A DNA stretch of 64,000 nt from a virus: IMG/VR virus record IMGVR_UViG_3300044970_001685; one strand, written 5' to 3'. Numbering within the stretch: the stretch's first letter is position 1; the number at the start of each line of letters is the position of its first letter. Below the pieces are notes generated by a model. It saw nothing but the letters and a program-made list of their open reading frames with translations. It did not search any database and was not told the origin of the DNA. Shown piece after piece: positions 1 through 64,000 of the stretch. The position numbers and the translations under genes were made by a program.

Positions 1-486
1 CACCAAAATGACATCGTGTTCTTTTGTGATTCTGATTTATTCTTAATTGATAATTTTAGCATAACTGAATATATGGAAGATGCCATAATTTCAGGTTTGC
101 CACAATATAGAGGATCTATCACTTATATGTGGAATGGTATTATGTTCTTTAATATGCCAAAGATGGAAGATCTTGATATTGATTTTTCCGATGGTGTGGT
201 AAATGGAGAACTTACTGATGTTGGTGGAAACACTTATTATTATTTCAAAAAGAATAATTTTTGGATGAAAGAAACCGATGTTCAATATCCAACCAATTAT
301 AATGAAATTGATTTGCAAAACGAAGAGGTAACCAAGGGATATAATTTTGAGTTACATTTGGATGGTAAGTTTCTTCATTATCGTGCTGCTACTAATTGGC
401 ATTCTAATTGGAGAGGGTCTGAAGATCCTCTTACCAATAAAACAAAAGTCTTCAATCAAATTATTGAAAGTATTCTTTCCGAATGA
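1..486 (+). CDS. 5'-truncated putative glycosyltransferase-like protein
   Basis: ORF runs in from the window edge; DxD-like motif (CDSD); FLHYRAATNW C-terminus; next to a GT25 gene. Confidence 0.5.
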   Translation, partial: HQNDIVFFCDSDLFLIDNFSITEYMEDAIISGLPQYRGSITYMWNGIMFFNMPKMEDLDIDFSDGVVNGELTDVGGNTYYYFKKNNFWMKETDVQYPTNYNEIDLQNEEVTKGYNFELHLDGKFLHYRAATNWHSNWRGSEDPLTNKTKVFNQIIESILSE

Positions 487-1280
487 TGGATAAAAATAAA
501 TCGGTACATAAACTCAAAGGTCTTCCCCCCATTTACTACATCAATCTGGGTGAAAAACCAGAGAGAGCACAGTTTATGGAAGATCAGTTTAAATACTGGG
601 AAGTTGAAAATTATACTCGTATCTCTGCCTATGATGGTCGGGGAGATAGAGATCTTGGAGATATTCTTAAAGGTCGTTATCCTGATATGATGTCTTCTGG
701 TGAAGTTGGATGTGTAACTTCACATCTCAAAGCAATGAAGCATTGGTTGGAAACTTCTGATTCCCCTTGTGCTTTAATGATGGAGGATGATTGTGACATA
801 AGCACTGTCACTCATTGGGGATTTTCTTGGAAAGATTTCTATGCAAAAATTCCTTATGATTATGATGTGATACAACTTGCTATTATTAATCCTGCACAGG
901 TTCACGTCCAGTTGCATCGTCGTTTTGTAAATGACTTTTCAACTGCTTGTTATATGATCACTCGCCATCACGCACAGAAACTTATCAATCTTCATTGTCG
1001 TGGTGATAAGTATAAACTTGATCAGGGTGTTAAACCAAGAGCAGTTGCTGATGACTTGATTTATAACTCTGGTAATACTTTTTCTATTCCTTTGTTCTTG
1101 TATAAGATTGATCTAGGATCTGACATTCACGATATTCATATTGATGTTTTCCATCGTAGTAGTCACGATGGATTGTGGCAGTTTTGGAGAAATCAATCTG
1201 CTGATGTGTCTGATTGGAATCCGTTCTTTGACTATGATCCATATCTTGGTAGACTTCCTCCTGGTTGGGAAGGAAAATAG
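483..1280 (+). CDS. Glycosyltransferase family 25 (LPS biosynthesis-type)
   Basis: YYINL..PER, RISAYDG, GEVGC..SH, MMEDD and STACYMIT motifs of GT25. Confidence 0.85.
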   Translation: MMDKNKSVHKLKGLPPIYYINLGEKPERAQFMEDQFKYWEVENYTRISAYDGRGDRDLGDILKGRYPDMMSSGEVGCVTSHLKAMKHWLETSDSPCALMMEDDCDISTVTHWGFSWKDFYAKIPYDYDVIQLAIINPAQVHVQLHRRFVNDFSTACYMITRHHAQKLINLHCRGDKYKLDQGVKPRAVADDLIYNSGNTFSIPLFLYKIDLGSDIHDIHIDVFHRSSHDGLWQFWRNQSADVSDWNPFFDYDPYLGRLPPGWEGK

Positions 1281-1316
1281 TAAGCATTTATACTTATTTT
1301 GTTAGGACATCCGAAC

Positions 1317-1376
1317 AAAGAGGGGCTTGACCCCTCTTTATTTTTGCTATATAATCTTGTAACAGTTCTTTACAAT
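1317..1376 (+). promoter_or_regulatory. Terminator hairpin overlapping a sigma70 promoter (TTGACC-17-TATAAT) plus an HLR1/RpaB-like repeat upstream of hli
   Basis: AAAGAGGGG-cttga-CCCCTCTTT; TTGACC 1327, TATAAT 1350; GTAACAGT-TC-TTTACAAT 1359-1376. Confidence 0.7.
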
Positions 1377-1382
1377 ACTACA

Positions 1383-1592
1383 ATGACTGTAACGACTAAT
1401 GATCGAGGACAAATGAATATGTGGGCAATTGAACCACCTGTTTATATTTCTGATGAAGATGCAAAGAAGTATGGAATGAAGAGTTATGCTGAACGAGCCG
1501 AATCTGCTAATGGTCGCTGGGCTATGCTTGGGATCGTGGCTGGTTTTATCTCTTATGCCCTGACAGGCCATCTGTTTTTTGGTGTAATCTGA
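1383..1592 (+). CDS. hli: High-light-inducible protein
   Basis: AESANGRWAMLG chlorophyll-binding motif; start re-called at ATG 1383. Confidence 0.92.
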   Translation: MTVTTNDRGQMNMWAIEPPVYISDEDAKKYGMKSYAERAESANGRWAMLGIVAGFISYALTGHLFFGVI

Positions 1593-1601
1593 GACTTGAC
1601 A

Positions 1602-1688
1602 ATGACTTCACTTTTGTTTACAATAACATCCGTTGCCTTCTTTGTTTTGTTGGCACATTCAATAAATCAACTTTCAGAAACTTACTAA
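1602..1688 (+). CDS. 28-aa hydrophobic peptide (MTSLLFTITSVAFFVLLAHSINQLSETY)
   Basis: Hand-translated; fills the hli-petF gap; single TM-like stretch. Confidence 0.5.
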   Translation: MTSLLFTITSVAFFVLLAHSINQLSETY

Positions 1689-2250
<562 letters not shown>

Positions 2251-2254
<4 letters not shown>

Positions 2255-2358
2255 ACGAAAGAGCAGAACGTATTAATGGTTGGGCAGCGATGATTGGTGT
2301 CGTTGCTGCAATGGGTTCGTATGCATTTACGGGCCAAATTATTCCTGGTATTTGGTGA
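2251..2358 (+). CDS. hli: High-light-inducible protein, 35 aa (missed by ORF track)
   Basis: MNERAERINGWAAMIGVVAAMGSYAFTGQIIPGIW; AGGAG RBS. Confidence 0.93.
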
Positions 2359-2371
2359 AATGGAGGTTAAA

Positions 2372-2899
2372 ATGCGTAGTGAAGGTTATACTATTCCCGA
2401 AGTCCAATTTCAATTTCGTGAAAATGGAGAATTTGTAACTCGTACATCTTCGGAACTCTTCAATGGAAAGCGTGTGGTCATTTTTAGTCTGCCTGGTGCT
2501 TTCACTCCTACTTGCAGTGCCTATCAGCTTCCTGGATTCGAAGAGAAATATGACGACTTTATTGGTCTTGGCATCGACGATATTTACTGCATCTCTGTTA
2601 ATGATGGGTTTGTGATGAATGCCTGGGCACAAGACCAGAATATCAAGAACGTCACTCTTATCCCTGACGGCAATGCTTACTTCACACGTTCTATGGGTAT
2701 GCTCGTCAATAAGTCTAACCTTGGTTTCGGTGATCGCTCTTGGCGTTATGCTGCTGTCGTGGATAACGGAATCATCGAGAAACTATTCGTTGAAGTGGGG
2801 CAACGGGACAACGCTGACACCGACCCTTATGAGCAGACTACTCCAGAAAATGTTCTAGAATATGTTTCGGCAAATGTAAAAGTGGGTGCTACTGTTTGA
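2372..2899 (+). CDS. Peroxiredoxin (Prx5/type II)
   Basis: LPGAFTPTCS, SVND.FVM.AW and RSWRYA motifs; GGAGG RBS before ATG 2372. Confidence 0.93.
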   Translation: MRSEGYTIPEVQFQFRENGEFVTRTSSELFNGKRVVIFSLPGAFTPTCSAYQLPGFEEKYDDFIGLGIDDIYCISVNDGFVMNAWAQDQNIKNVTLIPDGNAYFTRSMGMLVNKSNLGFGDRSWRYAAVVDNGIIEKLFVEVGQRDNADTDPYEQTTPENVLEYVSANVKVGATV

Positions 2900-2919
2900 T
2901 ATAACACTTAATACTACTC

Positions 2920-2953
2920 AACTCTGTTGCTAAATAGGCAGCAGAGTTTTTTT
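2920..2953 (+). terminator. Rho-independent terminator
   Basis: ACTCTGTTGC-taaatag-GCAGCAGAGT followed by a T tract. Confidence 0.8.
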
Positions 2954-2957
2954 GTAT

Positions 2958-3122
2958 ATGCCACGCGGACACTTGACCAAAGATATTATTAAGTGTGAAG
3001 TACTTAAATTAAAAAAAGATTTAGATAATGAGTGGATGAATAAATCTGGATATGATCCAAAGTGGTTAGCGCATCATTATTTGAACAAAGTATTGGACAA
3101 GATTGATGAGTATAGGGTATAA
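2958..3122 (+). CDS. Small hypothetical protein (54 aa, MPRGHLTKDIIKCEVLKLK...)
   Basis: Hand-translated ORF filling the gap. Confidence 0.65.
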   Translation: MPRGHLTKDIIKCEVLKLKKDLDNEWMNKSGYDPKWLAHHYLNKVLDKIDEYRV

Positions 3123-3155
3123 TAAATATTATAAGAGCAAAATTGATATTAGTTA

Positions 3156-5156
3156 ATGGGCATTTTTAAGAAGACTGTAAAGTATTCTAAGGCTTCTAAG
3201 GATCTAGATAGTAAAATAAAAAGTCTTGATGAAGGTCTGAAGAAAACAGGTGTCATTCCCGAGCAGAATGATGCTAAGACTTTTTGTGTTGAAGAAAAGA
3301 AAGAGGAAAATATTCCTAAAATTATTGATGAAATTGAAGTAGTAAAGGAGGAAGAAAAGTTATATAATTGGAGAGAGACTCTTCTAGAAGAAAATATTGA
3401 AGAAGAAATTTTAGAAGATAATTATGAAACTCCAAGTTTAACTAGAGTTGAAAATTATATTTCAGAGAGTAATAAAGATTTAATTTTAATTAGAGATCAG
3501 ATATTCAAAGAAATATCAGAACAAACTTTATTAGATCTTCCTGAAATTAAAAATAAAATTTCCAAAGTTTTAGAAATATATGAACAACTTCAAGAAGGTT
3601 TATTGAATGAACCTCCTGAGACAAAGAATGAAGATCCTCTTACACCACTCAATCAAAACTTTGTAACTACCGAAGATTTAAATAAGCACTACACATTATT
3701 CATTAATCGTGTTCAAGAACAACTTTCAACAATTGGTGGTGGTGGAGAAACTAGATTAAAATATCTTGATGATATTGTAGGTATTGCCACAAATGCGAGT
3801 CTTTATGATGGTAAGTTTTTAAAATATGACCACACTATTGGTAAGTTTGTTTTTGAAGCAGCTTCTGGAAGTGGTGGTAGTGGAGAATATGCTAATATTG
3901 CTGGTATAGCAACTTATGCTTCCACTGCTGGGGTTTCAACATATTCTTCAATTTCTGGAGTATCTACTTATGCTTCAACAGCAGGAATAAGCACTTATGC
4001 ATCTTTAAGTGGTATTGCTACTTATGCTTTAACTTCTGGTATCTCCACATATGCACAAACAGCAGGAATAGCAACATCGGCAGGAACAGCAACGACTGCA
4101 ACAAATCTTTCTGATGCCGCCAATATTCTTACTGGCATCATTAATAAGGACAGAATCTCAACAACGAATGCATTAACTGTTCTTGGTGACTTATATGTAA
4201 GCAATAATATTTCTTTTGGTGGCACAGTAACTCAACTGAATACTGAACAACTTAATATTGTTGATGCTGATATTGTATTAGGTATTGGTACAACTTTTAG
4301 TCCATCGGATAATACTGCAAATCACGGTGGTATTGCGATTGCATCAACAGAAGGATCTCCACTTGTAGATCTAAATATTGTTCCTGGTGAAACCAATCCA
4401 ACCACATATAAGAAAATGATGTGGTTTAAGGGTGATACAATTGGTGCTGGTATTACCGATGCTTGGTTGTTTAACTATGCTGTTGGTATTGGATCTACAC
4501 AAGTTCCTAACGGAGTTCGCCTGGCAGTTGGTAATATTAGACTTACTGATAATACTGTAACTGCAACAACATTTAGTGGATCTTTAAGTGGAAATGCAAC
4601 AAGTGCCACAACTTCAACTTATGCTTCCACTGCTGGTTTAAGTACCTATGCGTCTACTGCTGGTATTGCTACTGTTGCACAAGGACTGACAGGAACTCCC
4701 AATATTAATGTTGGAATCTTTACTTCTACAATTTCTATTCCTACACAGTTAAGAACAAGATCTGTTGCAGAAAAGACTACACTTGTCAGTGGAAATACTG
4801 TTGGACTTGCTTTTAGCACTGGTGGTGGAAACGTTGCCATTTGTACTAACCCATCGGCAGATATCACTCTTAATGTAACTGAGATTCCAACAGATAGTTC
4901 TTTTGATAATCACAGCATTTCATTCTCTGTAATTGTAACTCAAACAGGAACTGCCAGAAGTTGTACTGCAGTAAACTTAAATGGAGTTTCTAGAACTATT
5001 CGTTGGTCTGGGGGATCTCTTGCAAATGCAGTTTCAGGAATCTCAACAAATAACGGATTTGATATTTTTACATTCACAGGAATTAATACAGTAGGTTCTG
5101 CAAGTACTACAGCAAATTACGTTGTTTTGGGAAGTTTGAATGGGGGATTTAATTAA
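3156..5156 (+). CDS. Tail-fibre-like structural protein with AGI(A/S)TYA repeats and a C-terminal 'socket A' domain
   Basis: Acidic coiled N-terminus; 9-aa repeats; segment shared with 12329..16246; C-terminal VAICTN...FTGINTVGSA domain shared with 3 other genes; late promoter upstream. Confidence 0.7.
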   Translation: MGIFKKTVKYSKASKDLDSKIKSLDEGLKKTGVIPEQNDAKTFCVEEKKEENIPKIIDEIEVVKEEEKLYNWRETLLEENIEEEILEDNYETPSLTRVENYISESNKDLILIRDQIFKEISEQTLLDLPEIKNKISKVLEIYEQLQEGLLNEPPETKNEDPLTPLNQNFVTTEDLNKHYTLFINRVQEQLSTIGGGGETRLKYLDDIVGIATNASLYDGKFLKYDHTIGKFVFEAASGSGGSGEYANIAGIATYASTAGVSTYSSISGVSTYASTAGISTYASLSGIATYALTSGISTYAQTAGIATSAGTATTATNLSDAANILTGIINKDRISTTNALTVLGDLYVSNNISFGGTVTQLNTEQLNIVDADIVLGIGTTFSPSDNTANHGGIAIASTEGSPLVDLNIVPGETNPTTYKKMMWFKGDTIGAGITDAWLFNYAVGIGSTQVPNGVRLAVGNIRLTDNTVTATTFSGSLSGNATSATTSTYASTAGLSTYASTAGIATVAQGLTGTPNINVGIFTSTISIPTQLRTRSVAEKTTLVSGNTVGLAFSTGGGNVAICTNPSADITLNVTEIPTDSSFDNHSISFSVIVTQTGTARSCTAVNLNGVSRTIRWSGGSLANAVSGISTNNGFDIFTFTGINTVGSASTTANYVVLGSLNGGFN

Positions 5157-6031
5157 TGTCTTTTATTTCCAGAGTTAGCACTGGTCGTCAAGGACGTTCA
5201 CAACAAACTAAAAGAAGAACTCCTGTAACGCCACCAGTTTTTTCAGAAACTGGTTGGAACATTCTGATGATGTACACTGGAAAGAAAATAGCAAGTACAA
5301 CTTGGACTGCTACTGGTACACCATCTGTTAATACTTTAAGAACTAGTATGGGTTCTCCTGGCACGTCAACGTTTATGACGATGACTGCTGTTTCAACAGG
5401 CGCGAATGGAAGAACTGCTCTGGGTCAAGGTCAAGGTTTATATAATGCTTTCTTTACTCAAACTGGTATCACAAAAATTGCTTTGGTTGATGGAAGTGGA
5501 AGTAGTCTAGACCCAACTTCTCATACAAACTATCTCGTTTATGATTTGGTAGAAAGTACAGGAAGTGAATCTATTGATGCGATTTTAAAAAGACTGGATA
5601 TTTACCAGAGAGACGCAGCACAGTTTCAGGCAAATGATAGTGTCTGGCCAAACGCAAGTGTTTTAAACCATACTGCTGGAACAAATGGATATTCTGGTTT
5701 ACTATCCGCAAGTGGTGGAACAGCATTTAAAGCATTTTCAAGAGCTGGCGCCGATCAAGGCATTCCAGGTCGTTTCTGTGTAATGGGAATCAATAGAGAC
5801 TCTGATAATGACATTCAGGCATTATGTGCTTTCAGTGGGAACTTACAGTCTGGAAAAGGTGATGCTTGGAGAGGTCAAAACCCAGAACAAACTTTTTGGA
5901 GTTACTGGGGAGATGACTTCCATACAGACAGTCGCTTGCGTAGAATCGGAAACCAGTTACAGTCTGCTCCTGGCGTTGCGACACAGTGTATTCATACTGG
6001 GGACGTATATTTGCTTGCTTATACCCCTTGA
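5156..6031 (+). CDS. Hypothetical protein, putative fibre-tip partner
   Basis: Coupled (TAATG) to the socket-A fibre; N-terminus MSFISRVS resembles MAPIISRLS. Confidence 0.6.
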   Translation: MSFISRVSTGRQGRSQQTKRRTPVTPPVFSETGWNILMMYTGKKIASTTWTATGTPSVNTLRTSMGSPGTSTFMTMTAVSTGANGRTALGQGQGLYNAFFTQTGITKIALVDGSGSSLDPTSHTNYLVYDLVESTGSESIDAILKRLDIYQRDAAQFQANDSVWPNASVLNHTAGTNGYSGLLSASGGTAFKAFSRAGADQGIPGRFCVMGINRDSDNDIQALCAFSGNLQSGKGDAWRGQNPEQTFWSYWGDDFHTDSRLRRIGNQLQSAPGVATQCIHTGDVYLLAYTP

Positions 6032-6077
6032 CACCAGAAGCAGATGGTGCTATGATAAATAGGTAAACAAATGTTAC
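6028..6077 (+). promoter_or_regulatory. psbA promoter (TTGACA-17-TATGAT), overlapping late-promoter-like ATAAATA and HLR1-like repeat
   Basis: Direct sequence; minus strand reads GTAACATT-TG-TTTACCTA at 6060-6077. Confidence 0.7.
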
Positions 6078-6104
6078 GGAATTCTCATAATTCTTAACAT
6101 TGCT

Positions 6105-6212
6105 CACACCCGCTAACCGAGACCTATGGGTGTATAAATTACGTCTCTCATACCCAGTCTGAGGGTGACTGGGGAATAGTATCACCACCATTTCCCTGAT
6201 GGTCTTACTACT
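6105..6212 (+). ncRNA. Structured psbA leader, PhotoRC-II-like cis-regulatory RNA
   Basis: Pairings ACACCC/GGGTGT, GAGAC/GTCTC (pseudoknot), CCCAGTC/GACTGGG, ACCAT/ATGGT directly upstream of phage psbA. Confidence 0.7.
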
Positions 6213-6223
6213 CTTTTAAACAA

Positions 6224-7306
6224 ATGACTGCTTCAATTGCTTCACGTCAACAACAATCGAATACTTGGGAACAGTTCTGCAACTGGGTTACTTCAACCGA
6301 TAATCGTCTTTATGTCGGTTGGTTCGGAGTTCTGATGATTCCTTGCCTGCTTGCTGCTACGACTTGTTTCATCATCGCATTCATCGGTGCTCCCCCTGTG
6401 GACATTGATGGTATCCGTGAACCCGTTGCTGGTTCACTCATGTACGGAAACAACATCATCTCTGGTGCTGTGATTCCTTCGTCCAATGCTATTGGACTGC
6501 ACTTTTACCCCATCTGGGAAGCTGCTTCCCTAGATGAGTGGCTTTACAACGGTGGGCCTTTCCAACTGGTTGTGTTCCACTTCCTGATTGGTATCTACGC
6601 CTATATGGGTCGTGAGTGGGAACTTTCTTATCGTCTGGGTATGCGTCCTTGGATCTGTGTTGCTTACAGCGCACCCGTTGCTGCTGCTAGCGCAGTGTTT
6701 CTGGTCTATCCCTTCGGTCAAGGTTCTTTCTCTGATGCGATGCCCCTGGGTATCTCTGGTACTTTCAACTACATGCTTGTGTTCCAGGCAGAGCACAACA
6801 TCCTGATGCACCCCTTCCACATGCTTGGAGTTGCTGGTGTCTTCGGTGGTTCTCTGTTCAGTGCAATGCACGGTTCGCTGGTAACTTCTTCTCTGGTTCG
6901 TGAAACCACTGAGAACGAGTCACAGAACTATGGTTACAAGTTCGGTCAAGAAGAAGAGACTTATAACATCGTTGCTGCTCACGGTTATTTCGGACGCCTT
7001 ATTTTCCAATATGCTTCCTTCAATAACTCCCGTTCGCTGCACTTCTTCCTTGCTGCCTGGCCCGTGGTTGGCATCTGGTTCACCGCTCTTGGTGTTTCCA
7101 CGATGGCTTTTAACCTTAACGGTTTTAATTTCAATCAGTCCATCATTGACTCTCAGGGTCGTGTATTGAACACCTGGGCTGATGTTCTTAACCGTGCTGG
7201 ACTGGGCATGGAAGTGATGCATGAACGTAATGCTCACAATTTCCCATTGGATCTTGCTGCTGCCGAAAGCACACCTGTTGCTCTCACTGCTCCTGCCATT
7301 GGTTGA
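6224..7306 (+). CDS. psbA: Photosystem II D1 protein (E130 form, no intron)
   Basis: Full-length D1; MGREWELS; C-terminal [14 protein letters not shown]. Confidence 0.99.
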
Positions 7307-7330
7307 TAAAATAAAAACAGAATAATATCA

Positions 7331-7358
7331 AAAGGGGACTTGCAAAAGTCCCTTTTTT
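7331..7358 (+). terminator. Terminator after psbA
   Basis: AAAAGGGGACTT-gcaa-AAGTCCCTTTTTT. Confidence 0.8.
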
Positions 7359-7395
7359 ACTATATAATAATGAATGAGAATAAAGCACGAGTAAA

Positions 7396-7833
7396 ATGGC
7401 AAGAGCAATTCAGGTAGAAGGAATTAAGTATTGTAAGAGTTGTGATACTACTAAACCAATTGATGATTTTTATTTGAGAAATAAAACCAGTATGGTTAGA
7501 CATTCAACTTGTAAAGAATGCGATAGAAAAAGAGTTAAAGAAAATCACGATCCCATTAAGTATCGGGAACAACACCTTAAAAGAACGTATGGCATTACTC
7601 AAAAAGATTATGAATTAATGCTTGCAGAACAAAATAACCAGTGTGCTATTTGTAATACCACAGAACCTGGTGGAAGGCACAATACTGATTATTTTGTTGT
7701 AGATCATTGCCATACAACTGGTAAGAATAGAAAACTTCTTTGCCATAATTGCAACACAGCAATGGGACTTCTTGGAGATAATGTGAGTGTGATTGAAAGT
7801 ATGATTAAGTATTTGGAGGAGCATAAGCACTAA
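7396..7833 (+). CDS. Free-standing homing endonuclease, Endonuclease VII family (F-CphI-like)
   Basis: CKSC/CKEC zinc sites, YGIT...QNNQCAIC, VDHCH.TG..R.LLC..CN; sits directly downstream of psbA. Confidence 0.85.
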   Translation: MARAIQVEGIKYCKSCDTTKPIDDFYLRNKTSMVRHSTCKECDRKRVKENHDPIKYREQHLKRTYGITQKDYELMLAEQNNQCAICNTTEPGGRHNTDYFVVDHCHTTGKNRKLLCHNCNTAMGLLGDNVSVIESMIKYLEEHKH

Positions 7834-7839
7834 TACTCA

Positions 7840-7873
7840 TTGACCCCTTTGTTAACTTATGTTAAGATAAATA
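7840..7873 (+). promoter_or_regulatory. psbD promoter (TTGACC-17-TAAGAT) with HLR1-like repeat and ATAAATA
   Basis: Minus strand reads TTAACATA-AG-TTAACAAA at 7848-7865. Confidence 0.65.
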
Positions 7874-7894
7874 TGAGAAATCACTAGGGAGGCT

Positions 7895-8956
7895 ATGACT
7901 TCTTCAACACTTTCACGACCTATTCAACAAAGGGGGTGGTTCGATGTCCTGGATGACTGGCTTAAACGAGATCGCTTTGTATTTGTGGGTTGGTCTGGAC
8001 TATTACTTTTTCCCACTGCTTATCTTGCCCTTGGTGGCTGGCTTACTGGCACAACGTTTGTTACAAGCTGGTACACCCACGGGTTGGCGTCTAGTTACCT
8101 TGAAGGCGCTAATTTTCTTACGGCAGCTGTGTCAACGCCTGCAGATTCTATGGGTCATTCTCTTCTTCTACTTTGGGGTCCTGAGTCTCAGGGGGATTTC
8201 GTCAGGTGGTGCCAACTTGGGGGACTCTGGACTTTTGTGGCGCTTCACGGAGCCTTCGCTCTTATAGGTTTCATGTTGCGTCAGTTTGAGATTGCTAGAT
8301 TGGTCGGTATCCGTCCTTACAACGCAATCGCATTCTCTGGTCCTATTGCTGTATTCGTTTCAGTCTTTCTAATGTATCCTTTGGGACAATCCAGTTGGTT
8401 CTTTGCACCTTCATTTGGTGTTGCAGCAATCTTCCGCTTCCTTCTGTTCCTACAAGGATTCCACAACTGGACCCTCAACCCCTTCCACATGATGGGAGTT
8501 GCTGGTATACTGGGTGGAGCACTACTCTGTGCGATTCACGGAGCAACAGTAGAAAACACTCTATTTGAAGATAGTGATCAAGCAAACACTTTCAAAGCAT
8601 TTGAACCTACACAGGAAGAAGAAACGTATTCAATGGTTACTGCAAACAGATTCTGGTCACAGATATTTGGTATTGCTTTTAGTAACAAGCGTTGGTTGCA
8701 TTTCTTCATGCTATTTGTTCCTGTCATGGGTCTTTGGACTTCCAGTATTGGTATCATTGGTCTTGCCCTTAATCTTCGTGCTTACGACTTTGTAAGTCAG
8801 GAGATTCGTGCCGCTGAGGATCCTGAGTTTGAAACCTTCTATACAAAGAACATTCTTCTGAATGAAGGTCTTCGTGCTTGGATGGCACCAGTAGATCAAC
8901 CTCATGAGCAGTTTGTATTTCCAGAGGAAGTTCTTCCGAGAGGCAACGCACTCTAA
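7895..8956 (+). CDS. psbD: Photosystem II D2 protein
   Basis: [16 protein letters not shown]...[10 protein letters not shown]. Confidence 0.99.
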
Positions 8957-8964
8957 AATAAATA

Positions 8965-8991
8965 AGGGAGTTCCAAAGAACTCCTTTTTTT
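8965..8991 (+). terminator. Terminator after psbD
   Basis: GGAGTTC-caaa-GAACTCC followed by a T tract. Confidence 0.8.
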
Positions 8992-9063
8992 ATGGCATTT
9001 CTTTTAATGCTTTTTCTATTCCAACTATTTGGATTCTTTATGTTCTTTATGTCTCTATTATGA
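8992..9063 (+). CDS. Possible 23-aa hydrophobic peptide (MAFLLMLFLFQLFGFFMFFMSLL)
   Basis: Hand-translated; ATGA overlap with next ORF. Confidence 0.35.
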   Translation: MAFLLMLFLFQLFGFFMFFMSLL

Positions 9064-9182
9064 TTACTTCTGAAACCCCATACAAATTTGCAGAGATCAT
9101 TCGTGATACTTGGCCAGGTCTTTACAGAAAACCAGAACCATCTTATAATGAAAAAAAGAAATCAGAAAATGAAAAAGTATAA
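9060..9182 (+). CDS. Small hypothetical protein (MITSETPYKFAEIIRDTWP...)
   Basis: Start re-called within ORF 8904..9182. Confidence 0.55.
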   Translation: MITSETPYKFAEIIRDTWPGLYRKPEPSYNEKKKSENEKV

Positions 9183-9474
9183 CGAAGAATATTTTTCAGT
9201 CATTGAGACCAAGACTGGAAGGAAGATTGTTGATTGTGGCGATGAACAAGATGCACTGGCAATGGTTGCATTTGATCCTCAGAATAGAACAATTACAAGA
9301 AATAAGTTTCTAATGGGTCCTGTTGTAGACATTGAGATTCCAAAAGCACTTCCAACTTCAAATGTTGTTGTTTCAAACGTAAAAGAAAATGGTTGTGCTC
9401 CCCGTCGTGAACAACTAGAAGATGTCGGTCCAATTCAACTTCCACAAGGTCAAGGAGAACCTGTGGTCGTATGA
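9169..9474 (+). CDS. Hypothetical protein
   Basis: Start re-called at MKKYNEEYF. Confidence 0.6.
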   Translation: MKKYNEEYFSVIETKTGRKIVDCGDEQDALAMVAFDPQNRTITRNKFLMGPVVDIEIPKALPTSNVVVSNVKENGCAPRREQLEDVGPIQLPQGQGEPVVV

Positions 9475-9671
9475 ATCACCGAAAGCATAAACAAACAGAG
9501 AATCTTAAAAAGAAAAAGATGTATACCCCTGAGGGTTATTTGAAAGATCCTCCAGATGCAGAATGTCCTTACTGTGGTAAAAAGCAAAAAGCGTGCTCAT
9601 ATGTCAATAGTCTTGCACGCTCTTGGGCACGTGCTGCCTGCAAAAAGATAAATACAGATAAGTCGCAGTAA
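9471..9671 (+). CDS. Small Cys-rich hypothetical protein
   Basis: CPYC..C..C; ATGA overlap. Confidence 0.6.
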   Translation: MNHRKHKQTENLKKKKMYTPEGYLKDPPDAECPYCGKKQKACSYVNSLARSWARAACKKINTDKSQ

Positions 9672-9674
9672 CTT

Positions 9675-10046
9675 ATGGGACCTCTACATTCTCCAAAAGA
9701 ATACTTGTTTAACTTACACGTAACAAGTTCTGGGGAGGCAAAACGAATGTGGAGGCAAAACATAAAAGAAGAATGGGGAAATCAATGTGCTTATTGTGGG
9801 TCAGAAGAGAAACTCACAATTGATCACATTGTTCCTCAATCTAAAGGTGGAGCAGACTTTACAAAAAATGTAGTCTGCTGCTGCCACGATTGTAATCAGT
9901 CAAAGGGGCACGAGCACTGGAAGTTGTGGTATGTGCAACAAGACTTTTACGATGAAGAAAGATTCAACAAAATAGAAGAGTGGATGAAACCAGATCCTCC
10001 AACAAACTTGTTTGCTTATCGCCCTAGAAGGAATAACGCATCTTGA
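9675..10046 (+). CDS. HNH endonuclease
   Basis: CAYCG...TIDHIVP.SKGG...N...C..CN.SKG. Confidence 0.92.
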   Translation: MGPLHSPKEYLFNLHVTSSGEAKRMWRQNIKEEWGNQCAYCGSEEKLTIDHIVPQSKGGADFTKNVVCCCHDCNQSKGHEHWKLWYVQQDFYDEERFNKIEEWMKPDPPTNLFAYRPRRNNAS

Positions 10047-10103
10047 ATAAATAAAAGAAAGCAGTATATACTGCTTCTTCTGGTAAATACCGAATGCGAA
10101 TAG

Positions 10104-11975
10104 ATGGCGACTCCATTTAGAATTAAACGATCTGCTGTACCAGGAAAGGTTCCTGCCGTAACAGATCTTCAACTAGGCGAATTAGCTCTTAACACGTTTG
10201 ATGCAGATCTTTTTACGTTAAGATCACGTCCTGGCATTGGAACAGATGTCGTCAGAGTCGGTTCGGGTGTAAGCGTTACAAATATTTTATACGTCACAAA
10301 AGACGGAAAGGATACTAATACTGGACTGAAACTTGGAGATGCAAAGGCAACAATTAAAGCGGCAGTTGCCATCGCTTCAACAATACCAGGATCAGTTGTT
10401 AAAGTTTCTGCTGGAACTTATGTAGAAGATAATCCAATTAAACTTGGACCCCAGATCAGTGTGATTGGAGACAGTTTAAGAGAAGTTTCAGTTGTTCCAA
10501 ATAATATAAATCAAGATTTATTCCACGTTGCACCAGGTAACTATGTTGCCGAAATGTCTTATACTGGATCATTGAATGCTGGCAAAGCAATCTTTGCGTT
10601 TGATCCAGATACGATTAGATATTTTTCACAATCACCATACATTCAAAACTGCACAAACTTCATTCCAAATAGTATTGGATTGAAGATTGATGGATCGAAG
10701 GCAATCGGACCATTAAAATCAATGGTTCTTGATTCATATACTCAATACAATCAAAGTGGTGTTGGTGCTTCAATCACTAATGAAGGTTATGCTCAGTTAG
10801 TTTCTCTGTTTACGATTTGTGATGATGTTGCAGTTTTTTGTGGATCTGGCGGTGCTTGCGATCTTACAAACTCTAACTCATCGTTTGGTAACTATGGACT
10901 CGTTGCTGATGGTGTAGGACCTCACAAATACACGGGTATTGTTTCTACTACTGCTGATGCTGGATCAGATACTTTTGTCTTATCTTTTAATTCTTCGTCT
11001 GTTGGTGTTCAGACAGCATCTTATGACAATGTAACTGGAATTTTAACAGTTACAACTTCTTCCAATCACAATTTTAGTGTTGGAATGGGAGTTACTATTT
11101 CTGGACTTGAATTTACTTGTCCATCTGGACCAGGTATTGTAACTTATCCAAGTGGTAATAATGGTTATATTTTTGAAATCAGTTCGGTAGGTGCCGCTAA
11201 TAGTTTTACTACAAATGTTGGACCATCAACTTTATCGCATAGTTATCAAAGTGGTGGTACAGTTGCATTGAATATTATAAGACCTTTTGATGGTCAGGTA
11301 GTTTATTTTGAAGACTTATATTATACAGTTAATAAAATTAATATTACTAATCCTGGAAGTGGATACAATACTCCACCAACAATTACGATTGATGACCCAA
11401 GCACTGTAAGTGATTGGGGAGTTGGTGCTACTGCAGTTGCTGAAATGGTAGGAGGATCTGTTGCTAATATTGAAATGGTCTCAAATGGTAGAGGATACAC
11501 ATCAACTCCAACAGTCACATTCTCCTCTCCTGATGTGGGGATAAATATAGCAACAGGGGCAGCAGAACTACTTCCAACTTATTATTCAATCACTCGTTCA
11601 ACACCAATATCATCGGGAATTTGTACGATTACACTTAATGAGAACGTTCCTTATGCCGTTGGAGTAGGCACAACAGTTCCGTTCTTTAAACAAAGTCGTG
11701 TTCTTGCCTCTGGTCATTCATTTGAGTATATTGGATCAGGAACAAATATTAATGGTGCTCTTCCAGCACAAGGTGGAGTACCTATTCAAGAGAATGAAAC
11801 AGATTCAAGAAATGGAGGACTTGTTGTTTATACAAGCACAGATCAGGCAGGTAACTTCCGAATCGGTGATGGTGTTCAAATTAATCAGGTTACAGGAACT
11901 ATTTCTGGTACATTTTATTCCAAGAGTTTGTTTGCCACAATGACACCATTTATTCTAGCATTAGGAGGAGATTAA
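10104..11975 (+). CDS. Virion fibre/structural protein with beta-helix-like region
   Basis: RIKRSAVPGKVP...LGELALNT fibre N-terminus; LYVTKDG.D...ATIKAA; GSGY repeats; C-terminal ILALGGD. Confidence 0.75.
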   Translation: MATPFRIKRSAVPGKVPAVTDLQLGELALNTFDADLFTLRSRPGIGTDVVRVGSGVSVTNILYVTKDGKDTNTGLKLGDAKATIKAAVAIASTIPGSVVKVSAGTYVEDNPIKLGPQISVIGDSLREVSVVPNNINQDLFHVAPGNYVAEMSYTGSLNAGKAIFAFDPDTIRYFSQSPYIQNCTNFIPNSIGLKIDGSKAIGPLKSMVLDSYTQYNQSGVGASITNEGYAQLVSLFTICDDVAVFCGSGGACDLTNSNSSFGNYGLVADGVGPHKYTGIVSTTADAGSDTFVLSFNSSSVGVQTASYDNVTGILTVTTSSNHNFSVGMGVTISGLEFTCPSGPGIVTYPSGNNGYIFEISSVGAANSFTTNVGPSTLSHSYQSGGTVALNIIRPFDGQVVYFEDLYYTVNKINITNPGSGYNTPPTITIDDPSTVSDWGVGATAVAEMVGGSVANIEMVSNGRGYTSTPTVTFSSPDVGINIATGAAELLPTYYSITRSTPISSGICTITLNENVPYAVGVGTTVPFFKQSRVLASGHSFEYIGSGTNINGALPAQGGVPIQENETDSRNGGLVVYTSTDQAGNFRIGDGVQINQVTGTISGTFYSKSLFATMTPFILALGGD

Positions 11976-11978
11976 AAA

Positions 11979-12320
11979 ATGCCATTACCATTAAACGTAT
12001 ATCAAACAGTTACAAGAGTTGTTGATACCAATACAGTCGGAATTTATACTGCACCAGTAGGATATAGTGGAATTATTCTATTGGCACAGGCTGCAAATAT
12101 TGGTAGTCAGACTCATACTGTTTCATTCTCACATAAGAGAACAGTTGCTGGTATTGCAGTGACTACTGAAATTGTAAAAGATTTGCCTATACCTGCAAAT
12201 GATTCTACAAATCTTTTGTTTGGTAAATTAATTCTTGAAACAGGTGACTCTATTCAGATTAGTTCTGATAGTGCCACCAATGTAAAATTCATCGGAAGCA
12301 TCCTAGAAACACTTAACTAA
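11979..12320 (+). CDS. Small beta-sandwich virion 'cap' protein (paralogue 1)
   Basis: IYTAP...AN...LILETGD...SILE pattern shared with 16252, 26751, 63570. Confidence 0.7.
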   Translation: MPLPLNVYQTVTRVVDTNTVGIYTAPVGYSGIILLAQAANIGSQTHTVSFSHKRTVAGIAVTTEIVKDLPIPANDSTNLLFGKLILETGDSIQISSDSATNVKFIGSILETLN

Positions 12321-12328
12321 TATCAGAA

Positions 12329-15300
12329 ATGTCCCAACCATATAAGAGCGGTAGACAACAGAATCTCAATCTTGGTATTACCTCAGTTACCGAGAATCGC
12401 ACAGTCTTACAGACAATCGGTAAGGTTGGGATTGGAACAACAAACGCACAAAACCACTCTTTGTTTGTTGTTGGGTCAACAAATATTGCTGGTGACATTA
12501 ATGTAGGTGGAGCATCTACATTTGTTGGTGTTGGAACATTCAGAGATAGTCTATATGTTCAAAATCAACTTTATGTTGGTGGTGTAAGTATTACTGGTGG
12601 GGCTTCAATTGGTGAAGACATCACTACAAGAAATCTTTTAGCATCTGGTATATCAACATTCAATGGTTCAATTGATGCAAATGCTGGTCTTGATGTTGTC
12701 AATGGGACTACATTAGACAATTTAAATGTAACTGGTATTGCCACAATTCAAAACCTGAACGTTCAGAGTGGTTTTGATGTTTATGATACTCAGGCAGTAT
12801 TCCATAGCAATGTTCGTATTGATGGAAATCTGAGTATTGGTGGAACTACAACAGTTATTAGTGCTCAAGACTTAAAGATCTTTGATAAAGAAATCACTCT
12901 TGGTATCACAACTGATGCTTTTGGTAATGATGTTTCAACTGATGTAACTGCAAACCATGGCGGTATTGCGATTGCCTCCACTGAAGGTTCTCCACTTGTA
13001 GATTTAACTCTTGCAGGATTTAGTAGTTTACCAACAACTTATAAGCAGTTGATGTGGGTTGCTGCAAACTCTTATGGGTTTGGAACAACTGATGCTTGGA
13101 TGTTTAACTATGCAGTTGGTATCGGATCAACTCTGATTCCAAATGGAGTTCGTTTTGCAGTTAAGGAAATTCAGTTTACTGATAATGCAATCAGTGCTCC
13201 TAATCTGAATCTTTCAAATAATCTAAATGTTTCTGGTATTACCACTCTCGCTTCAAATGGTGGTATTACTACAACTGGTGGTGATCTCTATGTTGGTGGA
13301 GATCTTTATGTAAAGGATGATATTTTCTTTGATGAGTTTAATGCTCGTAATGCGGTCCTCTCTGGAAATCTAAGTGTTGCGGGTGTTTCCACATTCACTG
13401 GATTAATTGATTCGAATGGTGGTTTAGATGTAACAGGTCATACTGAACTTGATAATGTTAATATTTCTGGTGTTTCTACATTTGCTGGACTTATAGATGC
13501 AAATGGTGGAGCAACAATTGATAATATTAGAATCGGTATTGCAGATGATAATGAAATTGATACTTCTACTGGAAACTTAACACTTGACTCTGCTGGTGGA
13601 ACAGTTACCATTGATGACCAATTAACTGTCACTGGCACTTCTAGATTTGAAAGTAGTGTATATCTTCTTGATAGTGTTAATCTTTATATTGGTAATGGTA
13701 ATGATTTAAGACTTTATCACGATGGAGTTGATAGTTACATTATTGATCAGGGAACTGGAAACCTTAACATTTATGGTGATAATGATGTTTCTATTAAGAA
13801 CACTGCTGGAACTGAATTTAAGGCAAGATTTATTACAAACGGAGCAGTAGAACTCTACTACGACAATTCTAAGAAATTTGAAACACTTGGAGTTGGCGCT
13901 ACTGTAACTGGAACTACCTTTACAAATCAGTTAAGTGTCTCTGGTGTTTCTACATTCCAGAATGATGTAAAACTTGTTGATAATGCAGATTTATATTTCG
14001 GTGATGGAAATGATTTAAGAATTTTCCATAATGGTTTTGATAGTTTCATTCAAGATATTGGAACTGGAAATCTCTTTATTGATGCATCTAACACTTATTA
14101 TAGAGCTGGCACACACTTTATCCAAAATTCTAGTTCATCAGAAAATCTTGCAGTTTTCACTTCAAATGGTTCAGTAGCACTTTATTATGATAATGTAAAA
14201 ACATTTGAAACTTCTGGTATTGGTGCAACCGTCTATGGGACACTTAATACAACTCAACTGAATGCGACTGGAATTGTAACTGGATCTTCCTTCCGTCCAA
14301 GCACAGGATATTATCAGTCTGCAAACGGAACCAATGCATTCTATGTTTATGACGGAACTGGTAATGTAGCATTCCAAGGTACTATTGGTGTTGGTCAGAT
14401 TAATAGTGGTCAGGGATATCAGGCAATTAACTTATCTTCTGACACTAAACCAACAGTAACCTTCATTGATAATGGTATCTTTAATGGTGTAGTCACTGCT
14501 CGTCAATTTGTTGGTGATATTAGTGCTGGTGTTGCAACTATTACCAACGCCAATATTACTAATCTTAGTGGTACGAACCTTAATTATACTGGTATTGGTA
14601 CTATTGATGGAGTTACAATTTCAAGTGGTATTGTAACTTCTTCTCAACCAGGAGTAACCACAGTTAAGTATTATGGTGATGGTTCGAACCTGATTGGTGT
14701 TAATGCATTTAATGTTGTCAATCAAATTCTGAGTGCATCACCTGTTTATCCAACCTTTGCTAACAGTATTGGCGTTACTTCAATTGGTATTGCCGATACT
14801 GAGATGGGATTTATTCCTACGTCAGGAAATCTTGGTATTGGTTCAACAAATCCAACAGCAAAATTACAAGTTGTTGGTGATGTTTTAGTTTCTGGTGTTG
14901 CCACTGCAAGACAGTTTGTTGGTGATGTAAATGCTGGAATTGCAACAATTAACAAACTTGATGTAAATCAAATTTCACCTGATGGAATTGATTTTGGTGG
15001 TGCCCAATATATTCTAAGAGCAACTGGTACTGGCACTTGGGAATGGGCATCTATTCCTGGTATTTTCTCTGTTAATAATATCCTGAATGGATTTAATGTA
15101 TATGATGAAGGTAGTGTAGTAGGAACTGCTGGAAGCATTACGACTCTTGATTTCAGAGGCAATAACATCATTGCTTCTGCTGATCCTGCTCCTAATGGTA
15201 TTGCTACCGTTAGAGTTTCTGATACACCAACTTTTGATAGTCTAGTAGTCACTGGTATTACAACATTAGGAGTTACGACTTCTACTTCGTTATTTGGAAC

Positions 15301-16246
15301 TCAGGCTAGTTTTACTGGGAATGTAACTTCACCACAATTTATTGGTACTGCATCGACAGCATCATTTGCAACAACTGCATTTACATTGAATGGTATTGTT
15401 GAAAGTAGTTTGAATGTTGCATATGCTAGAAATGCTGGCATTGCCACTTATGCTTCTCTGGCAGGTATATCGACTTATAGTGAAAGTGCAGGTTATGCAA
15501 CTACTGCTGGTATTGCAACAGTTGCACAAAACCTGACAGGAAATCCAAGCATTACTGTAACGAATCTTACTGCATTAGGAAATGTAAGTATTGCAGGAAC
15601 ATTAACTTATGAAGATGTAACTAATGTTGATTCTATTGGAGTCATTACTGCTAGAAGTGATGTTAGAGTTGGTGGTAATCTATCAGTTGTTGGAATCACT
15701 ACACTTGCTTCTGCTGGTGGGATCACAACAACTGGTGGTGATCTTTATGTTGGTAATGATTTATACTTTAACGGAAGTTTTTATCAGAATGGTCAGTTAT
15801 TTACCTCTGGCATTGGTATTGGATCTACTTCTGTAAATCCTGGTTCTGGACTTATTAACCAAAGAATTGGTATTGGATTCACCGATATTAATATTGTTGG
15901 TACTGGCATTAGTGTTACTGGTTATGGCAGCACCGTTGTTATTGATTTTGGTAATATTGCTGCTGCAAGTGGTGGTGCTTTAAGTATTTCCACTGTCACA
16001 AGTCCACGTATTCAGGACGTTTCTTTTGTTGGTGGAGCATCAACTTCAATCATTGGTATTTCTACATTTACGGATCGTTTTGTTTATGATACTCAAACTG
16101 GAAGTGTTGGTATTGGAACTTCTGGATCTTCGATTCCATCATACAAACTGGATGTAAATGGAGATATAAATAGTTCAACATCAGTGAAGATTAAGGGTGT
16201 AGATGTACTTGAAGAAGCAGTCAGACTGGCAATTGCATTCGGATGA
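12329..16246 (+). CDS. Long tail-fibre-like protein (1305 aa)
   Basis: VGIGT/GVSTF/LNVTG fibre repeats; two DLR.YH.G...VELYYDN.K.FET domains; C-terminal LAIAFG. Confidence 0.85.
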   Translation: MSQPYKSGRQQNLNLGITSVTENRTVLQTIGKVGIGTTNAQNHSLFVVGSTNIAGDINVGGASTFVGVGTFRDSLYVQNQLYVGGVSITGGASIGEDITTRNLLASGISTFNGSIDANAGLDVVNGTTLDNLNVTGIATIQNLNVQSGFDVYDTQAVFHSNVRIDGNLSIGGTTTVISAQDLKIFDKEITLGITTDAFGNDVSTDVTANHGGIAIASTEGSPLVDLTLAGFSSLPTTYKQLMWVAANSYGFGTTDAWMFNYAVGIGSTLIPNGVRFAVKEIQFTDNAISAPNLNLSNNLNVSGITTLASNGGITTTGGDLYVGGDLYVKDDIFFDEFNARNAVLSGNLSVAGVSTFTGLIDSNGGLDVTGHTELDNVNISGVSTFAGLIDANGGATIDNIRIGIADDNEIDTSTGNLTLDSAGGTVTIDDQLTVTGTSRFESSVYLLDSVNLYIGNGNDLRLYHDGVDSYIIDQGTGNLNIYGDNDVSIKNTAGTEFKARFITNGAVELYYDNSKKFETLGVGATVTGTTFTNQLSVSGVSTFQNDVKLVDNADLYFGDGNDLRIFHNGFDSFIQDIGTGNLFIDASNTYYRAGTHFIQNSSSSENLAVFTSNGSVALYYDNVKTFETSGIGATVYGTLNTTQLNATGIVTGSSFRPSTGYYQSANGTNAFYVYDGTGNVAFQGTIGVGQINSGQGYQAINLSSDTKPTVTFIDNGIFNGVVTARQFVGDISAGVATITNANITNLSGTNLNYTGIGTIDGVTISSGIVTSSQPGVTTVKYYGDGSNLIGVNAFNVVNQILSASPVYPTFANSIGVTSIGIADTEMGFIPTSGNLGIGSTNPTAKLQVVGDVLVSGVATARQFVGDVNAGIATINKLDVNQISPDGIDFGGAQYILRATGTGTWEWASIPGIFSVNNILNGFNVYDEGSVVGTAGSITTLDFRGNNIIASADPAPNGIATVRVSDTPTFDSLVVTGITTLGVTTSTSLFGTQASFTGNVTSPQFIGTASTASFATTAFTLNGIVESSLNVAYARNAGIATYASLAGISTYSESAGYATTAGIATVAQNLTGNPSITVTNLTALGNVSIAGTLTYEDVTNVDSIGVITARSDVRVGGNLSVVGITTLASAGGITTTGGDLYVGNDLYFNGSFYQNGQLFTSGIGIGSTSVNPGSGLINQRIGIGFTDINIVGTGISVTGYGSTVVIDFGNIAAASGGALSISTVTSPRIQDVSFVGGASTSIIGISTFTDRFVYDTQTGSVGIGTSGSSIPSYKLDVNGDINSSTSVKIKGVDVLEEAVRLAIAFG

Positions 16247-16251
16247 TATAA

Positions 16252-16578
16252 ATGGCTAATACTTTTAAACTTAAAACAAAAGCAAATGTAGGAGTTGCAA
16301 CGGTTGCTGTCTATACCGTTCCCGCAGCAACTACAACCACTGTGATTGGTATCACTCTTGCCAATATTTCTGGTTCTGGTATCAATGTTGGTGTTGGTGT
16401 GAGTAGAGTTGGTGCAGATAGTATCAAACTTTTGAAAAATGCACCTGTTCCTCAGGGATCAACTTTGGAATTTATGCAAGGAAATAAGATTATATTAGAA
16501 GCAACTGATACGCTCACAGTACAAAGTGATACAAATAGTAGTTTAGATGTAAGTGTCAATATCTTGGAGATGACATAA
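16252..16578 (+). CDS. Small beta-sandwich virion 'cap' protein (paralogue 2)
   Basis: MANTFK...VYTVPAATTT.VIG..LAN...KIILEATD...ILEMT. Confidence 0.75.
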   Translation: MANTFKLKTKANVGVATVAVYTVPAATTTTVIGITLANISGSGINVGVGVSRVGADSIKLLKNAPVPQGSTLEFMQGNKIILEATDTLTVQSDTNSSLDVSVNILEMT

Positions 16579-16579
16579 A

Positions 16580-17047
16580 ATGCCACTTACCAGGGTACAA
16601 TCTGGAATAATTACAAGTACATTAAATTTTGCTGCTACAAGTCTGAATGCGACAGGAATTGGTACTATTGGTATTGCTTCTGCCACAAGTATTAATGCGA
16701 CAGGTGTTGTAACGGCATCCTCATTTGTTGGTAATGTATCTGCTACAAGTATTAATGCAACAGGCGTTGTAACGGCATCCTCATTTGTTGGTGATGGATC
16801 TCAACTTACGGGTGTAAGTGGATTTGCAACAGCACTTTCTCCAATTCAATCATCACCACTTTTTCAAGTTTTTAAAACTTCAAAAGAACTTAGAATTGGT
16901 GCAGGAACTTCTGTGAGTATTGAAGTTGGATCTGATGAAGGTAATGTTGCATTCACCAGAGCGGGTGATATTGTTGTTGCCTCTGGTGCGACTTTTAGAA
17001 TCGCGTCGGGAACTACTTTACAAACTAATGTTCTTGGACTCTTTTAG
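16580..17047 (+). CDS. Short fibre segment
   Basis: GVVTASSFVGDGS.LTG fibre motif. Confidence 0.7.
   Translation: MPLTRVQSGIITSTLNFAATSLNATGIGTIGIASATSINATGVVTASSFVGNVSATSINATGVVTASSFVGDGSQLTGVSGFATALSPIQSSPLFQVFKTSKELRIGAGTSVSIEVGSDEGNVAFTRAGDIVVASGATFRIASGTTLQTNVLGLF
16679..16800 (+). repeat. 60-bp in-frame tandem duplication
   Basis: Lines 16681 and 16741 are nearly identical (SATSINATGVVTASSFVG twice). Confidence 0.9.
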
Positions 17048-17055
17048 GTAGAACT

Positions 17056-17397
17056 ATGGCACTTTCAAGAATTACAAAAGTTGGTGGTAACTCTCTTGAA
17101 GATCCGTTGAACTTTGCAGGCGGTATTCAAGGAACCGAAGCGACTTTTAGTGGTATTGTTACCGCTGCATCATTTGTTGGTTCTGGTGCAGGACTGACTG
17201 GAATCACGGGAGGTGCTTCACAGGTTTATGACAGCACCGTATTTGCTTATCAGAATGTTGTAGAATCTAATATTACTGTTGCGCTACCTTATAAGACAGC
17301 AACGATTTATACTGATCCAGATGTGACTGTTGATATTGAGTCTGGTGTCCAGTTAAGTATTGATAATGGTTGTGTTCTGAATATTATAGACATATGA
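17056..17397 (+). CDS. Short fibre segment with C-terminal connector
   Basis: GIVTAASFVGSGAGLTG; C-terminal VDIESGVQLSIDNGCVLNI. Confidence 0.7.
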   Translation: MALSRITKVGGNSLEDPLNFAGGIQGTEATFSGIVTAASFVGSGAGLTGITGGASQVYDSTVFAYQNVVESNITVALPYKTATIYTDPDVTVDIESGVQLSIDNGCVLNIIDI

Positions 17398-17591
17398 CAC
17401 TTCCGATTTATTTTACTGATAATACTTATAGAACCGTACAAAAGAATGTGGTAGAAACTAATATCACATTAGAATTGCCTTATAAGACTGGTTTTATTCA
17501 GGCAGACTCTGAAAATAATACCGTTGACATTGAACCTGGTATTGAGTTAAGTATTAATGATGGTTGTATTTTAATCATAACAGAAAACTAA
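17394..17591 (+). CDS. Stand-alone copy of the preceding gene's C-terminal connector domain
   Basis: NVVETNITLELPYKT...VDIEPGIELSINDGCILII; ATGA overlap. Confidence 0.65.
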   Translation: MTLPIYFTDNTYRTVQKNVVETNITLELPYKTGFIQADSENNTVDIEPGIELSINDGCILIITEN

Positions 17592-17618
17592 TCTAAATAA
17601 CTAAAAAGTAAGTTCAAG

Positions 17619-18503
17619 ATGTCAACATTAAGAGTAGACAATATTAAATCAAGAACTGGAAGTACAGTTACGATTCCAGAATCTAATACTCTTGCAGTGA
17701 CTGGTATTGCTTCTATTTCTGGAAATACTAATGTTTCTGGATCTTTGAATGTTACTGGTGCTCTGAATGTAACTGGAAGTGGAACTGTTAATACCAGTGG
17801 TATTATGACCTGTGGTGGTCTTACTGTTAATGGCAATATGACAGTAGATGGGACCACTACCACTATTAGTTCTGTAAATCTGGTTGTAGAAGATAAGAAT
17901 ATTGGTATTGGAACTACTACTTCACCATCAAATACCACAGCAGATGGTGGTGGTATTACAATCTTTGGTGGTTCTGATGGAGATAAGACTTTAACTTGGA
18001 ATAGCAACTCTGATGCATTTGCTTTCAGCAATGGTGTTGACATTAGAGGTGCTGTTGAAACTGTAAGCACGGCATCAACTTATGCAATCAGTGGATCAAC
18101 AAATGTTATCTTAGAGTGTGATGCTCATAACGGAACGGTATTTACTCATAGTCTTGCAAATGGGCAGGTTGGTATTGTTTCACTCAGAGACTTCGCAGTT
18201 ACAAAGAACTCTCTGACGACTTATACTATTATCTTTACTCAAAATGCAACTGGAACTGGAAACACGACAGGATCCACTGGTATTGGAACAAATATTTTCT
18301 TAAAACCTTATAATGTTGCTGGATTCTCAACTTCGGCAAGAGTTTCTAGTGGAAGCACTGTAACTATTTCATCAACTGCAAATGATGTTGATATTGTCAG
18401 TCTTGCAGTTCATTATAATGGTGGGTCAACAGGAACTGTTGGAAACTATATTGTATATGCTACTGACAATGGCAACTTCAGATACGGTGGTGTAAGACCA
18501 TAA
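17619..18503 (+). CDS. Short fibre/adaptor with C-terminal 'socket B' domain
   Basis: MSTLRVDNIK start; ETVS..LE.D..N.T.FTH...IGIVS domain shared with 31499 and 36720. Confidence 0.75.
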   Translation: MSTLRVDNIKSRTGSTVTIPESNTLAVTGIASISGNTNVSGSLNVTGALNVTGSGTVNTSGIMTCGGLTVNGNMTVDGTTTTISSVNLVVEDKNIGIGTTTSPSNTTADGGGITIFGGSDGDKTLTWNSNSDAFAFSNGVDIRGAVETVSTASTYAISGSTNVILECDAHNGTVFTHSLANGQVGIVSLRDFAVTKNSLTTYTIIFTQNATGTGNTTGSTGIGTNIFLKPYNVAGFSTSARVSSGSTVTISSTANDVDIVSLAVHYNGGSTGTVGNYIVYATDNGNFRYGGVRP

Positions 18504-18518
18504 TAGGAGGACTGGATC

Positions 18519-19598
18519 ATGTTTGAATGGCATAAGAAAGAAAAACCAGTCTTTACTGGTATTGCAAGAGGTGTTGGTGGATTTGGGTTTGGTGGAGCTG
18601 CTGCTGCAGTAGGTATTTCTGCTCCTTCTGTATTTTCTGCGTCAGGTGGAACAAATACTATAGCAGGGATAACTCCGGGAAATGGTTATAGATATCATGT
18701 TTTTCTTTCACCAGGAAATTTTGTTGTAGATGGAGGATCTAAAAATATTGATGTTTTAATTGTTGCTGGTGGTGGTGGTGCTGCTAATCCACTTGCTGCT
18801 GGTGGTGGTGCAGGAGGTATTGTTAGGCATAGTTCATATGTAGTGACAGCAGGAACATATCCTATTGGAGTAGGAAATTCTGGACAGGGTGCTGCTCAAA
18901 CTACTCCTGCTGGTGGTCCAACAGGAAGAAAGGGATCACCTTCTACTGCTTTTGGAATGGTTGCAGATGGTGGAGGTGGTGGTGGTCCGTATGATGGTGT
19001 CGTGCCAAATATGCCGGAACATTCTGGTGGATCTGGTGGTGGAGGCAGAACATATACCGGAGAACCAACATACACCCCAGGATTTATAGGAGGAACAGGA
19101 ACACAACCAACGCTCAATGTTCCATTTACACCAAGTCCATTCTTTTCTCAATACGGAAATCCTGGTGGTACCGGTGGATCTGATCCAAAAGGTGCTGGTG
19201 GCGGTGGTGCTGGATCTGCTGGCAGTCCAGCTGCTGGGCAATCTGGGAATGGACCTGGTGGAGCAGGACAACCATTTCCAGCATTTGCTGCTCCATTAAT
19301 TTCTCCAGAAATTCCTGTTCCTGTGCAACCACTTTGGATTCCTGCTGTTGGGCCAACTGGTCTGTATGGCGGTGGTGGTGGTGGAGGAGGAAGAAACGAG
19401 ACCGACCCAAATGGAGGTATTGGAGGACCTGGAGGCGGTGGAAATGGATCTCCTTCTCCTGTAAATATAAATGGATGTGGAACACCTGGAATTAAATATA
19501 CCGGAGGAGGTGGAGGATCTGGATCTTATACTGGTTGTGGAAATGTGCCAGCAGCATCAGGTGGAGATGGTATAGTTATTATTAGATATCAAATTTGA
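18519..19598 (+). CDS. Glycine/proline-rich protein 1 (putative polyglycine adhesin)
   Basis: ASGG...YHVF...LIVAGGGG...GDGIVIIRY. Confidence 0.75.
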   Translation: MFEWHKKEKPVFTGIARGVGGFGFGGAAAAVGISAPSVFSASGGTNTIAGITPGNGYRYHVFLSPGNFVVDGGSKNIDVLIVAGGGGAANPLAAGGGAGGIVRHSSYVVTAGTYPIGVGNSGQGAAQTTPAGGPTGRKGSPSTAFGMVADGGGGGGPYDGVVPNMPEHSGGSGGGGRTYTGEPTYTPGFIGGTGTQPTLNVPFTPSPFFSQYGNPGGTGGSDPKGAGGGGAGSAGSPAAGQSGNGPGGAGQPFPAFAAPLISPEIPVPVQPLWIPAVGPTGLYGGGGGGGGRNETDPNGGIGGPGGGGNGSPSPVNINGCGTPGIKYTGGGGGSGSYTGCGNVPAASGGDGIVIIRYQI

Positions 19599-19623
19599 CA
19601 CTTTCCATAATCTCATATATAAT
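19595..19623 (+). promoter_or_regulatory. Consensus sigma70 promoter for the oxygenase cluster
   Basis: TTGACA-17-TATAAT; the -35 overlaps the upstream stop codon. Confidence 0.85.
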
Positions 19624-19646
19624 GAAAATGAATACATTATTCAAAT

Positions 19647-20267
19647 ATGGCATTTCAATCAATTTGGTATTTTTCTGATCTACCAGAAGATGTAGTAGAT
19701 CTCATCGAACGAGACCTTTCAGAAAAGTTCGAAGAGCAAATGGCAGACTCCCGACTTCATGGAGATGCCCTAAACAAAGATAAACGAAACTCACAAAACG
19801 CTTGGATTCCAACCACACATTGGGTTGGTGGATTTGTATGGCACTATATTGAACGCGCAAACCGCGAGAACTTCCTCTATGACCTTCGTTGTATTGATGG
19901 TGAATCAATGCAGTTTACGAAGTATAGTGAAGGGCAATTCTATGGTTGGCATAATGACGCAGGACTTGCAACTCAATACAAACCAGTAAGCGTCGGTAAT
20001 CGTCAAGATGGACTGGCACAAGATTTCTTGAATGAGAATATTGAACTTGTGCGTAAACTTTCATTTGTGGTTCAACTGTCAGACCCCGATGATTATGAAG
20101 GTGGAAACTTGCAACTGCTTGATGAGTCAGGTAATAGTTATATTGCTCCTCGTAAGCGTGGCACTGTCATTCTATTTGATTCTCGCACACAACATAGAGT
20201 TCTAAAAGTTACAAAAGGAACCCGTAAATCCCTTGTTGGATGGACGGTTGGACCCCGCTGGAAGTGA
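19647..20267 (+). CDS. 2OG-Fe(II) oxygenase (prolyl 4-hydroxylase-like)
   Basis: WHND...RKLS...YEGG.L...H.V..VTKGTR.SLVGW. Confidence 0.92.
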   Translation: MAFQSIWYFSDLPEDVVDLIERDLSEKFEEQMADSRLHGDALNKDKRNSQNAWIPTTHWVGGFVWHYIERANRENFLYDLRCIDGESMQFTKYSEGQFYGWHNDAGLATQYKPVSVGNRQDGLAQDFLNENIELVRKLSFVVQLSDPDDYEGGNLQLLDESGNSYIAPRKRGTVILFDSRTQHRVLKVTKGTRKSLVGWTVGPRWK

Positions 20268-20275
20268 GGTAAATT

Positions 20276-20998
20276 ATGGCAGAACAAATGAGCGAACTAG
20301 ATCTAATGATGCAGGAACGTAGAAATACGGGAACTGCTTGGACTCGTAATGAGTCTTTTGAGAAGAATGGATATTTAGTGATTAAAAATTTATGGGATCA
20401 AGAAGAACTTTATCACCCCGTACCAGAAGAGCGTGGACAGATGAACTGGTGGGGTAAAAAGATGGACCAGTTTACCTATACACCAGTAGAGCAACAGGTT
20501 GAAGGTTCACTTGCACGTTATTGGCATCCACAATACCGTCAGATTCACTGTGGTGTTCGTATGAAACTTGAAGAAGCACTGGGTCGAAAACTTTATAATA
20601 CTTATTATTATGATAGATACTACTTCCCAGGGCAGGAACTTACCCGTCACGCAGACCGTGATGCTTGTGAGATTTCTGTGACGGTTCATATCAGTACCAA
20701 CCTGGAAGGAAAGGATGCTGATTGGCCCATCTGGATCAAAACTCCTGATACTTATGCAGATAAGAAGAGGACACAAGTATTAGTTCCTGGTGAAAATCGT
20801 TCTGTAATTCTCAAAGCAGGTGATGGGATGGTTTATAAAGGTTGTGAACGCCCACATTGGAGAGACCCAATGCCTGGTGCAAAGAAGAGTAAGAAACTGT
20901 TTGGTAAGAGTGCTGACCTTTATTATCATCAAATCTTCTTCCATTATGTCCTACAAGATGGACAACGTGCTCACTGTGCTTGGGATAGGGCACGATGA
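20276..20998 (+). CDS. 2OG-Fe(II) oxygenase-like protein
   Basis: RHADRDACEIS...GDG..Y.G...HWR...Q.FFHYV. Confidence 0.85.
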   Translation: MAEQMSELDLMMQERRNTGTAWTRNESFEKNGYLVIKNLWDQEELYHPVPEERGQMNWWGKKMDQFTYTPVEQQVEGSLARYWHPQYRQIHCGVRMKLEEALGRKLYNTYYYDRYYFPGQELTRHADRDACEISVTVHISTNLEGKDADWPIWIKTPDTYADKKRTQVLVPGENRSVILKAGDGMVYKGCERPHWRDPMPGAKKSKKLFGKSADLYYHQIFFHYVLQDGQRAHCAWDRAR

Positions 20999-21660
20999 AT
21001 TTTAAAAGGTTTGTAAGTGCTTCACCTCAAACCCCCTATGCTCCAACTTGGGATTTTAGAGTTGGAACTTCTTTATGTGAAAATATTGATACTAACTCTC
21101 TTTCCCAGTTCTTATTAAGTAAAGAAAAAGAAGTAAAAAAACTACCAATATCTACCAGTTATATTGGTAAAAATGTTGATGGATACACTGGATTAGGAAA
21201 AAATAGTACAACATCTAAATTTCAATATTATAATATTCTTACTTGGAATCATCCTGAAATAAAAAAATTAAAACAACAAATTGTTAAAAATTTAATAATT
21301 TATAATAATGAGTGTGGAAATCAAACTCCAAATGAGTTATGGGTTCAATGTTGGTATAATGTATTGAGATTTGGTCAAAAAATTAAACCGCATTCGCATT
21401 CAACCAGCAGTGTTTCCTATTTAAGTGGTCACTTTAATCTTCAAGTAGAAAATACTTCAACTGTTTATATGTCACCAATCAATCAAATAAATGATCCAGA
21501 AATCATTGAGATTAAAAATAAAAATGGAGATATGACTTTGTTTCCATCATATATTTTTCATTATACAACCCCACACTATTCACTTAAACCAAGAATAACA
21601 ATCGCATTTGATATTTGTCCATATAACCATGCACTATATAATAATGCTATACGATTATGA
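20995..21660 (+). CDS. Putative 2OG-Fe(II) oxygenase (HxH type)
   Basis: W.N...PHSH...LSG...FPSYIFH...RITIAFD. Confidence 0.85.
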   Translation: MNFKRFVSASPQTPYAPTWDFRVGTSLCENIDTNSLSQFLLSKEKEVKKLPISTSYIGKNVDGYTGLGKNSTTSKFQYYNILTWNHPEIKKLKQQIVKNLIIYNNECGNQTPNELWVQCWYNVLRFGQKIKPHSHSTSSVSYLSGHFNLQVENTSTVYMSPINQINDPEIIEIKNKNGDMTLFPSYIFHYTTPHYSLKPRITIAFDICPYNHALYNNAIRL

Positions 21661-22211
21661 AAACTCAACTTTTTGAATACCCTTCTTATCAGTATCAGAT
21701 TGATGATTGGGATTTTAAAAAGAAGGGACTTCTCAATCGTATCAACTCTCAAAAGTTTGTAAGAACTACACTGCAAACTTTTGAGACTGATCGTCAAACA
21801 AATCGCAAAAATTATATTCATTACTTCCAAGACCTCATCAAACCTCAACTGTTTGAATTCTGTCAGGAAGCACAAGTCACTTGTAGTATGACTGATGCCT
21901 GGTCTGTGAGATATAAACAAGGAGACCACCAGACGATTCACAACCATCGCAGTTGGGGATTCTCTGGTGTTCTTTATGTTGAGTTTGATTCAAAGCATCA
22001 TACTCCTACTTGTTTTGTTGCTCCCTGGCAAGACCCAAGAACTGATACAACAACTCTGGCATATCCTCAAGATGTCAAAGAGGGAACATTAGTCATCGTT
22101 CCTTCTTATACATTACACTTTGTTCATCCTAATCAATCAAGAAAGCAGAGAACAATTATTGCTTTTGATTTACTTCCTAAACTTCCAGATCATCAAGCAA
22201 TAAATACTTAA
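21657..22211 (+). CDS. Putative 2OG-Fe(II) oxygenase (HxH type)
   Basis: IHNH...SGVLY...EG...PSY.LH.V.P...R..IAFD. Confidence 0.85.
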   Translation: MKTQLFEYPSYQYQIDDWDFKKKGLLNRINSQKFVRTTLQTFETDRQTNRKNYIHYFQDLIKPQLFEFCQEAQVTCSMTDAWSVRYKQGDHQTIHNHRSWGFSGVLYVEFDSKHHTPTCFVAPWQDPRTDTTTLAYPQDVKEGTLVIVPSYTLHFVHPNQSRKQRTIIAFDLLPKLPDHQAINT

Positions 22212-22224
22212 AAAAGTATTTAAA

Positions 22225-22479
22225 ATGTCTTACTTTATTAAGAAAGTACAAACTATTCAAAGACAAACTAAATCAATTTATTATCAGGGAAATTATAATT
22301 GGTCAACTAATTTTGATGATCGTAAATTATACGCTTCTCAGGAAGAAGCAACCACTGAACTTTATGCGTTTGGTGGTTTTGTTGTAAATAATGATGGATA
22401 TAATCCAAACGCGATAGACGGTGATGGTGATGGAATTGTTCAGGAAGGAACTGAGTTTGAAAGACCAACAGGTACTTGA
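22225..22479 (+). CDS. Small hypothetical protein with DGDGDG motif
   Basis: Late promoter upstream; AIDGDGDGIVQEGT. Confidence 0.65.
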   Translation: MSYFIKKVQTIQRQTKSIYYQGNYNWSTNFDDRKLYASQEEATTELYAFGGFVVNNDGYNPNAIDGDGDGIVQEGTEFERPTGT

Positions 22480-22511
22480 TAAGCATAAATAACTGAAAAG
22501 TATAACTCAAA

Positions 22512-23267
22512 ATGTCTGAAATAAGAGTTAATAATATTAAAAATGAGGCAGGAACTGGTGCTCCTACATTTCCAAATGGAGCAACAGTTCTTGGTACATT
22601 AACATCATCACAAGATGTTCAGGTTGGTGGTGCTCTGACTGTAACTGGTAATCTAACAGTTAATGGTACTCAGACAATTATTAATACAACTAATTTAGAA
22701 ATAACAGATCCTCTTGTTGGTATTGGATCTGGAAATACCACAGATGCACAAGCAGATGGTGATGGTATTCGGATTTATGGAACAACCAATAAGACTTTTA
22801 CATATAACGATACTAAGAAATCTTTTGAAGCAAATATTCCAATCGCTCCAAATGAAAGTAGATTTATTACTGGTGCGGAAAAGACTGCATTGATTTCGGG
22901 AAATACTGCAACATTAACATATAATTCTTCAAGTGCTAACGTTGCAATCTGCACAAATGCAACTGGCAATATTACGTTAAATGTTGTTGGTATTCCGACA
23001 TCCAGTGATTTTGATAATCACGCTGTAACCTTTACTGTGATTGCAACTTCAACGAGTGGTATTGCAAGAACTTGTACTGCTGTTAATATGAATGGAGTTT
23101 CTAAGACAATTAAGTGGGCAGGTGGTTCTCTTGCCAATGCTGTTTCCGGAATGACTACAACTGCTGGTTATACGATCTACGGATTTACTGGAATCAATAC
23201 CATTGGTTCTGCAAGCACGACTGATAACTATGAAGTATTTGGTGTAGCAAGCGGAGGATTCTATTGA
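22512..23267 (+). CDS. Short fibre/adaptor with 'socket A' domain
   Basis: MSEIRVNNIKNEAGTGAPTFPNG start; VAICTN...FTGINTIGSA..NY.V.G..SGGFY end. Confidence 0.75.
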   Translation: MSEIRVNNIKNEAGTGAPTFPNGATVLGTLTSSQDVQVGGALTVTGNLTVNGTQTIINTTNLEITDPLVGIGSGNTTDAQADGDGIRIYGTTNKTFTYNDTKKSFEANIPIAPNESRFITGAEKTALISGNTATLTYNSSSANVAICTNATGNITLNVVGIPTSSDFDNHAVTFTVIATSTSGIARTCTAVNMNGVSKTIKWAGGSLANAVSGMTTTAGYTIYGFTGINTIGSASTTDNYEVFGVASGGFY

Positions 23268-23268
23268 T

Positions 23269-24291
23269 ATGGCACCTATTATAAGCAGACTTTCTTCTCT
23301 TGGCGGAGGGGGAACTGGTGGATTTAGTTTTGGAAAAAGAAAAGTCCCTCTTGCTGCTGTCGGTGGTGTTAAAGCAAGTGGAGGTACTATAATTCCAAGT
23401 GCCGAATCTGGAAATGGATATACTTATCACGTATTTTTATACCCAAATGCAGATAATCTTATAGTAAACACTGCAATTACTGCGGATGTTTTAATTGTTG
23501 CTGGTGGTGGTGCTGGTGGTGGACATTTTTATGCAGGTGGTGGAGGAGCAGGTGGTGTTGTCTATGGACCCAATGTTCCACTTTCTGCCGCTTCACACAC
23601 CATTTCTGTTGGTAAAGGTGGAGATAAGGCACCAGGCGCACAAGGTGGTTCTGGAAGTAATTCTTTAATTTCTGGTCCTATAATAGGAACAATCACAGCA
23701 GTAGGTGGTGGAGCAGGAGGTCCAGTAGCTGCATTACCTGGTGGTTCTGGTGGTGGAAGTGGTCAATATTCAAATACAACTACACCAGCGGCACCTCAAC
23801 CAGTTCCTGGATTATTTACTGCTTATGGAAATGCTTCTACTACTACCACTGGATATGGTGATGGTGGCGGCGGAGCTGGTGGAGGAAATCTTGCTGCTCC
23901 TGCACCAACACGAGGAGGACACGGTGGTGCTGGACAACCATTCCCTGGATTCCCATCAACCATACTTGCTCCTGCGATACCTGCACCAATAAGACCACGA
24001 TGGTCTCCTACTGTAGGACCAACAGGATATTTTGGCGGTGGCGGCGGCGGAGCAAATTATTATACTACTACAGTTCGACCTTTAGGTGGTGTTGGTGGCG
24101 GCGGAGAAGGTGGTGGTGGTATAAATCGAGGTCCAGTTGGTGAGTATGATAACGGAGATCCTGGTGTTAATTTCACCGGTGGTGGAGGAGGTGGTGCAAA
24201 TTATGTTACTAGTACTACTAATCCACTCAACCCAACTCCTGGTGCTGGTGGAGATGGTGGACACGGTATTGTGATTGTCAGATATCAATAA
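23269..24291 (+). CDS. Glycine/proline-rich protein 2
   Basis: MAPIISRL..GGFSFG; YHVF; LIVAGGG; GIVIVRYQ. Confidence 0.75.
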   Translation: MAPIISRLSSLGGGGTGGFSFGKRKVPLAAVGGVKASGGTIIPSAESGNGYTYHVFLYPNADNLIVNTAITADVLIVAGGGAGGGHFYAGGGGAGGVVYGPNVPLSAASHTISVGKGGDKAPGAQGGSGSNSLISGPIIGTITAVGGGAGGPVAALPGGSGGGSGQYSNTTTPAAPQPVPGLFTAYGNASTTTTGYGDGGGGAGGGNLAAPAPTRGGHGGAGQPFPGFPSTILAPAIPAPIRPRWSPTVGPTGYFGGGGGGANYYTTTVRPLGGVGGGGEGGGGINRGPVGEYDNGDPGVNFTGGGGGGANYVTSTTNPLNPTPGAGGDGGHGIVIVRYQ

Positions 24292-24327
24292 ATTGGTGTA
24301 TAATAAATGTAAGTAAAGTATTTTATT

Positions 24328-25131
24328 ATGATCTTTGGTGGAAAAAAATATTATTTTCTTTCTGGATTACCTAGATCTGGAAATACTTTACTTGGATCTA
24401 TTCTCAACCAAAATAAAAACATATGTGTAACTGCTAATAGTCCAGTTGCAGATGTTTTTTATGAGATAGAAAATTTAAAAAACACTGATCCAAAATTTGT
24501 AAACTTTCCAGATACAAAATCAATAGATAATATAAGTAAAAAAATATTCTGTAATTATTATCGTGACTGGAAGTTTAAGTATATTATCGATAGGTCTTGT
24601 TGGGGAACTCCTGATAATTTAGAACTACTCAAAAAGTATTGTCCTAATGAAATAAAAGTAGTTGTATTAATTAGAGATTTAAACGAGATATTAGCATCTT
24701 TCCTTTATTGGTCTGAAAATAATAAAGGTAATTTTTTAGAAGAATTCAATACAACTGAAAAAAAGTGTGAAGTTTTAATGGACAGCAACGGACAGATTAT
24801 GAAATCTTTACACTCTTTATATAATTTAAATAAAAGCGAAAATAAAAGACACGCACTTTTCGTAAAGTATGAAGATCTTGTTTCTGATACTGAAAATAAG
24901 ATAAATCAAATTTATAAGTTTTTAGGAATAAAAAAATATCATCATCAACTAGAAAATATTTCTAATTTTAAATCTAATGAAATTGAATATAATGATATTG
25001 TTTTTGGACGTAATTTACACCGAGTAAAAAGTAAAATAAAAAAAACCGAATATAACTATCAAGATTATGTTCCAAAATCAATCATTGAAAAGTATAAAAA
25101 TTATAACTCATTGTATCTTTCATTAAAATGA
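24328..25131 (+). CDS. Sulfotransferase family protein
   Basis: SGLPRSGNTLLGSILNQN PAPS-binding loop; R...EILASF; YEDLV...IYKFLG. Confidence 0.88.
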   Translation: MIFGGKKYYFLSGLPRSGNTLLGSILNQNKNICVTANSPVADVFYEIENLKNTDPKFVNFPDTKSIDNISKKIFCNYYRDWKFKYIIDRSCWGTPDNLELLKKYCPNEIKVVVLIRDLNEILASFLYWSENNKGNFLEEFNTTEKKCEVLMDSNGQIMKSLHSLYNLNKSENKRHALFVKYEDLVSDTENKINQIYKFLGIKKYHHQLENISNFKSNEIEYNDIVFGRNLHRVKSKIKKTEYNYQDYVPKSIIEKYKNYNSLYLSLK

Positions 25132-25655
25132 ACTTTAACTATCAGTTTGTTGGAAAATTAAATTTCTTTCAGAGAATAAAAATAATCAGAAAGGTTAAAA
25201 AAATTTCAAAGTTAGAGTGGGGAGAATTTGATTTTAGACAAAAAACATTTGAAGCTCATAAGTTTACTCAAACTGTTCCTGTTATCTTTGATAAAAATTT
25301 TCAAAGTACAAAAACAAAATGGTATGATTTATTTCAAAAAGAACTAAAAGATATTGAAAATATCTGTGTGAGACACTATGGGCAAGGAAAAATTGTTCGT
25401 GTTATTTTGACAAAACTGTATTCGCAAAAATCAATACCACCACATATAGATTCTGGTCATTTACTTGAAGGAATTCGAAGAATACATATTCCGTTAATAT
25501 CAAATAAAAAAGTTTTATTTGTAGTTGATGATGAAGTTAAAAATATGAAAGTTGGTGAAATGTGGGAAATTAATAATACAAATAAAATACACTCTGTAAA
25601 TAACAACAGTGATATTGATAGGGTGCATTTTATAGTTGATTTTATAAATACCTAA
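25128..25655 (+). CDS. Aspartyl/asparaginyl beta-hydroxylase-like 2OG-Fe(II) oxygenase
   Basis: IPPHID...RIHIPL..N...GE.WEINN...HSV.N...RVH.I.D. Confidence 0.88.
   Translation: MNFNYQFVGKLNFFQRIKIIRKVKKISKLEWGEFDFRQKTFEAHKFTQTVPVIFDKNFQSTKTKWYDLFQKELKDIENICVRHYGQGKIVRVILTKLYSQKSIPPHIDSGHLLEGIRRIHIPLISNKKVLFVVDDEVKNMKVGEMWEINNTNKIHSVNNNSDIDRVHFIVDFINT
25643..25650 (+). promoter_or_regulatory. T4-type late promoter TATAAATA (representative; (A/C)TAAATA variants precede most structural genes)
   Basis: Also 33367 (exact) and variants near 3121, 10047, 17593, 22485, 26062, 26724, 29819, 31471, 33093, 35951, 36692, 40109, 53890, 54800, 63539. Confidence 0.8.
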
Positions 25656-25664
25656 AAACCTCCA

Positions 25665-26066
25665 ATGGCATACATCGGAAGACCACAACAAACTGGTCCA
25701 TACATTAAACTTGATGATATTTCAGATCAGTTTGACGGAACTAAAACCACTTTTAATTTGACACTTGGTGGTCAACCATACTTTACATCAAATCCTTATA
25801 CATTACTTTTATCACTTGATGGTGTCATTCAAGAACCCGTCGTTTCTTATGTCATTAGTGAGAATCAAATCACCTTTGCTGCTGCTCCTACATCAACAGG
25901 AAGATTTTACTGTATTGTGTTTGGAACTACTCTAAACACCGCTGCACTAACAAGTCTGACAATAGGAACCAGAACAACTGCTGCAACACTACCATTAAAT
26001 GGCGAACAACTTGGAGTTTTACAAAGAGATGGAACCAAAGGATTCATTGCATTTAATGTGGCATAA
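25665..26066 (+). CDS. Virion structural protein (fibre-base domain plus TIG.R connector)
   Basis: MAYIG.P...LDDIS..FDG..TTFNL...GVIQEP. Confidence 0.7.
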   Translation: MAYIGRPQQTGPYIKLDDISDQFDGTKTTFNLTLGGQPYFTSNPYTLLLSLDGVIQEPVVSYVISENQITFAAAPTSTGRFYCIVFGTTLNTAALTSLTIGTRTTAATLPLNGEQLGVLQRDGTKGFIAFNVA

Positions 26067-26091
26067 ATAATCAAAAGACTATTCAGATATA

Positions 26092-26727
26092 ATGGCGAAT
26101 AGATATCCGCTGATTTATAACTCCAATGCGAATCAACTTCAAGAACTCCAAGCAGGAGATAATCTTGATTTAGGTGGTTCGGGGATTAGTAGCGTAGGTA
26201 ATATTAGTAATGTAGGTAATATAAACTCAACGGGTATTATCACTGCAACTTCTTTCAGTGGGACTTTTAGTGGCACTTCAACACTTGCATCGGGACTAAC
26301 TGGTTCTCCAAGTATTGTTGTAAATAATCTTTATACATCTGGCATAAGCACTTTCACCCAAAACATAAATCTTCGTGATAATGTTAAGGCAAACTTTGGT
26401 GATGGTGATGATCTCAGAATCTATCACGATGGAACAAACAGTTATGTAGAAGATACGGGAACTGGAAACTTATATCTTTCTGGTTCAACTGATGTCATCA
26501 TTCAGCATCACAGCACTGGTGAAACGATGGCAAAGTTCACTGGCAATGGTGCCTCTGAACTTTATTATGATAATAGTAAAAAGTTTGAAACCGTTAGTGC
26601 TGGTGCTACGGTCACTGGAACTTTATATGCTACAAATTTTGTTGGTAATGGTTCACAACTAACTGGTATTGCTGCTGGTGGTGGTGAAGGTTCTTACAAT
26701 GAACTTGATGGTATGCTTTTTGGATAA
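26092..26727 (+). CDS. Short fibre segment
   Basis: MANRYPL..QEL..DNLDL; DLRIYHDG...ELYYDNSKKFET; C-terminal GMLFG. Confidence 0.75.
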   Translation: MANRYPLIYNSNANQLQELQAGDNLDLGGSGISSVGNISNVGNINSTGIITATSFSGTFSGTSTLASGLTGSPSIVVNNLYTSGISTFTQNINLRDNVKANFGDGDDLRIYHDGTNSYVEDTGTGNLYLSGSTDVIIQHHSTGETMAKFTGNGASELYYDNSKKFETVSAGATVTGTLYATNFVGNGSQLTGIAAGGGEGSYNELDGMLFG

Positions 26728-26750
26728 ATAACTTAAAAAAGAACAATACG

Positions 26751-27158
26751 ATGTCACTCAAAAGAACTAAACTACTGGGAATACAATCAGTCACTGGTAT
26801 TGCAACAGTAGGTATTTTGACAGTTGGAACAACTCAAACTGCTGGTGGAGTTGGAATTGCATCAACCACTTATGTTCGTGGTGTGATAATGCACAATACT
26901 GGATTTGCAACTTGCACTTCATCTCTTTATGTGTATCCAAGTAGTGTCGCTTCTCCTGTGACAGGTGTTGGACAAACTGCTTATCGTTTAGCAAGAGTAG
27001 ACTTATCGCAGAATGAAACTTTTTTCTTTGAAATGAATTATCCTTTGGTTCTTACAAATCAAGAAAAGATCGTTGTGGAAGTTATACCACCAGGGTCGGG
27101 AGGAGCAGGTATTGGTAGTGTCGTGAACTATCAAATTCTTGGTGATACTGATATCTGA
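26751..27158 (+). CDS. Small beta-sandwich 'cap' protein (paralogue 3, divergent)
   Basis: TYVRGVIMHN...PLVL...VNYQILGD; follows a ...MLFG gene. Confidence 0.6.
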   Translation: MSLKRTKLLGIQSVTGIATVGILTVGTTQTAGGVGIASTTYVRGVIMHNTGFATCTSSLYVYPSSVASPVTGVGQTAYRLARVDLSQNETFFFEMNYPLVLTNQEKIVVEVIPPGSGGAGIGSVVNYQILGDTDI

Positions 27159-27173
27159 TAAGAGGTAAATAGA

Positions 27174-28304
27174 ATGGGTGCAAAAAGTTCAGACAAAGGA
27201 CCTAAAGGTGTTGGTAATAATAAAAGGTTAGATCAACATCTTGTTGAATATTTCAGTACAAAAAGAACGAGTGGAATATCGACAAATTATGTTCCTCCAT
27301 TACCAAGTATAAATGCTACTGGAGGAACAATTACCACTTGGAATGATTACACAATACATTCTTTTCCTGGTGGATCACTTGATAGTTCAAATCCATACAC
27401 GTTTACTATTCCTGCAAATGCAACACCAATAATACCGTCAACTAATTTTGACATTATTCTAGTCGCTGGTGGTGGTACTGGTGGAGATGATCAACCGGGT
27501 TCATATGGAGGAGGTGGTGGTGGAGCTGGTGGAGTAAGATTTATTCCACAAATATCATTACCTGTTGGGTCATATCCAATTGGTGTTGGTGGCGGTGCTG
27601 CAGCTGCTGCGGACGGCGCACAGGGACAACCAACAGTTTTTAATGCCCCAAACGGTAATGGTGTTCCATCAATTACAGTTCATGGTGGAGGATATGGTGG
27701 AGCAGGTGGAGGAGGTGGTGGTGGAAACGGCGGTTGTGGTGGAGGAAAAGATTATCCCGGTCCAACAGCTCAATTTGGTGCAGGAAATAATGGAGCAGGA
27801 AATAGTCCAGAACCAAGAGCAAGTGGACCAACATCACCCATTGGCGATACTAGATTCCAAGGAAGTCCTGGAAACGCAACTGCCTCTGATACATCTTACT
27901 CTGGTGGTGGCGGTGGTGGAGCAAGATATAGTCCACCAACATATTACTCTTCACCAATACCAGGACCTGGTATCACTGTTCCTGCTCCCGCAGCTTCTTT
28001 TAGAGCGCAAGGTGGTGATGGAATTGATTTTAGTCCTATAATTGGACCAAGAGCAACTAATGGATTTGGTGATAGTAATTATCCAACAGAAGCTTGGTTT
28101 GGTGGTGGAGGTCATGGAGGTCAATACCCAGGAGGAACTGGTGCTCCTGGCACGGGAGGAAAAGGTGGTGGAGGTGGAGCTCCTCAACCATCAAAAAATG
28201 GACAACCAAATACTGGTGGAGGTGGAGCAGTTTATCAGGGAAATGGTGGTCCAGGAATTGTATTAATCAGATACAAAAATACTGGAGGATCTACTGGATC
28301 TTAA
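27174..28304 (+). CDS. Glycine/proline-rich protein 3
   Basis: ATGG...IHSF...LVAGGG...GIVLIRY. Confidence 0.75.
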   Translation: MGAKSSDKGPKGVGNNKRLDQHLVEYFSTKRTSGISTNYVPPLPSINATGGTITTWNDYTIHSFPGGSLDSSNPYTFTIPANATPIIPSTNFDIILVAGGGTGGDDQPGSYGGGGGGAGGVRFIPQISLPVGSYPIGVGGGAAAAADGAQGQPTVFNAPNGNGVPSITVHGGGYGGAGGGGGGGNGGCGGGKDYPGPTAQFGAGNNGAGNSPEPRASGPTSPIGDTRFQGSPGNATASDTSYSGGGGGGARYSPPTYYSSPIPGPGITVPAPAASFRAQGGDGIDFSPIIGPRATNGFGDSNYPTEAWFGGGGHGGQYPGGTGAPGTGGKGGGGGAPQPSKNGQPNTGGGGAVYQGNGGPGIVLIRYKNTGGSTGS

Positions 28305-28330
28305 ATATAAAACTTTTGCTTTAAAATATC

Positions 28331-28906
28331 ATGAGAGAATTTTTTGTGCTGGATAATTTTTTTGAAGATCCAGATGAGGTTAGAAAAAGAGCTTTAAATT
28401 ATTTTAGATTTTATAATTCAACAGATCATCCAGATCCTCAACATCTATTGCAGTTTCCTGGATTGAGAACCAATTATATTAATCTTCAAGATACTGAATT
28501 ATCTAAAATGATTATTGAAAAACAAGCGGCAATAACAAACTTTATTACAAATAATTGCGTAGATTGGTCGCATGAAGACAATAGAGTGTGGAATACTTTT
28601 TCACTTACTTTTAAAAATATAAACAAGCAGTTACCTCAATGGCATCAAGATTTTATTGGAGAAAATGATAATAAGTGTGAGTATTATTATGCTGGTGTTG
28701 TTTATTTAAATAAAAATGTAAGAAAAGGGAGAGGAACAAAAATAAAACTTTCTTCTGGTGAAATTGTAAATATTGAGAATAAGTATAATCGTTTTGTAAT
28801 ATACAATTCAAAACTTCCACATACGATTGCAAAATCTTTTGGATGGAATAAAGATAATGGTAGACTTGTAATGTCTCAATTTTTTTCTTTCAATCTAAAA
28901 AAATAA
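28331..28906 (+). CDS. 2OG-Fe(II) oxygenase-like protein (DUF6445-like)
   Basis: LDNFFEDPD.VR..A; FPGLR; WHQD; AGVVYLN; YNR.VIY...H...FG...RL. Confidence 0.8.
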   Translation: MREFFVLDNFFEDPDEVRKRALNYFRFYNSTDHPDPQHLLQFPGLRTNYINLQDTELSKMIIEKQAAITNFITNNCVDWSHEDNRVWNTFSLTFKNINKQLPQWHQDFIGENDNKCEYYYAGVVYLNKNVRKGRGTKIKLSSGEIVNIENKYNRFVIYNSKLPHTIAKSFGWNKDNGRLVMSQFFSFNLKK

Positions 28907-28930
28907 ATAGATAAAACAAGAAGGGCAACG

Positions 28931-29317
28931 ATGTTTAATTTTGCGAGAGTTAATTCCAATAACAAAGTTGTAGATGTTGTCTTTGTATTTGATGATATTG
29001 TAACAGATGATGATGGCAATTTATATGAACATTGGGCATACACTTACTTGTATGAAAAATATCCAGATTCAAAAAAAGATTATTGGGTAATGATTGATAA
29101 TAAAAAAAATTGGGGATACATAGGTAATACCTTTGATAAGTTTAAAGATGGATTTATTTCTGAAAAACCATATCCATCGTGGACATTGGATGAAAACACT
29201 TTGAAGTGGACTCCACCTGTACCAGAACCAATTTTAACTGATGAAGAAAAAGAAGTTTCAACTAATTTAAACTGGAATGAAGAACTTCAAGTATGGGAAA
29301 AATATACCTTAATATGA
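28931..29317 (+). CDS. Hypothetical protein, MAHFA-family paralogue
   Basis: FA.V..NN.V..V; FI..KPYPSWTLDE...W.PPVP.P...WNEE...W. Confidence 0.7.
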   Translation: MFNFARVNSNNKVVDVVFVFDDIVTDDDGNLYEHWAYTYLYEKYPDSKKDYWVMIDNKKNWGYIGNTFDKFKDGFISEKPYPSWTLDENTLKWTPPVPEPILTDEEKEVSTNLNWNEELQVWEKYTLI

Positions 29318-29362
29318 TATAATAAATATTTTAAAATAACATCAATTAATATAAAGAAAACA

Positions 29363-29785
29363 ATGGCACACTTTGCACAACTAGATGAAAACAACGTGGT
29401 AACTCAGGTCATTGTAGTTGCCAATGAAGATACTTCGGATGTAAACGGAAACGAAGTAGAAGAAATCGGTGTAGCATTCTGTAAGAAACTTCTGGGTGCT
29501 GATACCAACTGGAAGCAGACTTCATACAACAATACTTTCCGTGTGAGATATGCAGGTATCGGTTACTCCTACAATGCAGAACTGGATGCTTTCATTGCAC
29601 CAAAGACCTTTGAGTCTTGGGTTCTCAACACAGAAACCGCTGACTGGGAATCGCCAGTTGGTCCTGCTCCTGCATTGACCGAAGCAGAGATTGAAGCACG
29701 TTCATTCTATCGCTGGGACGAAGAAGCAGGTGCTTGGGAACTCTTTACTCCCGAACCACCAGCAGAAGAAACACCTGCCGAATGA
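29363..29785 (+). CDS. Hypothetical protein (MAHFAQLDENN family; possible adhesin partner/chaperone)
   Basis: WKQTSYN..FR..YAGIG..Y...DAFIAP...SW; paralogue of 28931. Confidence 0.75.
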   Translation: MAHFAQLDENNVVTQVIVVANEDTSDVNGNEVEEIGVAFCKKLLGADTNWKQTSYNNTFRVRYAGIGYSYNAELDAFIAPKTFESWVLNTETADWESPVGPAPALTEAEIEARSFYRWDEEAGAWELFTPEPPAEETPAE

Positions 29786-29790
29786 TACGC

Positions 29791-29814
29791 AAGGAGGGGC
29801 AACCCTCTTTTTTT
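29791..29814 (+). terminator. Terminator
   Basis: GAGGG-gcaa-CCCTC followed by a T tract. Confidence 0.75.
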
Positions 29815-29852
29815 ATAACTAAATAATAGCAACGCAGATCATCTATAAATCA

Positions 29853-31475
29853 ATGCCCCTTATCGGCAATCCTTATGTCGTTGGAGATACGACAGGAAAC
29901 TTTAAGAAACTTGATAATCTTTCGTCATACACTTTGACGTTTGATCCGTCAGTTAAAGTATCTCTCACAAACGACACAATCACTGAAATAGATCATAGGT
30001 TCGTTACAGGACAGAGAGTCACCTATACGCACGGCGGTGGAAGTGCAATCGGTGGTCTGACTTCTGGAAGTGCTTATTATATTGTAAAAGAAGATGTAAA
30101 TACGGTTAAACTTGCTTCAACATATGCAGATGCGCTTGCAAGCAATACAATCAATCTGACTTCTGTTGGATCGGGAACTGCTCATACACTAAATCTTGCT
30201 TTTGATGGGATTAACACAAGATTTAGAGCGACTTATAATAATGGAACAGGAGCAAGAATCACAAATGCTTCTCAACTGACCATTTCAATCAATGGTGTTC
30301 TACAACAACCATTTGAGACTGCAACACCTTCAGAAGGTTATGGTATTGAGCATCCTGGTGTTATTGTTTTTTCAGTTGCTCCTGGTAGTGGCGATGTCTT
30401 CTGGGGAAACATTATTGCCAATAATTTCCCAACTTATGATATTAGTGATAATAAGGTTGATACTTTCACCGCAAATGGTGTAGATACTGATTTTACACTC
30501 TCCCAAGTAGCACCAAATAATGAAAGCGTTCTTGTAACGATTGATGGTGTTACACAATATCCAAGTGATAATGATACTGCAAGATCATATTCAATCTATG
30601 GTAGTGTTCTAAGTTTTACTGAGGCACCATCTCCTGGGGCATATATTCAGGCAAGACACATTGGTTTTGCTGGTGCCACAAGTAGTGCAGTCACTGGATT
30701 TAATGGAAGAACTGGTAATGTTGGACTAAGAACTGGTGATCCATTAGTCGGTGTTGGTATTCAATCTGGTGGACTCGTAGTTGGAACTGGTGTTACCATT
30801 CTAAACTTTGTAGGAACTGGAAATACTTTTGCCGTTGTCGGTGATCGTGTCGACATCAGCATTCAAGGTGGTGGAGGTAGTGGTTCACTTGTTGCCAAAC
30901 AATCATTTACGATCACATCTACTCAGTCAGTTTTCACATTAACTGAGGAATATGATGCTGGAATGGTTGATGTTTATGTGAATGGTGTACGTCTACCTTC
31001 TGGTGATTTTACAGAAACTATTCCAAATATAGTCACACTTGGAACAGCAGCAGAGGCAGGGGACATAGTTGAATTTATTTCATATAGTCAAAGAATTGAG
31101 AACACAGTTTTACAGTCAACACTTACAAATCTTCGTGTAACTGGCATTAGTTCTGTTGGCACTGGTATTACAATGACTGCTTCTTCTGGAAGCATAAGCG
31201 CAACAACATATTATGGTGATGGATCAAATCTAACAAATCTAAAAGCGGGTGTAGGGACAAATGTTTCTACTGTAGATGGATTTACTTATATTGATCAAAG
31301 TGGAAAATTAATCACATCAAATATAGTATTTGATACAACAAACTCTGGAACTTCTGACTCTTATGTTCTATTGAAAGATCAAAAAATGACTATAAACACT
31401 GGTGTTGGAGTTACTATTGGTGATGGAAAACTTTTAATAATCAATGCTTTTGACTTACCAAATCCACTCACATAA
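29853..31475 (+). CDS. Virion structural protein with repeated fibre-base domains and C-terminal connector
   Basis: H.F.TG..V.Y domain; three NGV.Q/F..AP-type domains; C-terminal INTGVGVTIGDGKLLII. Confidence 0.75.
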   Translation: MPLIGNPYVVGDTTGNFKKLDNLSSYTLTFDPSVKVSLTNDTITEIDHRFVTGQRVTYTHGGGSAIGGLTSGSAYYIVKEDVNTVKLASTYADALASNTINLTSVGSGTAHTLNLAFDGINTRFRATYNNGTGARITNASQLTISINGVLQQPFETATPSEGYGIEHPGVIVFSVAPGSGDVFWGNIIANNFPTYDISDNKVDTFTANGVDTDFTLSQVAPNNESVLVTIDGVTQYPSDNDTARSYSIYGSVLSFTEAPSPGAYIQARHIGFAGATSSAVTGFNGRTGNVGLRTGDPLVGVGIQSGGLVVGTGVTILNFVGTGNTFAVVGDRVDISIQGGGGSGSLVAKQSFTITSTQSVFTLTEEYDAGMVDVYVNGVRLPSGDFTETIPNIVTLGTAAEAGDIVEFISYSQRIENTVLQSTLTNLRVTGISSVGTGITMTASSGSISATTYYGDGSNLTNLKAGVGTNVSTVDGFTYIDQSGKLITSNIVFDTTNSGTSDSYVLLKDQKMTINTGVGVTIGDGKLLIINAFDLPNPLT

Positions 31476-31498
31476 ATAACTAAAAAAGAAGCGTAAAG

Positions 31499-32161
31499 AT
31501 GTCGCAGTTAAATGTTGATACTATAAAAAATAAAGCAGGTACTGGCGGACCTACTTTACAAGCATTGACAGTAACAACTGATGCAACGGTTACTGGTGTT
31601 GTAACTGCTTCTAGTTTTGTTGGACCAGTAACTGGAAATGTAACTGGAAATATTAACTCTTCAGGTGTTTCTACGCTAACAACTCTAAACGGAACATCAG
31701 GTCTTGTAAGTCTTGGATCAACAATCAAGACCAAAGGATTTGTAGAAACTCAAACTTCTGCAACGACGACATCAAATGTTCTTTCCCTCGATGCATCAAA
31801 CGGGACAGTATTTACTCATACGACAACTTCACAGATTGGTATTGTTTCATTCAGAGGTATAAGAACAGAAACAGCAGGAACTCAAACATTCTCAGTTCTT
31901 GTAACACAAGGTGCATCACCAACCAATACAACAGGTGCGACAGGAATTGGAACTCAACTTGCAACTGTTGTAACAACTGGTGGAGTTGGATATAGCACTC
32001 ATATTAAGGTTGGTGCAGGATCTTCAATTGTACTCACAGGAACTGCGGGTGCTCTGGATCTTCTGACCTTCATTGTTTCTTATGATGGAACCACACCTTC
32101 TAACAGTGCATTTAGAGTTGTAGGGTTTGCTGCAACTGATTTCAGAAACGCTATTGTTTGA
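31499..32161 (+). CDS. Short fibre/adaptor with 'socket B' domain
   Basis: MSQLNVDTIKNKAG start; LDASNGTVFTH...IGIVSF. Confidence 0.75.
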   Translation: MSQLNVDTIKNKAGTGGPTLQALTVTTDATVTGVVTASSFVGPVTGNVTGNINSSGVSTLTTLNGTSGLVSLGSTIKTKGFVETQTSATTTSNVLSLDASNGTVFTHTTTSQIGIVSFRGIRTETAGTQTFSVLVTQGASPTNTTGATGIGTQLATVVTTGGVGYSTHIKVGAGSSIVLTGTAGALDLLTFIVSYDGTTPSNSAFRVVGFAATDFRNAIV

Positions 32162-32173
32162 TTGGTATAAGTT

Positions 32174-33097
32174 ATGGCACCGTTAACGACTGGGGCGATT
32201 AAAGCGATTATTCAAGAGATTTCGCAACAAAGAGCAGGAAGAGGGCGTTATGCTTCTGCCGGCGGTGGCAGACAGGCTTTAACAGCAACTGGTGGATCTA
32301 AAACAACATCTGGTTTGTATACTATTCATACATTCACTTCATCTCAAGATTTTGTTGTTAGTTCTGGATTAGATACAATAGAATATTTAGTTATTGCTGG
32401 TGGTGGTGGAGGAGGAGGATATGGTGGGGGATTATTTGGTGGTGGAGGAGGTGCCGGTGGATATAGAACTAATGTTCTAGGACAAACATCTGGAGGAAAT
32501 TCTCCTGCTGAACCAATATCTACCAACATTGCTCCAGGAACATATCCAGTTATAGTTGGTGGTGGAGGAGCATCAGAAACGAGAGGGAGTCAATCTCATT
32601 TTGGTTCGGGAACTTCATTTCCAATACTTACAACTGGTGGGGGGTGTGGTCTTAGAGGTTCTACAAACCCTGAATTTTCTGGTGGTTCTGGTGGTGGTGG
32701 ACTTTGGCCTGGAGGATCTGGAGGACCAGGAACACCAGGACAAGGATTTCCTGGTGGAACAACCGCAACTGGTCCCGGAGATCCAACACTTAATTTTGCG
32801 GGTGGTGGTGGATCCGGTGGAGCAGGAGAAAATGGTTCTTCTGGTATAAGTGGAGTAGGTGGTGCAGGTCTTGATTCAAATATTACCGGTTCAACAGTAA
32901 GAAGAGCAAGTGGTGGTAGTGGTGGAACATACAATCAGAGTTTAGCACAACAAACTCCAGGAGGAGGTGGTAGAGGTGGAAGATATAGCCCTGGTGTATC
33001 GGAAACTAATGGAACTGCAAACACAGGAGGAGGTGGTGGTGGTGGAGTAACCAGTGGAGGTTCTGGATTTGTTGTTATTCGTTATCTTACAACATAA
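32174..33097 (+). CDS. Glycine-rich protein 4
   Basis: MAPL; ATGG..IHTFTSS; YLVIAGGG; GSGFVVIRY. Confidence 0.75.
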   Translation: MAPLTTGAIKAIIQEISQQRAGRGRYASAGGGRQALTATGGSKTTSGLYTIHTFTSSQDFVVSSGLDTIEYLVIAGGGGGGGYGGGLFGGGGGAGGYRTNVLGQTSGGNSPAEPISTNIAPGTYPVIVGGGGASETRGSQSHFGSGTSFPILTTGGGCGLRGSTNPEFSGGSGGGGLWPGGSGGPGTPGQGFPGGTTATGPGDPTLNFAGGGGSGGAGENGSSGISGVGGAGLDSNITGSTVRRASGGSGGTYNQSLAQQTPGGGGRGGRYSPGVSETNGTANTGGGGGGGVTSGGSGFVVIRYLTT

Positions 33098-33114
33098 ATA
33101 TCTAAAAACCTTCA

Positions 33115-33363
33115 ATGTCAAAGGCAAGAGATATATCAAAATTTGGTGATGAGCGTGGAGTTGGATCTCCTATACAAACAGGAGACCCAGGATCAATCTT
33201 TGCATCAGTTAGCACTGCTGCAACAGTCACTTCAAATACGGATCTATCTTCTGGTGGTCCTTTTATTGTCGCACAAGAAAAAGATCTTCACGTTGAGACT
33301 GGTATAAATTTAACTGTTGGAGATGGTAAAACATTAGTAGTCAATTCTTTACAATTACCTTAA
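33115..33363 (+). CDS. Small connector protein
   Basis: MSKARDI start; C-terminal VETGINLTVGDGKTLVV. Confidence 0.7.
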   Translation: MSKARDISKFGDERGVGSPIQTGDPGSIFASVSTAATVTSNTDLSSGGPFIVAQEKDLHVETGINLTVGDGKTLVVNSLQLP

Positions 33364-33393
33364 CTCTATAAATACCTAAAAAGATAAAGTGCA

Positions 33394-34023
33394 ATGTCCA
33401 ATATAAATGTTGACACTATTAAGAATAGATCTGGGGCAGGAGCACCCAGTTTTCCTAATGGTTTAACCGTAACTGGTGTTGCGACTGCGACGACTTTTAG
33501 TGGTAATCTTACAGGAAATGCAACTGGACTCACTGGTTCTCCAAGCATTTCAGTTTCTGGTGTCAACAATACTGGTATTTCAACTTTAACTGACACAAGA
33601 CTTTCATCTATTGCAGATAAAACAACTCTTGTATCTGGTAACTCTGTAAGTCTTGTTTATAATACTGGTGGTGGTAATGTTGCGATCTGTACAAATCCAA
33701 CAGGACCCATCACACTGAATGTAACTGGTATTCCAACTGATAGTTCTTTTGATAATCGTGCAATCTCATTTGCAGTAATCGTTCAGCAAGGTGCAACTGC
33801 TTATGGTTGTACGAGCGTTACATTAAACGGTGTTGCGTTTGGTGCAAATGCTGCTGCTGGTGTTCAGACTGCAATCTCTTATGTGTCTGGAACAGTCGCA
33901 ACTGGAAGCACCACTGGTTATGATGTCTTTAACTTTACTGGCATTAATACAGTTGGTTCTGCGGCATCAACACTTAACTACAAACTACTCTCAAACGTAA
34001 GCGGCGGATATAGAAGGTACTGA
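33394..34023 (+). CDS. Short fibre/adaptor with 'socket A' domain
   Basis: MSNINVDTIKNRSGAGAPSFPNG; VAICTNP...FTGINTVGSA; TATAAATA at 33367. Confidence 0.75.
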   Translation: MSNINVDTIKNRSGAGAPSFPNGLTVTGVATATTFSGNLTGNATGLTGSPSISVSGVNNTGISTLTDTRLSSIADKTTLVSGNSVSLVYNTGGGNVAICTNPTGPITLNVTGIPTDSSFDNRAISFAVIVQQGATAYGCTSVTLNGVAFGANAAAGVQTAISYVSGTVATGSTTGYDVFNFTGINTVGSAASTLNYKLLSNVSGGYRRY

Positions 34024-34026
34024 TTT

Positions 34027-35955
34027 ATGGCTCCTATTGTTACTTCTCTGGCATCGATTGTAAAACAGTTTGGTATTGGCGCTGTCCTTGCTGCTCCTTC
34101 TGGTGGTGGAACAACTGGTTATGCTGGTGCAAGTGGAGGTGTTATTAGTGATTATCCAGGACCAGGATCTGGTGGACCATATTATAGAGCACACATCTTT
34201 ACTTCATCGGGAACTTTTACGGTTACTGATCCTACGATTGACTTTGTTGACTATCTTGTAGTTGGTGGTGGAGGAGGAGGTGGTGGATCTTATGGTGGAG
34301 GAGGAGGTGCTGGTGCATTTAGAACTGCAACAGCATTTCCCGTATCATCTTCTCCTGGATCTTATACAGTCACTATTGGCGCTGGTGGTCTTGGTGGATT
34401 CCCTGGTGGTGGATCTCCATATTACCCACCTTCTCCTGGTGTGTATGTATATCCAAGTGGAACATATGCAACAGGAGGTCCAGGTGGACAATCAGTTTTT
34501 GGTCCTATTACCAGTGCTGGTGGCGGTGGAGGTGGAGCTCGTGCAACTGCTGGTGGACCTTCGCCAGGACCAACAGGAGGTTCTGGGGGTGGAGCAGGAG
34601 ATGGATATCCAACTGGTTCATTATCGGGAGGTTCAGGTGGAACTTATGGAAATCCTGGTGGAACTGGTAAAGTTGGTGCTGGTCCAACATATGGAGGTGG
34701 TGGCGGAGGTGGTTCTGGTGGTGCTGGAAGTCCAGAAGGTTCTGGAAGAACTGGTGGTTCGGGAACCGCAAATGTTTATGCGTATGGACCAACAAATCCA
34801 GTAACTTATGCTGGCGGTGGTGGGGGCGGTGCTTTTAGTGGTGCTAGTCCAGCTGCTGGTGGACCTGGTGGTGGAGGTTCTGGTGGTGGTACTGCTAATG
34901 CAACTGCTGGAACATATTCTCTTGGTGCCGGCGGCGGTGGTGGACCTGACACAAATAATACTGCTGGTGCAAATGGTGGTTCAGGTATTGTAGTCGTTCG
35001 TTATGCACTTCCTGCATCTACTGGAACCGCAAAGGCAACTGGTGGTTCTATCAGTTATTATGGTGGTCAAACGATTCATACCTTTACGAGTTCTGGTACT
35101 TTCCAAACAACATCAGCAATTCCAACAGCAGAAGTATTCATAGTCGCAGGTGGTGGTTCCGGTGGTCCTGGTTCTAATCCAACCAATTATGCATCAGGTG
35201 GTGGAGGTGGTGCTGGTGGTGTTGTTTATCATCCAGGTCTTTCTTTCCCATCACCATCAACTTATACGATTACTGTTGGTGCAGGTGGTCAAGCACCAAG
35301 AGGAAGTTCCCCTACCAATAGAGGAACTGATGGTAATGATACAACAGTAACTCACCCATCAGGTCCTTATGTAGCATATGGTGGTGGTGCTGGCGGTGCT
35401 GGATATCCGGGTGTTGGGTCAAATACTGGTGGTTCATCGGGTGGTGCTGGTAATAGTGGAACTGCTGCTCCGGCAGCACAACCAGCAACGAACTCCGGCG
35501 CAACGGAATATGGAAATCCTGGTGGTTCTGCCTCAGGTCCCGGATCACCAGCATATGGTTCTGGTGGAGGTGGTGGTGCTGGCGGTGTCGGTGGAACTGG
35601 TACTCCCAGCATCGGTGGACACGGTGGCATAGGATTACAAGTACCTTCATCTTTTAGAGATCCCAATTCATCAGTTGGTTCTTCTGGTCCAGGTGGAGGC
35701 GGATATTGGTTTGCTGGTGGAGGCGGTGGTGGAATTTATAATGGAACATCAACTGCTAAAGGTGGAGGTCCTGGTGGTCCTTATGCTGGTGCTGGAGATG
35801 GTGGTGGTGGTGGAAGTCCTTCGGGTGGTAATGGATCTAATGCCTTAGAAAATACTGGATCTGGCGGTGGTGGAGCAAGTGAAACAGCAACTCCAGGAAC
35901 TTTTTCTGGTGGCAATGGTGGTTCAGGAATCGTTATGATCGCCTACCCAACATAA
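34027..35955 (+). CDS. Glycine/proline-rich protein 5 (two tandem Gly-rich domains)
   Basis: Two HxFTSSGTF...GSGIV units. Confidence 0.78.
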   Translation: MAPIVTSLASIVKQFGIGAVLAAPSGGGTTGYAGASGGVISDYPGPGSGGPYYRAHIFTSSGTFTVTDPTIDFVDYLVVGGGGGGGGSYGGGGGAGAFRTATAFPVSSSPGSYTVTIGAGGLGGFPGGGSPYYPPSPGVYVYPSGTYATGGPGGQSVFGPITSAGGGGGGARATAGGPSPGPTGGSGGGAGDGYPTGSLSGGSGGTYGNPGGTGKVGAGPTYGGGGGGGSGGAGSPEGSGRTGGSGTANVYAYGPTNPVTYAGGGGGGAFSGASPAAGGPGGGGSGGGTANATAGTYSLGAGGGGGPDTNNTAGANGGSGIVVVRYALPASTGTAKATGGSISYYGGQTIHTFTSSGTFQTTSAIPTAEVFIVAGGGSGGPGSNPTNYASGGGGGAGGVVYHPGLSFPSPSTYTITVGAGGQAPRGSSPTNRGTDGNDTTVTHPSGPYVAYGGGAGGAGYPGVGSNTGGSSGGAGNSGTAAPAAQPATNSGATEYGNPGGSASGPGSPAYGSGGGGGAGGVGGTGTPSIGGHGGIGLQVPSSFRDPNSSVGSSGPGGGGYWFAGGGGGGIYNGTSTAKGGGPGGPYAGAGDGGGGGSPSGGNGSNALENTGSGGGGASETATPGTFSGGNGGSGIVMIAYPT

Positions 35956-35972
35956 ATACCTAAAAACCTAAA

Positions 35973-36689
35973 ATGGCATTCACAAAGATACTTGGACCTG
36001 GTATTGCATCGGACACCAACGTACAGATAGGTATCTTAACTGCTACAAATGGAATAAAAGGTATTGGTATTTACTCTGGTGGATATGCCATACACAGTGG
36101 TATTATAACGGCATTAAATTTCATTGGTGTCGGAAACACTTTTATCGTTCATGATAATCGAATTGATATTAGTATTTCTGGTTCTGGCGGAGGCGTTGGA
36201 TTAGGAACACCTCTTAGTGAAGATACTGATAATCCATTAAATAAAATTTATTATACTGATTCTATTTTAAGTATTGGACAAACAGTTACCATTGATGTTC
36301 CTAATTCTACACAAGTTGCTTATACACAGTATGTTGATCTTGCAATTGAAGAAGGTGCTGATTTAATTATTGCTGATGGTGATGAATTTGTTGCTGATAT
36401 TTTAGGTCTTTCTACGGAAGGAATGCAATCAATCTCTGGTGTTGGTGGAAGAGTTCGTGCTGATACTTTTACAAACAAAGCAGGAACTGGTGCTCCAACA
36501 TTTCCAAGTGGAGTTCAAGTCGTTGGTGTTGCTACCGCAACAAGTTTTAGTGGCGATGGATCTCAACTGACAGGACTTTCTAGAACTTTAACCATTGGAG
36601 TGAGAACTGGTACAGCAGTAACATTTAATATCACAGGTTCATCTTTTAATGTAAATGGAAGAAGTGGTAATATTTCAATTGGTATCTAA
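35973..36689 (+). CDS. Multi-connector fibre segment
   Basis: Internal ..GADLIIADG.. followed by RVRADTFTNKAGTGAPTFPSG; C-terminal TIGVR motif. Confidence 0.7.
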   Translation: MAFTKILGPGIASDTNVQIGILTATNGIKGIGIYSGGYAIHSGIITALNFIGVGNTFIVHDNRIDISISGSGGGVGLGTPLSEDTDNPLNKIYYTDSILSIGQTVTIDVPNSTQVAYTQYVDLAIEEGADLIIADGDEFVADILGLSTEGMQSISGVGGRVRADTFTNKAGTGAPTFPSGVQVVGVATATSFSGDGSQLTGLSRTLTIGVRTGTAVTFNITGSSFNVNGRSGNISIGI

Positions 36690-36719
36690 AACATAAATAT
36701 TTAAAACTAATTTATTAAA

Positions 36720-37556
36720 ATGGCCAATAGATTTCCGTTAGTTGCCAATCCAAGTTCTAATCAAATACAGGAAATTCCTGCACTTGATAACTTAGATTTG
36801 GCAAGCTGTGGTATTGTTAATGTTGGTGATATTCAATCTGTTGGAAATTTAACTGTATCTGGAAACTTAACCGTCAATGGAACCACAACGACCATTGATA
36901 CTGTAAATCTTACAATCGAAGATAAGAATATTGGTATTGGAACAACGACTTCACCATCAAACTCTACGGCAGATGGTGGTGGTATTACGATCTTCGGTGG
37001 TTCTGATGGAGATAAGACGTTAACTTGGGAAAGAGGAAGTAGTTCCTTTGTTTATTCCGATCCGAATAAGTTTAAGGGAGTTATTGAAACTGTTTCTGCC
37101 GCAACGACTTATAACAGTGGAAACAATCTAGTTCTTGAACTGGATGTAAGAAACGCAACGACTTATACTTATACAATTCCAACGGGTGCAAACATTGGTA
37201 TTGTGTCGTTTAAGAATATGCCTGCCTTTACTGGTAATGCAAACGGTACAACGATTACTTGCATCTTTACTCAGATGTCCACAACTCCTGCTGGAACAGG
37301 AAACACAACTGGAACAACTGGTATTGGAACTAACTGCACTGTGATTGGGTATGAAAACGGAGCAGCAGTTACAGGTATTTCAACCAGAGCATTAGTTGGT
37401 TCCGCAACGACTGTCACTCTATCTTCAACCGTAAATGATAGAGATTTTGTTTCGTTCTTTGTACATTATACTGGTGGTTCTAATACCAATGCAACAAGTT
37501 ATCAGATTTATGCAACCAAGAACGGCGGATTTAGACAAGGTAACGTAGGAGTTTGA
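36720..37556 (+). CDS. Short fibre/adaptor with 'socket B' domain
   Basis: MANRFPL..QEI..DNLDL; near-identical segment to 17619 gene. Confidence 0.75.
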   Translation: MANRFPLVANPSSNQIQEIPALDNLDLASCGIVNVGDIQSVGNLTVSGNLTVNGTTTTIDTVNLTIEDKNIGIGTTTSPSNSTADGGGITIFGGSDGDKTLTWERGSSSFVYSDPNKFKGVIETVSAATTYNSGNNLVLELDVRNATTYTYTIPTGANIGIVSFKNMPAFTGNANGTTITCIFTQMSTTPAGTGNTTGTTGIGTNCTVIGYENGAAVTGISTRALVGSATTVTLSSTVNDRDFVSFFVHYTGGSNTNATSYQIYATKNGGFRQGNVGV

Positions 37557-37560
37557 TATT

Positions 37561-38277
37561 ATGGCACCAATTTTTACTGGCGGTAGAATGGGTTTTGGTA
37601 GAGTTGATGCTCCTACTGGTACTGCTGCTGTTCCATTTTCCGCTACTGGTGGAAGTAAATCAAATCCAGGTGATGGATATGTATATCATGTATTTGACAG
37701 CTCAAGTAGTTTCTTAGTTCAATCTGGAAGTAGTCAAATTGAAGTTCTTCTTCAAGGTGGCGGTGGCGGTGGTCAGTCCATAGGTGGATCTGGAAGTAAC
37801 TCACCGGGAGGCGCAGGTGGTGGTGGAGGTGCCACCGGTGTTTGGTCTGTATCTTTAACTCCTGGAACATATCCAGTTTCTGTTGCTGGTGCAGGTGATG
37901 GCAGTCAACTCACAAATGTAAATAGTACTTTCATATCTGCTGGTGGTCCTGGTGGAAGTAATTCTACTCCTTGGCCTGGGGCATCTCTTACGGAAAATTA
38001 TCCAGGACCAGCTGCCCCAGGTCGACCAGGTAGTTTTAGTGGAACTCCGGGAAACCCGGCGGGAGGAGTTCCACAACCAGGATCTCTTTGGTGGAGACCA
38101 TATATATCGCCAGGATTTGGTGGGAATGGTGGTAATCATGGTCAACCAGATTCAGCAACTCCTGGACAACCCTATGGCGGTGGAGGAGGTGGAGGTGCTG
38201 GTTCATTTGATGGTGGACCAGGTGGAACAGGAAAACCAGGCGCACCAGGAAGAGTTGTAATTAGATATCAAATATAG
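37561..38277 (+). CDS. Glycine/proline-rich protein 6
   Basis: MAPIFTGGRMGFG; ATGG..YHVF; GRVVIRYQI. Confidence 0.75.
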   Translation: MAPIFTGGRMGFGRVDAPTGTAAVPFSATGGSKSNPGDGYVYHVFDSSSSFLVQSGSSQIEVLLQGGGGGGQSIGGSGSNSPGGAGGGGGATGVWSVSLTPGTYPVSVAGAGDGSQLTNVNSTFISAGGPGGSNSTPWPGASLTENYPGPAAPGRPGSFSGTPGNPAGGVPQPGSLWWRPYISPGFGGNGGNHGQPDSATPGQPYGGGGGGGAGSFDGGPGGTGKPGAPGRVVIRYQI

Positions 38278-38304
38278 TATAATTAGATTACTTAAATTTT
38301 TATT

Positions 38305-38871
38305 ATGAATTTTATAGAAAAATATGATAATATACTTACAAAAGATGAATGCGAGTATTTAATTAATCTTTTTGAATCTTGTCCATTTCATGTTGAAGGA
38401 CGTGCAGGAGGAGAAGTTAATTATGAAAAGAAAAAAGGAATAGGTATTGATTTATTCTTTAAGACTGATGGGGAAAATATTGTCACTGAAGGTAATCAAA
38501 GAATAAATGAAATTATTTTACCATCAGTGATTGAATGTTTGAAGGAATATAAAAAAAAATACCCATTAATAGATAAAGTTTCCTCCTGGAACGTTGATAA
38601 TTATTATCACATTCAAAGATTTAAAGAGAATGAGGGATATTATATAATTCATTGTGAACAGGAGGGTATTACATCAAAAAGAATGTTAGTATGGATGATT
38701 TATCTTAATGATGCAAAAAGCGGAACTAGGTTTTATCATCAAAAACTAGATATGAAAGCAAAAGTAGGAAGAATAGTGATTTGGCCTGCTGCATGGACTC
38801 ATATGCATTCTGGTATTATCCCCAATAAAGGAACTAAGTATATTGCAACTGGTTGGTTTTCTTATGATTAA
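38305..38871 (+). CDS. 2OG-Fe(II) oxygenase (prolyl hydroxylase-like)
   Basis: HCE...R.LVWMIYLND...GT.F...WPA.WTH.H.G...KYIATGW. Confidence 0.88.
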   Translation: MNFIEKYDNILTKDECEYLINLFESCPFHVEGRAGGEVNYEKKKGIGIDLFFKTDGENIVTEGNQRINEIILPSVIECLKEYKKKYPLIDKVSSWNVDNYYHIQRFKENEGYYIIHCEQEGITSKRMLVWMIYLNDAKSGTRFYHQKLDMKAKVGRIVIWPAAWTHMHSGIIPNKGTKYIATGWFSYD

Positions 38872-39472
38872 AGTAATTGATAATTTTTTACCTGATCCAT
38901 ATTTTGTAAGAAAGGAAGCTTTCAAGAGTAAAATAAAAGATAATTATCTTACGCATCCAGGCACAAGAAAAATCATTCCAACAAAAATTGAAAATTTGGT
39001 ACTAAATCTTTTAAAAAAAGAGTTAAATGAAGATATTAGAGTTGCTGAGTGTGGATTTGATTTTATTGATGAGAAATATGTTACTGGTATTCCGCATTCA
39101 GATTCTGGAAAAAATGGATATGATGGATTTAAATATTCTGCTGTAATATATCTAAACGAAAACCCACCAGAAAAAACAGGTATAGAAATATATGATTATG
39201 CAAAAAATAACAGACATTTATATTTTCATACGCAAAATGCCACAGATTTAAAAGAAGGATTTTTTGCATCCAAAAAAAGTTTTGTGGATAAATTTATCTG
39301 GAAAAATTTGATAGTAAAGAGATGTACAAAGGGTCTTAAGAATAAAATAGAAATATCAAATAAATTTAATAGAATGGTGGTTTTTGATTCTGATAGAATA
39401 CATAGACCTCAAAATTATTTTGGAACTAATAAAGAAAACTGCAGATTGTCCATGATATTTTTTTTAAAATGA
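38864..39472 (+). CDS. 2OG-Fe(II) oxygenase-like protein (DUF6445-like)
   Basis: IDNFLPDP..VR; PHSD; VIYLN; FNR.V.FD...H...FG...RL. Confidence 0.8.
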   Translation: MIKVIDNFLPDPYFVRKEAFKSKIKDNYLTHPGTRKIIPTKIENLVLNLLKKELNEDIRVAECGFDFIDEKYVTGIPHSDSGKNGYDGFKYSAVIYLNENPPEKTGIEIYDYAKNNRHLYFHTQNATDLKEGFFASKKSFVDKFIWKNLIVKRCTKGLKNKIEISNKFNRMVVFDSDRIHRPQNYFGTNKENCRLSMIFFLK

Positions 39473-39963
39473 ATTTTCCAATAAAATCAAAGTTGTATAT
39501 TAATCCTATTTACAAATATTTTCTGTTTCAATATATTAAAAATAACTTGTACTCTCATATAAGTTGTATGGGAGATTCATACTCAACTTTTGAATATGAA
39601 AGATATTTGCATAGAAAAAAATTATTTAAAAAATTATCAAATTCAATTCAAAATAAAGTTGAAACACTTCTGGAATGTGAAGGATACATGCACAGCATGT
39701 GGTTTAATGTAAATAGAATAGGATCAAAAACTACATTACATCACCATAATGATCAAAAGTCAGACAATAAATTTTCTGGAGTATACTATTTTTCAAAACC
39801 AAAAAATTCTGGCAATTTTATTTTTTACGATCCTCAGTTGACAACATTAGAAGTAAAAACTAATGACATCATAATATTTAATGCAAGTTTGTTGCATGAA
39901 ACCGAAGTTAATGATTCAAATAATGATAGGATAGTTTGTGGATTTAATTTTATGAAATTCTAG
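39469..39963 (+). CDS. Putative 2OG-Fe(II) oxygenase (HxH type)
   Basis: WFN...HHH...SGVYY...SG.F...LLH....N.S..DRI...FN. Confidence 0.82.
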   Translation: MNFPIKSKLYINPIYKYFLFQYIKNNLYSHISCMGDSYSTFEYERYLHRKKLFKKLSNSIQNKVETLLECEGYMHSMWFNVNRIGSKTTLHHHNDQKSDNKFSGVYYFSKPKNSGNFIFYDPQLTTLEVKTNDIIIFNASLLHETEVNDSNNDRIVCGFNFMKF

Positions 39964-40009
39964 ACTTACAGACATTTCTCAAAAACTCATATATAATATC
40001 ACTGAATGC

Positions 40010-40096
40010 ATTTTTGATAGTAATAATTTTCACGATAGCAGTTCACCATTTCAACAAGATTTTAGATGTGTAATCAATATAGTTTCAAAATTTTAA
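40010..40096 (+). pseudogene. C-terminal remnant of a 2OG-Fe(II) oxygenase
   Basis: Start-less frame reads IFDSNNFHDSSSPFQQDFRCVINIVSKF*. Confidence 0.6.
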
Positions 40097-40145
40097 TTTA
40101 TTTTTGTGAATAAATACTTTTAATATTGGACAGTCTTATAATCTA

Positions 40146-40979
40146 ATGTCAAGAATTAGAGCAGACAAAATAGTTAATCGTGCGGGAACCGGTGCTCCAC
40201 AACTAACCTATGGCGCTGAAATTCCTTCTGGGCAAGAATTAACTGGTGCTGGTAATATTAATATTGCAGGCATAGCGACGGCTGTTAGTTTTAGTGGTAA
40301 TTTAGTTGGTAATGTAACAGGTATTGCAACAACTGCTTATGGACTAACTGGAAGTCCTAATATTACAGTTGGTTCTATCACAGCTTCTAGTGCATCGATT
40401 AGTGGCAATGTTTCTATTGCTGGAACTTTAACTTATGAAGATGTAACTAATATTGATTCTATTGGTCTTGTTACTGCAAGAACGGGAATAAATGTAACTG
40501 CTGGCGGAGTTAATGTTACTTCTGGTGGTTTAAACATAACTGCTGGAGTTTCTACATTCTCCGGAGCAATGAGAGTTACATCTGGAATGGAAAAAGTTCA
40601 TAGACATTCTGGAAATACTGTCACACTAACATATAATTCTACATCAAGTTCAAATGTTGGGTACGCAATAAATCCAAGTGGAAATATTACAGTCAATGTT
40701 GTAGGTATTCCAACATCAAGTGATTATGATGATCACTCAATTTCTTTTGCTGTGATTGTAAACAATACAGGAACTGCAAGAACTTGCACTGCTGTTAACT
40801 TGAATGGTGTTCCAGAAACGATTCGTTGGGCAGGTGGTTCATTAGAAACAGCACTTTCTGGTGTTACAACAACGACAGGACATACAATCTTTAGTTTCAC
40901 TGGAATTAATACTATTGGTTCTGCATCAACAGCAGCAAATTATCAAGTTCTTGGAGTAGTTAGTGGAGGTTTCTGGTAA
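40146..40979 (+). CDS. Short fibre/adaptor with 'socket A' domain
   Basis: MSRIRADKIVNRAGTGAP start; IPTSSDYDDH.ISF...FTGINTIGSA...SGGFW. Confidence 0.75.
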   Translation: MSRIRADKIVNRAGTGAPQLTYGAEIPSGQELTGAGNINIAGIATAVSFSGNLVGNVTGIATTAYGLTGSPNITVGSITASSASISGNVSIAGTLTYEDVTNIDSIGLVTARTGINVTAGGVNVTSGGLNITAGVSTFSGAMRVTSGMEKVHRHSGNTVTLTYNSTSSSNVGYAINPSGNITVNVVGIPTSSDYDDHSISFAVIVNNTGTARTCTAVNLNGVPETIRWAGGSLETALSGVTTTTGHTIFSFTGINTIGSASTAANYQVLGVVSGGFW

Positions 40980-40981
40980 TT

Positions 40982-41977
40982 ATGGCACCTTTATTGGGAA
41001 GACTTGGTGTAGATAGAAGTGGTTTTGGATTTGGCGGTAGAAGAAAACTTTTAAGTACATTAGTTTTTGTACCAAAAGAATACGTATTTTTTGGTACAAC
41101 AGGATCAAGCACAACAGGAACTTTACCAGATTTATCTGGTTATACCACAATAAAAGTATCTGGTGTTGGTGCTGGTGGTGATGGAAATCCTAGTCATCCA
41201 GGGGGATGTTGTCCTGGTCGAGGTGGTGGTGGAGGCGCTGCGGCAAATATTCGTGGTGATAGTTTTCCTGTTCCCGGAAATGGTATTACAAGCATTTATT
41301 ATTCAGTTGGTGGGTCTAATGGCGCAGACACTTTCATTCAAATAAATGGTCCTGGTGGGACTGATTTAATCAGATTTCGTGGAGGATCTCCAAATACGGG
41401 AGAAACTGCGGGACCAGGTGGACCTTCAACAGGAGGTGGACCAAATTGTGTATCTGGCAGTCCTGGTGGTGCTGGTGCTCCTAGATTTTCCAACGGCAAT
41501 CCTGCACCCGGAGCAACTAATGCATGTGGAGGTGGTGGGGGTTCTGGTGGAGCAGTAGACAATGGACAACCAGGAACTACCGGTGGTAGTGGTGGTCCTA
41601 GTAATTTTACACCAATTGCACCTAATGTAATTACTACAACTGCTTTTGGTCCTGCACCAACAACATGGAGTATTGGTCCGGCAGGTCCACATGCTGGCGG
41701 TGGTGGTGGATATGGATCTACCGCAGGTACTAGTAATGGAACAGATGCCGGTGACGTATCATGGGCAGAAGGTGGTGGAGGTGCTGGGTATCCTATCGGA
41801 CCTGGATCTGGAGCTCCAGGATCAGGTGGTGCAGGTGCGGGTATTAGATGGACTGATCCTTCGGATCCAATAAATAATGGCAAATTTTTTGGTGGAGGTG
41901 GAGGAGGTATTGGTGGAAGCATTAACCCAGTAGATGGATATGGTGGCAAAGGATTTTTAATTATTCAACTTTCTTAA
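40982..41977 (+). CDS. Glycine/proline-rich protein 7
   Basis: MAPLLGRL..GFGFGG; GAGG..GGGGG tracts; GGKGFLIIQ end. Confidence 0.75.
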   Translation: MAPLLGRLGVDRSGFGFGGRRKLLSTLVFVPKEYVFFGTTGSSTTGTLPDLSGYTTIKVSGVGAGGDGNPSHPGGCCPGRGGGGGAAANIRGDSFPVPGNGITSIYYSVGGSNGADTFIQINGPGGTDLIRFRGGSPNTGETAGPGGPSTGGGPNCVSGSPGGAGAPRFSNGNPAPGATNACGGGGGSGGAVDNGQPGTTGGSGGPSNFTPIAPNVITTTAFGPAPTTWSIGPAGPHAGGGGGYGSTAGTSNGTDAGDVSWAEGGGGAGYPIGPGSGAPGSGGAGAGIRWTDPSDPINNGKFFGGGGGGIGGSINPVDGYGGKGFLIIQLS

Positions 41978-41985
41978 ATATAAAA

Positions 41986-42501
41986 ATGATTACTGAAATT
42001 TATACCGGATCAGAGTCCGTTTCTATTGCTGATCGTGAATTGTTAAAGGACATATTTACATCAGATACTTTTCAATGGTATTACAATCCAACTACAATAT
42101 CTGACAATAAAATAAACAGATCTCAATTTACTCATAGAATATATCAGAATGATACTGTTTGTTCTGACCATTATTCTATTATTCACGAAATTTTTTCATA
42201 TAAAATTCCAGAATTTCATACACATAAACTGAATAGAATTAAAGCAAATCTTAATATTGCACATTCAAATAGAAAAATCCTTCCCCCCCACAGAGATCTA
42301 AGTGGAGGAGAAGGAGTTGTTTACATTTATTATGTTGATGATTCTGATGGACATACCATCCTTTATGATGGTTGGAAAAAAATTAAAGTAGAACCAAAAA
42401 AAGGTAAATTGATCAGATTTCCTGCAACTATGTTACACACAGGAAATGTGCCAAGAAAATATGATAGAAGAACTGTAATTAACTTTGTATTTGAAGATTA
42501 A
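41986..42501 (+). CDS. 2OG-Fe(II) oxygenase-like protein
   Basis: RIKANL...PHRD...YYV.DSDG.T...P.KG...F....H.G..P....R.VINF. Confidence 0.85.
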   Translation: MITEIYTGSESVSIADRELLKDIFTSDTFQWYYNPTTISDNKINRSQFTHRIYQNDTVCSDHYSIIHEIFSYKIPEFHTHKLNRIKANLNIAHSNRKILPPHRDLSGGEGVVYIYYVDDSDGHTILYDGWKKIKVEPKKGKLIRFPATMLHTGNVPRKYDRRTVINFVFED

Positions 42502-43120
42502 CTGTTGAATCCATGTTTCCGATTTTTCCTGTCGGAAAAAGATTAAAAGCAACTGACACTCTTTCGGGGTCCTTATAATTTCTATCTATTTTATGATACA
42601 AATAACTTGGGAAAATAAGAAGTTGATTCTTTTTAGGTAGAAAATCCCATGTTTTAGAATTCCATATATTCCACTCTTTTGGTTCAGTTAATGAAAGTTG
42701 TCTTGGAGCAAGATTGTAACTTTCAAATTCTATTGGAGTATTGGCATCTTCAAAATAGAAAACTCCACTATACATAGAGTTTGAATGTTGATGAAATTGT
42801 CCATAGGAACCTCTTATAGTTCTAGTTGCCCAAGAAGTTGTAATTTCAAATTTATCTTCATATGCTTTCATTACGTTATTTTTATAGTAATGATTAAAAA
42901 CTTCTAAAAATATTTCTTTTTCCCTTGGAAATTTATTTAAAATATACCTGTCTATTGATATTTCTTGTCCATAGGATCCACTGGAACTTATTGATTGAAA
43001 ATCAAGATTTTTTACACCATTTTCAAATGCTGAGAAATCTTCATTTATAATCAACTTCAAAACTGTGGATGGGAAGAGTGGATAAATTTCTTCGGATATT
43101 CTATTTTCAGAATTGTTCAT
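42479..43120 (-). CDS. Putative 2OG-Fe(II) oxygenase (HxH type)
   Basis: LFP; SW...HQHSNS.YSGVFY...LIFPSYL.H....N....R.S.AFN. Confidence 0.85.
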   Translation of the reverse strand: MNNSENRISEEIYPLFPSTVLKLIINEDFSAFENGVKNLDFQSISSSGSYGQEISIDRYILNKFPREKEIFLEVFNHYYKNNVMKAYEDKFEITTSWATRTIRGSYGQFHQHSNSMYSGVFYFEDANTPIEFESYNLAPRQLSLTEPKEWNIWNSKTWDFLPKKNQLLIFPSYLYHKIDRNYKDPERVSVAFNLFPTGKIGNMDSTVNLQIQS

Positions 43121-43168
43121 GGTATTTTAAGCAAGTATAATATATATTATATCAACTAAAAGTCAAAT

Positions 43169-43462
43169 ATGATTAAAATATTTACATATTTAGATCAAGG
43201 ATGTGAACCTTGTAAACATGTTTTGAATAATTTAAAACAGATTGAAAATTGGAAAAATTATTTTGAAATAGTTGACATATGTGTAGATTCTAGCAAAGAA
43301 GTCAAAAGTACACAAGAATCTGCATTTTCTGAACAAGCGTTAAAATATAATATCACACAGGGACCAACTATTGTAATTGTTGATGGAGATAATTTTAGTA
43401 TTGAAAATGTAAAGCCAGATAGCATGTCAGAAGATTATCTGAGATCATTGATTGATCAATAA
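43169..43462 (+). CDS. Thioredoxin/glutaredoxin-fold protein
   Basis: CEPC motif; YNI..GPTIVI. Confidence 0.7.
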   Translation: MIKIFTYLDQGCEPCKHVLNNLKQIENWKNYFEIVDICVDSSKEVKSTQESAFSEQALKYNITQGPTIVIVDGDNFSIENVKPDSMSEDYLRSLIDQ

Positions 43463-43558
43463 ATGGTTATCATTTATCTACGCAGATTTCGTAGGAGCAA
43501 AAGAAAACCACAATAATCTGTTATAATATACATAAAATAAAAACATTTACGAAACTAT

Positions 43559-43795
43559 ATGAATTTTACAGTTTATTCAAAAACAGGTTGTCCATACTGT
43601 GATAAGGTCAAGAATGTGCTTGACTTGACAGAACAGAAGTATGTGATTTATACTCTTAATCAGGACTTTACAAGAGAAGAGTTCTATGCAGAGTTTGGGG
43701 AAGGATCAACATTTCCACAGGTAATTTGTAATGACAAAAAAATCGGAGGATCAGTCGAAACAATCAAATTCCTCAAAGAACAGAAAATCGTCTGA
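43559..43795 (+). CDS. nrdC: Glutaredoxin
   Basis: CPYC, TFPQV, IGG. Confidence 0.92.
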   Translation: MNFTVYSKTGCPYCDKVKNVLDLTEQKYVIYTLNQDFTREEFYAEFGEGSTFPQVICNDKKIGGSVETIKFLKEQKIV

Positions 43796-44006
43796 CACAA
43801 ACATAAATAAACCAGAAGACCACTTTAACCGTGGCATTGAACTTATTCTTAATGGAGGGAAAAGAAAGCAGACTCAACCATTCCACATTATCTTTGAGAA
43901 GATAGTTTGCTTTCTGAATCGGGAAGTAACTATCTATTTTGAATTTTCCTTAAAGTCAAGGAAGAAAAAAGTAGTTTCCCGGAGAAAAAGAAATGTTAGC
44001 AGTTAG
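43731..44006 (+). CDS. Hypothetical protein (start uncertain)
   Basis: ORF fills the gap between nrdC and the next gene. Confidence 0.45.
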   Translation: MTKKSEDQSKQSNSSKNRKSSDTNINKPEDHFNRGIELILNGGKRKQTQPFHIIFEKIVCFLNREVTIYFEFSLKSRKKKVVSRRKRNVSS

Positions 44007-44223
44007 CTTAGTATTCGGTTCATTTCTAACCATATTGTTTCTTATAGTGGGACTTGTAACAGGTTGGGTGGCAAGAGAATATATGATGAACTATCGGGAA
44101 ATTCCAAGACCACATCCTGAGATGTTTGACCATCAGGGAAACCTGATACCTGACGAAGTAATTGCATTTAATTTTGAGAACTATCATGACTACGACGAAG
44201 AAGACGACAGCAGCGACGACTAA
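43993..44223 (+). CDS. Small membrane-anchored hypothetical protein
   Basis: N-terminal TM; HPEMFD..GN..PDE; acidic tail. Confidence 0.75.
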   Translation: MLAVSLVFGSFLTILFLIVGLVTGWVAREYMMNYREIPRPHPEMFDHQGNLIPDEVIAFNFENYHDYDEEDDSSDD

Positions 44224-44818
44224 AACAAAAACTACCGCAACAAAGAAACCAGCAGCACCAAAGGCAAAAGTAATTGCAGAAGCGATTCCTGAACTTCCTG
44301 CAAATCCTTTTATCTTTGAGATCTTTAATGCTGCTTCAAAGCAAAGATCTAATGCTAAGAAGGTAGAGGTTCTTCAAAAGTACTCTCATCCTGCTCTTAA
44401 AGCATTGTTCATTTGGAATTTTGATGAGACTATCACATCAGCACTTCCTCCTGGAGATGTTCCATACTCTGCTGTAAATGAGATGGATTCATTCAAAGGA
44501 ACTTTGAGTGAAAAGATTGCTGATGCAGTTGAAAAAATGGAAGAACTTGGTTCTAATTCACTTGGATCACAAGATCAAGGACGTTCTTCTATTCGTAAGG
44601 AATATCAAAAGTTTTATAACTTTATCAAAGGTGGAAACGATGGACTGAGTTCTCTTCGTAGAGAAACGATGTTTATCAACTTGCTTCAAGGTCTACATCC
44701 ACTAGAAGCAGAGATTATTTGTCTAGTAAAAGATAAAAATCTGGAATCAAAATACAAGATTACAAAAGAAATTGCTTCACAAGCATACCCCGATATTATT
44801 TGGGGAGGACGTTCGTGA
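44186..44818 (+). CDS. Conserved T4-like phage hypothetical protein
   Basis: WNFD...LPPG.VPY; RRE.MFI.LL.GLHP.EAE. Confidence 0.75.
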   Translation: MTTTKKTTAATTKTKTTATKKPAAPKAKVIAEAIPELPANPFIFEIFNAASKQRSNAKKVEVLQKYSHPALKALFIWNFDETITSALPPGDVPYSAVNEMDSFKGTLSEKIADAVEKMEELGSNSLGSQDQGRSSIRKEYQKFYNFIKGGNDGLSSLRRETMFINLLQGLHPLEAEIICLVKDKNLESKYKITKEIASQAYPDIIWGGRS

Positions 44819-45153
44819 ATCAAGTTATTGATAAAGTACAGGAAAAGCACATGGATCATTGGACATCAGCAGAAAAAGAAACTTGTAAGTCACGTTACGG
44901 TTGCGAAATTATGATTGAAAATGGTTCATATTCTGATGTATGTACAAAAGAAGCACCTAATGATGCATACATTATTAAGTATCTTGTAGAAGATAAAATC
45001 TGTTTTGACCTTACACGAGGTTCTAAAATTAAACTTTTTGATATGTACTGGGATAAGTTTCGTGAGAACTTGAAGAGTATTGACTTTGGATATGGTAGAA
45101 TCAATCCAAAACTCTGGGGATATAAATCACCCGAAAAGAAAAAGAGAAAGTGA
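44815..45153 (+). CDS. Hypothetical protein
   Basis: LFD.YWD...G.G.INPKLWG; GTGA overlap. Confidence 0.7.
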   Translation: MNQVIDKVQEKHMDHWTSAEKETCKSRYGCEIMIENGSYSDVCTKEAPNDAYIIKYLVEDKICFDLTRGSKIKLFDMYWDKFRENLKSIDFGYGRINPKLWGYKSPEKKKRK

Positions 45154-45157
45154 TTTC

Positions 45158-45191
45158 AAAAATGCTGGGAAAAAATCCCGGCAATTTTTTT
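45158..45191 (+). terminator. Terminator
   Basis: TGCTGGGA-aaaaa-TCCCGGCA followed by a T tract. Confidence 0.7.
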
Positions 45192-45211
45192 ACCCCATAA
45201 GATTTTATAAA

Positions 45212-45266
45212 ACTGTATCGCATTATACAGTGTAAACTTGCTATATACTTTCAATAGGTCTATAAT
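45212..45266 (+). promoter_or_regulatory. NtcA-type box plus sigma70 promoter
   Basis: acTGTA-TCGCATTA-TACAgt (GTA-N8-TAC at 45215-45228); TTGCTA-17-TATAAT. Confidence 0.7.
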
Positions 45267-45273
45267 GACCTTA

Positions 45274-45324
45274 CGTTCATTCGCTATTTGCGAATAGCGA
45301 ACGGAAGTAAGCCGACTCGGAACG
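45274..45324 (+). ncRNA. Glutamine riboswitch-like aptamer 1 (glnA/Downstream-peptide family)
   Basis: CGTTCA-[TTCGCTATT/AATAGCGAA stem]-CGGAAGTAAGCCGAC..GGAACG. Confidence 0.75.
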
Positions 45325-45328
45325 AAGC

Positions 45329-45500
45329 CGTTCATCTATGGAAGCATTTTTTTTAACTTGCCTTCAAGCTAATTTTATCATTGGAAGAGTAACTACTCAT
45401 CCAAGATTAGATGCCCAGCAAAAAAATGATATTGTTTGGGAAGTAAAGCAAGTTACAAAAAAAGGTTGTTTCATAGACGCAAAAGCCGACTGAAGGAACG
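45329..45500 (+). ncRNA. Glutamine riboswitch-like aptamer 2 with an ORF inside its stem-loop
   Basis: CGTTCA-TCTATG...CATAGA-CGCAAAAGCCGACTGAAGGAACG. Confidence 0.65.
45338..45493 (+). CDS. 51-aa ORF embedded in aptamer 2 (MEAFFLTCLQ...GCFIDAKAD)
   Basis: Hand-translated; open from the ATG in the 5' stem strand to the TGA in the 3' core. Confidence 0.6.
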   Translation: MEAFFLTCLQANFIIGRVTTHPRLDAQQKNDIVWEVKQVTKKGCFIDAKAD

Positions 45501-45533
45501 CTCTTTAATTTAAAAACCTAAGGAGAAAACCTA

Positions 45534-45671
45534 ATGTCTAAAGTAGTATATCGCGGCGTTGAATACGATACGCAAAAGCGTTTGGAGTATCAACAGCAGA
45601 TGATGCAGCAACCCCAACAATACAACGAAACCTATCGTGGTGTTAAGTTTGTAAAGGAGGGGCATAAGTGA
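45534..45671 (+). CDS. DUF4278-like small protein (45 aa)
   Basis: MSKVVYRGVEYD...TYRGVKF; AAGGAG RBS; downstream of glutamine aptamers. Confidence 0.8.
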   Translation: MSKVVYRGVEYDTQKRLEYQQQMMQQPQQYNETYRGVKFVKEGHK

Positions 45672-45772
45672 TGAATACTTATTTTGTGCGTTATCTTAAA
45701 ACAAAAGCAAAGAAGGAAAAACTTCTAAAAGCGGCTCAAATTAATATGGCAATGCAACCACAAGTTGCTTGA
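45671..45772 (+). CDS. 33-aa basic peptide (MNTYFVRYLKTKAKKEKLLKAAQINMAMQPQVA)
   Basis: TGATG coupling; ends just before a terminator. Confidence 0.6.
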   Translation: MNTYFVRYLKTKAKKEKLLKAAQINMAMQPQVA

Positions 45773-45775
45773 AGT

Positions 45776-45803
45776 AAAGGAGGGTTGATCCCCTCCTTTT
45801 TTT
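45776..45803 (+). terminator. Terminator with an embedded -35 (TTGATC)
   Basis: AAAGGAGGG-ttgatc-CCCTCCTTT followed by a T tract. Confidence 0.8.
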
Positions 45804-45834
45804 ATGTTAAAATAGATCGAGAGAACAATATCTT

Positions 45835-46008
45835 ATGGACAAAGACAAACTAAAACTCATCGTCCGTAATCTGGAACTTTTGGTAGATTCTCTGAAAGCA
45901 GAAATTTACTCTGATACACAGAGTTATCTTAACTATGATGAAGTAAAAAAAGGATTACACCACGATTATGACGAAATCTTTGAAGACGATGATGGATACC
46001 CGGATTAA
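45835..46008 (+). CDS. Small hypothetical protein (57 aa, MDKDKLKLIVRNLELLV...)
   Basis: Hand-translated; fills the gap. Confidence 0.7.
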   Translation: MDKDKLKLIVRNLELLVDSLKAEIYSDTQSYLNYDEVKKGLHHDYDEIFEDDDGYPD

Positions 46009-46165
46009 TAGAGCAAAAAAACTTGTTAAGTTACTTGAAAGACTTGTAAAACAAGAGCATCTCTATACAGCAGAAAAAATCATAGAGATGAAATCACAAC
46101 TGCGAGTAGTTAAAGAAGAGATCGCAGAATTAGAAAAGAAAACTTCAAAAGGATTTGGTAAATGA
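45968..46165 (+). CDS. Small coiled-coil hypothetical protein (start uncertain)
   Basis: Ends KGFGK; ATGA overlap with thyX. Confidence 0.65.
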   Translation: MTKSLKTMMDTRINRAKKLVKLLERLVKQEHLYTAEKIIEMKSQLRVVKEEIAELEKKTSKGFGK

Positions 46166-46797
46166 GCGTAAAACTAATTAGTGTAACACCCGATGCTGAG
46201 CAAACAATGGCATATGTTGCTAGGGTCTCTAATCCTAGTAACCAAGACAATGAGAACTATGCAGGGTTACTGCGTTATTGTATTAAGCATAATCATTGGT
46301 CTGTTTTTGAGCAGGCATTTATGACGCTGGAAATTGAAACAAATCGTGGTATAGCAGCTCAAATTTTGCGTCATAGATCATTTACATATCAGGAATTTTC
46401 GCAACGCTATGCAGATTCATCTCTTCTAGCAGATTACATTCCAGTTCCAGATCTTCGTCGTCAGGATACAAAGAATCGACAAAATTCGATTGATGATATT
46501 GGAGATTATGAAAAACTAACACTTCAAAGCAAAATTCAAGAGCATTTTGCGGAAGGTATGCGCCTCTACAAGGAACTTCTCTCTCACGGAGTGGCAAAGG
46601 AGTGTGCAAGGTTTGTATTGCCCTTAGCAACGCCCACACGTATCTATATGACCGGTTCTTGCAGGTCATGGATACATTATATCAATCTTCGTTCTGCAAA
46701 CGGAACTCAGAAAGAACATATGGACATTGCTCTGGAATGTAAGAATGTGTTTTCCGAACAATTCCCAACAGTTGCAGAAGCTCTTGAATGGATCTAA
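46162..46797 (+). CDS. thyX: FAD-dependent thymidylate synthase
   Basis: HWSVFE; QILRHRSFTYQEFSQRY. Confidence 0.96.
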   Translation: MSVKLISVTPDAEQTMAYVARVSNPSNQDNENYAGLLRYCIKHNHWSVFEQAFMTLEIETNRGIAAQILRHRSFTYQEFSQRYADSSLLADYIPVPDLRRQDTKNRQNSIDDIGDYEKLTLQSKIQEHFAEGMRLYKELLSHGVAKECARFVLPLATPTRIYMTGSCRSWIHYINLRSANGTQKEHMDIALECKNVFSEQFPTVAEALEWI

Positions 46798-46821
46798 ATA
46801 AAATATCTTGAAATTATAACA

Positions 46822-47070
46822 ATGCCAACGTACCCCGTAGTGAATACAAAAACTGGTGAACAGAAAGAAGTGGAAATGAGTATCCACGACTGGGACCAGT
46901 GGAAAAATGATAATCCAGACTGGACTCGTGATTGGTCCGACCCATCAACTTGCCCTAGTGCAGGAGAAGTTGGTGAATGGAAGGATAAACTCGTTGCAAG
47001 AAATCCTGGTTGGAATGACATTTTACATAAAGCATCAAAAGCACCTGGTTCAAAAGTAAAAAAGATCTAA
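46822..47070 (+). CDS. Conserved hypothetical protein (MPTYP...)
   Basis: Typical T4-like gene upstream of phoH. Confidence 0.75.
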   Translation: MPTYPVVNTKTGEQKEVEMSIHDWDQWKNDNPDWTRDWSDPSTCPSAGEVGEWKDKLVARNPGWNDILHKASKAPGSKVKKI

Positions 47071-47071
47071 T

Positions 47072-47830
47072 ATGGCAAGAAGAAAAAGAGGCAACACTGA
47101 TCAACCAATCGGAGTTGGTTTGACCGCAAAACAAATGAAGAGGAGAAAGCCTCTGAGTTCTGATTACTTAATTGATATTGAACCTCTTACAAATAATCAA
47201 AAAAGACTTTTTGATTCTTATACTGAGGGTAAGCATCTAGTTGCTTACGGTTGTGCTGGAACTGGTAAAACCTTTATTACTCTTTATAATGCCCTTCAAG
47301 ATGTTCTGGATGAACAATCTCCTTATGAAAGAATCTATTTGGTTCGTTCTCTTGTAGCAACTCGTGAGATTGGATTTCTTCCTGGATCTCATGAGGACAA
47401 AGCAGATATTTACCAGATTCCTTATAAGAATATGGTGAAGTATATGTTCCAAATGCCTTCTGATGCAGACTTTGAAATGCTTTATGGTAACTTAAAGTCA
47501 CAAGAAACTATCAAGTTTTGGAGCACCTCATTCCTTCGTGGAACTACTCTTGATAATTCAATTATTATTGTAGATGAATTTCAGAATTTAAACTTTCACG
47601 AACTAGATTCAATTATTACTCGTGTTGGTGAAAATACTAAAATTTGTTTCTGTGGAGATGCTTCTCAGTCTGATTTACAAAAAACAAATGAGCGCAATGG
47701 TATCATAGACTTTATGTCAGTGTTGCGTAAAATGCCTTCATTTGATATAATTGAATTTGGTGTAGATGATATTGTTCGTTCTGGACTTGTCAAAGAATAC
47801 ATTCTTGCAAAAATGGATGCTGGTTTTTAA
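47072..47830 (+). CDS. phoH: PhoH-like ATPase
   Basis: GCAGTGKT; IGFLPG; RGTTL; DE.QN; GD..Q.D; IVRS. Confidence 0.96.
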   Translation: MARRKRGNTDQPIGVGLTAKQMKRRKPLSSDYLIDIEPLTNNQKRLFDSYTEGKHLVAYGCAGTGKTFITLYNALQDVLDEQSPYERIYLVRSLVATREIGFLPGSHEDKADIYQIPYKNMVKYMFQMPSDADFEMLYGNLKSQETIKFWSTSFLRGTTLDNSIIIVDEFQNLNFHELDSIITRVGENTKICFCGDASQSDLQKTNERNGIIDFMSVLRKMPSFDIIEFGVDDIVRSGLVKEYILAKMDAGF

Positions 47831-48510
47831 TGTTTAATCACATTGATATTGATCTCCCTCAGTTGGAGCGTGAAACAATTGATGGTGTAAGGTACTACAA
47901 AGTACCCACAGAAGAAGAACTCCTCCGACTGGTCTCCATCACTTCGGTGACCAGTCATTTTAATAAAGAAATTTTTATTAACTGGCGCAAAAAAGTTGGA
48001 GAAGAAGAAGCAGAGCGTGTTACAAAAGCGGCAACAAGTCGTGGAACTGATATGCACCTTCTAGTAGAACATCATCTTAAAAATGAAAGTCTTCCAGAAG
48101 TTCAACCAATCTCAGATTTTCTTTTTAAAATTGCAAAAACAGACCTGAACCGTATAAATAATATTTACGCCCTAGAAGGGTCCCTATATAGTAAGCAATT
48201 AGGTATTGCTGGGACAGTTGATTGTATCGCTGAATATGACGGCGAGTTAGCAATAATTGACTTTAAAACTTCTAAAAAACCAAAACCACGAGAGTGGATC
48301 GAACATTATTTTGTTCAATGTATGGCATATGGATGTATGCTTTACGAACTGACTGGTATTTCAGTTAAAAAACTTGTAATCATTATGGCTTGCGAAAATG
48401 GAGAATGCGTCGTTTATGAAGAAAGAGACAAATCAAAGTACATCAAACTTCTCACAGAATACATTAGAAAGTTTGTTAGAGATAAACTGGAACTCTATGG
48501 AACCAAATAA
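47830..48510 (+). CDS. PD-(D/E)XK exonuclease
   Basis: SITSV; RGT.MH; AG.VDCIA; IDFKTS; Q..AY. Confidence 0.9.
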   Translation: MFNHIDIDLPQLERETIDGVRYYKVPTEEELLRLVSITSVTSHFNKEIFINWRKKVGEEEAERVTKAATSRGTDMHLLVEHHLKNESLPEVQPISDFLFKIAKTDLNRINNIYALEGSLYSKQLGIAGTVDCIAEYDGELAIIDFKTSKKPKPREWIEHYFVQCMAYGCMLYELTGISVKKLVIIMACENGECVVYEERDKSKYIKLLTEYIRKFVRDKLELYGTK

Positions 48511-48757
48511 AGAACTAGAACAGGCAATAGAAAATAAGTTTTTAACACCTTCTAAATTTGCTCTTGAAATTGAGAACATTGTTGCATTAGAAGGTTTTAA
48601 TTATATTGATGCAATCTGCCACTATTGTGAAATCAATTCACTTGAGGTAGAATCGGTTACGAAACTTATTTCAAAACCACTAAAAGAAAAGTTAAAGTGG
48701 GACGCAACTCGTCTTAACTTTATGAAGAGAACTTCGAGAGCAAAATTGCCTTTATGA
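48497..48757 (+). CDS. gp33: Late-transcription coactivator gp33
   Basis: F...IE......YIDAI..YC...E......IS..LKEK; synteny. Confidence 0.88.
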   Translation: MEPNKELEQAIENKFLTPSKFALEIENIVALEGFNYIDAICHYCEINSLEVESVTKLISKPLKEKLKWDATRLNFMKRTSRAKLPL

Positions 48758-49350
48758 TTGTGACTCCATTTGAAACTTATCAACATTATTTGTCACTCAA
48801 AAATCATTTCACAAATCCAAAATACGACTTCTTTAAATATGGCGCGAAAACTCGCGCCAGTATTACATCCTTTAACAAAAGGCGTGATAAATACTGGTTC
48901 GAAAAGACTTCACGCAAGTATTCTGATAAAGAAGTCGTAGATTTTTTAGTATCAAACTTTGTAGCATCAGATTCCCCTAGTAACTTATGGATTGGAGAAA
49001 TTATCAATTCTGGCGAAAGAACTTACGCAGAATGGATGCGGAGACAACAGAGTTTGACTTACTTGTTCAAAGAACAAAGCAACGAATTGTTCTCGGAGAA
49101 CGAATTACAGGATGTTTTCAACTGTTCCAAAGGACATCCGAAAGTTCTCAAAAAGTTTCTAAGCGGGCAATTGTCGCTAGAAACTTTCACAATATACGAA
49201 AAAATATTTGGTTTCTCAAAAACTTTTGATAAGAAACTTGATGATCCTGTGTGGGAAACCGTAAGTTTGAAATTAAAAAAATATATGCCATTCCTAAATA
49301 TTGATGTGTTCTCTTTTAAAAAGATTTTACGGGAAATCATAGATGAGTAA
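48754..49350 (+). CDS. gp59: Helicase loader gp59
   Basis: Y..YL.LKNHF...YD.FKY.; synteny gp33-gp59-gp32. Confidence 0.9.
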   Translation: MIVTPFETYQHYLSLKNHFTNPKYDFFKYGAKTRASITSFNKRRDKYWFEKTSRKYSDKEVVDFLVSNFVASDSPSNLWIGEIINSGERTYAEWMRRQQSLTYLFKEQSNELFSENELQDVFNCSKGHPKVLKKFLSGQLSLETFTIYEKIFGFSKTFDKKLDDPVWETVSLKLKKYMPFLNIDVFSFKKILREIIDE

Positions 49351-49675
49351 CTTTTTTGACTCCGATATTATTCAAGAAGAACTGAAAGAAATCAACAAGT
49401 TGCAAGAGGAGATTTACGGAAGTATTCTCACTTTTGGTATGATGGACCGTGAAACAAAACTGGAACATATTGAAAAACTGGAGCTCTTGCTAGAAAAGCA
49501 GAGAGTGATGTATACTAGGTTATCCCTTTCAGACGACCCAACAGCGGTCGAAATGAAAGAGAATCTACGCAAATCAGTTGCCCTGATGGGTTTTCCACCA
49601 GAAACTGATCTGCAAGTTTTATTCAGTAGTATGAACAAAACAATCGAATCCCTCAAGCAATATATTGACCGCTGA
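49343..49675 (+). CDS. Conserved cyanophage protein (DUF1825-like)
   Basis: FFDS.IIQ.E...KQ..MY.RLSLSDDP.A. Confidence 0.75.
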   Translation: MSNFFDSDIIQEELKEINKLQEEIYGSILTFGMMDRETKLEHIEKLELLLEKQRVMYTRLSLSDDPTAVEMKENLRKSVALMGFPPETDLQVLFSSMNKTIESLKQYIDR

Positions 49676-49736
49676 GGAAATCCCTGTTATACTATCCGAG
49701 TAATCCCCCGAATCCAATTAATCCGAGGTAATCCAA

Positions 49737-50672
49737 ATGTCGTTTTCCGACCTTAAAAAGCAATCTAAACTTGGCAATCTTACTGCCAAACTGGTTAAAG
49801 AAGTTGAAAAAATGAATAATGCAGGTGGCGGTTCTTCTGATGACCGTCTCTGGAAACTGGAATGTGATAAGAGTGGCAATGGTTATGCCGTTATCCGTTT
49901 CCTGCCTGCTCCGAATGGTGAGGACCTGCCATTCGTGAAACTTTACAGTCACGCATTCCAAGGTCCTGGTGGTTGGTATATTGAGAACTCTCTAACTACT
50001 CTGGGTCAGAAGGATCCAGTTTCGGAACTGAACTCCGAACTGTGGAACAACGGAACCGATGCTGGTAAGGAACTGGCACGTAAGCAGAAGCGTAAACTGA
50101 CTTACATTTCTAACATCTACGTTGTGAAAGATCCTGCTAATCCCTCCAACGAAGGTAAAGTCTTCTTGTTTAAGTATGGTAAGAAGATCTTTGACAAACT
50201 CACCGCTGCAATGCAACCTGAGTTTGAAGATGAGGAAGCAATTGATCCGTTTGATTTTTGGCAGGGTGCTAATTTCAAACTGAAAGCAAAGAACGTTGCT
50301 GGTTATCGTAACTATGATTCCAGTGAGTTTGCCGCTGCTTCTACTCTACTAGACGATGATGATGCAATGGAAGCAATCTGGAAGAAGCAATATTCTCTTG
50401 CTGAACTTGTTGCTGCTGATCAGTTCAAGACTTATGATGAACTGAAAAAGCGTCTAGACTATGTTGTTGGTAACAAGGGCACTCCTCGTTATCAGGATCC
50501 TGAAGATCTTGATGAAGAAGATAACACTCGCGGTTCTGTCAAGGATCTTGATGACGATCTTCGCAGTGAACTCAACAACCTTCAACCCACCCGCCGAGTT
50601 TCTACTCCTGTGGTTGAGGAAGATGAGGACGATGATGCACTCAGTTACTTCGCCCGCTTGGCAGAAGACTGA
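49737..50672 (+). CDS. gp32: Single-stranded DNA-binding protein gp32
   Basis: D.R.WK...GNG.AVIRFLP; WYIENSLTT; NYD.S.F; acidic tail. Confidence 0.97.
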   Translation: MSFSDLKKQSKLGNLTAKLVKEVEKMNNAGGGSSDDRLWKLECDKSGNGYAVIRFLPAPNGEDLPFVKLYSHAFQGPGGWYIENSLTTLGQKDPVSELNSELWNNGTDAGKELARKQKRKLTYISNIYVVKDPANPSNEGKVFLFKYGKKIFDKLTAAMQPEFEDEEAIDPFDFWQGANFKLKAKNVAGYRNYDSSEFAAASTLLDDDDAMEAIWKKQYSLAELVAADQFKTYDELKKRLDYVVGNKGTPRYQDPEDLDEEDNTRGSVKDLDDDLRSELNNLQPTRRVSTPVVEEDEDDDALSYFARLAED

Positions 50673-50714
50673 TCAGGTGCTATAATGAGGGGAGTGGACC
50701 TCCCCTCTTTTTTT
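50658..50714 (+). promoter_or_regulatory. gp32 terminator overlapped by a sigma70 promoter for the mom-like gene
   Basis: TTGGCA-17-TATAAT; GAGGGGAG-tggac-CTCCCCTC followed by a T tract. Confidence 0.7.
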
Positions 50715-51332
50715 ATGAAATCTGATTACTATATTGATAGGATTTCTAAGAAGGATGCGAAAGAACTTCTACTGACCTATCATTATCTAAAAGATTTTTC
50801 AAAAGGTTACAAATCAGGATATAACTATGGTTTGTTCCGAAAGAATGACTTTTCTCCCTTGAATATTGGAGGACCAGTCGGCGTTTGTATTTTTACTGGA
50901 CTTCCAGTTCCAGAAGTAGCACAAGGAGCATTTGGACTAGCAAGAAATGAACAAGAAGGACTCTTTGAACTTTCACGACTTTGCATACACCCTGACACCC
51001 AACAGGGAGAGTATAATATCACTTCTTGGTTCGTTTCAAGAGCGATTAAACAGTTACGAAAGGATACAGAAGTTAAAGCAATCATCTCTTACGCTGATAA
51101 CGATTTTCATACTGGCACAATCTATCGCGCTTGTAACTTTAAGTATTGTGGTCTTACAGATGCAAAAAAAGATTTCTATTATGCAGACGGCACCAAACAT
51201 TCAAGAGGTAAAATGAAAGGTGCTGCAGGAGAGTGGAGAGAACGCTCCCGCAAGCACCGATATGTGATGATGTTTGATAAGAATCTAAAACTCTTATGGA
51301 CCGATGAGACGAGTGTTCTCAGTGCGGATTAG
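50715..51332 (+). CDS. Mom-like (GNAT-fold) DNA adenine modification protein
   Basis: HYL; ELSRL; SWFVSRAIK.L; ISYAD...H.GTIY.A.NF.Y.G. Confidence 0.8.
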   Translation: MKSDYYIDRISKKDAKELLLTYHYLKDFSKGYKSGYNYGLFRKNDFSPLNIGGPVGVCIFTGLPVPEVAQGAFGLARNEQEGLFELSRLCIHPDTQQGEYNITSWFVSRAIKQLRKDTEVKAIISYADNDFHTGTIYRACNFKYCGLTDAKKDFYYADGTKHSRGKMKGAAGEWRERSRKHRYVMMFDKNLKLLWTDETSVLSAD

Positions 51333-51995
51333 TTTCTTGTCAACATACTGAGAACTTCTATCATAATGCATAATCACTCTCATATCATTTAAGAATTGTT
51401 GTAAATATCCAGATTTTAAAATATAAATTTCTCTTTTATCTTCATTCAAATTTATTTCATATTCATAATTTGTGACTCCTATAACTGGATTTATTTCTCC
51501 AGTAGAGTCTGGTGTAAAAACTTGATTATCATAAGCACCAACACCAATATAAGTTGATCCAGAAGAAACGGTTATTTTAAAATTAGAGTCAACTTTTTGT
51601 CCTTTTGGTAGAATGAGTCTACCTTTTTGATCTTTAACTTCTATTGTTTCATAATGATGAATCGCATTTAAATTTTGAGTAGTATATTTGTTTTCTGCAT
51701 AAACATATAGATCACGATTTGATAGTGGCCACTGATCTCTAACGTTTATAATTCCAGCAGTTAACAGAACAACCCAATCATAATCTGCTTGACCATAAAC
51801 TAATTGAGCAACAGTATCTGGTCTACCACCTTCTTGAATTTGAAATTTATTAAACAGAGTTGCTTTATCTTGTAACCAGTCTAAAAGTTTAACTCTACGA
51901 AATAAATTTTTAACCCTTACATAATCTTGTGAAGAGTTTTTATGAGGGAGTGGAGACTGATATTCTAAATCTGGTAGTTCTCTGAAATATGGCAT
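51294..51995 (-). CDS. gp53: Baseplate wedge protein gp53
   Basis: YF..LP; RPD.VA..VYG....WVVL....I......WP; NE.KR.I..L. Confidence 0.9.
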   Translation of the reverse strand: MPYFRELPDLEYQSPLPHKNSSQDYVRVKNLFRRVKLLDWLQDKATLFNKFQIQEGGRPDTVAQLVYGQADYDWVVLLTAGIINVRDQWPLSNRDLYVYAENKYTTQNLNAIHHYETIEVKDQKGRLILPKGQKVDSNFKITVSSGSTYIGVGAYDNQVFTPDSTGEINPVIGVTNYEYEINLNEDKREIYILKSGYLQQFLNDMRVIMHYDRSSQYVDKKLIRTENTRLIGP

Positions 51996-51996
51996 T

Positions 51997-52998
51997 TTAG
52001 TAACCTACTCCATCCATTGCTTCTGGTTGATCATAATCTTCACTGTAAACAGGATTAATTTCTTTAAACGTTAAAGACATTTGCAAATGAACTGGTGCTC
52101 CATCTTCATATGTTGCATAAGTTCCTGATGCTGTATAATTTACAGAAATGTCAGTTAATGCACAAGGTTTGAATGTATTTAAAAAACTATGTTTTGCAGG
52201 TCCTGTTTTATAAGTCAGTTGATAAACGCTTGGAGCACTAATAAAAAGACCAGCATTTGTATTACTGCCCGTTCCTGCACCACCATTTCTGGCAGACATT
52301 GTTTGCTTTAAAACTTTAATTATACCTTTGATTTCTTCTGCTTCCTGTCTAGATCTAGGAGCAAGGTCAAATATAAATGGGAAAGATCTTAAATTAACAC
52401 CTTGAAAAAGCAATTCTAAGTTTGAATTTAAAACTTGGCCAGTTGCTCTTGATATTAAAGATTCTGGACTAACGTTAGTGCCAAGCACATTAACTGCTCT
52501 GGCAGTAACATATGCGCTTAAAGCATTTTTTTGATCGGTAGTAATATTTGGTAAATTTTTTAAATTGTTAACTGCTTTGGTAAAAGCGGCTGATGGTCCT
52601 TCCTTAATACCAGATTCACCCAATGCTATTAATGCACCTTCAATAGGATTAATAGTATCATCTCCCCAAGTTACTGAGTTTGTATCACTAATATTCTGTG
52701 GTATTGGTAAAATAATATAATGAGTTGGACTAACTTTATTTGCTTTTTGTCGTTGCTGCATTGTTTTTGTTTGAACTGGCGGACCAAGTTCAAAACTACC
52801 ACCAATATAATCAAATATTTTAATCTCTAAGTAATCAGAAGTATTATCTAATCTTTTTAGTGGATATCTAAAAGTTGTTTTACCACCACTTTTGTTTTGT
52901 GATGTGGTTGCACCTGCATAAGCATTTGCATATGCATTTTGAGTGGATGCGATAGTAGATGCTTCACTCCCTATTGGAGCCCCGACATTGAGTGGCAT
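51997..52998 (-). CDS. gp48: Baseplate tail-tube cap gp48
   Basis: LP.P..I.D...V.W; N.N.ELLFQG...R.F.F.F...P; L.F.E. Confidence 0.85.
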   Translation of the reverse strand: MPLNVGAPIGSEASTIASTQNAYANAYAGATTSQNKSGGKTTFRYPLKRLDNTSDYLEIKIFDYIGGSFELGPPVQTKTMQQRQKANKVSPTHYIILPIPQNISDTNSVTWGDDTINPIEGALIALGESGIKEGPSAAFTKAVNNLKNLPNITTDQKNALSAYVTARAVNVLGTNVSPESLISRATGQVLNSNLELLFQGVNLRSFPFIFDLAPRSRQEAEEIKGIIKVLKQTMSARNGGAGTGSNTNAGLFISAPSVYQLTYKTGPAKHSFLNTFKPCALTDISVNYTASGTYATYEDGAPVHLQMSLTFKEINPVYSEDYDQPEAMDGVGY

Positions 52999-53011
52999 TT
53001 ATAATACTTTT

Positions 53012-53452
53012 TTAGTTATTTATTCGGAAATTTGCAAAAGGTATTGCTTGTAAGTCTTTTATTTCTGATGGGTAAACTTCATACAAAGACCCTACCACTT
53101 CATTCCAAGTGTATTGGCGTACTTCTCCCCAATGCATATTCAACCCTTTGAATCCCCATTGAAAGACATCCGTTACTGCAACTAATGGATTTTGATCGTA
53201 TCTTAGTTGTGGTGTTTTCGCGTTATAAACAAAAATATAAAATTTACCTGCCTGAGGAACTTTTCCACTTTCCGAAACTACTTCCAGAAGTTCCAACATT
53301 AAATCATCACCGCTTTCTTTTCCTGTGATTCCATTAAGAACAGAACGAACTCGGTTTTGATTGCTATCAGTGTCTGTTGGTTGTTTCTTTGCTTTTTGTT
53401 CGGCAAGTTTTCTTTTTTGGGATTGGAGAAGAGTCTCTCTCTTTTCTGCCAT
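53012..53452 (-). CDS. gp2: DNA end protector gp2-like
   Basis: G..Y.F.Y.AKT....YD..PLV....GF.GLN.HW; synteny. Confidence 0.7.
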   Translation of the reverse strand: MAEKRETLLQSQKRKLAEQKAKKQPTDTDSNQNRVRSVLNGITGKESGDDLMLELLEVVSESGKVPQAGKFYIFVYNAKTPQLRYDQNPLVAVTDVFQWGFKGLNMHWGEVRQYTWNEVVGSLYEVYPSEIKDLQAIPFANFRINN

Positions 53453-53889
53453 TACTTGATACCTAGTTCGTTTTCTGTTAGAACTTTAAATTCATAACCA
53501 CGATCTGCACACCATTCTCTTGCTGCTTCCCATTTTGCTTGATTTTTAGCATATTCATATGCTTCACTGATATATCCTTTTGTTTGCCTTTTTTGTTTTG
53601 GTGGAGGAACAGTTTGTCTTTTTGGTTTGATCTCAATCACATATTTTTTAATTGAACCATTTTCTTCTTTTACCTTAATAATGAAGTCGGGAAAATATCT
53701 ATGAACTTTTCCATCTATTGGTGATCTATATGGAATACATTTCTCTTCTGATGCCCATTCTAATACTTTTTCATTTAAATCACAATAAACACAAAACTTT
53801 CTTTCCCATAAAGAACGATATATGATGTTTGTTGGATCTCCTTTGTATTTTTGTGGATAAGATGGTTTATATTTTCCCTTGTATGACAT
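53452..53889 (-). CDS. gp4: Head completion nuclease gp4
   Basis: KY.GD...I.YRS.WE; HRY.PDF; EIKP; N.AKW.AA. Confidence 0.92.
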   Translation of the reverse strand: MSYKGKYKPSYPQKYKGDPTNIIYRSLWERKFCVYCDLNEKVLEWASEEKCIPYRSPIDGKVHRYFPDFIIKVKEENGSIKKYVIEIKPKRQTVPPPKQKRQTKGYISEAYEYAKNQAKWEAAREWCADRGYEFKVLTENELGIK

Positions 53890-53924
53890 CTAAATAACTA
53901 AAATACTCATAATAGGTATTTAGA

Positions 53925-54803
53925 GTGCCTGCACCAAGACCAAGGAAAATATCAGAGTTTAAACCACTTTTTACCAATCTTGCACAAACCTCACATTATC
54001 AGGTAATTTTTGGTGGATTATCTGGTTCATTAAGATCTTATCTTAGACTAAGAGGAGTTGATTCTCGTTTTATTGGAGAATCCGTTGGATTGCTTTGCAA
54101 TTCTGCTTCTTTGCCAGGAAGTTCTTTTGCAACAGCAGATATTGTTGGTAATTATACTGGAGTTGCCGAAAAAATGGCACATACCAGAACATTTACCCAA
54201 ATTGATTTAGAATTTTATGTTGACAGATCTTATAGAACTATAAAATTTTTAGAGCACTGGATGGAATTTGTGAGTAGTGGATCAAGAGAACAACCATATC
54301 AAGATGGATATTATTTTAGAATGAGATATCCTGATGAATATAAATGTAATGCAACAAGAATTGTAAAATTTGACAGAGATTATAAAAATTATATTGAATA
54401 TACTTTCTATGGATTATTTCCATTAACTTTAAATTCTACTGCTATATCTTATGAATCGTCTGGAATTTTAAAGGCAAGTGCTTCTTTCAGTTATGAAAGA
54501 TATGTTTGTGGGAGAACTTATAGCATTGATATTGCTAGAAATGCAGATAATAACTTAGTACCAGAGTTGGCAACTAATTTCTTAAATGAAACAAATTTAA
54601 ATAAACCAGTTTATGTTCCAGTATCTCCTGGTGCAGCGTCTGCAAGTGGAGTTAGATTTAGACCAGTCAATGTTTCAACTGGTGAAGCAATAGTTACTGG
54701 TCAACTTTATAATACTCTTTCGGGAGGAATTTCAAACGGATATTTCAGTTCCAGTAAATCAAGTTCGACTAATTCGGTAATTGGAACTAGAAGAGTGATC
54801 TAA
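53925..54803 (+). CDS. Baseplate tail-tube initiator (gp54/gp19-like)
   Basis: LLC..ASLPG; L.FYVD; E.W; YP.EY; FP. Confidence 0.75.
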   Translation: MPAPRPRKISEFKPLFTNLAQTSHYQVIFGGLSGSLRSYLRLRGVDSRFIGESVGLLCNSASLPGSSFATADIVGNYTGVAEKMAHTRTFTQIDLEFYVDRSYRTIKFLEHWMEFVSSGSREQPYQDGYYFRMRYPDEYKCNATRIVKFDRDYKNYIEYTFYGLFPLTLNSTAISYESSGILKASASFSYERYVCGRTYSIDIARNADNNLVPELATNFLNETNLNKPVYVPVSPGAASASGVRFRPVNVSTGEAIVTGQLYNTLSGGISNGYFSSSKSSSTNSVIGTRRVI

Positions 54804-54832
54804 ATATTTTTATCTGAATTGTAAGGATTATT

Positions 54833-55552
54833 ATGCCTTTACCCAAAATTTCCACACCAACTTATGAGTTGGAAATTCCTTCGTCAAAAAAGACGATTAA
54901 ATATAGACCTTTTCTTGTTAAAGAAGAAAAGGTTTTAATTATTGCAATGGAAAGTGAAGATAGTAAGCAGATTGCAAACGCAGTTAAAGAAGTTATTTCT
55001 GCTTGCATTTTAACAAGAGGTGTAAAAGTAGAAGAACTTTCTACTTTTGATATTGAATATCTTTTTCTAAACATTCGTGGTAAATCTGTTGGTGAAGATG
55101 TAGAAGTTTTAATTACTTGTCCAGATGATAATATTACTCAGGTTCCCACATTAATCAATCTTGATGAGATTAAAGTTCAAGTTTCTGATGATCATTCAAG
55201 AGATATTAAACTAGACGATAATCTAATCCTAAGAATGAAATATCCTTCAATGGATGAGTTTATTAAGAGTAATTTCACTGCTGGAACTGAAATTGGTGTA
55301 ACAGAAACTTTTGATCTTATTGCTTCTTGTATTGAACAGGTTTATTCTGAAGAAGAATCTTGGTCTGCAAAAGATTGTACTAAAAAAGAACTTTTAGAAT
55401 TTATTGAACAATTGAGTTCAAAACAATTTAAAGAAATTGAAACTTTCTTTGACACGATGCCAAAACTTTCTCATACTATTAAAGTTAAAAATCCAAAAAC
55501 CGATGTTGAAAGTGAAGTTGTATTGGAGGGACTTACTTCTTTTTTCGGGTAA
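54833..55552 (+). CDS. gp26: Baseplate hub assembly protein gp26
   Basis: MPLP....P.YEL; YRPFLVKEEK.L; FD.EY.FL.IR.KSVGE; LEGL.SFF. Confidence 0.92.
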   Translation: MPLPKISTPTYELEIPSSKKTIKYRPFLVKEEKVLIIAMESEDSKQIANAVKEVISACILTRGVKVEELSTFDIEYLFLNIRGKSVGEDVEVLITCPDDNITQVPTLINLDEIKVQVSDDHSRDIKLDDNLILRMKYPSMDEFIKSNFTAGTEIGVTETFDLIASCIEQVYSEEESWSAKDCTKKELLEFIEQLSSKQFKEIETFFDTMPKLSHTIKVKNPKTDVESEVVLEGLTSFFG

Positions 55553-55554
55553 GT

Positions 55555-55728
55555 ATGGCTCACGAAGATCTTGAGTCATACTACAAGGTTAATTTTGCCT
55601 TAATGCAACATCATAAATATAGCTTGACAGAGTTAGAAAATATGATACCTTGGGAGAGAGAAATTTATCTTTCTCTTCTCAAACAGTATATTGAAGAGGA
55701 AAATCTAAAACAAGGAATAAATGGCTGA
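55555..55728 (+). CDS. gp51: Baseplate hub assembly catalyst gp51 (missed by ORF track)
   Basis: YYKVNFALMQHHKYSLTELENMIPWEREIY. Confidence 0.9.
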   Translation: MAHEDLESYYKVNFALMQHHKYSLTELENMIPWEREIYLSLLKQYIEEENLKQGING

Positions 55729-57328
55729 GATAAAATCGCCACTATCGGGAGGATTAAGAGTTGCTAGAAAAACGGTGTCTGCGGATGCTTTCAGAGCAGC
55801 AGCAGCGCCACCTCCTGCTCAGCCAGATCCAGTTACAACATCATTAATACAAAGAAACTCATTAGCACTAAACACGGTTTCTGAACAGTTATCTGCATTA
55901 ACGCAACAAGTTAACTCATTAAACGTTGCGATGCAGAATGTTTATGGGAATGTTATCCAAAGTGCTGCATTAGAAAGAAGACAAACTGCTCAGGAACAAG
56001 ATCAAGAAAGAAGACTTGCTGAGCAACAATTAAGAGAAGGAAAAGAGAGTATTATTGAAAGAAAGATACAAAATGCTCTTGTATATCCTGTACAAAAAGT
56101 TGCAGCGAAAGCATCATTTACTCTTTCTCGTTTGATGCAATTTTTTACCACTCTTCTGGGTGGTTGGTTATTGCAGCAAGGTATAGAGACTATCAAGGCT
56201 CTTGGTGACGGAAATAGGCAAAAGTTAGAAGAAATTAAAAATAGTGTCATTAAAAATCTTGGCATTATTGGTGGAGTATATGCTGGAATTAGGTTTGGAT
56301 TAACTTCTGTATTCAATATACTAACAAGAGTTGCTGCTAGGGTTACAACTGCTGTTGCAGTTGGATTATTTTTAAGACCAGTTCAAGCACTTCTTGATGG
56401 TGTTAAAGGTGCAGCAAATAGAATTATACCTAAAATAAAAAATATTCTTCCTGGATTTTCAAGATCTGGTGGTGGGGGGAATCCACCTCCTGCTGGTGGA
56501 AATCCACCTCCTGCTGGACCAGCAAGAACAGTAGCAGAAGCAGAACAAAGAGTTTCGGGGCAAGGAATAAACAGATTTGGATTGACTTCTATACTTACTG
56601 GTGCCGCATTAGGGACTGGTTTAGACATTGCTGGAGGAGAAGATCCTGCAAGAGCAGCAGCAGGTAATCTTGGTGGTGCCACTATGGCAGCAGGTGCAGC
56701 AAATCTATTCTCAAGATTTGCACCAGGTCCTCTTAAACTTCCCGCTGCTCTCGCTGCTGGATTTTTTAGTTATGGTCCAGCAACAGATTTGTTCAAAGGA
56801 TTTTATGATAAGTCAACTGAAATGTTTAGTGGTGGAGCATTTGGTGGTCCAGGTGTAGATAAAAACTTACTATCACAAACATCACAAAACAAAATTACAA
56901 ATATTGCTTTTGGATCTAATAATTTAATGGGTGATGGAAAACAAACTTCCGATGTTGCATCACAATCTGAAAATCAAGATTTTAGCAAACCAGCACAATA
57001 TGGAGAAATTAATGTTGCTCAGTTGATGGGTGTAGAAGGAATTAACTTACAAGATGCATTTAGTTCTTCTACATTAAAGACTCCCATTGCTGATATAACT
57101 CCAATAAAACAGGAAGCAACAATGAAGGCAGAAAGTGTTGGTCCTTTACCAGAACCAGCACCGACAATTATTCCATTACCAATGGGCGGAACACAAGTTG
57201 CCGCAAAACAAGGAGCATCTGGTCAAAATACTGGACCAGCAAACAATGTTCCAAGTATTGATCCAGAAAATCATAATAATTTTTATGTTGTTTATGCTCA
57301 CTCAGTGTACAATGTACCGATGACATAA
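55721..57328 (+). CDS. Tape-measure/hub (gp29-like) protein
   Basis: Coiled coil plus Gly/Ala-rich hydrophobic helices; follows gp26/gp51. Confidence 0.55.
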   Translation: MAEIKSPLSGGLRVARKTVSADAFRAAAAPPPAQPDPVTTSLIQRNSLALNTVSEQLSALTQQVNSLNVAMQNVYGNVIQSAALERRQTAQEQDQERRLAEQQLREGKESIIERKIQNALVYPVQKVAAKASFTLSRLMQFFTTLLGGWLLQQGIETIKALGDGNRQKLEEIKNSVIKNLGIIGGVYAGIRFGLTSVFNILTRVAARVTTAVAVGLFLRPVQALLDGVKGAANRIIPKIKNILPGFSRSGGGGNPPPAGGNPPPAGPARTVAEAEQRVSGQGINRFGLTSILTGAALGTGLDIAGGEDPARAAAGNLGGATMAAGAANLFSRFAPGPLKLPAALAAGFFSYGPATDLFKGFYDKSTEMFSGGAFGGPGVDKNLLSQTSQNKITNIAFGSNNLMGDGKQTSDVASQSENQDFSKPAQYGEINVAQLMGVEGINLQDAFSSSTLKTPIADITPIKQEATMKAESVGPLPEPAPTIIPLPMGGTQVAAKQGASGQNTGPANNVPSIDPENHNNFYVVYAHSVYNVPMT

Positions 57329-57329
57329 T

Positions 57330-59252
57330 ATGGCACAAAATCTTCAAGGGACTTTAATAAAATCAACAATAGGTGTAGATAAAATTAAAAAGTCTGTAAT
57401 GACTTTTAATAAGAGTATTAACACTACTCAAAAAACGGCAATGAAGATTAATACTTCACTGTCAAATAGTAATCGCCAAAAACAACAATCAATAAGACTT
57501 TCCGTATCCAACTTTCAGAAAAGGAGAGAAGCAGTTAGAAGAAGAGAAAGAGAAGATATAATTGAAGCATCTGGAATTAGTGGGGCAATTAGAAGACAGG
57601 GTAAAGTAATATCATCTAGCACAAAAGGTTTTCTTGGTAGAATATTAGATTTTATTGGAACTTTAATGGTTGGTTGGTTATTAAATAATCTTCCAACAAT
57701 TATTAGACTTGGTGAACAACTCATAACGAGAATGGGTAAATTGTATGTTGTTTTAAGATCTTTTGTGGGTAACGTTACAACTATACTTTCTGGATTTGGA
57801 AGTCTTTTAACGGGAACTTTTAGAAATTTAATTGCTTTTGATTTCAGTACTCAGAAGCAATTAATTGATAGTAGTTTGTCTACAATTCAAAATGGAATGT
57901 TAGGTATTGAAATGGACTTTAATAGAGCAATAGATCTTCTTTCTCAACCACTTGATCTTGGATTTGATGAACTAGATATTCCAGAAGAAAGGGGTGAAGC
58001 ACCACCTGCTGCACCAGAAGATGTTCCTACTGGTGCTGGTGGTATGCAGGCAATATTAGATGTAATTGGTGATGCAGAATCCCCTGGAAAGGGATATACT
58101 GCAATTGCACCCGGAGATTATAATCCAAATCTTACAAAAATGACAATTGCAGAAGCAAATAAGGCAATTGGTGTTAAAGGTGGTAGAGGTGCAATTGGTA
58201 GATATCAACTTACAAACCCAATAGGTCAAGCAAGGGCAGCAGGTCTAAATCCTGATAAAGATTTGTTTAGTCCAGAAAATCAAGATAAGATAGCACTTCA
58301 CTTAATAAAATCAAGGGGTGTTACTCTTGATATGATCAAGAATAATCCAGAAGAAGCATCGGTTCGTTTGAGTGCTGAATGGGCAGGTCTTCCAATGTTG
58401 AAAGTTTCAGGCCCATACGCAAGAAAAGTCGGAGATAGTTATTATCAAGGTTATAATGGAAATAGATCGACAATTTCTGTTGATAGACTAAGAAAAGCAT
58501 TTTCTCAGGCAGTTACTACACCAGCAACAACACCAACACCATCTACTCCATTACCAAGATCTCGTGTCAAGGATGAGATTAATGTATCTGGTCCTTCTGG
58601 TGGAACACCCTCTGTTGGTCTTTCGGGAGGTGGTGGTAATTATGGAGCATATAGATCATCTACAAGAAGTCATGCAGGTATTGACATAGGAACTAGCGGA
58701 CAGAAAGGATGGTTAGTTGGTTTTAAATCATCTGGAGTAGTAACCTATGCTGGTCAAGGTGGTGGATATGGAAATCTAGTCATCATTAAATCTGGTAATA
58801 CTGAATATTACTTTGCACACCTTGCAAGAATCTTTGTTAAACTTGGACCCTATAATGGAGAAGTGATTGGAGAAATTGGAAATACTGGTTCTGGTTATGG
58901 AATACACTTACACTATGAAGTTCGCCCAAATGGAAGACCAATTGATCCAAAACCATATTTAAATCTCTTAGATATTGGAAGACAGACTATTGCACCCCAA
59001 ACTGCTGCAAAACCAGCAACTCCAACAGGAATACAAATTGCTAGTGCAACACCAGCATCGACTCAAACTGCAACACAAGTCACACCAGAAAGAAAGGGTC
59101 AAACTATATTAGTACCAATGCAAGAACCAACACAAGTTGCACAGGCACCTGCACCATCTTCCAGAGGTGGTAGTGGTTTAAGTGGATCAAGTTCTGATAA
59201 AAGTGGATTAAATAGATATATCGAACAAAGTCAGTATCTTTCCCTAGCGTAA
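57330..59252 (+). CDS. Tape-measure-like virion protein with lysozyme-like and M23 peptidase domains
   Basis: LD.I..AES...A.GRYQ...FSPENQD...EWA.LP; HAGID...GYGN...AHL...HLHYEV. Confidence 0.8.
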   Translation: MAQNLQGTLIKSTIGVDKIKKSVMTFNKSINTTQKTAMKINTSLSNSNRQKQQSIRLSVSNFQKRREAVRRREREDIIEASGISGAIRRQGKVISSSTKGFLGRILDFIGTLMVGWLLNNLPTIIRLGEQLITRMGKLYVVLRSFVGNVTTILSGFGSLLTGTFRNLIAFDFSTQKQLIDSSLSTIQNGMLGIEMDFNRAIDLLSQPLDLGFDELDIPEERGEAPPAAPEDVPTGAGGMQAILDVIGDAESPGKGYTAIAPGDYNPNLTKMTIAEANKAIGVKGGRGAIGRYQLTNPIGQARAAGLNPDKDLFSPENQDKIALHLIKSRGVTLDMIKNNPEEASVRLSAEWAGLPMLKVSGPYARKVGDSYYQGYNGNRSTISVDRLRKAFSQAVTTPATTPTPSTPLPRSRVKDEINVSGPSGGTPSVGLSGGGGNYGAYRSSTRSHAGIDIGTSGQKGWLVGFKSSGVVTYAGQGGGYGNLVIIKSGNTEYYFAHLARIFVKLGPYNGEVIGEIGNTGSGYGIHLHYEVRPNGRPIDPKPYLNLLDIGRQTIAPQTAAKPATPTGIQIASATPASTQTATQVTPERKGQTILVPMQEPTQVAQAPAPSSRGGSGLSGSSSDKSGLNRYIEQSQYLSLA

Positions 59253-59258
59253 TTATAA

Positions 59259-60626
59259 ATGGCAGCAATCGACAGGTCAATATACGAAACACTTATTCTC
59301 GAGTCAAGAGATGGCAAAAAAACTGTCGATGTTAGATTAGGAACAGTATCTATCGATTATTATGAGGACATTTTTTCACCAACAGTTACCGCAACAATAG
59401 TGATTACAAACTCTGGTAACTCTGTTCCAAAATCAGATAATCAAGGCAATCCAGATCTCGTTTGTATGACACCTGATGGTGAAATGCAATCAATTTATCA
59501 GGGTCTTCCTCTAAGAGGTGGTGAAAAGGTTTCTATTAAAATAGCAGGAAATTCTCCAACTAATCCTGGATTAGATTTCGCAACTAATCCAGAAGATAAT
59601 CTTTATGTTTCGAGTATTGGGAATGTTATTAGTGAAAACCAAAGGGAGACATTTGTTTTATACCTATCTTCAAAAGAAGCAATTATAAATGAAACTCAAA
59701 ATGTTACTAAAAAGTATCCAACTTCATCCCCAATATCAGCATCTGCCGAAAATATAATTAAAGAATATATTAGAACCAATAAACCAGTTCAAATTGATCA
59801 AACCTCAAATAAGTATGGATTTGTAGGTAATTCAAAAAAACCATTTAGTCTTTTAGTAACTTTAGCATCAAAGTCAGTTCCAGAGATATCAAAAGAAAAT
59901 TCAACTGCTGGATTTGTTTTCTTTCAAACAAAAGACGGTTTCTTTTTTAAATCCTTGGATAGTTTAATTACACAAGAACCAAAGGCATCTTACACTTATA
60001 CTGAAATTAACAAACATTCTTCCGAAAGAAATAATGATTTTAATATCTTATCATATACTACAAGTAAAAATCAAAAATTATTAGAAAATCTAAGAATGGG
60101 GGCATTTGCGTCTGAAAGAATTGTTTTTGATCCTTCAACTTTTAGAACAACCATTATAAACTTTGATAAAAATCAATATGCTGGAAAATCAAAAAATCTT
60201 GGAACAAAGATAGAACCTCCTAAGATTTCTTTTTCAGATGCGGTTGATCTAGATCTCGGAGAAACTACATCAAGAATAGTTGCAACGATTGCAGACATTG
60301 GAACATTTGATCCAGAAGTTTCATTAAATCAAAATGCAAACTCAATAAATTATCAGGCACAATCTCTAATGAGATATAATACATTGTTTACGCAAGTATT
60401 AAATGCAACTATTCCATCAAATACAAATTTGAGAGCAGGAGATATTATTGAGTGCCAGTTTCCAAAAACAACTATTTCTAAAAAGAAAGAATTTGATCAG
60501 GAACAAAGTGGTCTATATATGATTAAAGCATTGTGTCATCATTTTGATACCACTGGATCATATACATCTTTGAAACTAATTAGAGATACTTTTGGAAAAT
60601 TCGGAACTAATAATAAGGTAGATTAA
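59259..60626 (+). CDS. Baseplate hub protein (gp27-like)
   Basis: YYEDIFSP; F.FFQT.DGF.F.S; GD.I...FP; SG.Y.I..L.H; upstream of gp5. Confidence 0.7.
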   Translation: MAAIDRSIYETLILESRDGKKTVDVRLGTVSIDYYEDIFSPTVTATIVITNSGNSVPKSDNQGNPDLVCMTPDGEMQSIYQGLPLRGGEKVSIKIAGNSPTNPGLDFATNPEDNLYVSSIGNVISENQRETFVLYLSSKEAIINETQNVTKKYPTSSPISASAENIIKEYIRTNKPVQIDQTSNKYGFVGNSKKPFSLLVTLASKSVPEISKENSTAGFVFFQTKDGFFFKSLDSLITQEPKASYTYTEINKHSSERNNDFNILSYTTSKNQKLLENLRMGAFASERIVFDPSTFRTTIINFDKNQYAGKSKNLGTKIEPPKISFSDAVDLDLGETTSRIVATIADIGTFDPEVSLNQNANSINYQAQSLMRYNTLFTQVLNATIPSNTNLRAGDIIECQFPKTTISKKKEFDQEQSGLYMIKALCHHFDTTGSYTSLKLIRDTFGKFGTNNKVD

Positions 60627-60629
60627 GGA

Positions 60630-62747
60630 ATGTTAGATCAGTCTCTAATAAAAAGTAATTTTATAGGAAAAGATGGATTTATATGGTGGATTGGACAAAT
60701 TCCACCAGAGGAAAATCATCAAGGACAAATTAATGGTGCTGGTTGGGGACACAGATATAAAGTTCGCATTTTAGGATATGATTCTCCTAGAACATCAGAA
60801 CTTTCAAATGATGAACTTCGTTGGGCGCAAGTTATGCTCCCAACAACCGCTGGATCTGGTGCAGCAAACCAGGCAACAACTGTCTCAATCTCGCCAGGTG
60901 ATTGGGTTTTTGGATTTTTCTTAGATGGATCACCAGATTATAGTTTACCAGTAATCCTTGGTGTATTTGGCAGAACATCACTAGTTGGAACTAATCAATA
61001 CATAGCACCTTTTCAACCCTATACTGGATATACAAATAAGGTTGATAATGATGGTGCTAACCTCATAAAAAATGAGGCAAATGAAAATAATGCGAATTCG
61101 CAAAAATCACCAAGACACGTATCACCAAATCAAGCAAAGAAAATTGGTCCAGATGAAAGATCTTATTATAGTGCAATTGGAGACACTATAAAAGCAGCAA
61201 CTGGATCTACTTCAAGTACAATTGAAAAAATATCAACTGAAGTTGATAACTTTGTAAATAAAATACAATCAATTTCTGATAATGTAACCGGAGCAATTGG
61301 AAAAACAAAAGCATTAATTAACGCAGAAATTGCAAACATAACAGCAAAAATACAAAAAATTGCAAGTGGAATTGTTAATAATGTAATTAACAATTTATAT
61401 AAAGCATTAGAACCAGTATTAAACGCTGGATTGAAATTGCTTTATAAAACAGTTTATGCAATTGTTTTTGCCGCAACTCAAAATGATCCAATAGCACATC
61501 AGGCAGGAGTTGCAGCACAAGCAGCAATGATCGCACCAGTTCAAGCAATTGAAGAAGCGTTGCCTTGCATTGCCAATTCAATATTAGGATCTATTGGTAA
61601 TGTAATTAAAAATCTTTTAAGTTCAGTTGCAGATAATGTTGCTAATTTTGTGAGTTGTATTTCAGAACAATTTATTGGCGGGTTATTAAATCATATCATT
61701 GGTGGAATAGATTCAATACTTACACCTCTTCTTGGTGGAGTTGAAAAGATTTTAATGGGATTTAATCTAATTTCATTTTTGAGATCAAGTGCAGAAGGAC
61801 TATTAAGTAGAAATTTCAGACGCTCTTGTAATGAAATTGCTCCAAATTATAATTCCCCAACAAATCAGTGGGTTATTGGCAAAGGTGCAAAAGAAGAACC
61901 TGGTATTCCTATAAACGCTATTTTAGAATCTGCTAATCTAGCAGCATCGATAGCAGAATCTTTCATCAATACGGGAGAAGCAATAGATGACTTTGTAAAA
62001 GATGTTGGATCTCTTGACTTCTTAGGAAAAGGATTCTCAAATCCAGGATTCAAAGGTCTCGTTTCCGATTGTTATGGTGGTCCACCATTAAATTGTGGAG
62101 GAGTTAAAGTTAAGATATTTGGAAGCAATGGATCAGGAGCATCTGCAAGAGCAATTATTGGTTCATTAGTTGGTGATGGACCAATTGTAACTGGAAGTAT
62201 TGTTGGATTTGAAATAGATGATGGTGGGTCTAATTATGATTTCCCACCATTTGTAGAAATTATTGATGATTGCAAACAAGGATATGGGGCTGTGGCAAGA
62301 TCAGTCATAGATTATGATGAAGAGTCTCCAACTTATGGACAAGTGATTGAAATTTACATTGTTTCTGAGGGTGAAAATTATCCTGTTAGTGGAACAGTTG
62401 AAGCAACGAGTCCAGAACCACCGTATGTTATTGATGATATTGTTATTATTGAACCTGGAACTGGATATACGAATACCGATACAGTTATAAATGTATCTAC
62501 TCTTGATGCTGTTGGTATTTCCACTACGAGTCCTATTTCATATAAAATACAGGTTGGTGATAATGGAGAGATTACTAAAGTATTCCCAATAAATAGTCAA
62601 TTGAATAATGTTTTAGAAGTTAATGATTTGCCAGTTCTTAAAGTGATAAGTGAAACTGGTTATGGAGCAACTCTCAAAGCAAGACTAAAACCGAGAAAAC
62701 AATATCAAGGTGAAGTTAAACAACAAATAGATTGTATCGGTAAGTAA
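60630..62747 (+). CDS. gp5: Baseplate hub/spike gp5 N-terminal protein
   Basis: GF.WW.G; R.KVRI.G; L.WA; G.WV.GFFLDG...P.I.G OB-fold. Confidence 0.85.
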   Translation: MLDQSLIKSNFIGKDGFIWWIGQIPPEENHQGQINGAGWGHRYKVRILGYDSPRTSELSNDELRWAQVMLPTTAGSGAANQATTVSISPGDWVFGFFLDGSPDYSLPVILGVFGRTSLVGTNQYIAPFQPYTGYTNKVDNDGANLIKNEANENNANSQKSPRHVSPNQAKKIGPDERSYYSAIGDTIKAATGSTSSTIEKISTEVDNFVNKIQSISDNVTGAIGKTKALINAEIANITAKIQKIASGIVNNVINNLYKALEPVLNAGLKLLYKTVYAIVFAATQNDPIAHQAGVAAQAAMIAPVQAIEEALPCIANSILGSIGNVIKNLLSSVADNVANFVSCISEQFIGGLLNHIIGGIDSILTPLLGGVEKILMGFNLISFLRSSAEGLLSRNFRRSCNEIAPNYNSPTNQWVIGKGAKEEPGIPINAILESANLAASIAESFINTGEAIDDFVKDVGSLDFLGKGFSNPGFKGLVSDCYGGPPLNCGGVKVKIFGSNGSGASARAIIGSLVGDGPIVTGSIVGFEIDDGGSNYDFPPFVEIIDDCKQGYGAVARSVIDYDEESPTYGQVIEIYIVSEGENYPVSGTVEATSPEPPYVIDDIVIIEPGTGYTNTDTVINVSTLDAVGISTTSPISYKIQVGDNGEITKVFPINSQLNNVLEVNDLPVLKVISETGYGATLKARLKPRKQYQGEVKQQIDCIGK

Positions 62748-62748
62748 T

Positions 62749-63291
62749 ATGGCACAAAGACCTTTCGAAAAACAAAATTGGCAAAGAAGAAAGTATCATT
62801 CTTTTAGTCCTCATTTCAGAATTGATACTGGTAACCCTCAAATGGGTTTAAATGGTAGTGATGTTTATAATTTATATGGTGTAAATGATGAAAGAGATGT
62901 TTCTCTTGTAGGAATGTCTTTTGGTGGAATGTTTCATATTTACAATGATCAATCGATTGAAATTATAGGTGGTCAAAAAAGTACCACAACTGGAGTTGAT
63001 ATTATTATTACTGGAAAAAATGGTGATATCTGGATTACTGCTGAGAAAAATGGACAAGTTAGAATTCGTGGAGCAAATGTTGTAGTAGATGCGGATGAAA
63101 ATCTAACGTTAAAAGCAGGAAATAGTGTTAAAATTGAAGCAGGCAATAAAATAGATCTTAAATCAAATATTGCAAACTGTGATGCTCTTTCGGGTAATTT
63201 GGCACCAGAGAATGCAACCTTTATGAATGGTGTGTTTAGAGGAACTTATGTAGCAGATAAAGCGTTAGGAACTCTTGGTGGTTTCTTATAA
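62749..63291 (+). CDS. gp5 C-terminal beta-helix/spike-like protein
   Basis: Repetitive I.I.A..G beta strands; follows gp5. Confidence 0.6.
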   Translation: MAQRPFEKQNWQRRKYHSFSPHFRIDTGNPQMGLNGSDVYNLYGVNDERDVSLVGMSFGGMFHIYNDQSIEIIGGQKSTTTGVDIIITGKNGDIWITAEKNGQVRIRGANVVVDADENLTLKAGNSVKIEAGNKIDLKSNIANCDALSGNLAPENATFMNGVFRGTYVADKALGTLGGFL

Positions 63292-63302
63292 GGAGTTAAA
63301 AA

Positions 63303-63539
63303 ATGGCATTTACAGATTCAGAAAACTTATCAGATTTAAAAGTTTTTAATGATGAAGTTTGGTTTAATGAAGATGTCAGATTCTACAAAAACGTTGTAGT
63401 TTCTGGAACTTTATTTTACAATAACGCTCAACTTTCTCCATCTTCTGGTGGTGGAGGAGGAGGTGGTGGTGGAGGTGGATCTTTACCATCAGGATCTAAT
63501 GGTGGATTTAGTGCAGTAACTTGGATTTTATCCACCTAA
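63303..63539 (+). CDS. Small fibre-like protein with poly-Gly linker and hydrophobic C-terminal tail
   Basis: AGGAG RBS; VFN.EVWF..DV; ends SAVTWILST. Confidence 0.6.
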   Translation: MAFTDSENLSDLKVFNDEVWFNEDVRFYKNVVVSGTLFYNNAQLSPSSGGGGGGGGGGGSLPSGSNGGFSAVTWILST

Positions 63540-63569
63540 TAAATAAAAAAATATCATTGTTTTTAACTA

Positions 63570-63941
63570 ATGACATCTCCTAATATTGTATCTACAACCA
63601 GCATATATGGTGTGACAACTGCTGGTGAATTAACAACATCAACTGTTTCTTTGCTTTCTAATGCGACTTCTAGTGGAAAGTTATATAGAGTAAATACAAT
63701 TATTGTAACAAACGTTGATGGAACAAATAGTGCTAACGTAACAATCTCATACAATACCGCAGAGGAAGGTGGTGGAGATAATTACGAAATTGCATCAACA
63801 ATTGCGGTTTTACCGGACTCTACATTAGTTGTTTTAGGAAAAGATTCTTCAATTTATTTACAAGAAGATAGATCAATTACAGGTCTTGCATCAGCAAATT
63901 CTGATTTAAAATATATCATTTCATATGAAGAAATATCGTAA
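63570..63941 (+). CDS. Small beta-sandwich 'cap' protein (paralogue 4)
   Basis: M..PNIV...I.G...NVDG...IYLQE...ISYEEIS. Confidence 0.75.
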   Translation: MTSPNIVSTTSIYGVTTAGELTTSTVSLLSNATSSGKLYRVNTIIVTNVDGTNSANVTISYNTAEEGGGDNYEIASTIAVLPDSTLVVLGKDSSIYLQEDRSITGLASANSDLKYIISYEEIS

Positions 63942-63949
63942 TAAAAAAT

Positions 63950-64000
63950 ATGGTTAAATTTATAGGAAATCGGATTGGAAGTTCAGTAACTAATGCACTA
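63950..64000 (+). CDS. 3'-truncated ORF (MVKFIGNRIG...)
   Basis: Runs off the window end. Confidence 0.45.
   Translation, partial: MVKFIGNRIGSSVTNAL

Follow-up and report, generated by a model that had tools for sequence, protein, structure and literature searches.

The glycine riboswitch is a system of two aptamers in tandem. Reading frames are also known from the loops of structured RNAs, such as the homing-endonuclease genes of group I and group II introns, the tag ORF of tmRNA and the ORFs of dual-function small RNAs, and in classical leader-peptide attenuation, the translation of a short leader ORF is linked to regulatory RNA structure. For glutamine, the type-I aptamer (glnA motif, RF01739), present in the leader of Synechocystis gifB/IF17 (PMC6212724), and the type-II aptamer (glutamine-II or Downstream-peptide motif, RF01704; PMC6698751) have been described. 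In the crystal structure of the type-I aptamer (Ren et al. 2015, as reported in PMC6698751), the ligand is contacted by C1, G2, G22, C58 and G59. Glutamine binding is accompanied by pairing of G23 with C60, and an ON-switch model with an anti-Shine-Dalgarno sequence has been described for this type (PMC6212724). The type-II aptamer has been divided between two strands, with glutamine bringing about their assembly (PMC6698751). The glnA and Downstream-peptide aptamers, their occurrence in tandem and their presence in cyanophages have been covered in five articles (PMC2864571, PMC6212724, PMC9481103, PMC9964418 and PMC9004378); these five contain no mention of an ORF inside an aptamer or of an interlocked fold. 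In Mycobacterium tuberculosis, an interplay between uORFs and B12 riboswitches has been described (Kipkorir et al. 2024 and D'Halluin et al. 2023, both as cited in 10.1101/2024.07.19.603033).

The window analyzed here is the whole stretch of 64,000 nucleotides of the IMG/VR virus record IMGVR_UViG_3300044970_001685. It contains an element that resembles the RF01739 leaders in P1 (CGUUC/GAACG), the junction CGGAAGUA, the segment GAAGGAACGC, the G23-C60-type pair and the ligand-contact bases, and probably also in the downstream DUF4278/IF17-like gene and a plausible anti-Shine-Dalgarno sequence after P1. Unlike in RF01739, the aptamer comes in two segments, and where a tetraloop would cap P3 there is a circularly permuted core of about 190 nt; in addition, one P2 hairpin houses a protein-coding gene, and the element scores below the Rfam gathering threshold. 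As in tandem riboswitches, including the glutamine doublets (PMC9481103), there are two pocket-like cores per leader, with cooperativity or a sharper response as a possibility; those doublets are treated there as separate units with several expression platforms, whereas the cores in the window are nested and share one common P3. The inner core is similar to glutamine-II in its CGCA junction, its GGAACGG tail, the same pocket bases and the lack of an E-loop, but it has no type-II pseudoknot helix P2, and the match to RF01704 is weak (18 bits in Syn1).

Comparable differences are seen with the systems in which a reading frame and an RNA structure are combined. The locus shares with the ORFs in intron loops, tmRNA and dual-function small RNAs that a whole frame is placed in the loop of a functional RNA, with translation set against folding; unlike in those systems, the host RNA would be a metabolite sensor, and the ORF overlaps the stem and the core at both ends. 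Similarly, the M. tuberculosis B12 uORFs and the attenuators tie the translation of a short leader ORF to a regulatory RNA. These ORFs are located in the expression platform downstream of the aptamer and encode regulatory peptides, whereas the ORF in the window is located inside the aptamer and belongs to a conserved family with a predicted fold.

Collection of related elements

Related elements were collected from IMG/VR using sequence patterns: 120 loci were obtained with a pattern of the 3' core and more with a pattern of unit 1 and the linker, resulting in 152 distinct elements. Because these sequences share ancestry and some bases were fixed in the patterns used to collect part of them, the element counts given below do not represent independent events. 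A separate scan of genome contigs listed a further set of 120 loci, chance matches included, and at least one locus with the full element was found, as one of these 120 has it.

The locus and its putative small operon

The window belongs to a T4-like cyanophage, in which a PhotoRC-II RNA was found by an Rfam scan at gathering score; the window most closely resembles three freshwater Synechococcus phages, S-SRM01, DSL-LC02 and DSL-LC03. The element is part of a small cassette that is bounded by two terminator-like hairpins (45163-83 and 45776-99) and consists, in this order, of a GTA-N8-TAC box, a promoter, two glutamine-riboswitch-like units, a Shine-Dalgarno sequence and a 45-aa YRGV protein. 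The features that flank the two units are as follows.

45215-45228, + strand: NtcA-type box GTA-N8-TAC, upstream of the promoter (sequence)
45238-45266, + strand: sigma-70-like promoter TTGCTA-17-TATAAT (10 of 12 consensus matches)
45501-45507, + strand: C45501 (C60 equivalent) and candidate anti-Shine-Dalgarno CUCUUUA (minimum free energy (MFE) structure, in which CUCUUUA pairs with UAAGGAG)
45519-45525, + strand: Shine-Dalgarno region UAAGGAG of the downstream gene (sequence and MFE structure)
45534-45671, + strand: DUF4278-like (IF17-like) protein of 45 aa with two YRGV motifs (Pfam and PHROG)
45668-45772, + strand: 34-aa ORF overlapping the preceding stop codon (TGATG) (ORF list)
45776-45799, + strand: intrinsic-terminator-like hairpin closing the small operon (sequence)

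Of 146 related elements, 113 have a GTA-N8-TAC box at most 100 nt upstream, compared to two of 146 control stretches, and a -10-like hexamer ends 7-10 nt upstream of CGTTCA in most related loci. The predicted transcript should start a few bases upstream of the riboswitch. The downstream 45-aa protein matches DUF4278 with an E-value of 0.0017 (19.1 bits, below the cut-off of 25.3) and phrog_5049 with an E-value of 1e-10, and a YRG protein follows nearly every related element that was compared. In S-CREM1 and others, the YRG protein carries the KxAQ(L/I)xMAM motif of the 34-aa ORF as a fusion. The best explanation for this arrangement is that the element heads a putative small early operon with an NtcA-type box, a sigma-70-like promoter, the riboswitch and the DUF4278/IF17-like protein.

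The predicted pairing between CUCUUUA and UAAGGAG fits the published ON-switch model (PMC6212724). CUCUUUA is kept in the freshwater-type loci; the leaders of the DSL-LC02-type and marine phages differ.

The interlocked double-core fold

The preliminary description regarded the second unit of this element as an aptamer of its own. Covariation among the related elements contradicts this, as the 3' half of this unit pairs with unit 1 and its 5' half pairs with GGAACG of unit 1. The resulting fold contains the following features.

45274-45278, + strand: outer P1 5' strand (CGUUC), pairing with 45496-45500 (Rfam alignment, nested-model covariation of the adjacent long-range pair and unconstrained MFE structure)
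45280-45301, + strand: outer P2 hairpin UUCGCUAUU-UGCG-AAUAGCGAA, which is short in the phage of the window (sequence, Rfam alignment and fold)
45302-45309, + strand: outer junction CGGAAGUA with the 5' half of the E-loop; G45304 is the G23 equivalent (RF01739 consensus)
45310-45317, + strand: P3 strand a (AGCCGACU), with its partner at 45484-45491 across the units (covariation)
45319-45324, + strand: GGAACG with the inner P1 strand GAACG at 45320-24, which pairs with CGUUC at 45329-33 (MFE hairpin)
45325-45328, + strand: linker AAGC, the inner P1 loop; A45325 is located where the inner long-range partner is normally G (comparison)
45329-45334, + strand: inner P1 strand CGUUC followed by A (sequence and MFE structure)
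45335-45477, + strand: inner P2 hairpin around the ORF, with the basal stem 45335-43/45469-77 (sequence, folding and covariation)
45338-45493, + strand: nested 51-codon gene (phrog_504; T4-GC 430 in the annotation of P-SSM4 and Syn1) (ORF list and comparison)
45478-45483, + strand: inner junction CGCAAA; G45479 is the G22 equivalent and C45480 is the inner long-range base (sequence and comparison)
45484-45491, + strand: P3 strand b (AGCCGACU), which also contains the codons for Ala-Asp and the first base of the stop codon (covariation)
45492-45500, + strand: GAAG (3' half of the E-loop) and outer P1 3' strand GAACG (RF01739 consensus GAAGGAACGC)

The two long-range pairs connect the units to each other. 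The outer pair, when taken across the units, is Watson-Crick in 152 of the 152 elements (G:C in 33 and C:G in 119; G45304/C45501 in the window), and the inner pair in 149 of the 152 (C:G in 147 and G:C in two), with C:A in the other three, as in the window. Each of the alternative long-range pairs within a unit is Watson-Crick in only 119 of the 152 elements, with a mismatch in 33 for each unit. In the 8-nt type, the last base of strand a pairs with the first of strand b, and this end pair of P3 takes the forms U:A (58 of the 152 elements), G:C (76) and A:U (16). The 5-nt P3 strands AGUCG and CGACU pair across the units and neither can fold within a unit; pairing across the units is also observed for AGUCA and UGACU. 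Furthermore, AGUA is confined to unit 1 and GAA to unit 2, so that each unit lacks one half of the E-loop, and unit 2 has CGCAAA in place of CGGAAGUA.

The nested model was also evaluated in the 39 elements that have no ORF. In this set, 94.6% of the positions were paired and the covariation was 0.251, compared to 0.086 when shuffled (0/500), and the nested model scored far above all slid controls. With the tandem model, each long-range pair was unpaired in 12 of the 39 elements, and the P3 end pairs within the units were unpaired in 30 of 39 and 19 of 28. For the window, the predicted nested fold has an energy advantage of 5.6 kcal/mol over the tandem fold, and the unconstrained MFE structure forms the outer P1.

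These comparisons show that the 5' half of unit 1 (CGUUCA, P2, CGGAAGUA and P3 strand a) and the 3' half of unit 2 (P3 strand b, GAAG, GAACG and C) make up a predicted canonical type-I aptamer, with the layout 45274-45317 plus 45484-45501. Only the combination of these two segments provides P1 CGUUC/GAACG, the junction ACGGAAGUA and GAAGGAACGC in one fold. They show as well that GGAACG, the short loop, CGUUCA, P2 and CGCAAA make up a predicted inner, circularly permuted core at the far end of the shared P3, where GAACG at 45320-24 takes the role of the P1 3' strand with the equivalents of C58 and G59, which contact the ligand in the type-I aptamer (PMC6698751). The equivalents of the ligand-contacting bases C1, G2, G22, C58 and G59 are kept in both cores. 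The inner core, without the AGUA/GAA E-loop, is a candidate ligand site and may be a weaker sensor in the window because of its C:A long-range pair and a weak Shine-Dalgarno sequence.

At gathering score, Rfam reported no riboswitch at the window locus, where no match reached the RF01739 threshold of 35 bits. A permissive scan recovered unit 1 only (30.8 bits against the cut-off of 35, E-value 1e-4), and unit 2 went undetected by RF01739 because of its 125-nt loop. In S-CREM1, which has no ORF in the element, the two units were aligned separately to RF01739 with 33.5 and 20.4 bits; a single match of 99 nt and 44 bits across both units was given by the authors of the S-CREM1 study (PMC9964418). 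A covariance model made from the 39 ORF-less elements did not bridge the 125-nt loop and gave two misaligned matches in the window, with 18 and 15 bits.

The hairpin that encloses the ORF

In the window, CGTTCA (45329-34) is followed by TCTATG (45335-40), and CATAGA (45472-77) is followed by CGCAAAAGCCGACTGAAGGAACGC (45478-45501). The stem between TCTATG and CATAGA that had been noted earlier is real and longer than described: the basal stem consists of nine contiguous pairs including one G-U, formed by TCTATGGAA (45335-43) and TTTCATAGA (45469-77), and encloses 125 nt. In the predicted fold, the basal pairs have a probability of 0.998. The start codon is located in the 5' strand of this stem, as had been proposed, with the ATG of ORF 45338-45493 at stem positions 4-6. 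At the other end, the TGA (45491-93) sits in GACTGAAGG, with its T as the final base of the P3 strand and its GA as the beginning of GAAG.

The preliminary description had named covariation of the stem in homologues as a check, and this was observed. In 83 distinct long hairpins, stem positions 1-5 are paired in 100, 100, 100, 100 and 90%, respectively, and three to five standard pair types are present at positions 3-5: C-G, U-A and U-G at position 3; C-G, A-U, U-A and U-G at position 4; and A-U, U-A, U-G and C-G at position 5. Examples of the stem variants are UCUAU/AUAGA, UCCCA/UGGGA, UCCUUA/UAAGGA and UCCUCA/UGAGGA. The hairpin downstream of the second CGTTCA is bimodal in length, with either 11-27 nt or 138-214 nt, and the ATG is located 3-5 nt into the 5' arm in 82 of the 83 inner long hairpins.

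The predicted probability of the basal stem is 0.98, compared to 0.79 when the interior is shuffled, and is higher with the natural interior in 77 of 80 loci, which suggests, in the folding model, that the coding interior favours closure of the stem. The interior has an MFE z-score of -2.57, against -1.08 in distant controls. RNAalifold predicted no consensus structure for the interior of 21 freshwater-type ORF hairpins, and therefore only an excess of stability, and no conserved interior fold, is claimed. An internal junction-like sequence, GGAAGUAAAGC (about 45442-45452), is not kept at the nucleotide level in relatives and was attributed to chance.

The nested 51-codon gene

The ORF was found as it had been described, with 51 codons, two cysteines (Cys8 and Cys44) and the TGA of the core as its stop codon. 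Conservation of the frame, the second check on homologous loops, was found as well: in 93 of 100 distinct long hairpins, an ORF runs from the ATG in the arm (3-5 nt in) to the stop codon in the core (UGA in 76 and UAA in 17). The other seven have an earlier stop codon (five), a later stop codon (one) or no ATG (one). The +1 and +2 frames are open in one and none, respectively, of the first 85 long hairpins, and all length differences among the nested ORFs are multiples of three. The conservation of frame and stem far exceeds what chance would give. Among 87 proteins, two cysteines are the sole invariant internal residues, and Cys8 and Cys44 of the window align with these columns. The entropy at the three codon positions is 1.47, 1.02 and 1.68 in the relatives of the nested ORF, and the pooled dN/dS is about 0.34 in 13 close pairs; only close pairs are informative, since the median of 0.75 over all pairs was obtained at a pS of about 0.53, near saturation.

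The family is widely distributed among cyanophages. The phrog_504 profile is matched by the protein of the window with an E-value of 3.2e-6 over residues 5-49, by that of Syn1 with 5e-26 and by that of P-SSM4 with 6e-16, and tblastn with the Syn1 protein detected the ORF in 306 cyanophage isolate genomes. The insert and its ORF are shared with S-SRM01, DSL-LC02 and DSL-LC03, with substitutions mostly at third codon positions, and in the marine phages P-SSM4 and Syn1, the ORF is located at the equivalent place and annotated as hypothetical protein T4-GC 430. AlphaFold, supplied with the alignment of 87 sequences, predicted a confident two-helix hairpin (pLDDT 88). A Foldseek search of this model against the PDB gave generic two-helix matches only (best E-value 0.83), Pfam gave no match for the nested inner family or for the outer-hairpin ORF family, and a search of the protein atlas gave unnamed clusters only. 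A relationship of the two-Cys protein to PirA or CP12 was considered and found to be unsupported.

The location of the gene was also approached through the protein alone. Two patterns made from the protein sequence alone, one of them ETV[KR]ES[VT]P, recovered 61 distinct loci, and in all 61 the gene lies between CGTTCA and the core: 60 are flanked directly, and the 61st is flanked once an over-extended ORF call is shortened. Unit 1 is present upstream in 59 of the 60 directly flanked loci, and no nested gene outside the riboswitch was found among the 61. Judged by these comparative data, ORF 45338-45493 is a real, widespread and conserved gene. Its product is not the poorly conserved peptide expected of a leader peptide or attenuator, given the conserved sequence, the dN/dS of 0.34, the invariant cysteines and the pLDDT of 88.

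The stop codon in the core is a by-product of the RNA, because the RNA consensus CU(G/A)AAGG dictates UGA or UAA, also in elements without the ORF. In S-SRM01, the pair at the other end of P3 has changed from A:U to C:G, through which the UGA is lost and the ORF becomes four codons longer and extends into the anti-Shine-Dalgarno sequence. Closely related phages with the same riboswitch differ in the presence of the ORF, and the ORF is therefore dispensable for the switch.

The second nested gene in the outer hairpin of relatives

In 40 of the 152 elements, the outer P2 is long (190-234 nt) and also contains an ORF, of 61-75 codons, which belongs to phrog_6471 in P-SSM4. The start of this ORF lies 3-6 nt inside the arm, and its end falls either within the 3' arm or within AAGUAA of the junction. 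The ORF is intact in 40 of 40 cases, and the two other frames are closed in all 36 that were checked. The inner and outer ORF families are homologous over the core from Cys to Cys (hhalign 96%, E-value 2.8e-9), and one ORF subfamily was found in either hairpin. The combinations of outer and inner hairpin among the 152 elements are short/long in 73, to which the element of the window belongs, short/short in 39, long/long in 27 and long/short in 13.

Folding versus translation

With the start codon in the stem, and the last codons and the stop codon in the core, it follows physically that folding of both cores and translation of the nested gene are mutually exclusive. The earlier proposal that folding buries the start codon and that translation opens the aptamer thus agrees with the positions of the ATG and the stop codon. 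For initiation at AUG 45338, the inner P1 and the P2 arm would need to be single-stranded, and in the folded RNA the start codon of the nested gene would be hidden. Elongation through the last eight codons would open the 3' arm of P2, the inner junction and the shared P3, and a ribosome terminating at 45491-93 would cover the outer E-loop and the P1 3' strand.

Glutamine would stabilize the fold and lower the translation of the nested gene, and by engaging C45501 it would release the downstream Shine-Dalgarno sequence from CUCUUUA. The outputs would then be reciprocal, with low glutamine favouring the nested protein and high glutamine the IF17-like protein. This main explanation, taken as a whole, combines the nested double aptamer, the real gene and reciprocal control by glutamine, and is given an even chance of being correct.

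A GGAG Shine-Dalgarno sequence before the nested ATG is found where the linker makes GGAACGGAG; of the 77 loci with an ORF, 33 have such a linker, compared to none of the 34 loci without an ORF. This GGAG consists of the end of the inner P1, the inner long-range G and two loop bases. The nested ATG of the window is preceded by a weak GAAG only and has no good Shine-Dalgarno sequence. Together, the location of the start codon in the arm, the GGAG linked to the ORF and the interior that favours closure suggest that the coupling may be used by the phage. A more elaborate version is put forward tentatively and is rather doubtful. In this two-output switch, the inner core would be an OFF switch for the gene in its own hairpin, with the long-range G and the end of P1 serving as its Shine-Dalgarno sequence, and the IF17-like gene would have the outer core as its ON switch; communication between the two sites would run through P3, ribosome traffic would add memory, and the phage would choose between the two proteins according to the nitrogen status of the host.

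Alternative explanations

A passenger gene could have settled in a permissive P2 loop outside the ligand pocket, where the overlap of its start and stop codons reflects genome compaction, the riboswitch regulates only the DUF4278 gene and the interference by translation is tolerated. This is compatible with the 39 of 152 elements, among them close relatives of ORF-bearing ones, in which both hairpins are short, with a stop codon that is dictated by the RNA consensus and present in ORF-less loci, with the presence of the ORF family in either P2 hairpin, as expected of a permissive insertion site, and with the many ORF-bearing loci, including the window, that have no clear Shine-Dalgarno sequence. 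What a passenger leaves unaccounted for is that the ATG lies within the first 3-6 nt of the arm (82 of 83 inner and 40 of 40 outer hairpins) and never deeper with a leader of its own, that the ORF family is never found outside the riboswitch (61/61 loci) and that the linker GGAG occurs only alongside the ORF. This explanation is possible, if on the unlikely side, and keeps substantial weight because of the C:A pair, the weak Shine-Dalgarno sequence, the absence of the ORF from close relatives, the anti-Shine-Dalgarno sequence that is not universal and the interior structure that is not conserved. It is hardly credible that the ORF is untranslated and the insert is an RNA spacer or an extended helix with an incidental frame. 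The interior is indeed more structured than the background (MFE z-score -2.57 versus -1.08), but the frame is kept in 93 of 100 hairpins with indels in multiples of three, invariant cysteines and a dN/dS of 0.34, the ORF families of the two hairpins are homologous (hhalign 96%, E-value 2.8e-9), the protein is modelled with a pLDDT of 88, and no conserved interior RNA structure is present.

Two further explanations concern the order of events and the architecture. Translation could come first, with the ORF acting like a leader peptide that is translated before the 3' arm exists; a ribosome at UGA 45491-93 would then cover the outer P1 3' strand and the start of the anti-Shine-Dalgarno sequence and thereby open the downstream Shine-Dalgarno sequence, so that the DUF4278 output is set by ribosome traffic together with glutamine. 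The stop codon is 8 nt upstream of the anti-Shine-Dalgarno sequence, the Shine-Dalgarno region becomes unpaired in the predicted fold when 45476-45506 is held single-stranded, and from its geometry the outer aptamer cannot form before the whole ORF is transcribed. The distance of 40 nt from the stop codon to the next ATG is, however, long for classical coupling, and the leaders of marine relatives differ (28-63 nt), which makes this explanation improbable. The units could also be two independent tandem aptamers, the second one self-contained and holding the ORF in its P2 loop. Glutamine doublets are treated as tandem in the literature (PMC2864571; PMC9481103), each unit has its own CGUUC...GAACG, and Rfam aligns the S-CREM1 units separately (33.5 and 20.4 bits). 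Against this stand the long-range mismatches within each unit in 33 of 152 elements versus pairing across the units in 152/152 and 149/152, the P3 end pairs that are unpaired within units (30/39 and 19/28), the 5-nt P3 strands that are unable to fold within a unit, and the confinement of AGUA to unit 1 and GAA to unit 2, and independent aptamers are thus very improbable.

Implications for cyanophages and riboswitches

Riboswitch aptamers are usually seen as compact and non-coding, and here a whole conserved gene is located inside one. This layout is present in hundreds of cultured and uncultured cyanophages, in an element that standard Rfam scans miss. Many RNAs that are listed as glutamine riboswitches in tandem may have one interlocked fold containing two pockets, which would be a new architecture for cooperative or dual-output sensing. 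The element also provides a concrete and testable case of translation versus ligand sensing on one RNA, and it assigns a genomic context to two orphan phage families, phrog_504 and phrog_6471. Phage infection would be tied to the nitrogen status of the host by the NtcA box together with the glutamine sensor and the IF17-like protein.

Conserved features of the aptamer helices

The 8-bp P3 helix, which is common to the outer type-I core and the inner circularly permuted core of the nested double glutamine riboswitch, contains, in most of its variants, a symmetric pair of conserved mismatches, each A-C or C-A; such variants include AGCCGACU, GGACGACG with CGCCGCCC, and AGACGACG with CGCCGCCU. 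In the window, examples are found at:
45312/45489 and 45315/45486, mismatch positions in P3
U-A or A-U pairs replace these mismatches in some loci. Protonated wobble pairing or a role in tertiary contacts might account for the mismatches.

A short hairpin, UUCGCUAUU-loop-AAUAGCGAA, has a near-identical sequence in distant phages, although it is supposedly variable (window 45280-45301; related phage loci L004, 1478-1499, and L006, ~621-642). Its location differs: the window has it in the outer P2, S-CREM1-type loci have it in the inner P2, and in Syn1 it is nested within a longer P2.

Coding sequences associated with the riboswitch

In relatives with a long outer P2, this hairpin carries an ORF with a two-Cys core, which is absent from the window. 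Freshwater-type outer-hairpin ORFs (L042, L053, L071, L093, L105 and others) start with MTKALLLLAWVPLLSVSTP. Because this sequence resembles a signal peptide, export and disulfide bonding of the two-Cys core are conceivable.

Downstream of the riboswitch, the DUF4278-like gene (45534-45671), encoding a YRG protein, is followed by:
45668-45772, 34-aa ORF sharing bases (TGATG) with the stop codon of the DUF4278-like gene
This ORF contains the motif KxAQ(L/I)xMAM. S-CREM1 and several IMG/VR loci have the motif as the C-terminal portion of one fused YRG protein, and, judged by this shared motif, the two genes look like a split or fused pair. In some marine loci (L084, L021, L056, L015, L034, L065 and L051), an extra module of ~45 nt (ACGGAUC, hairpin, GA(G/A)AAGGU...) separates the riboswitch from the Shine-Dalgarno sequence; possibly it adds another structured element to the expression platform.

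Other structured RNAs and upstream regulation

Two other structured RNAs were detected:
Window 6095-6187, PhotoRC-II RNA (83 bits, far over the gathering score), an already known cyanophage cis-regulatory motif
P-SSM4 (L005) 1-105, manA RNA (82 bits)
In P-SSM4 the manA RNA directly precedes the riboswitch cassette, which places two structured RNA leaders side by side in this phage.

Upstream of the riboswitch, the window contains:
45215-45228, GTA-N8-TAC (NtcA-type) box, ~50 nt upstream of the riboswitch
The box is centred near -50, not at the classical NtcA position of -41.5. GTA-N8-TAC is present ~50 nt upstream of 113 of the 146 related elements, compared with 2 of 146 control stretches, and this enrichment suggests that the early phage operon with the riboswitch is under host NtcA control.
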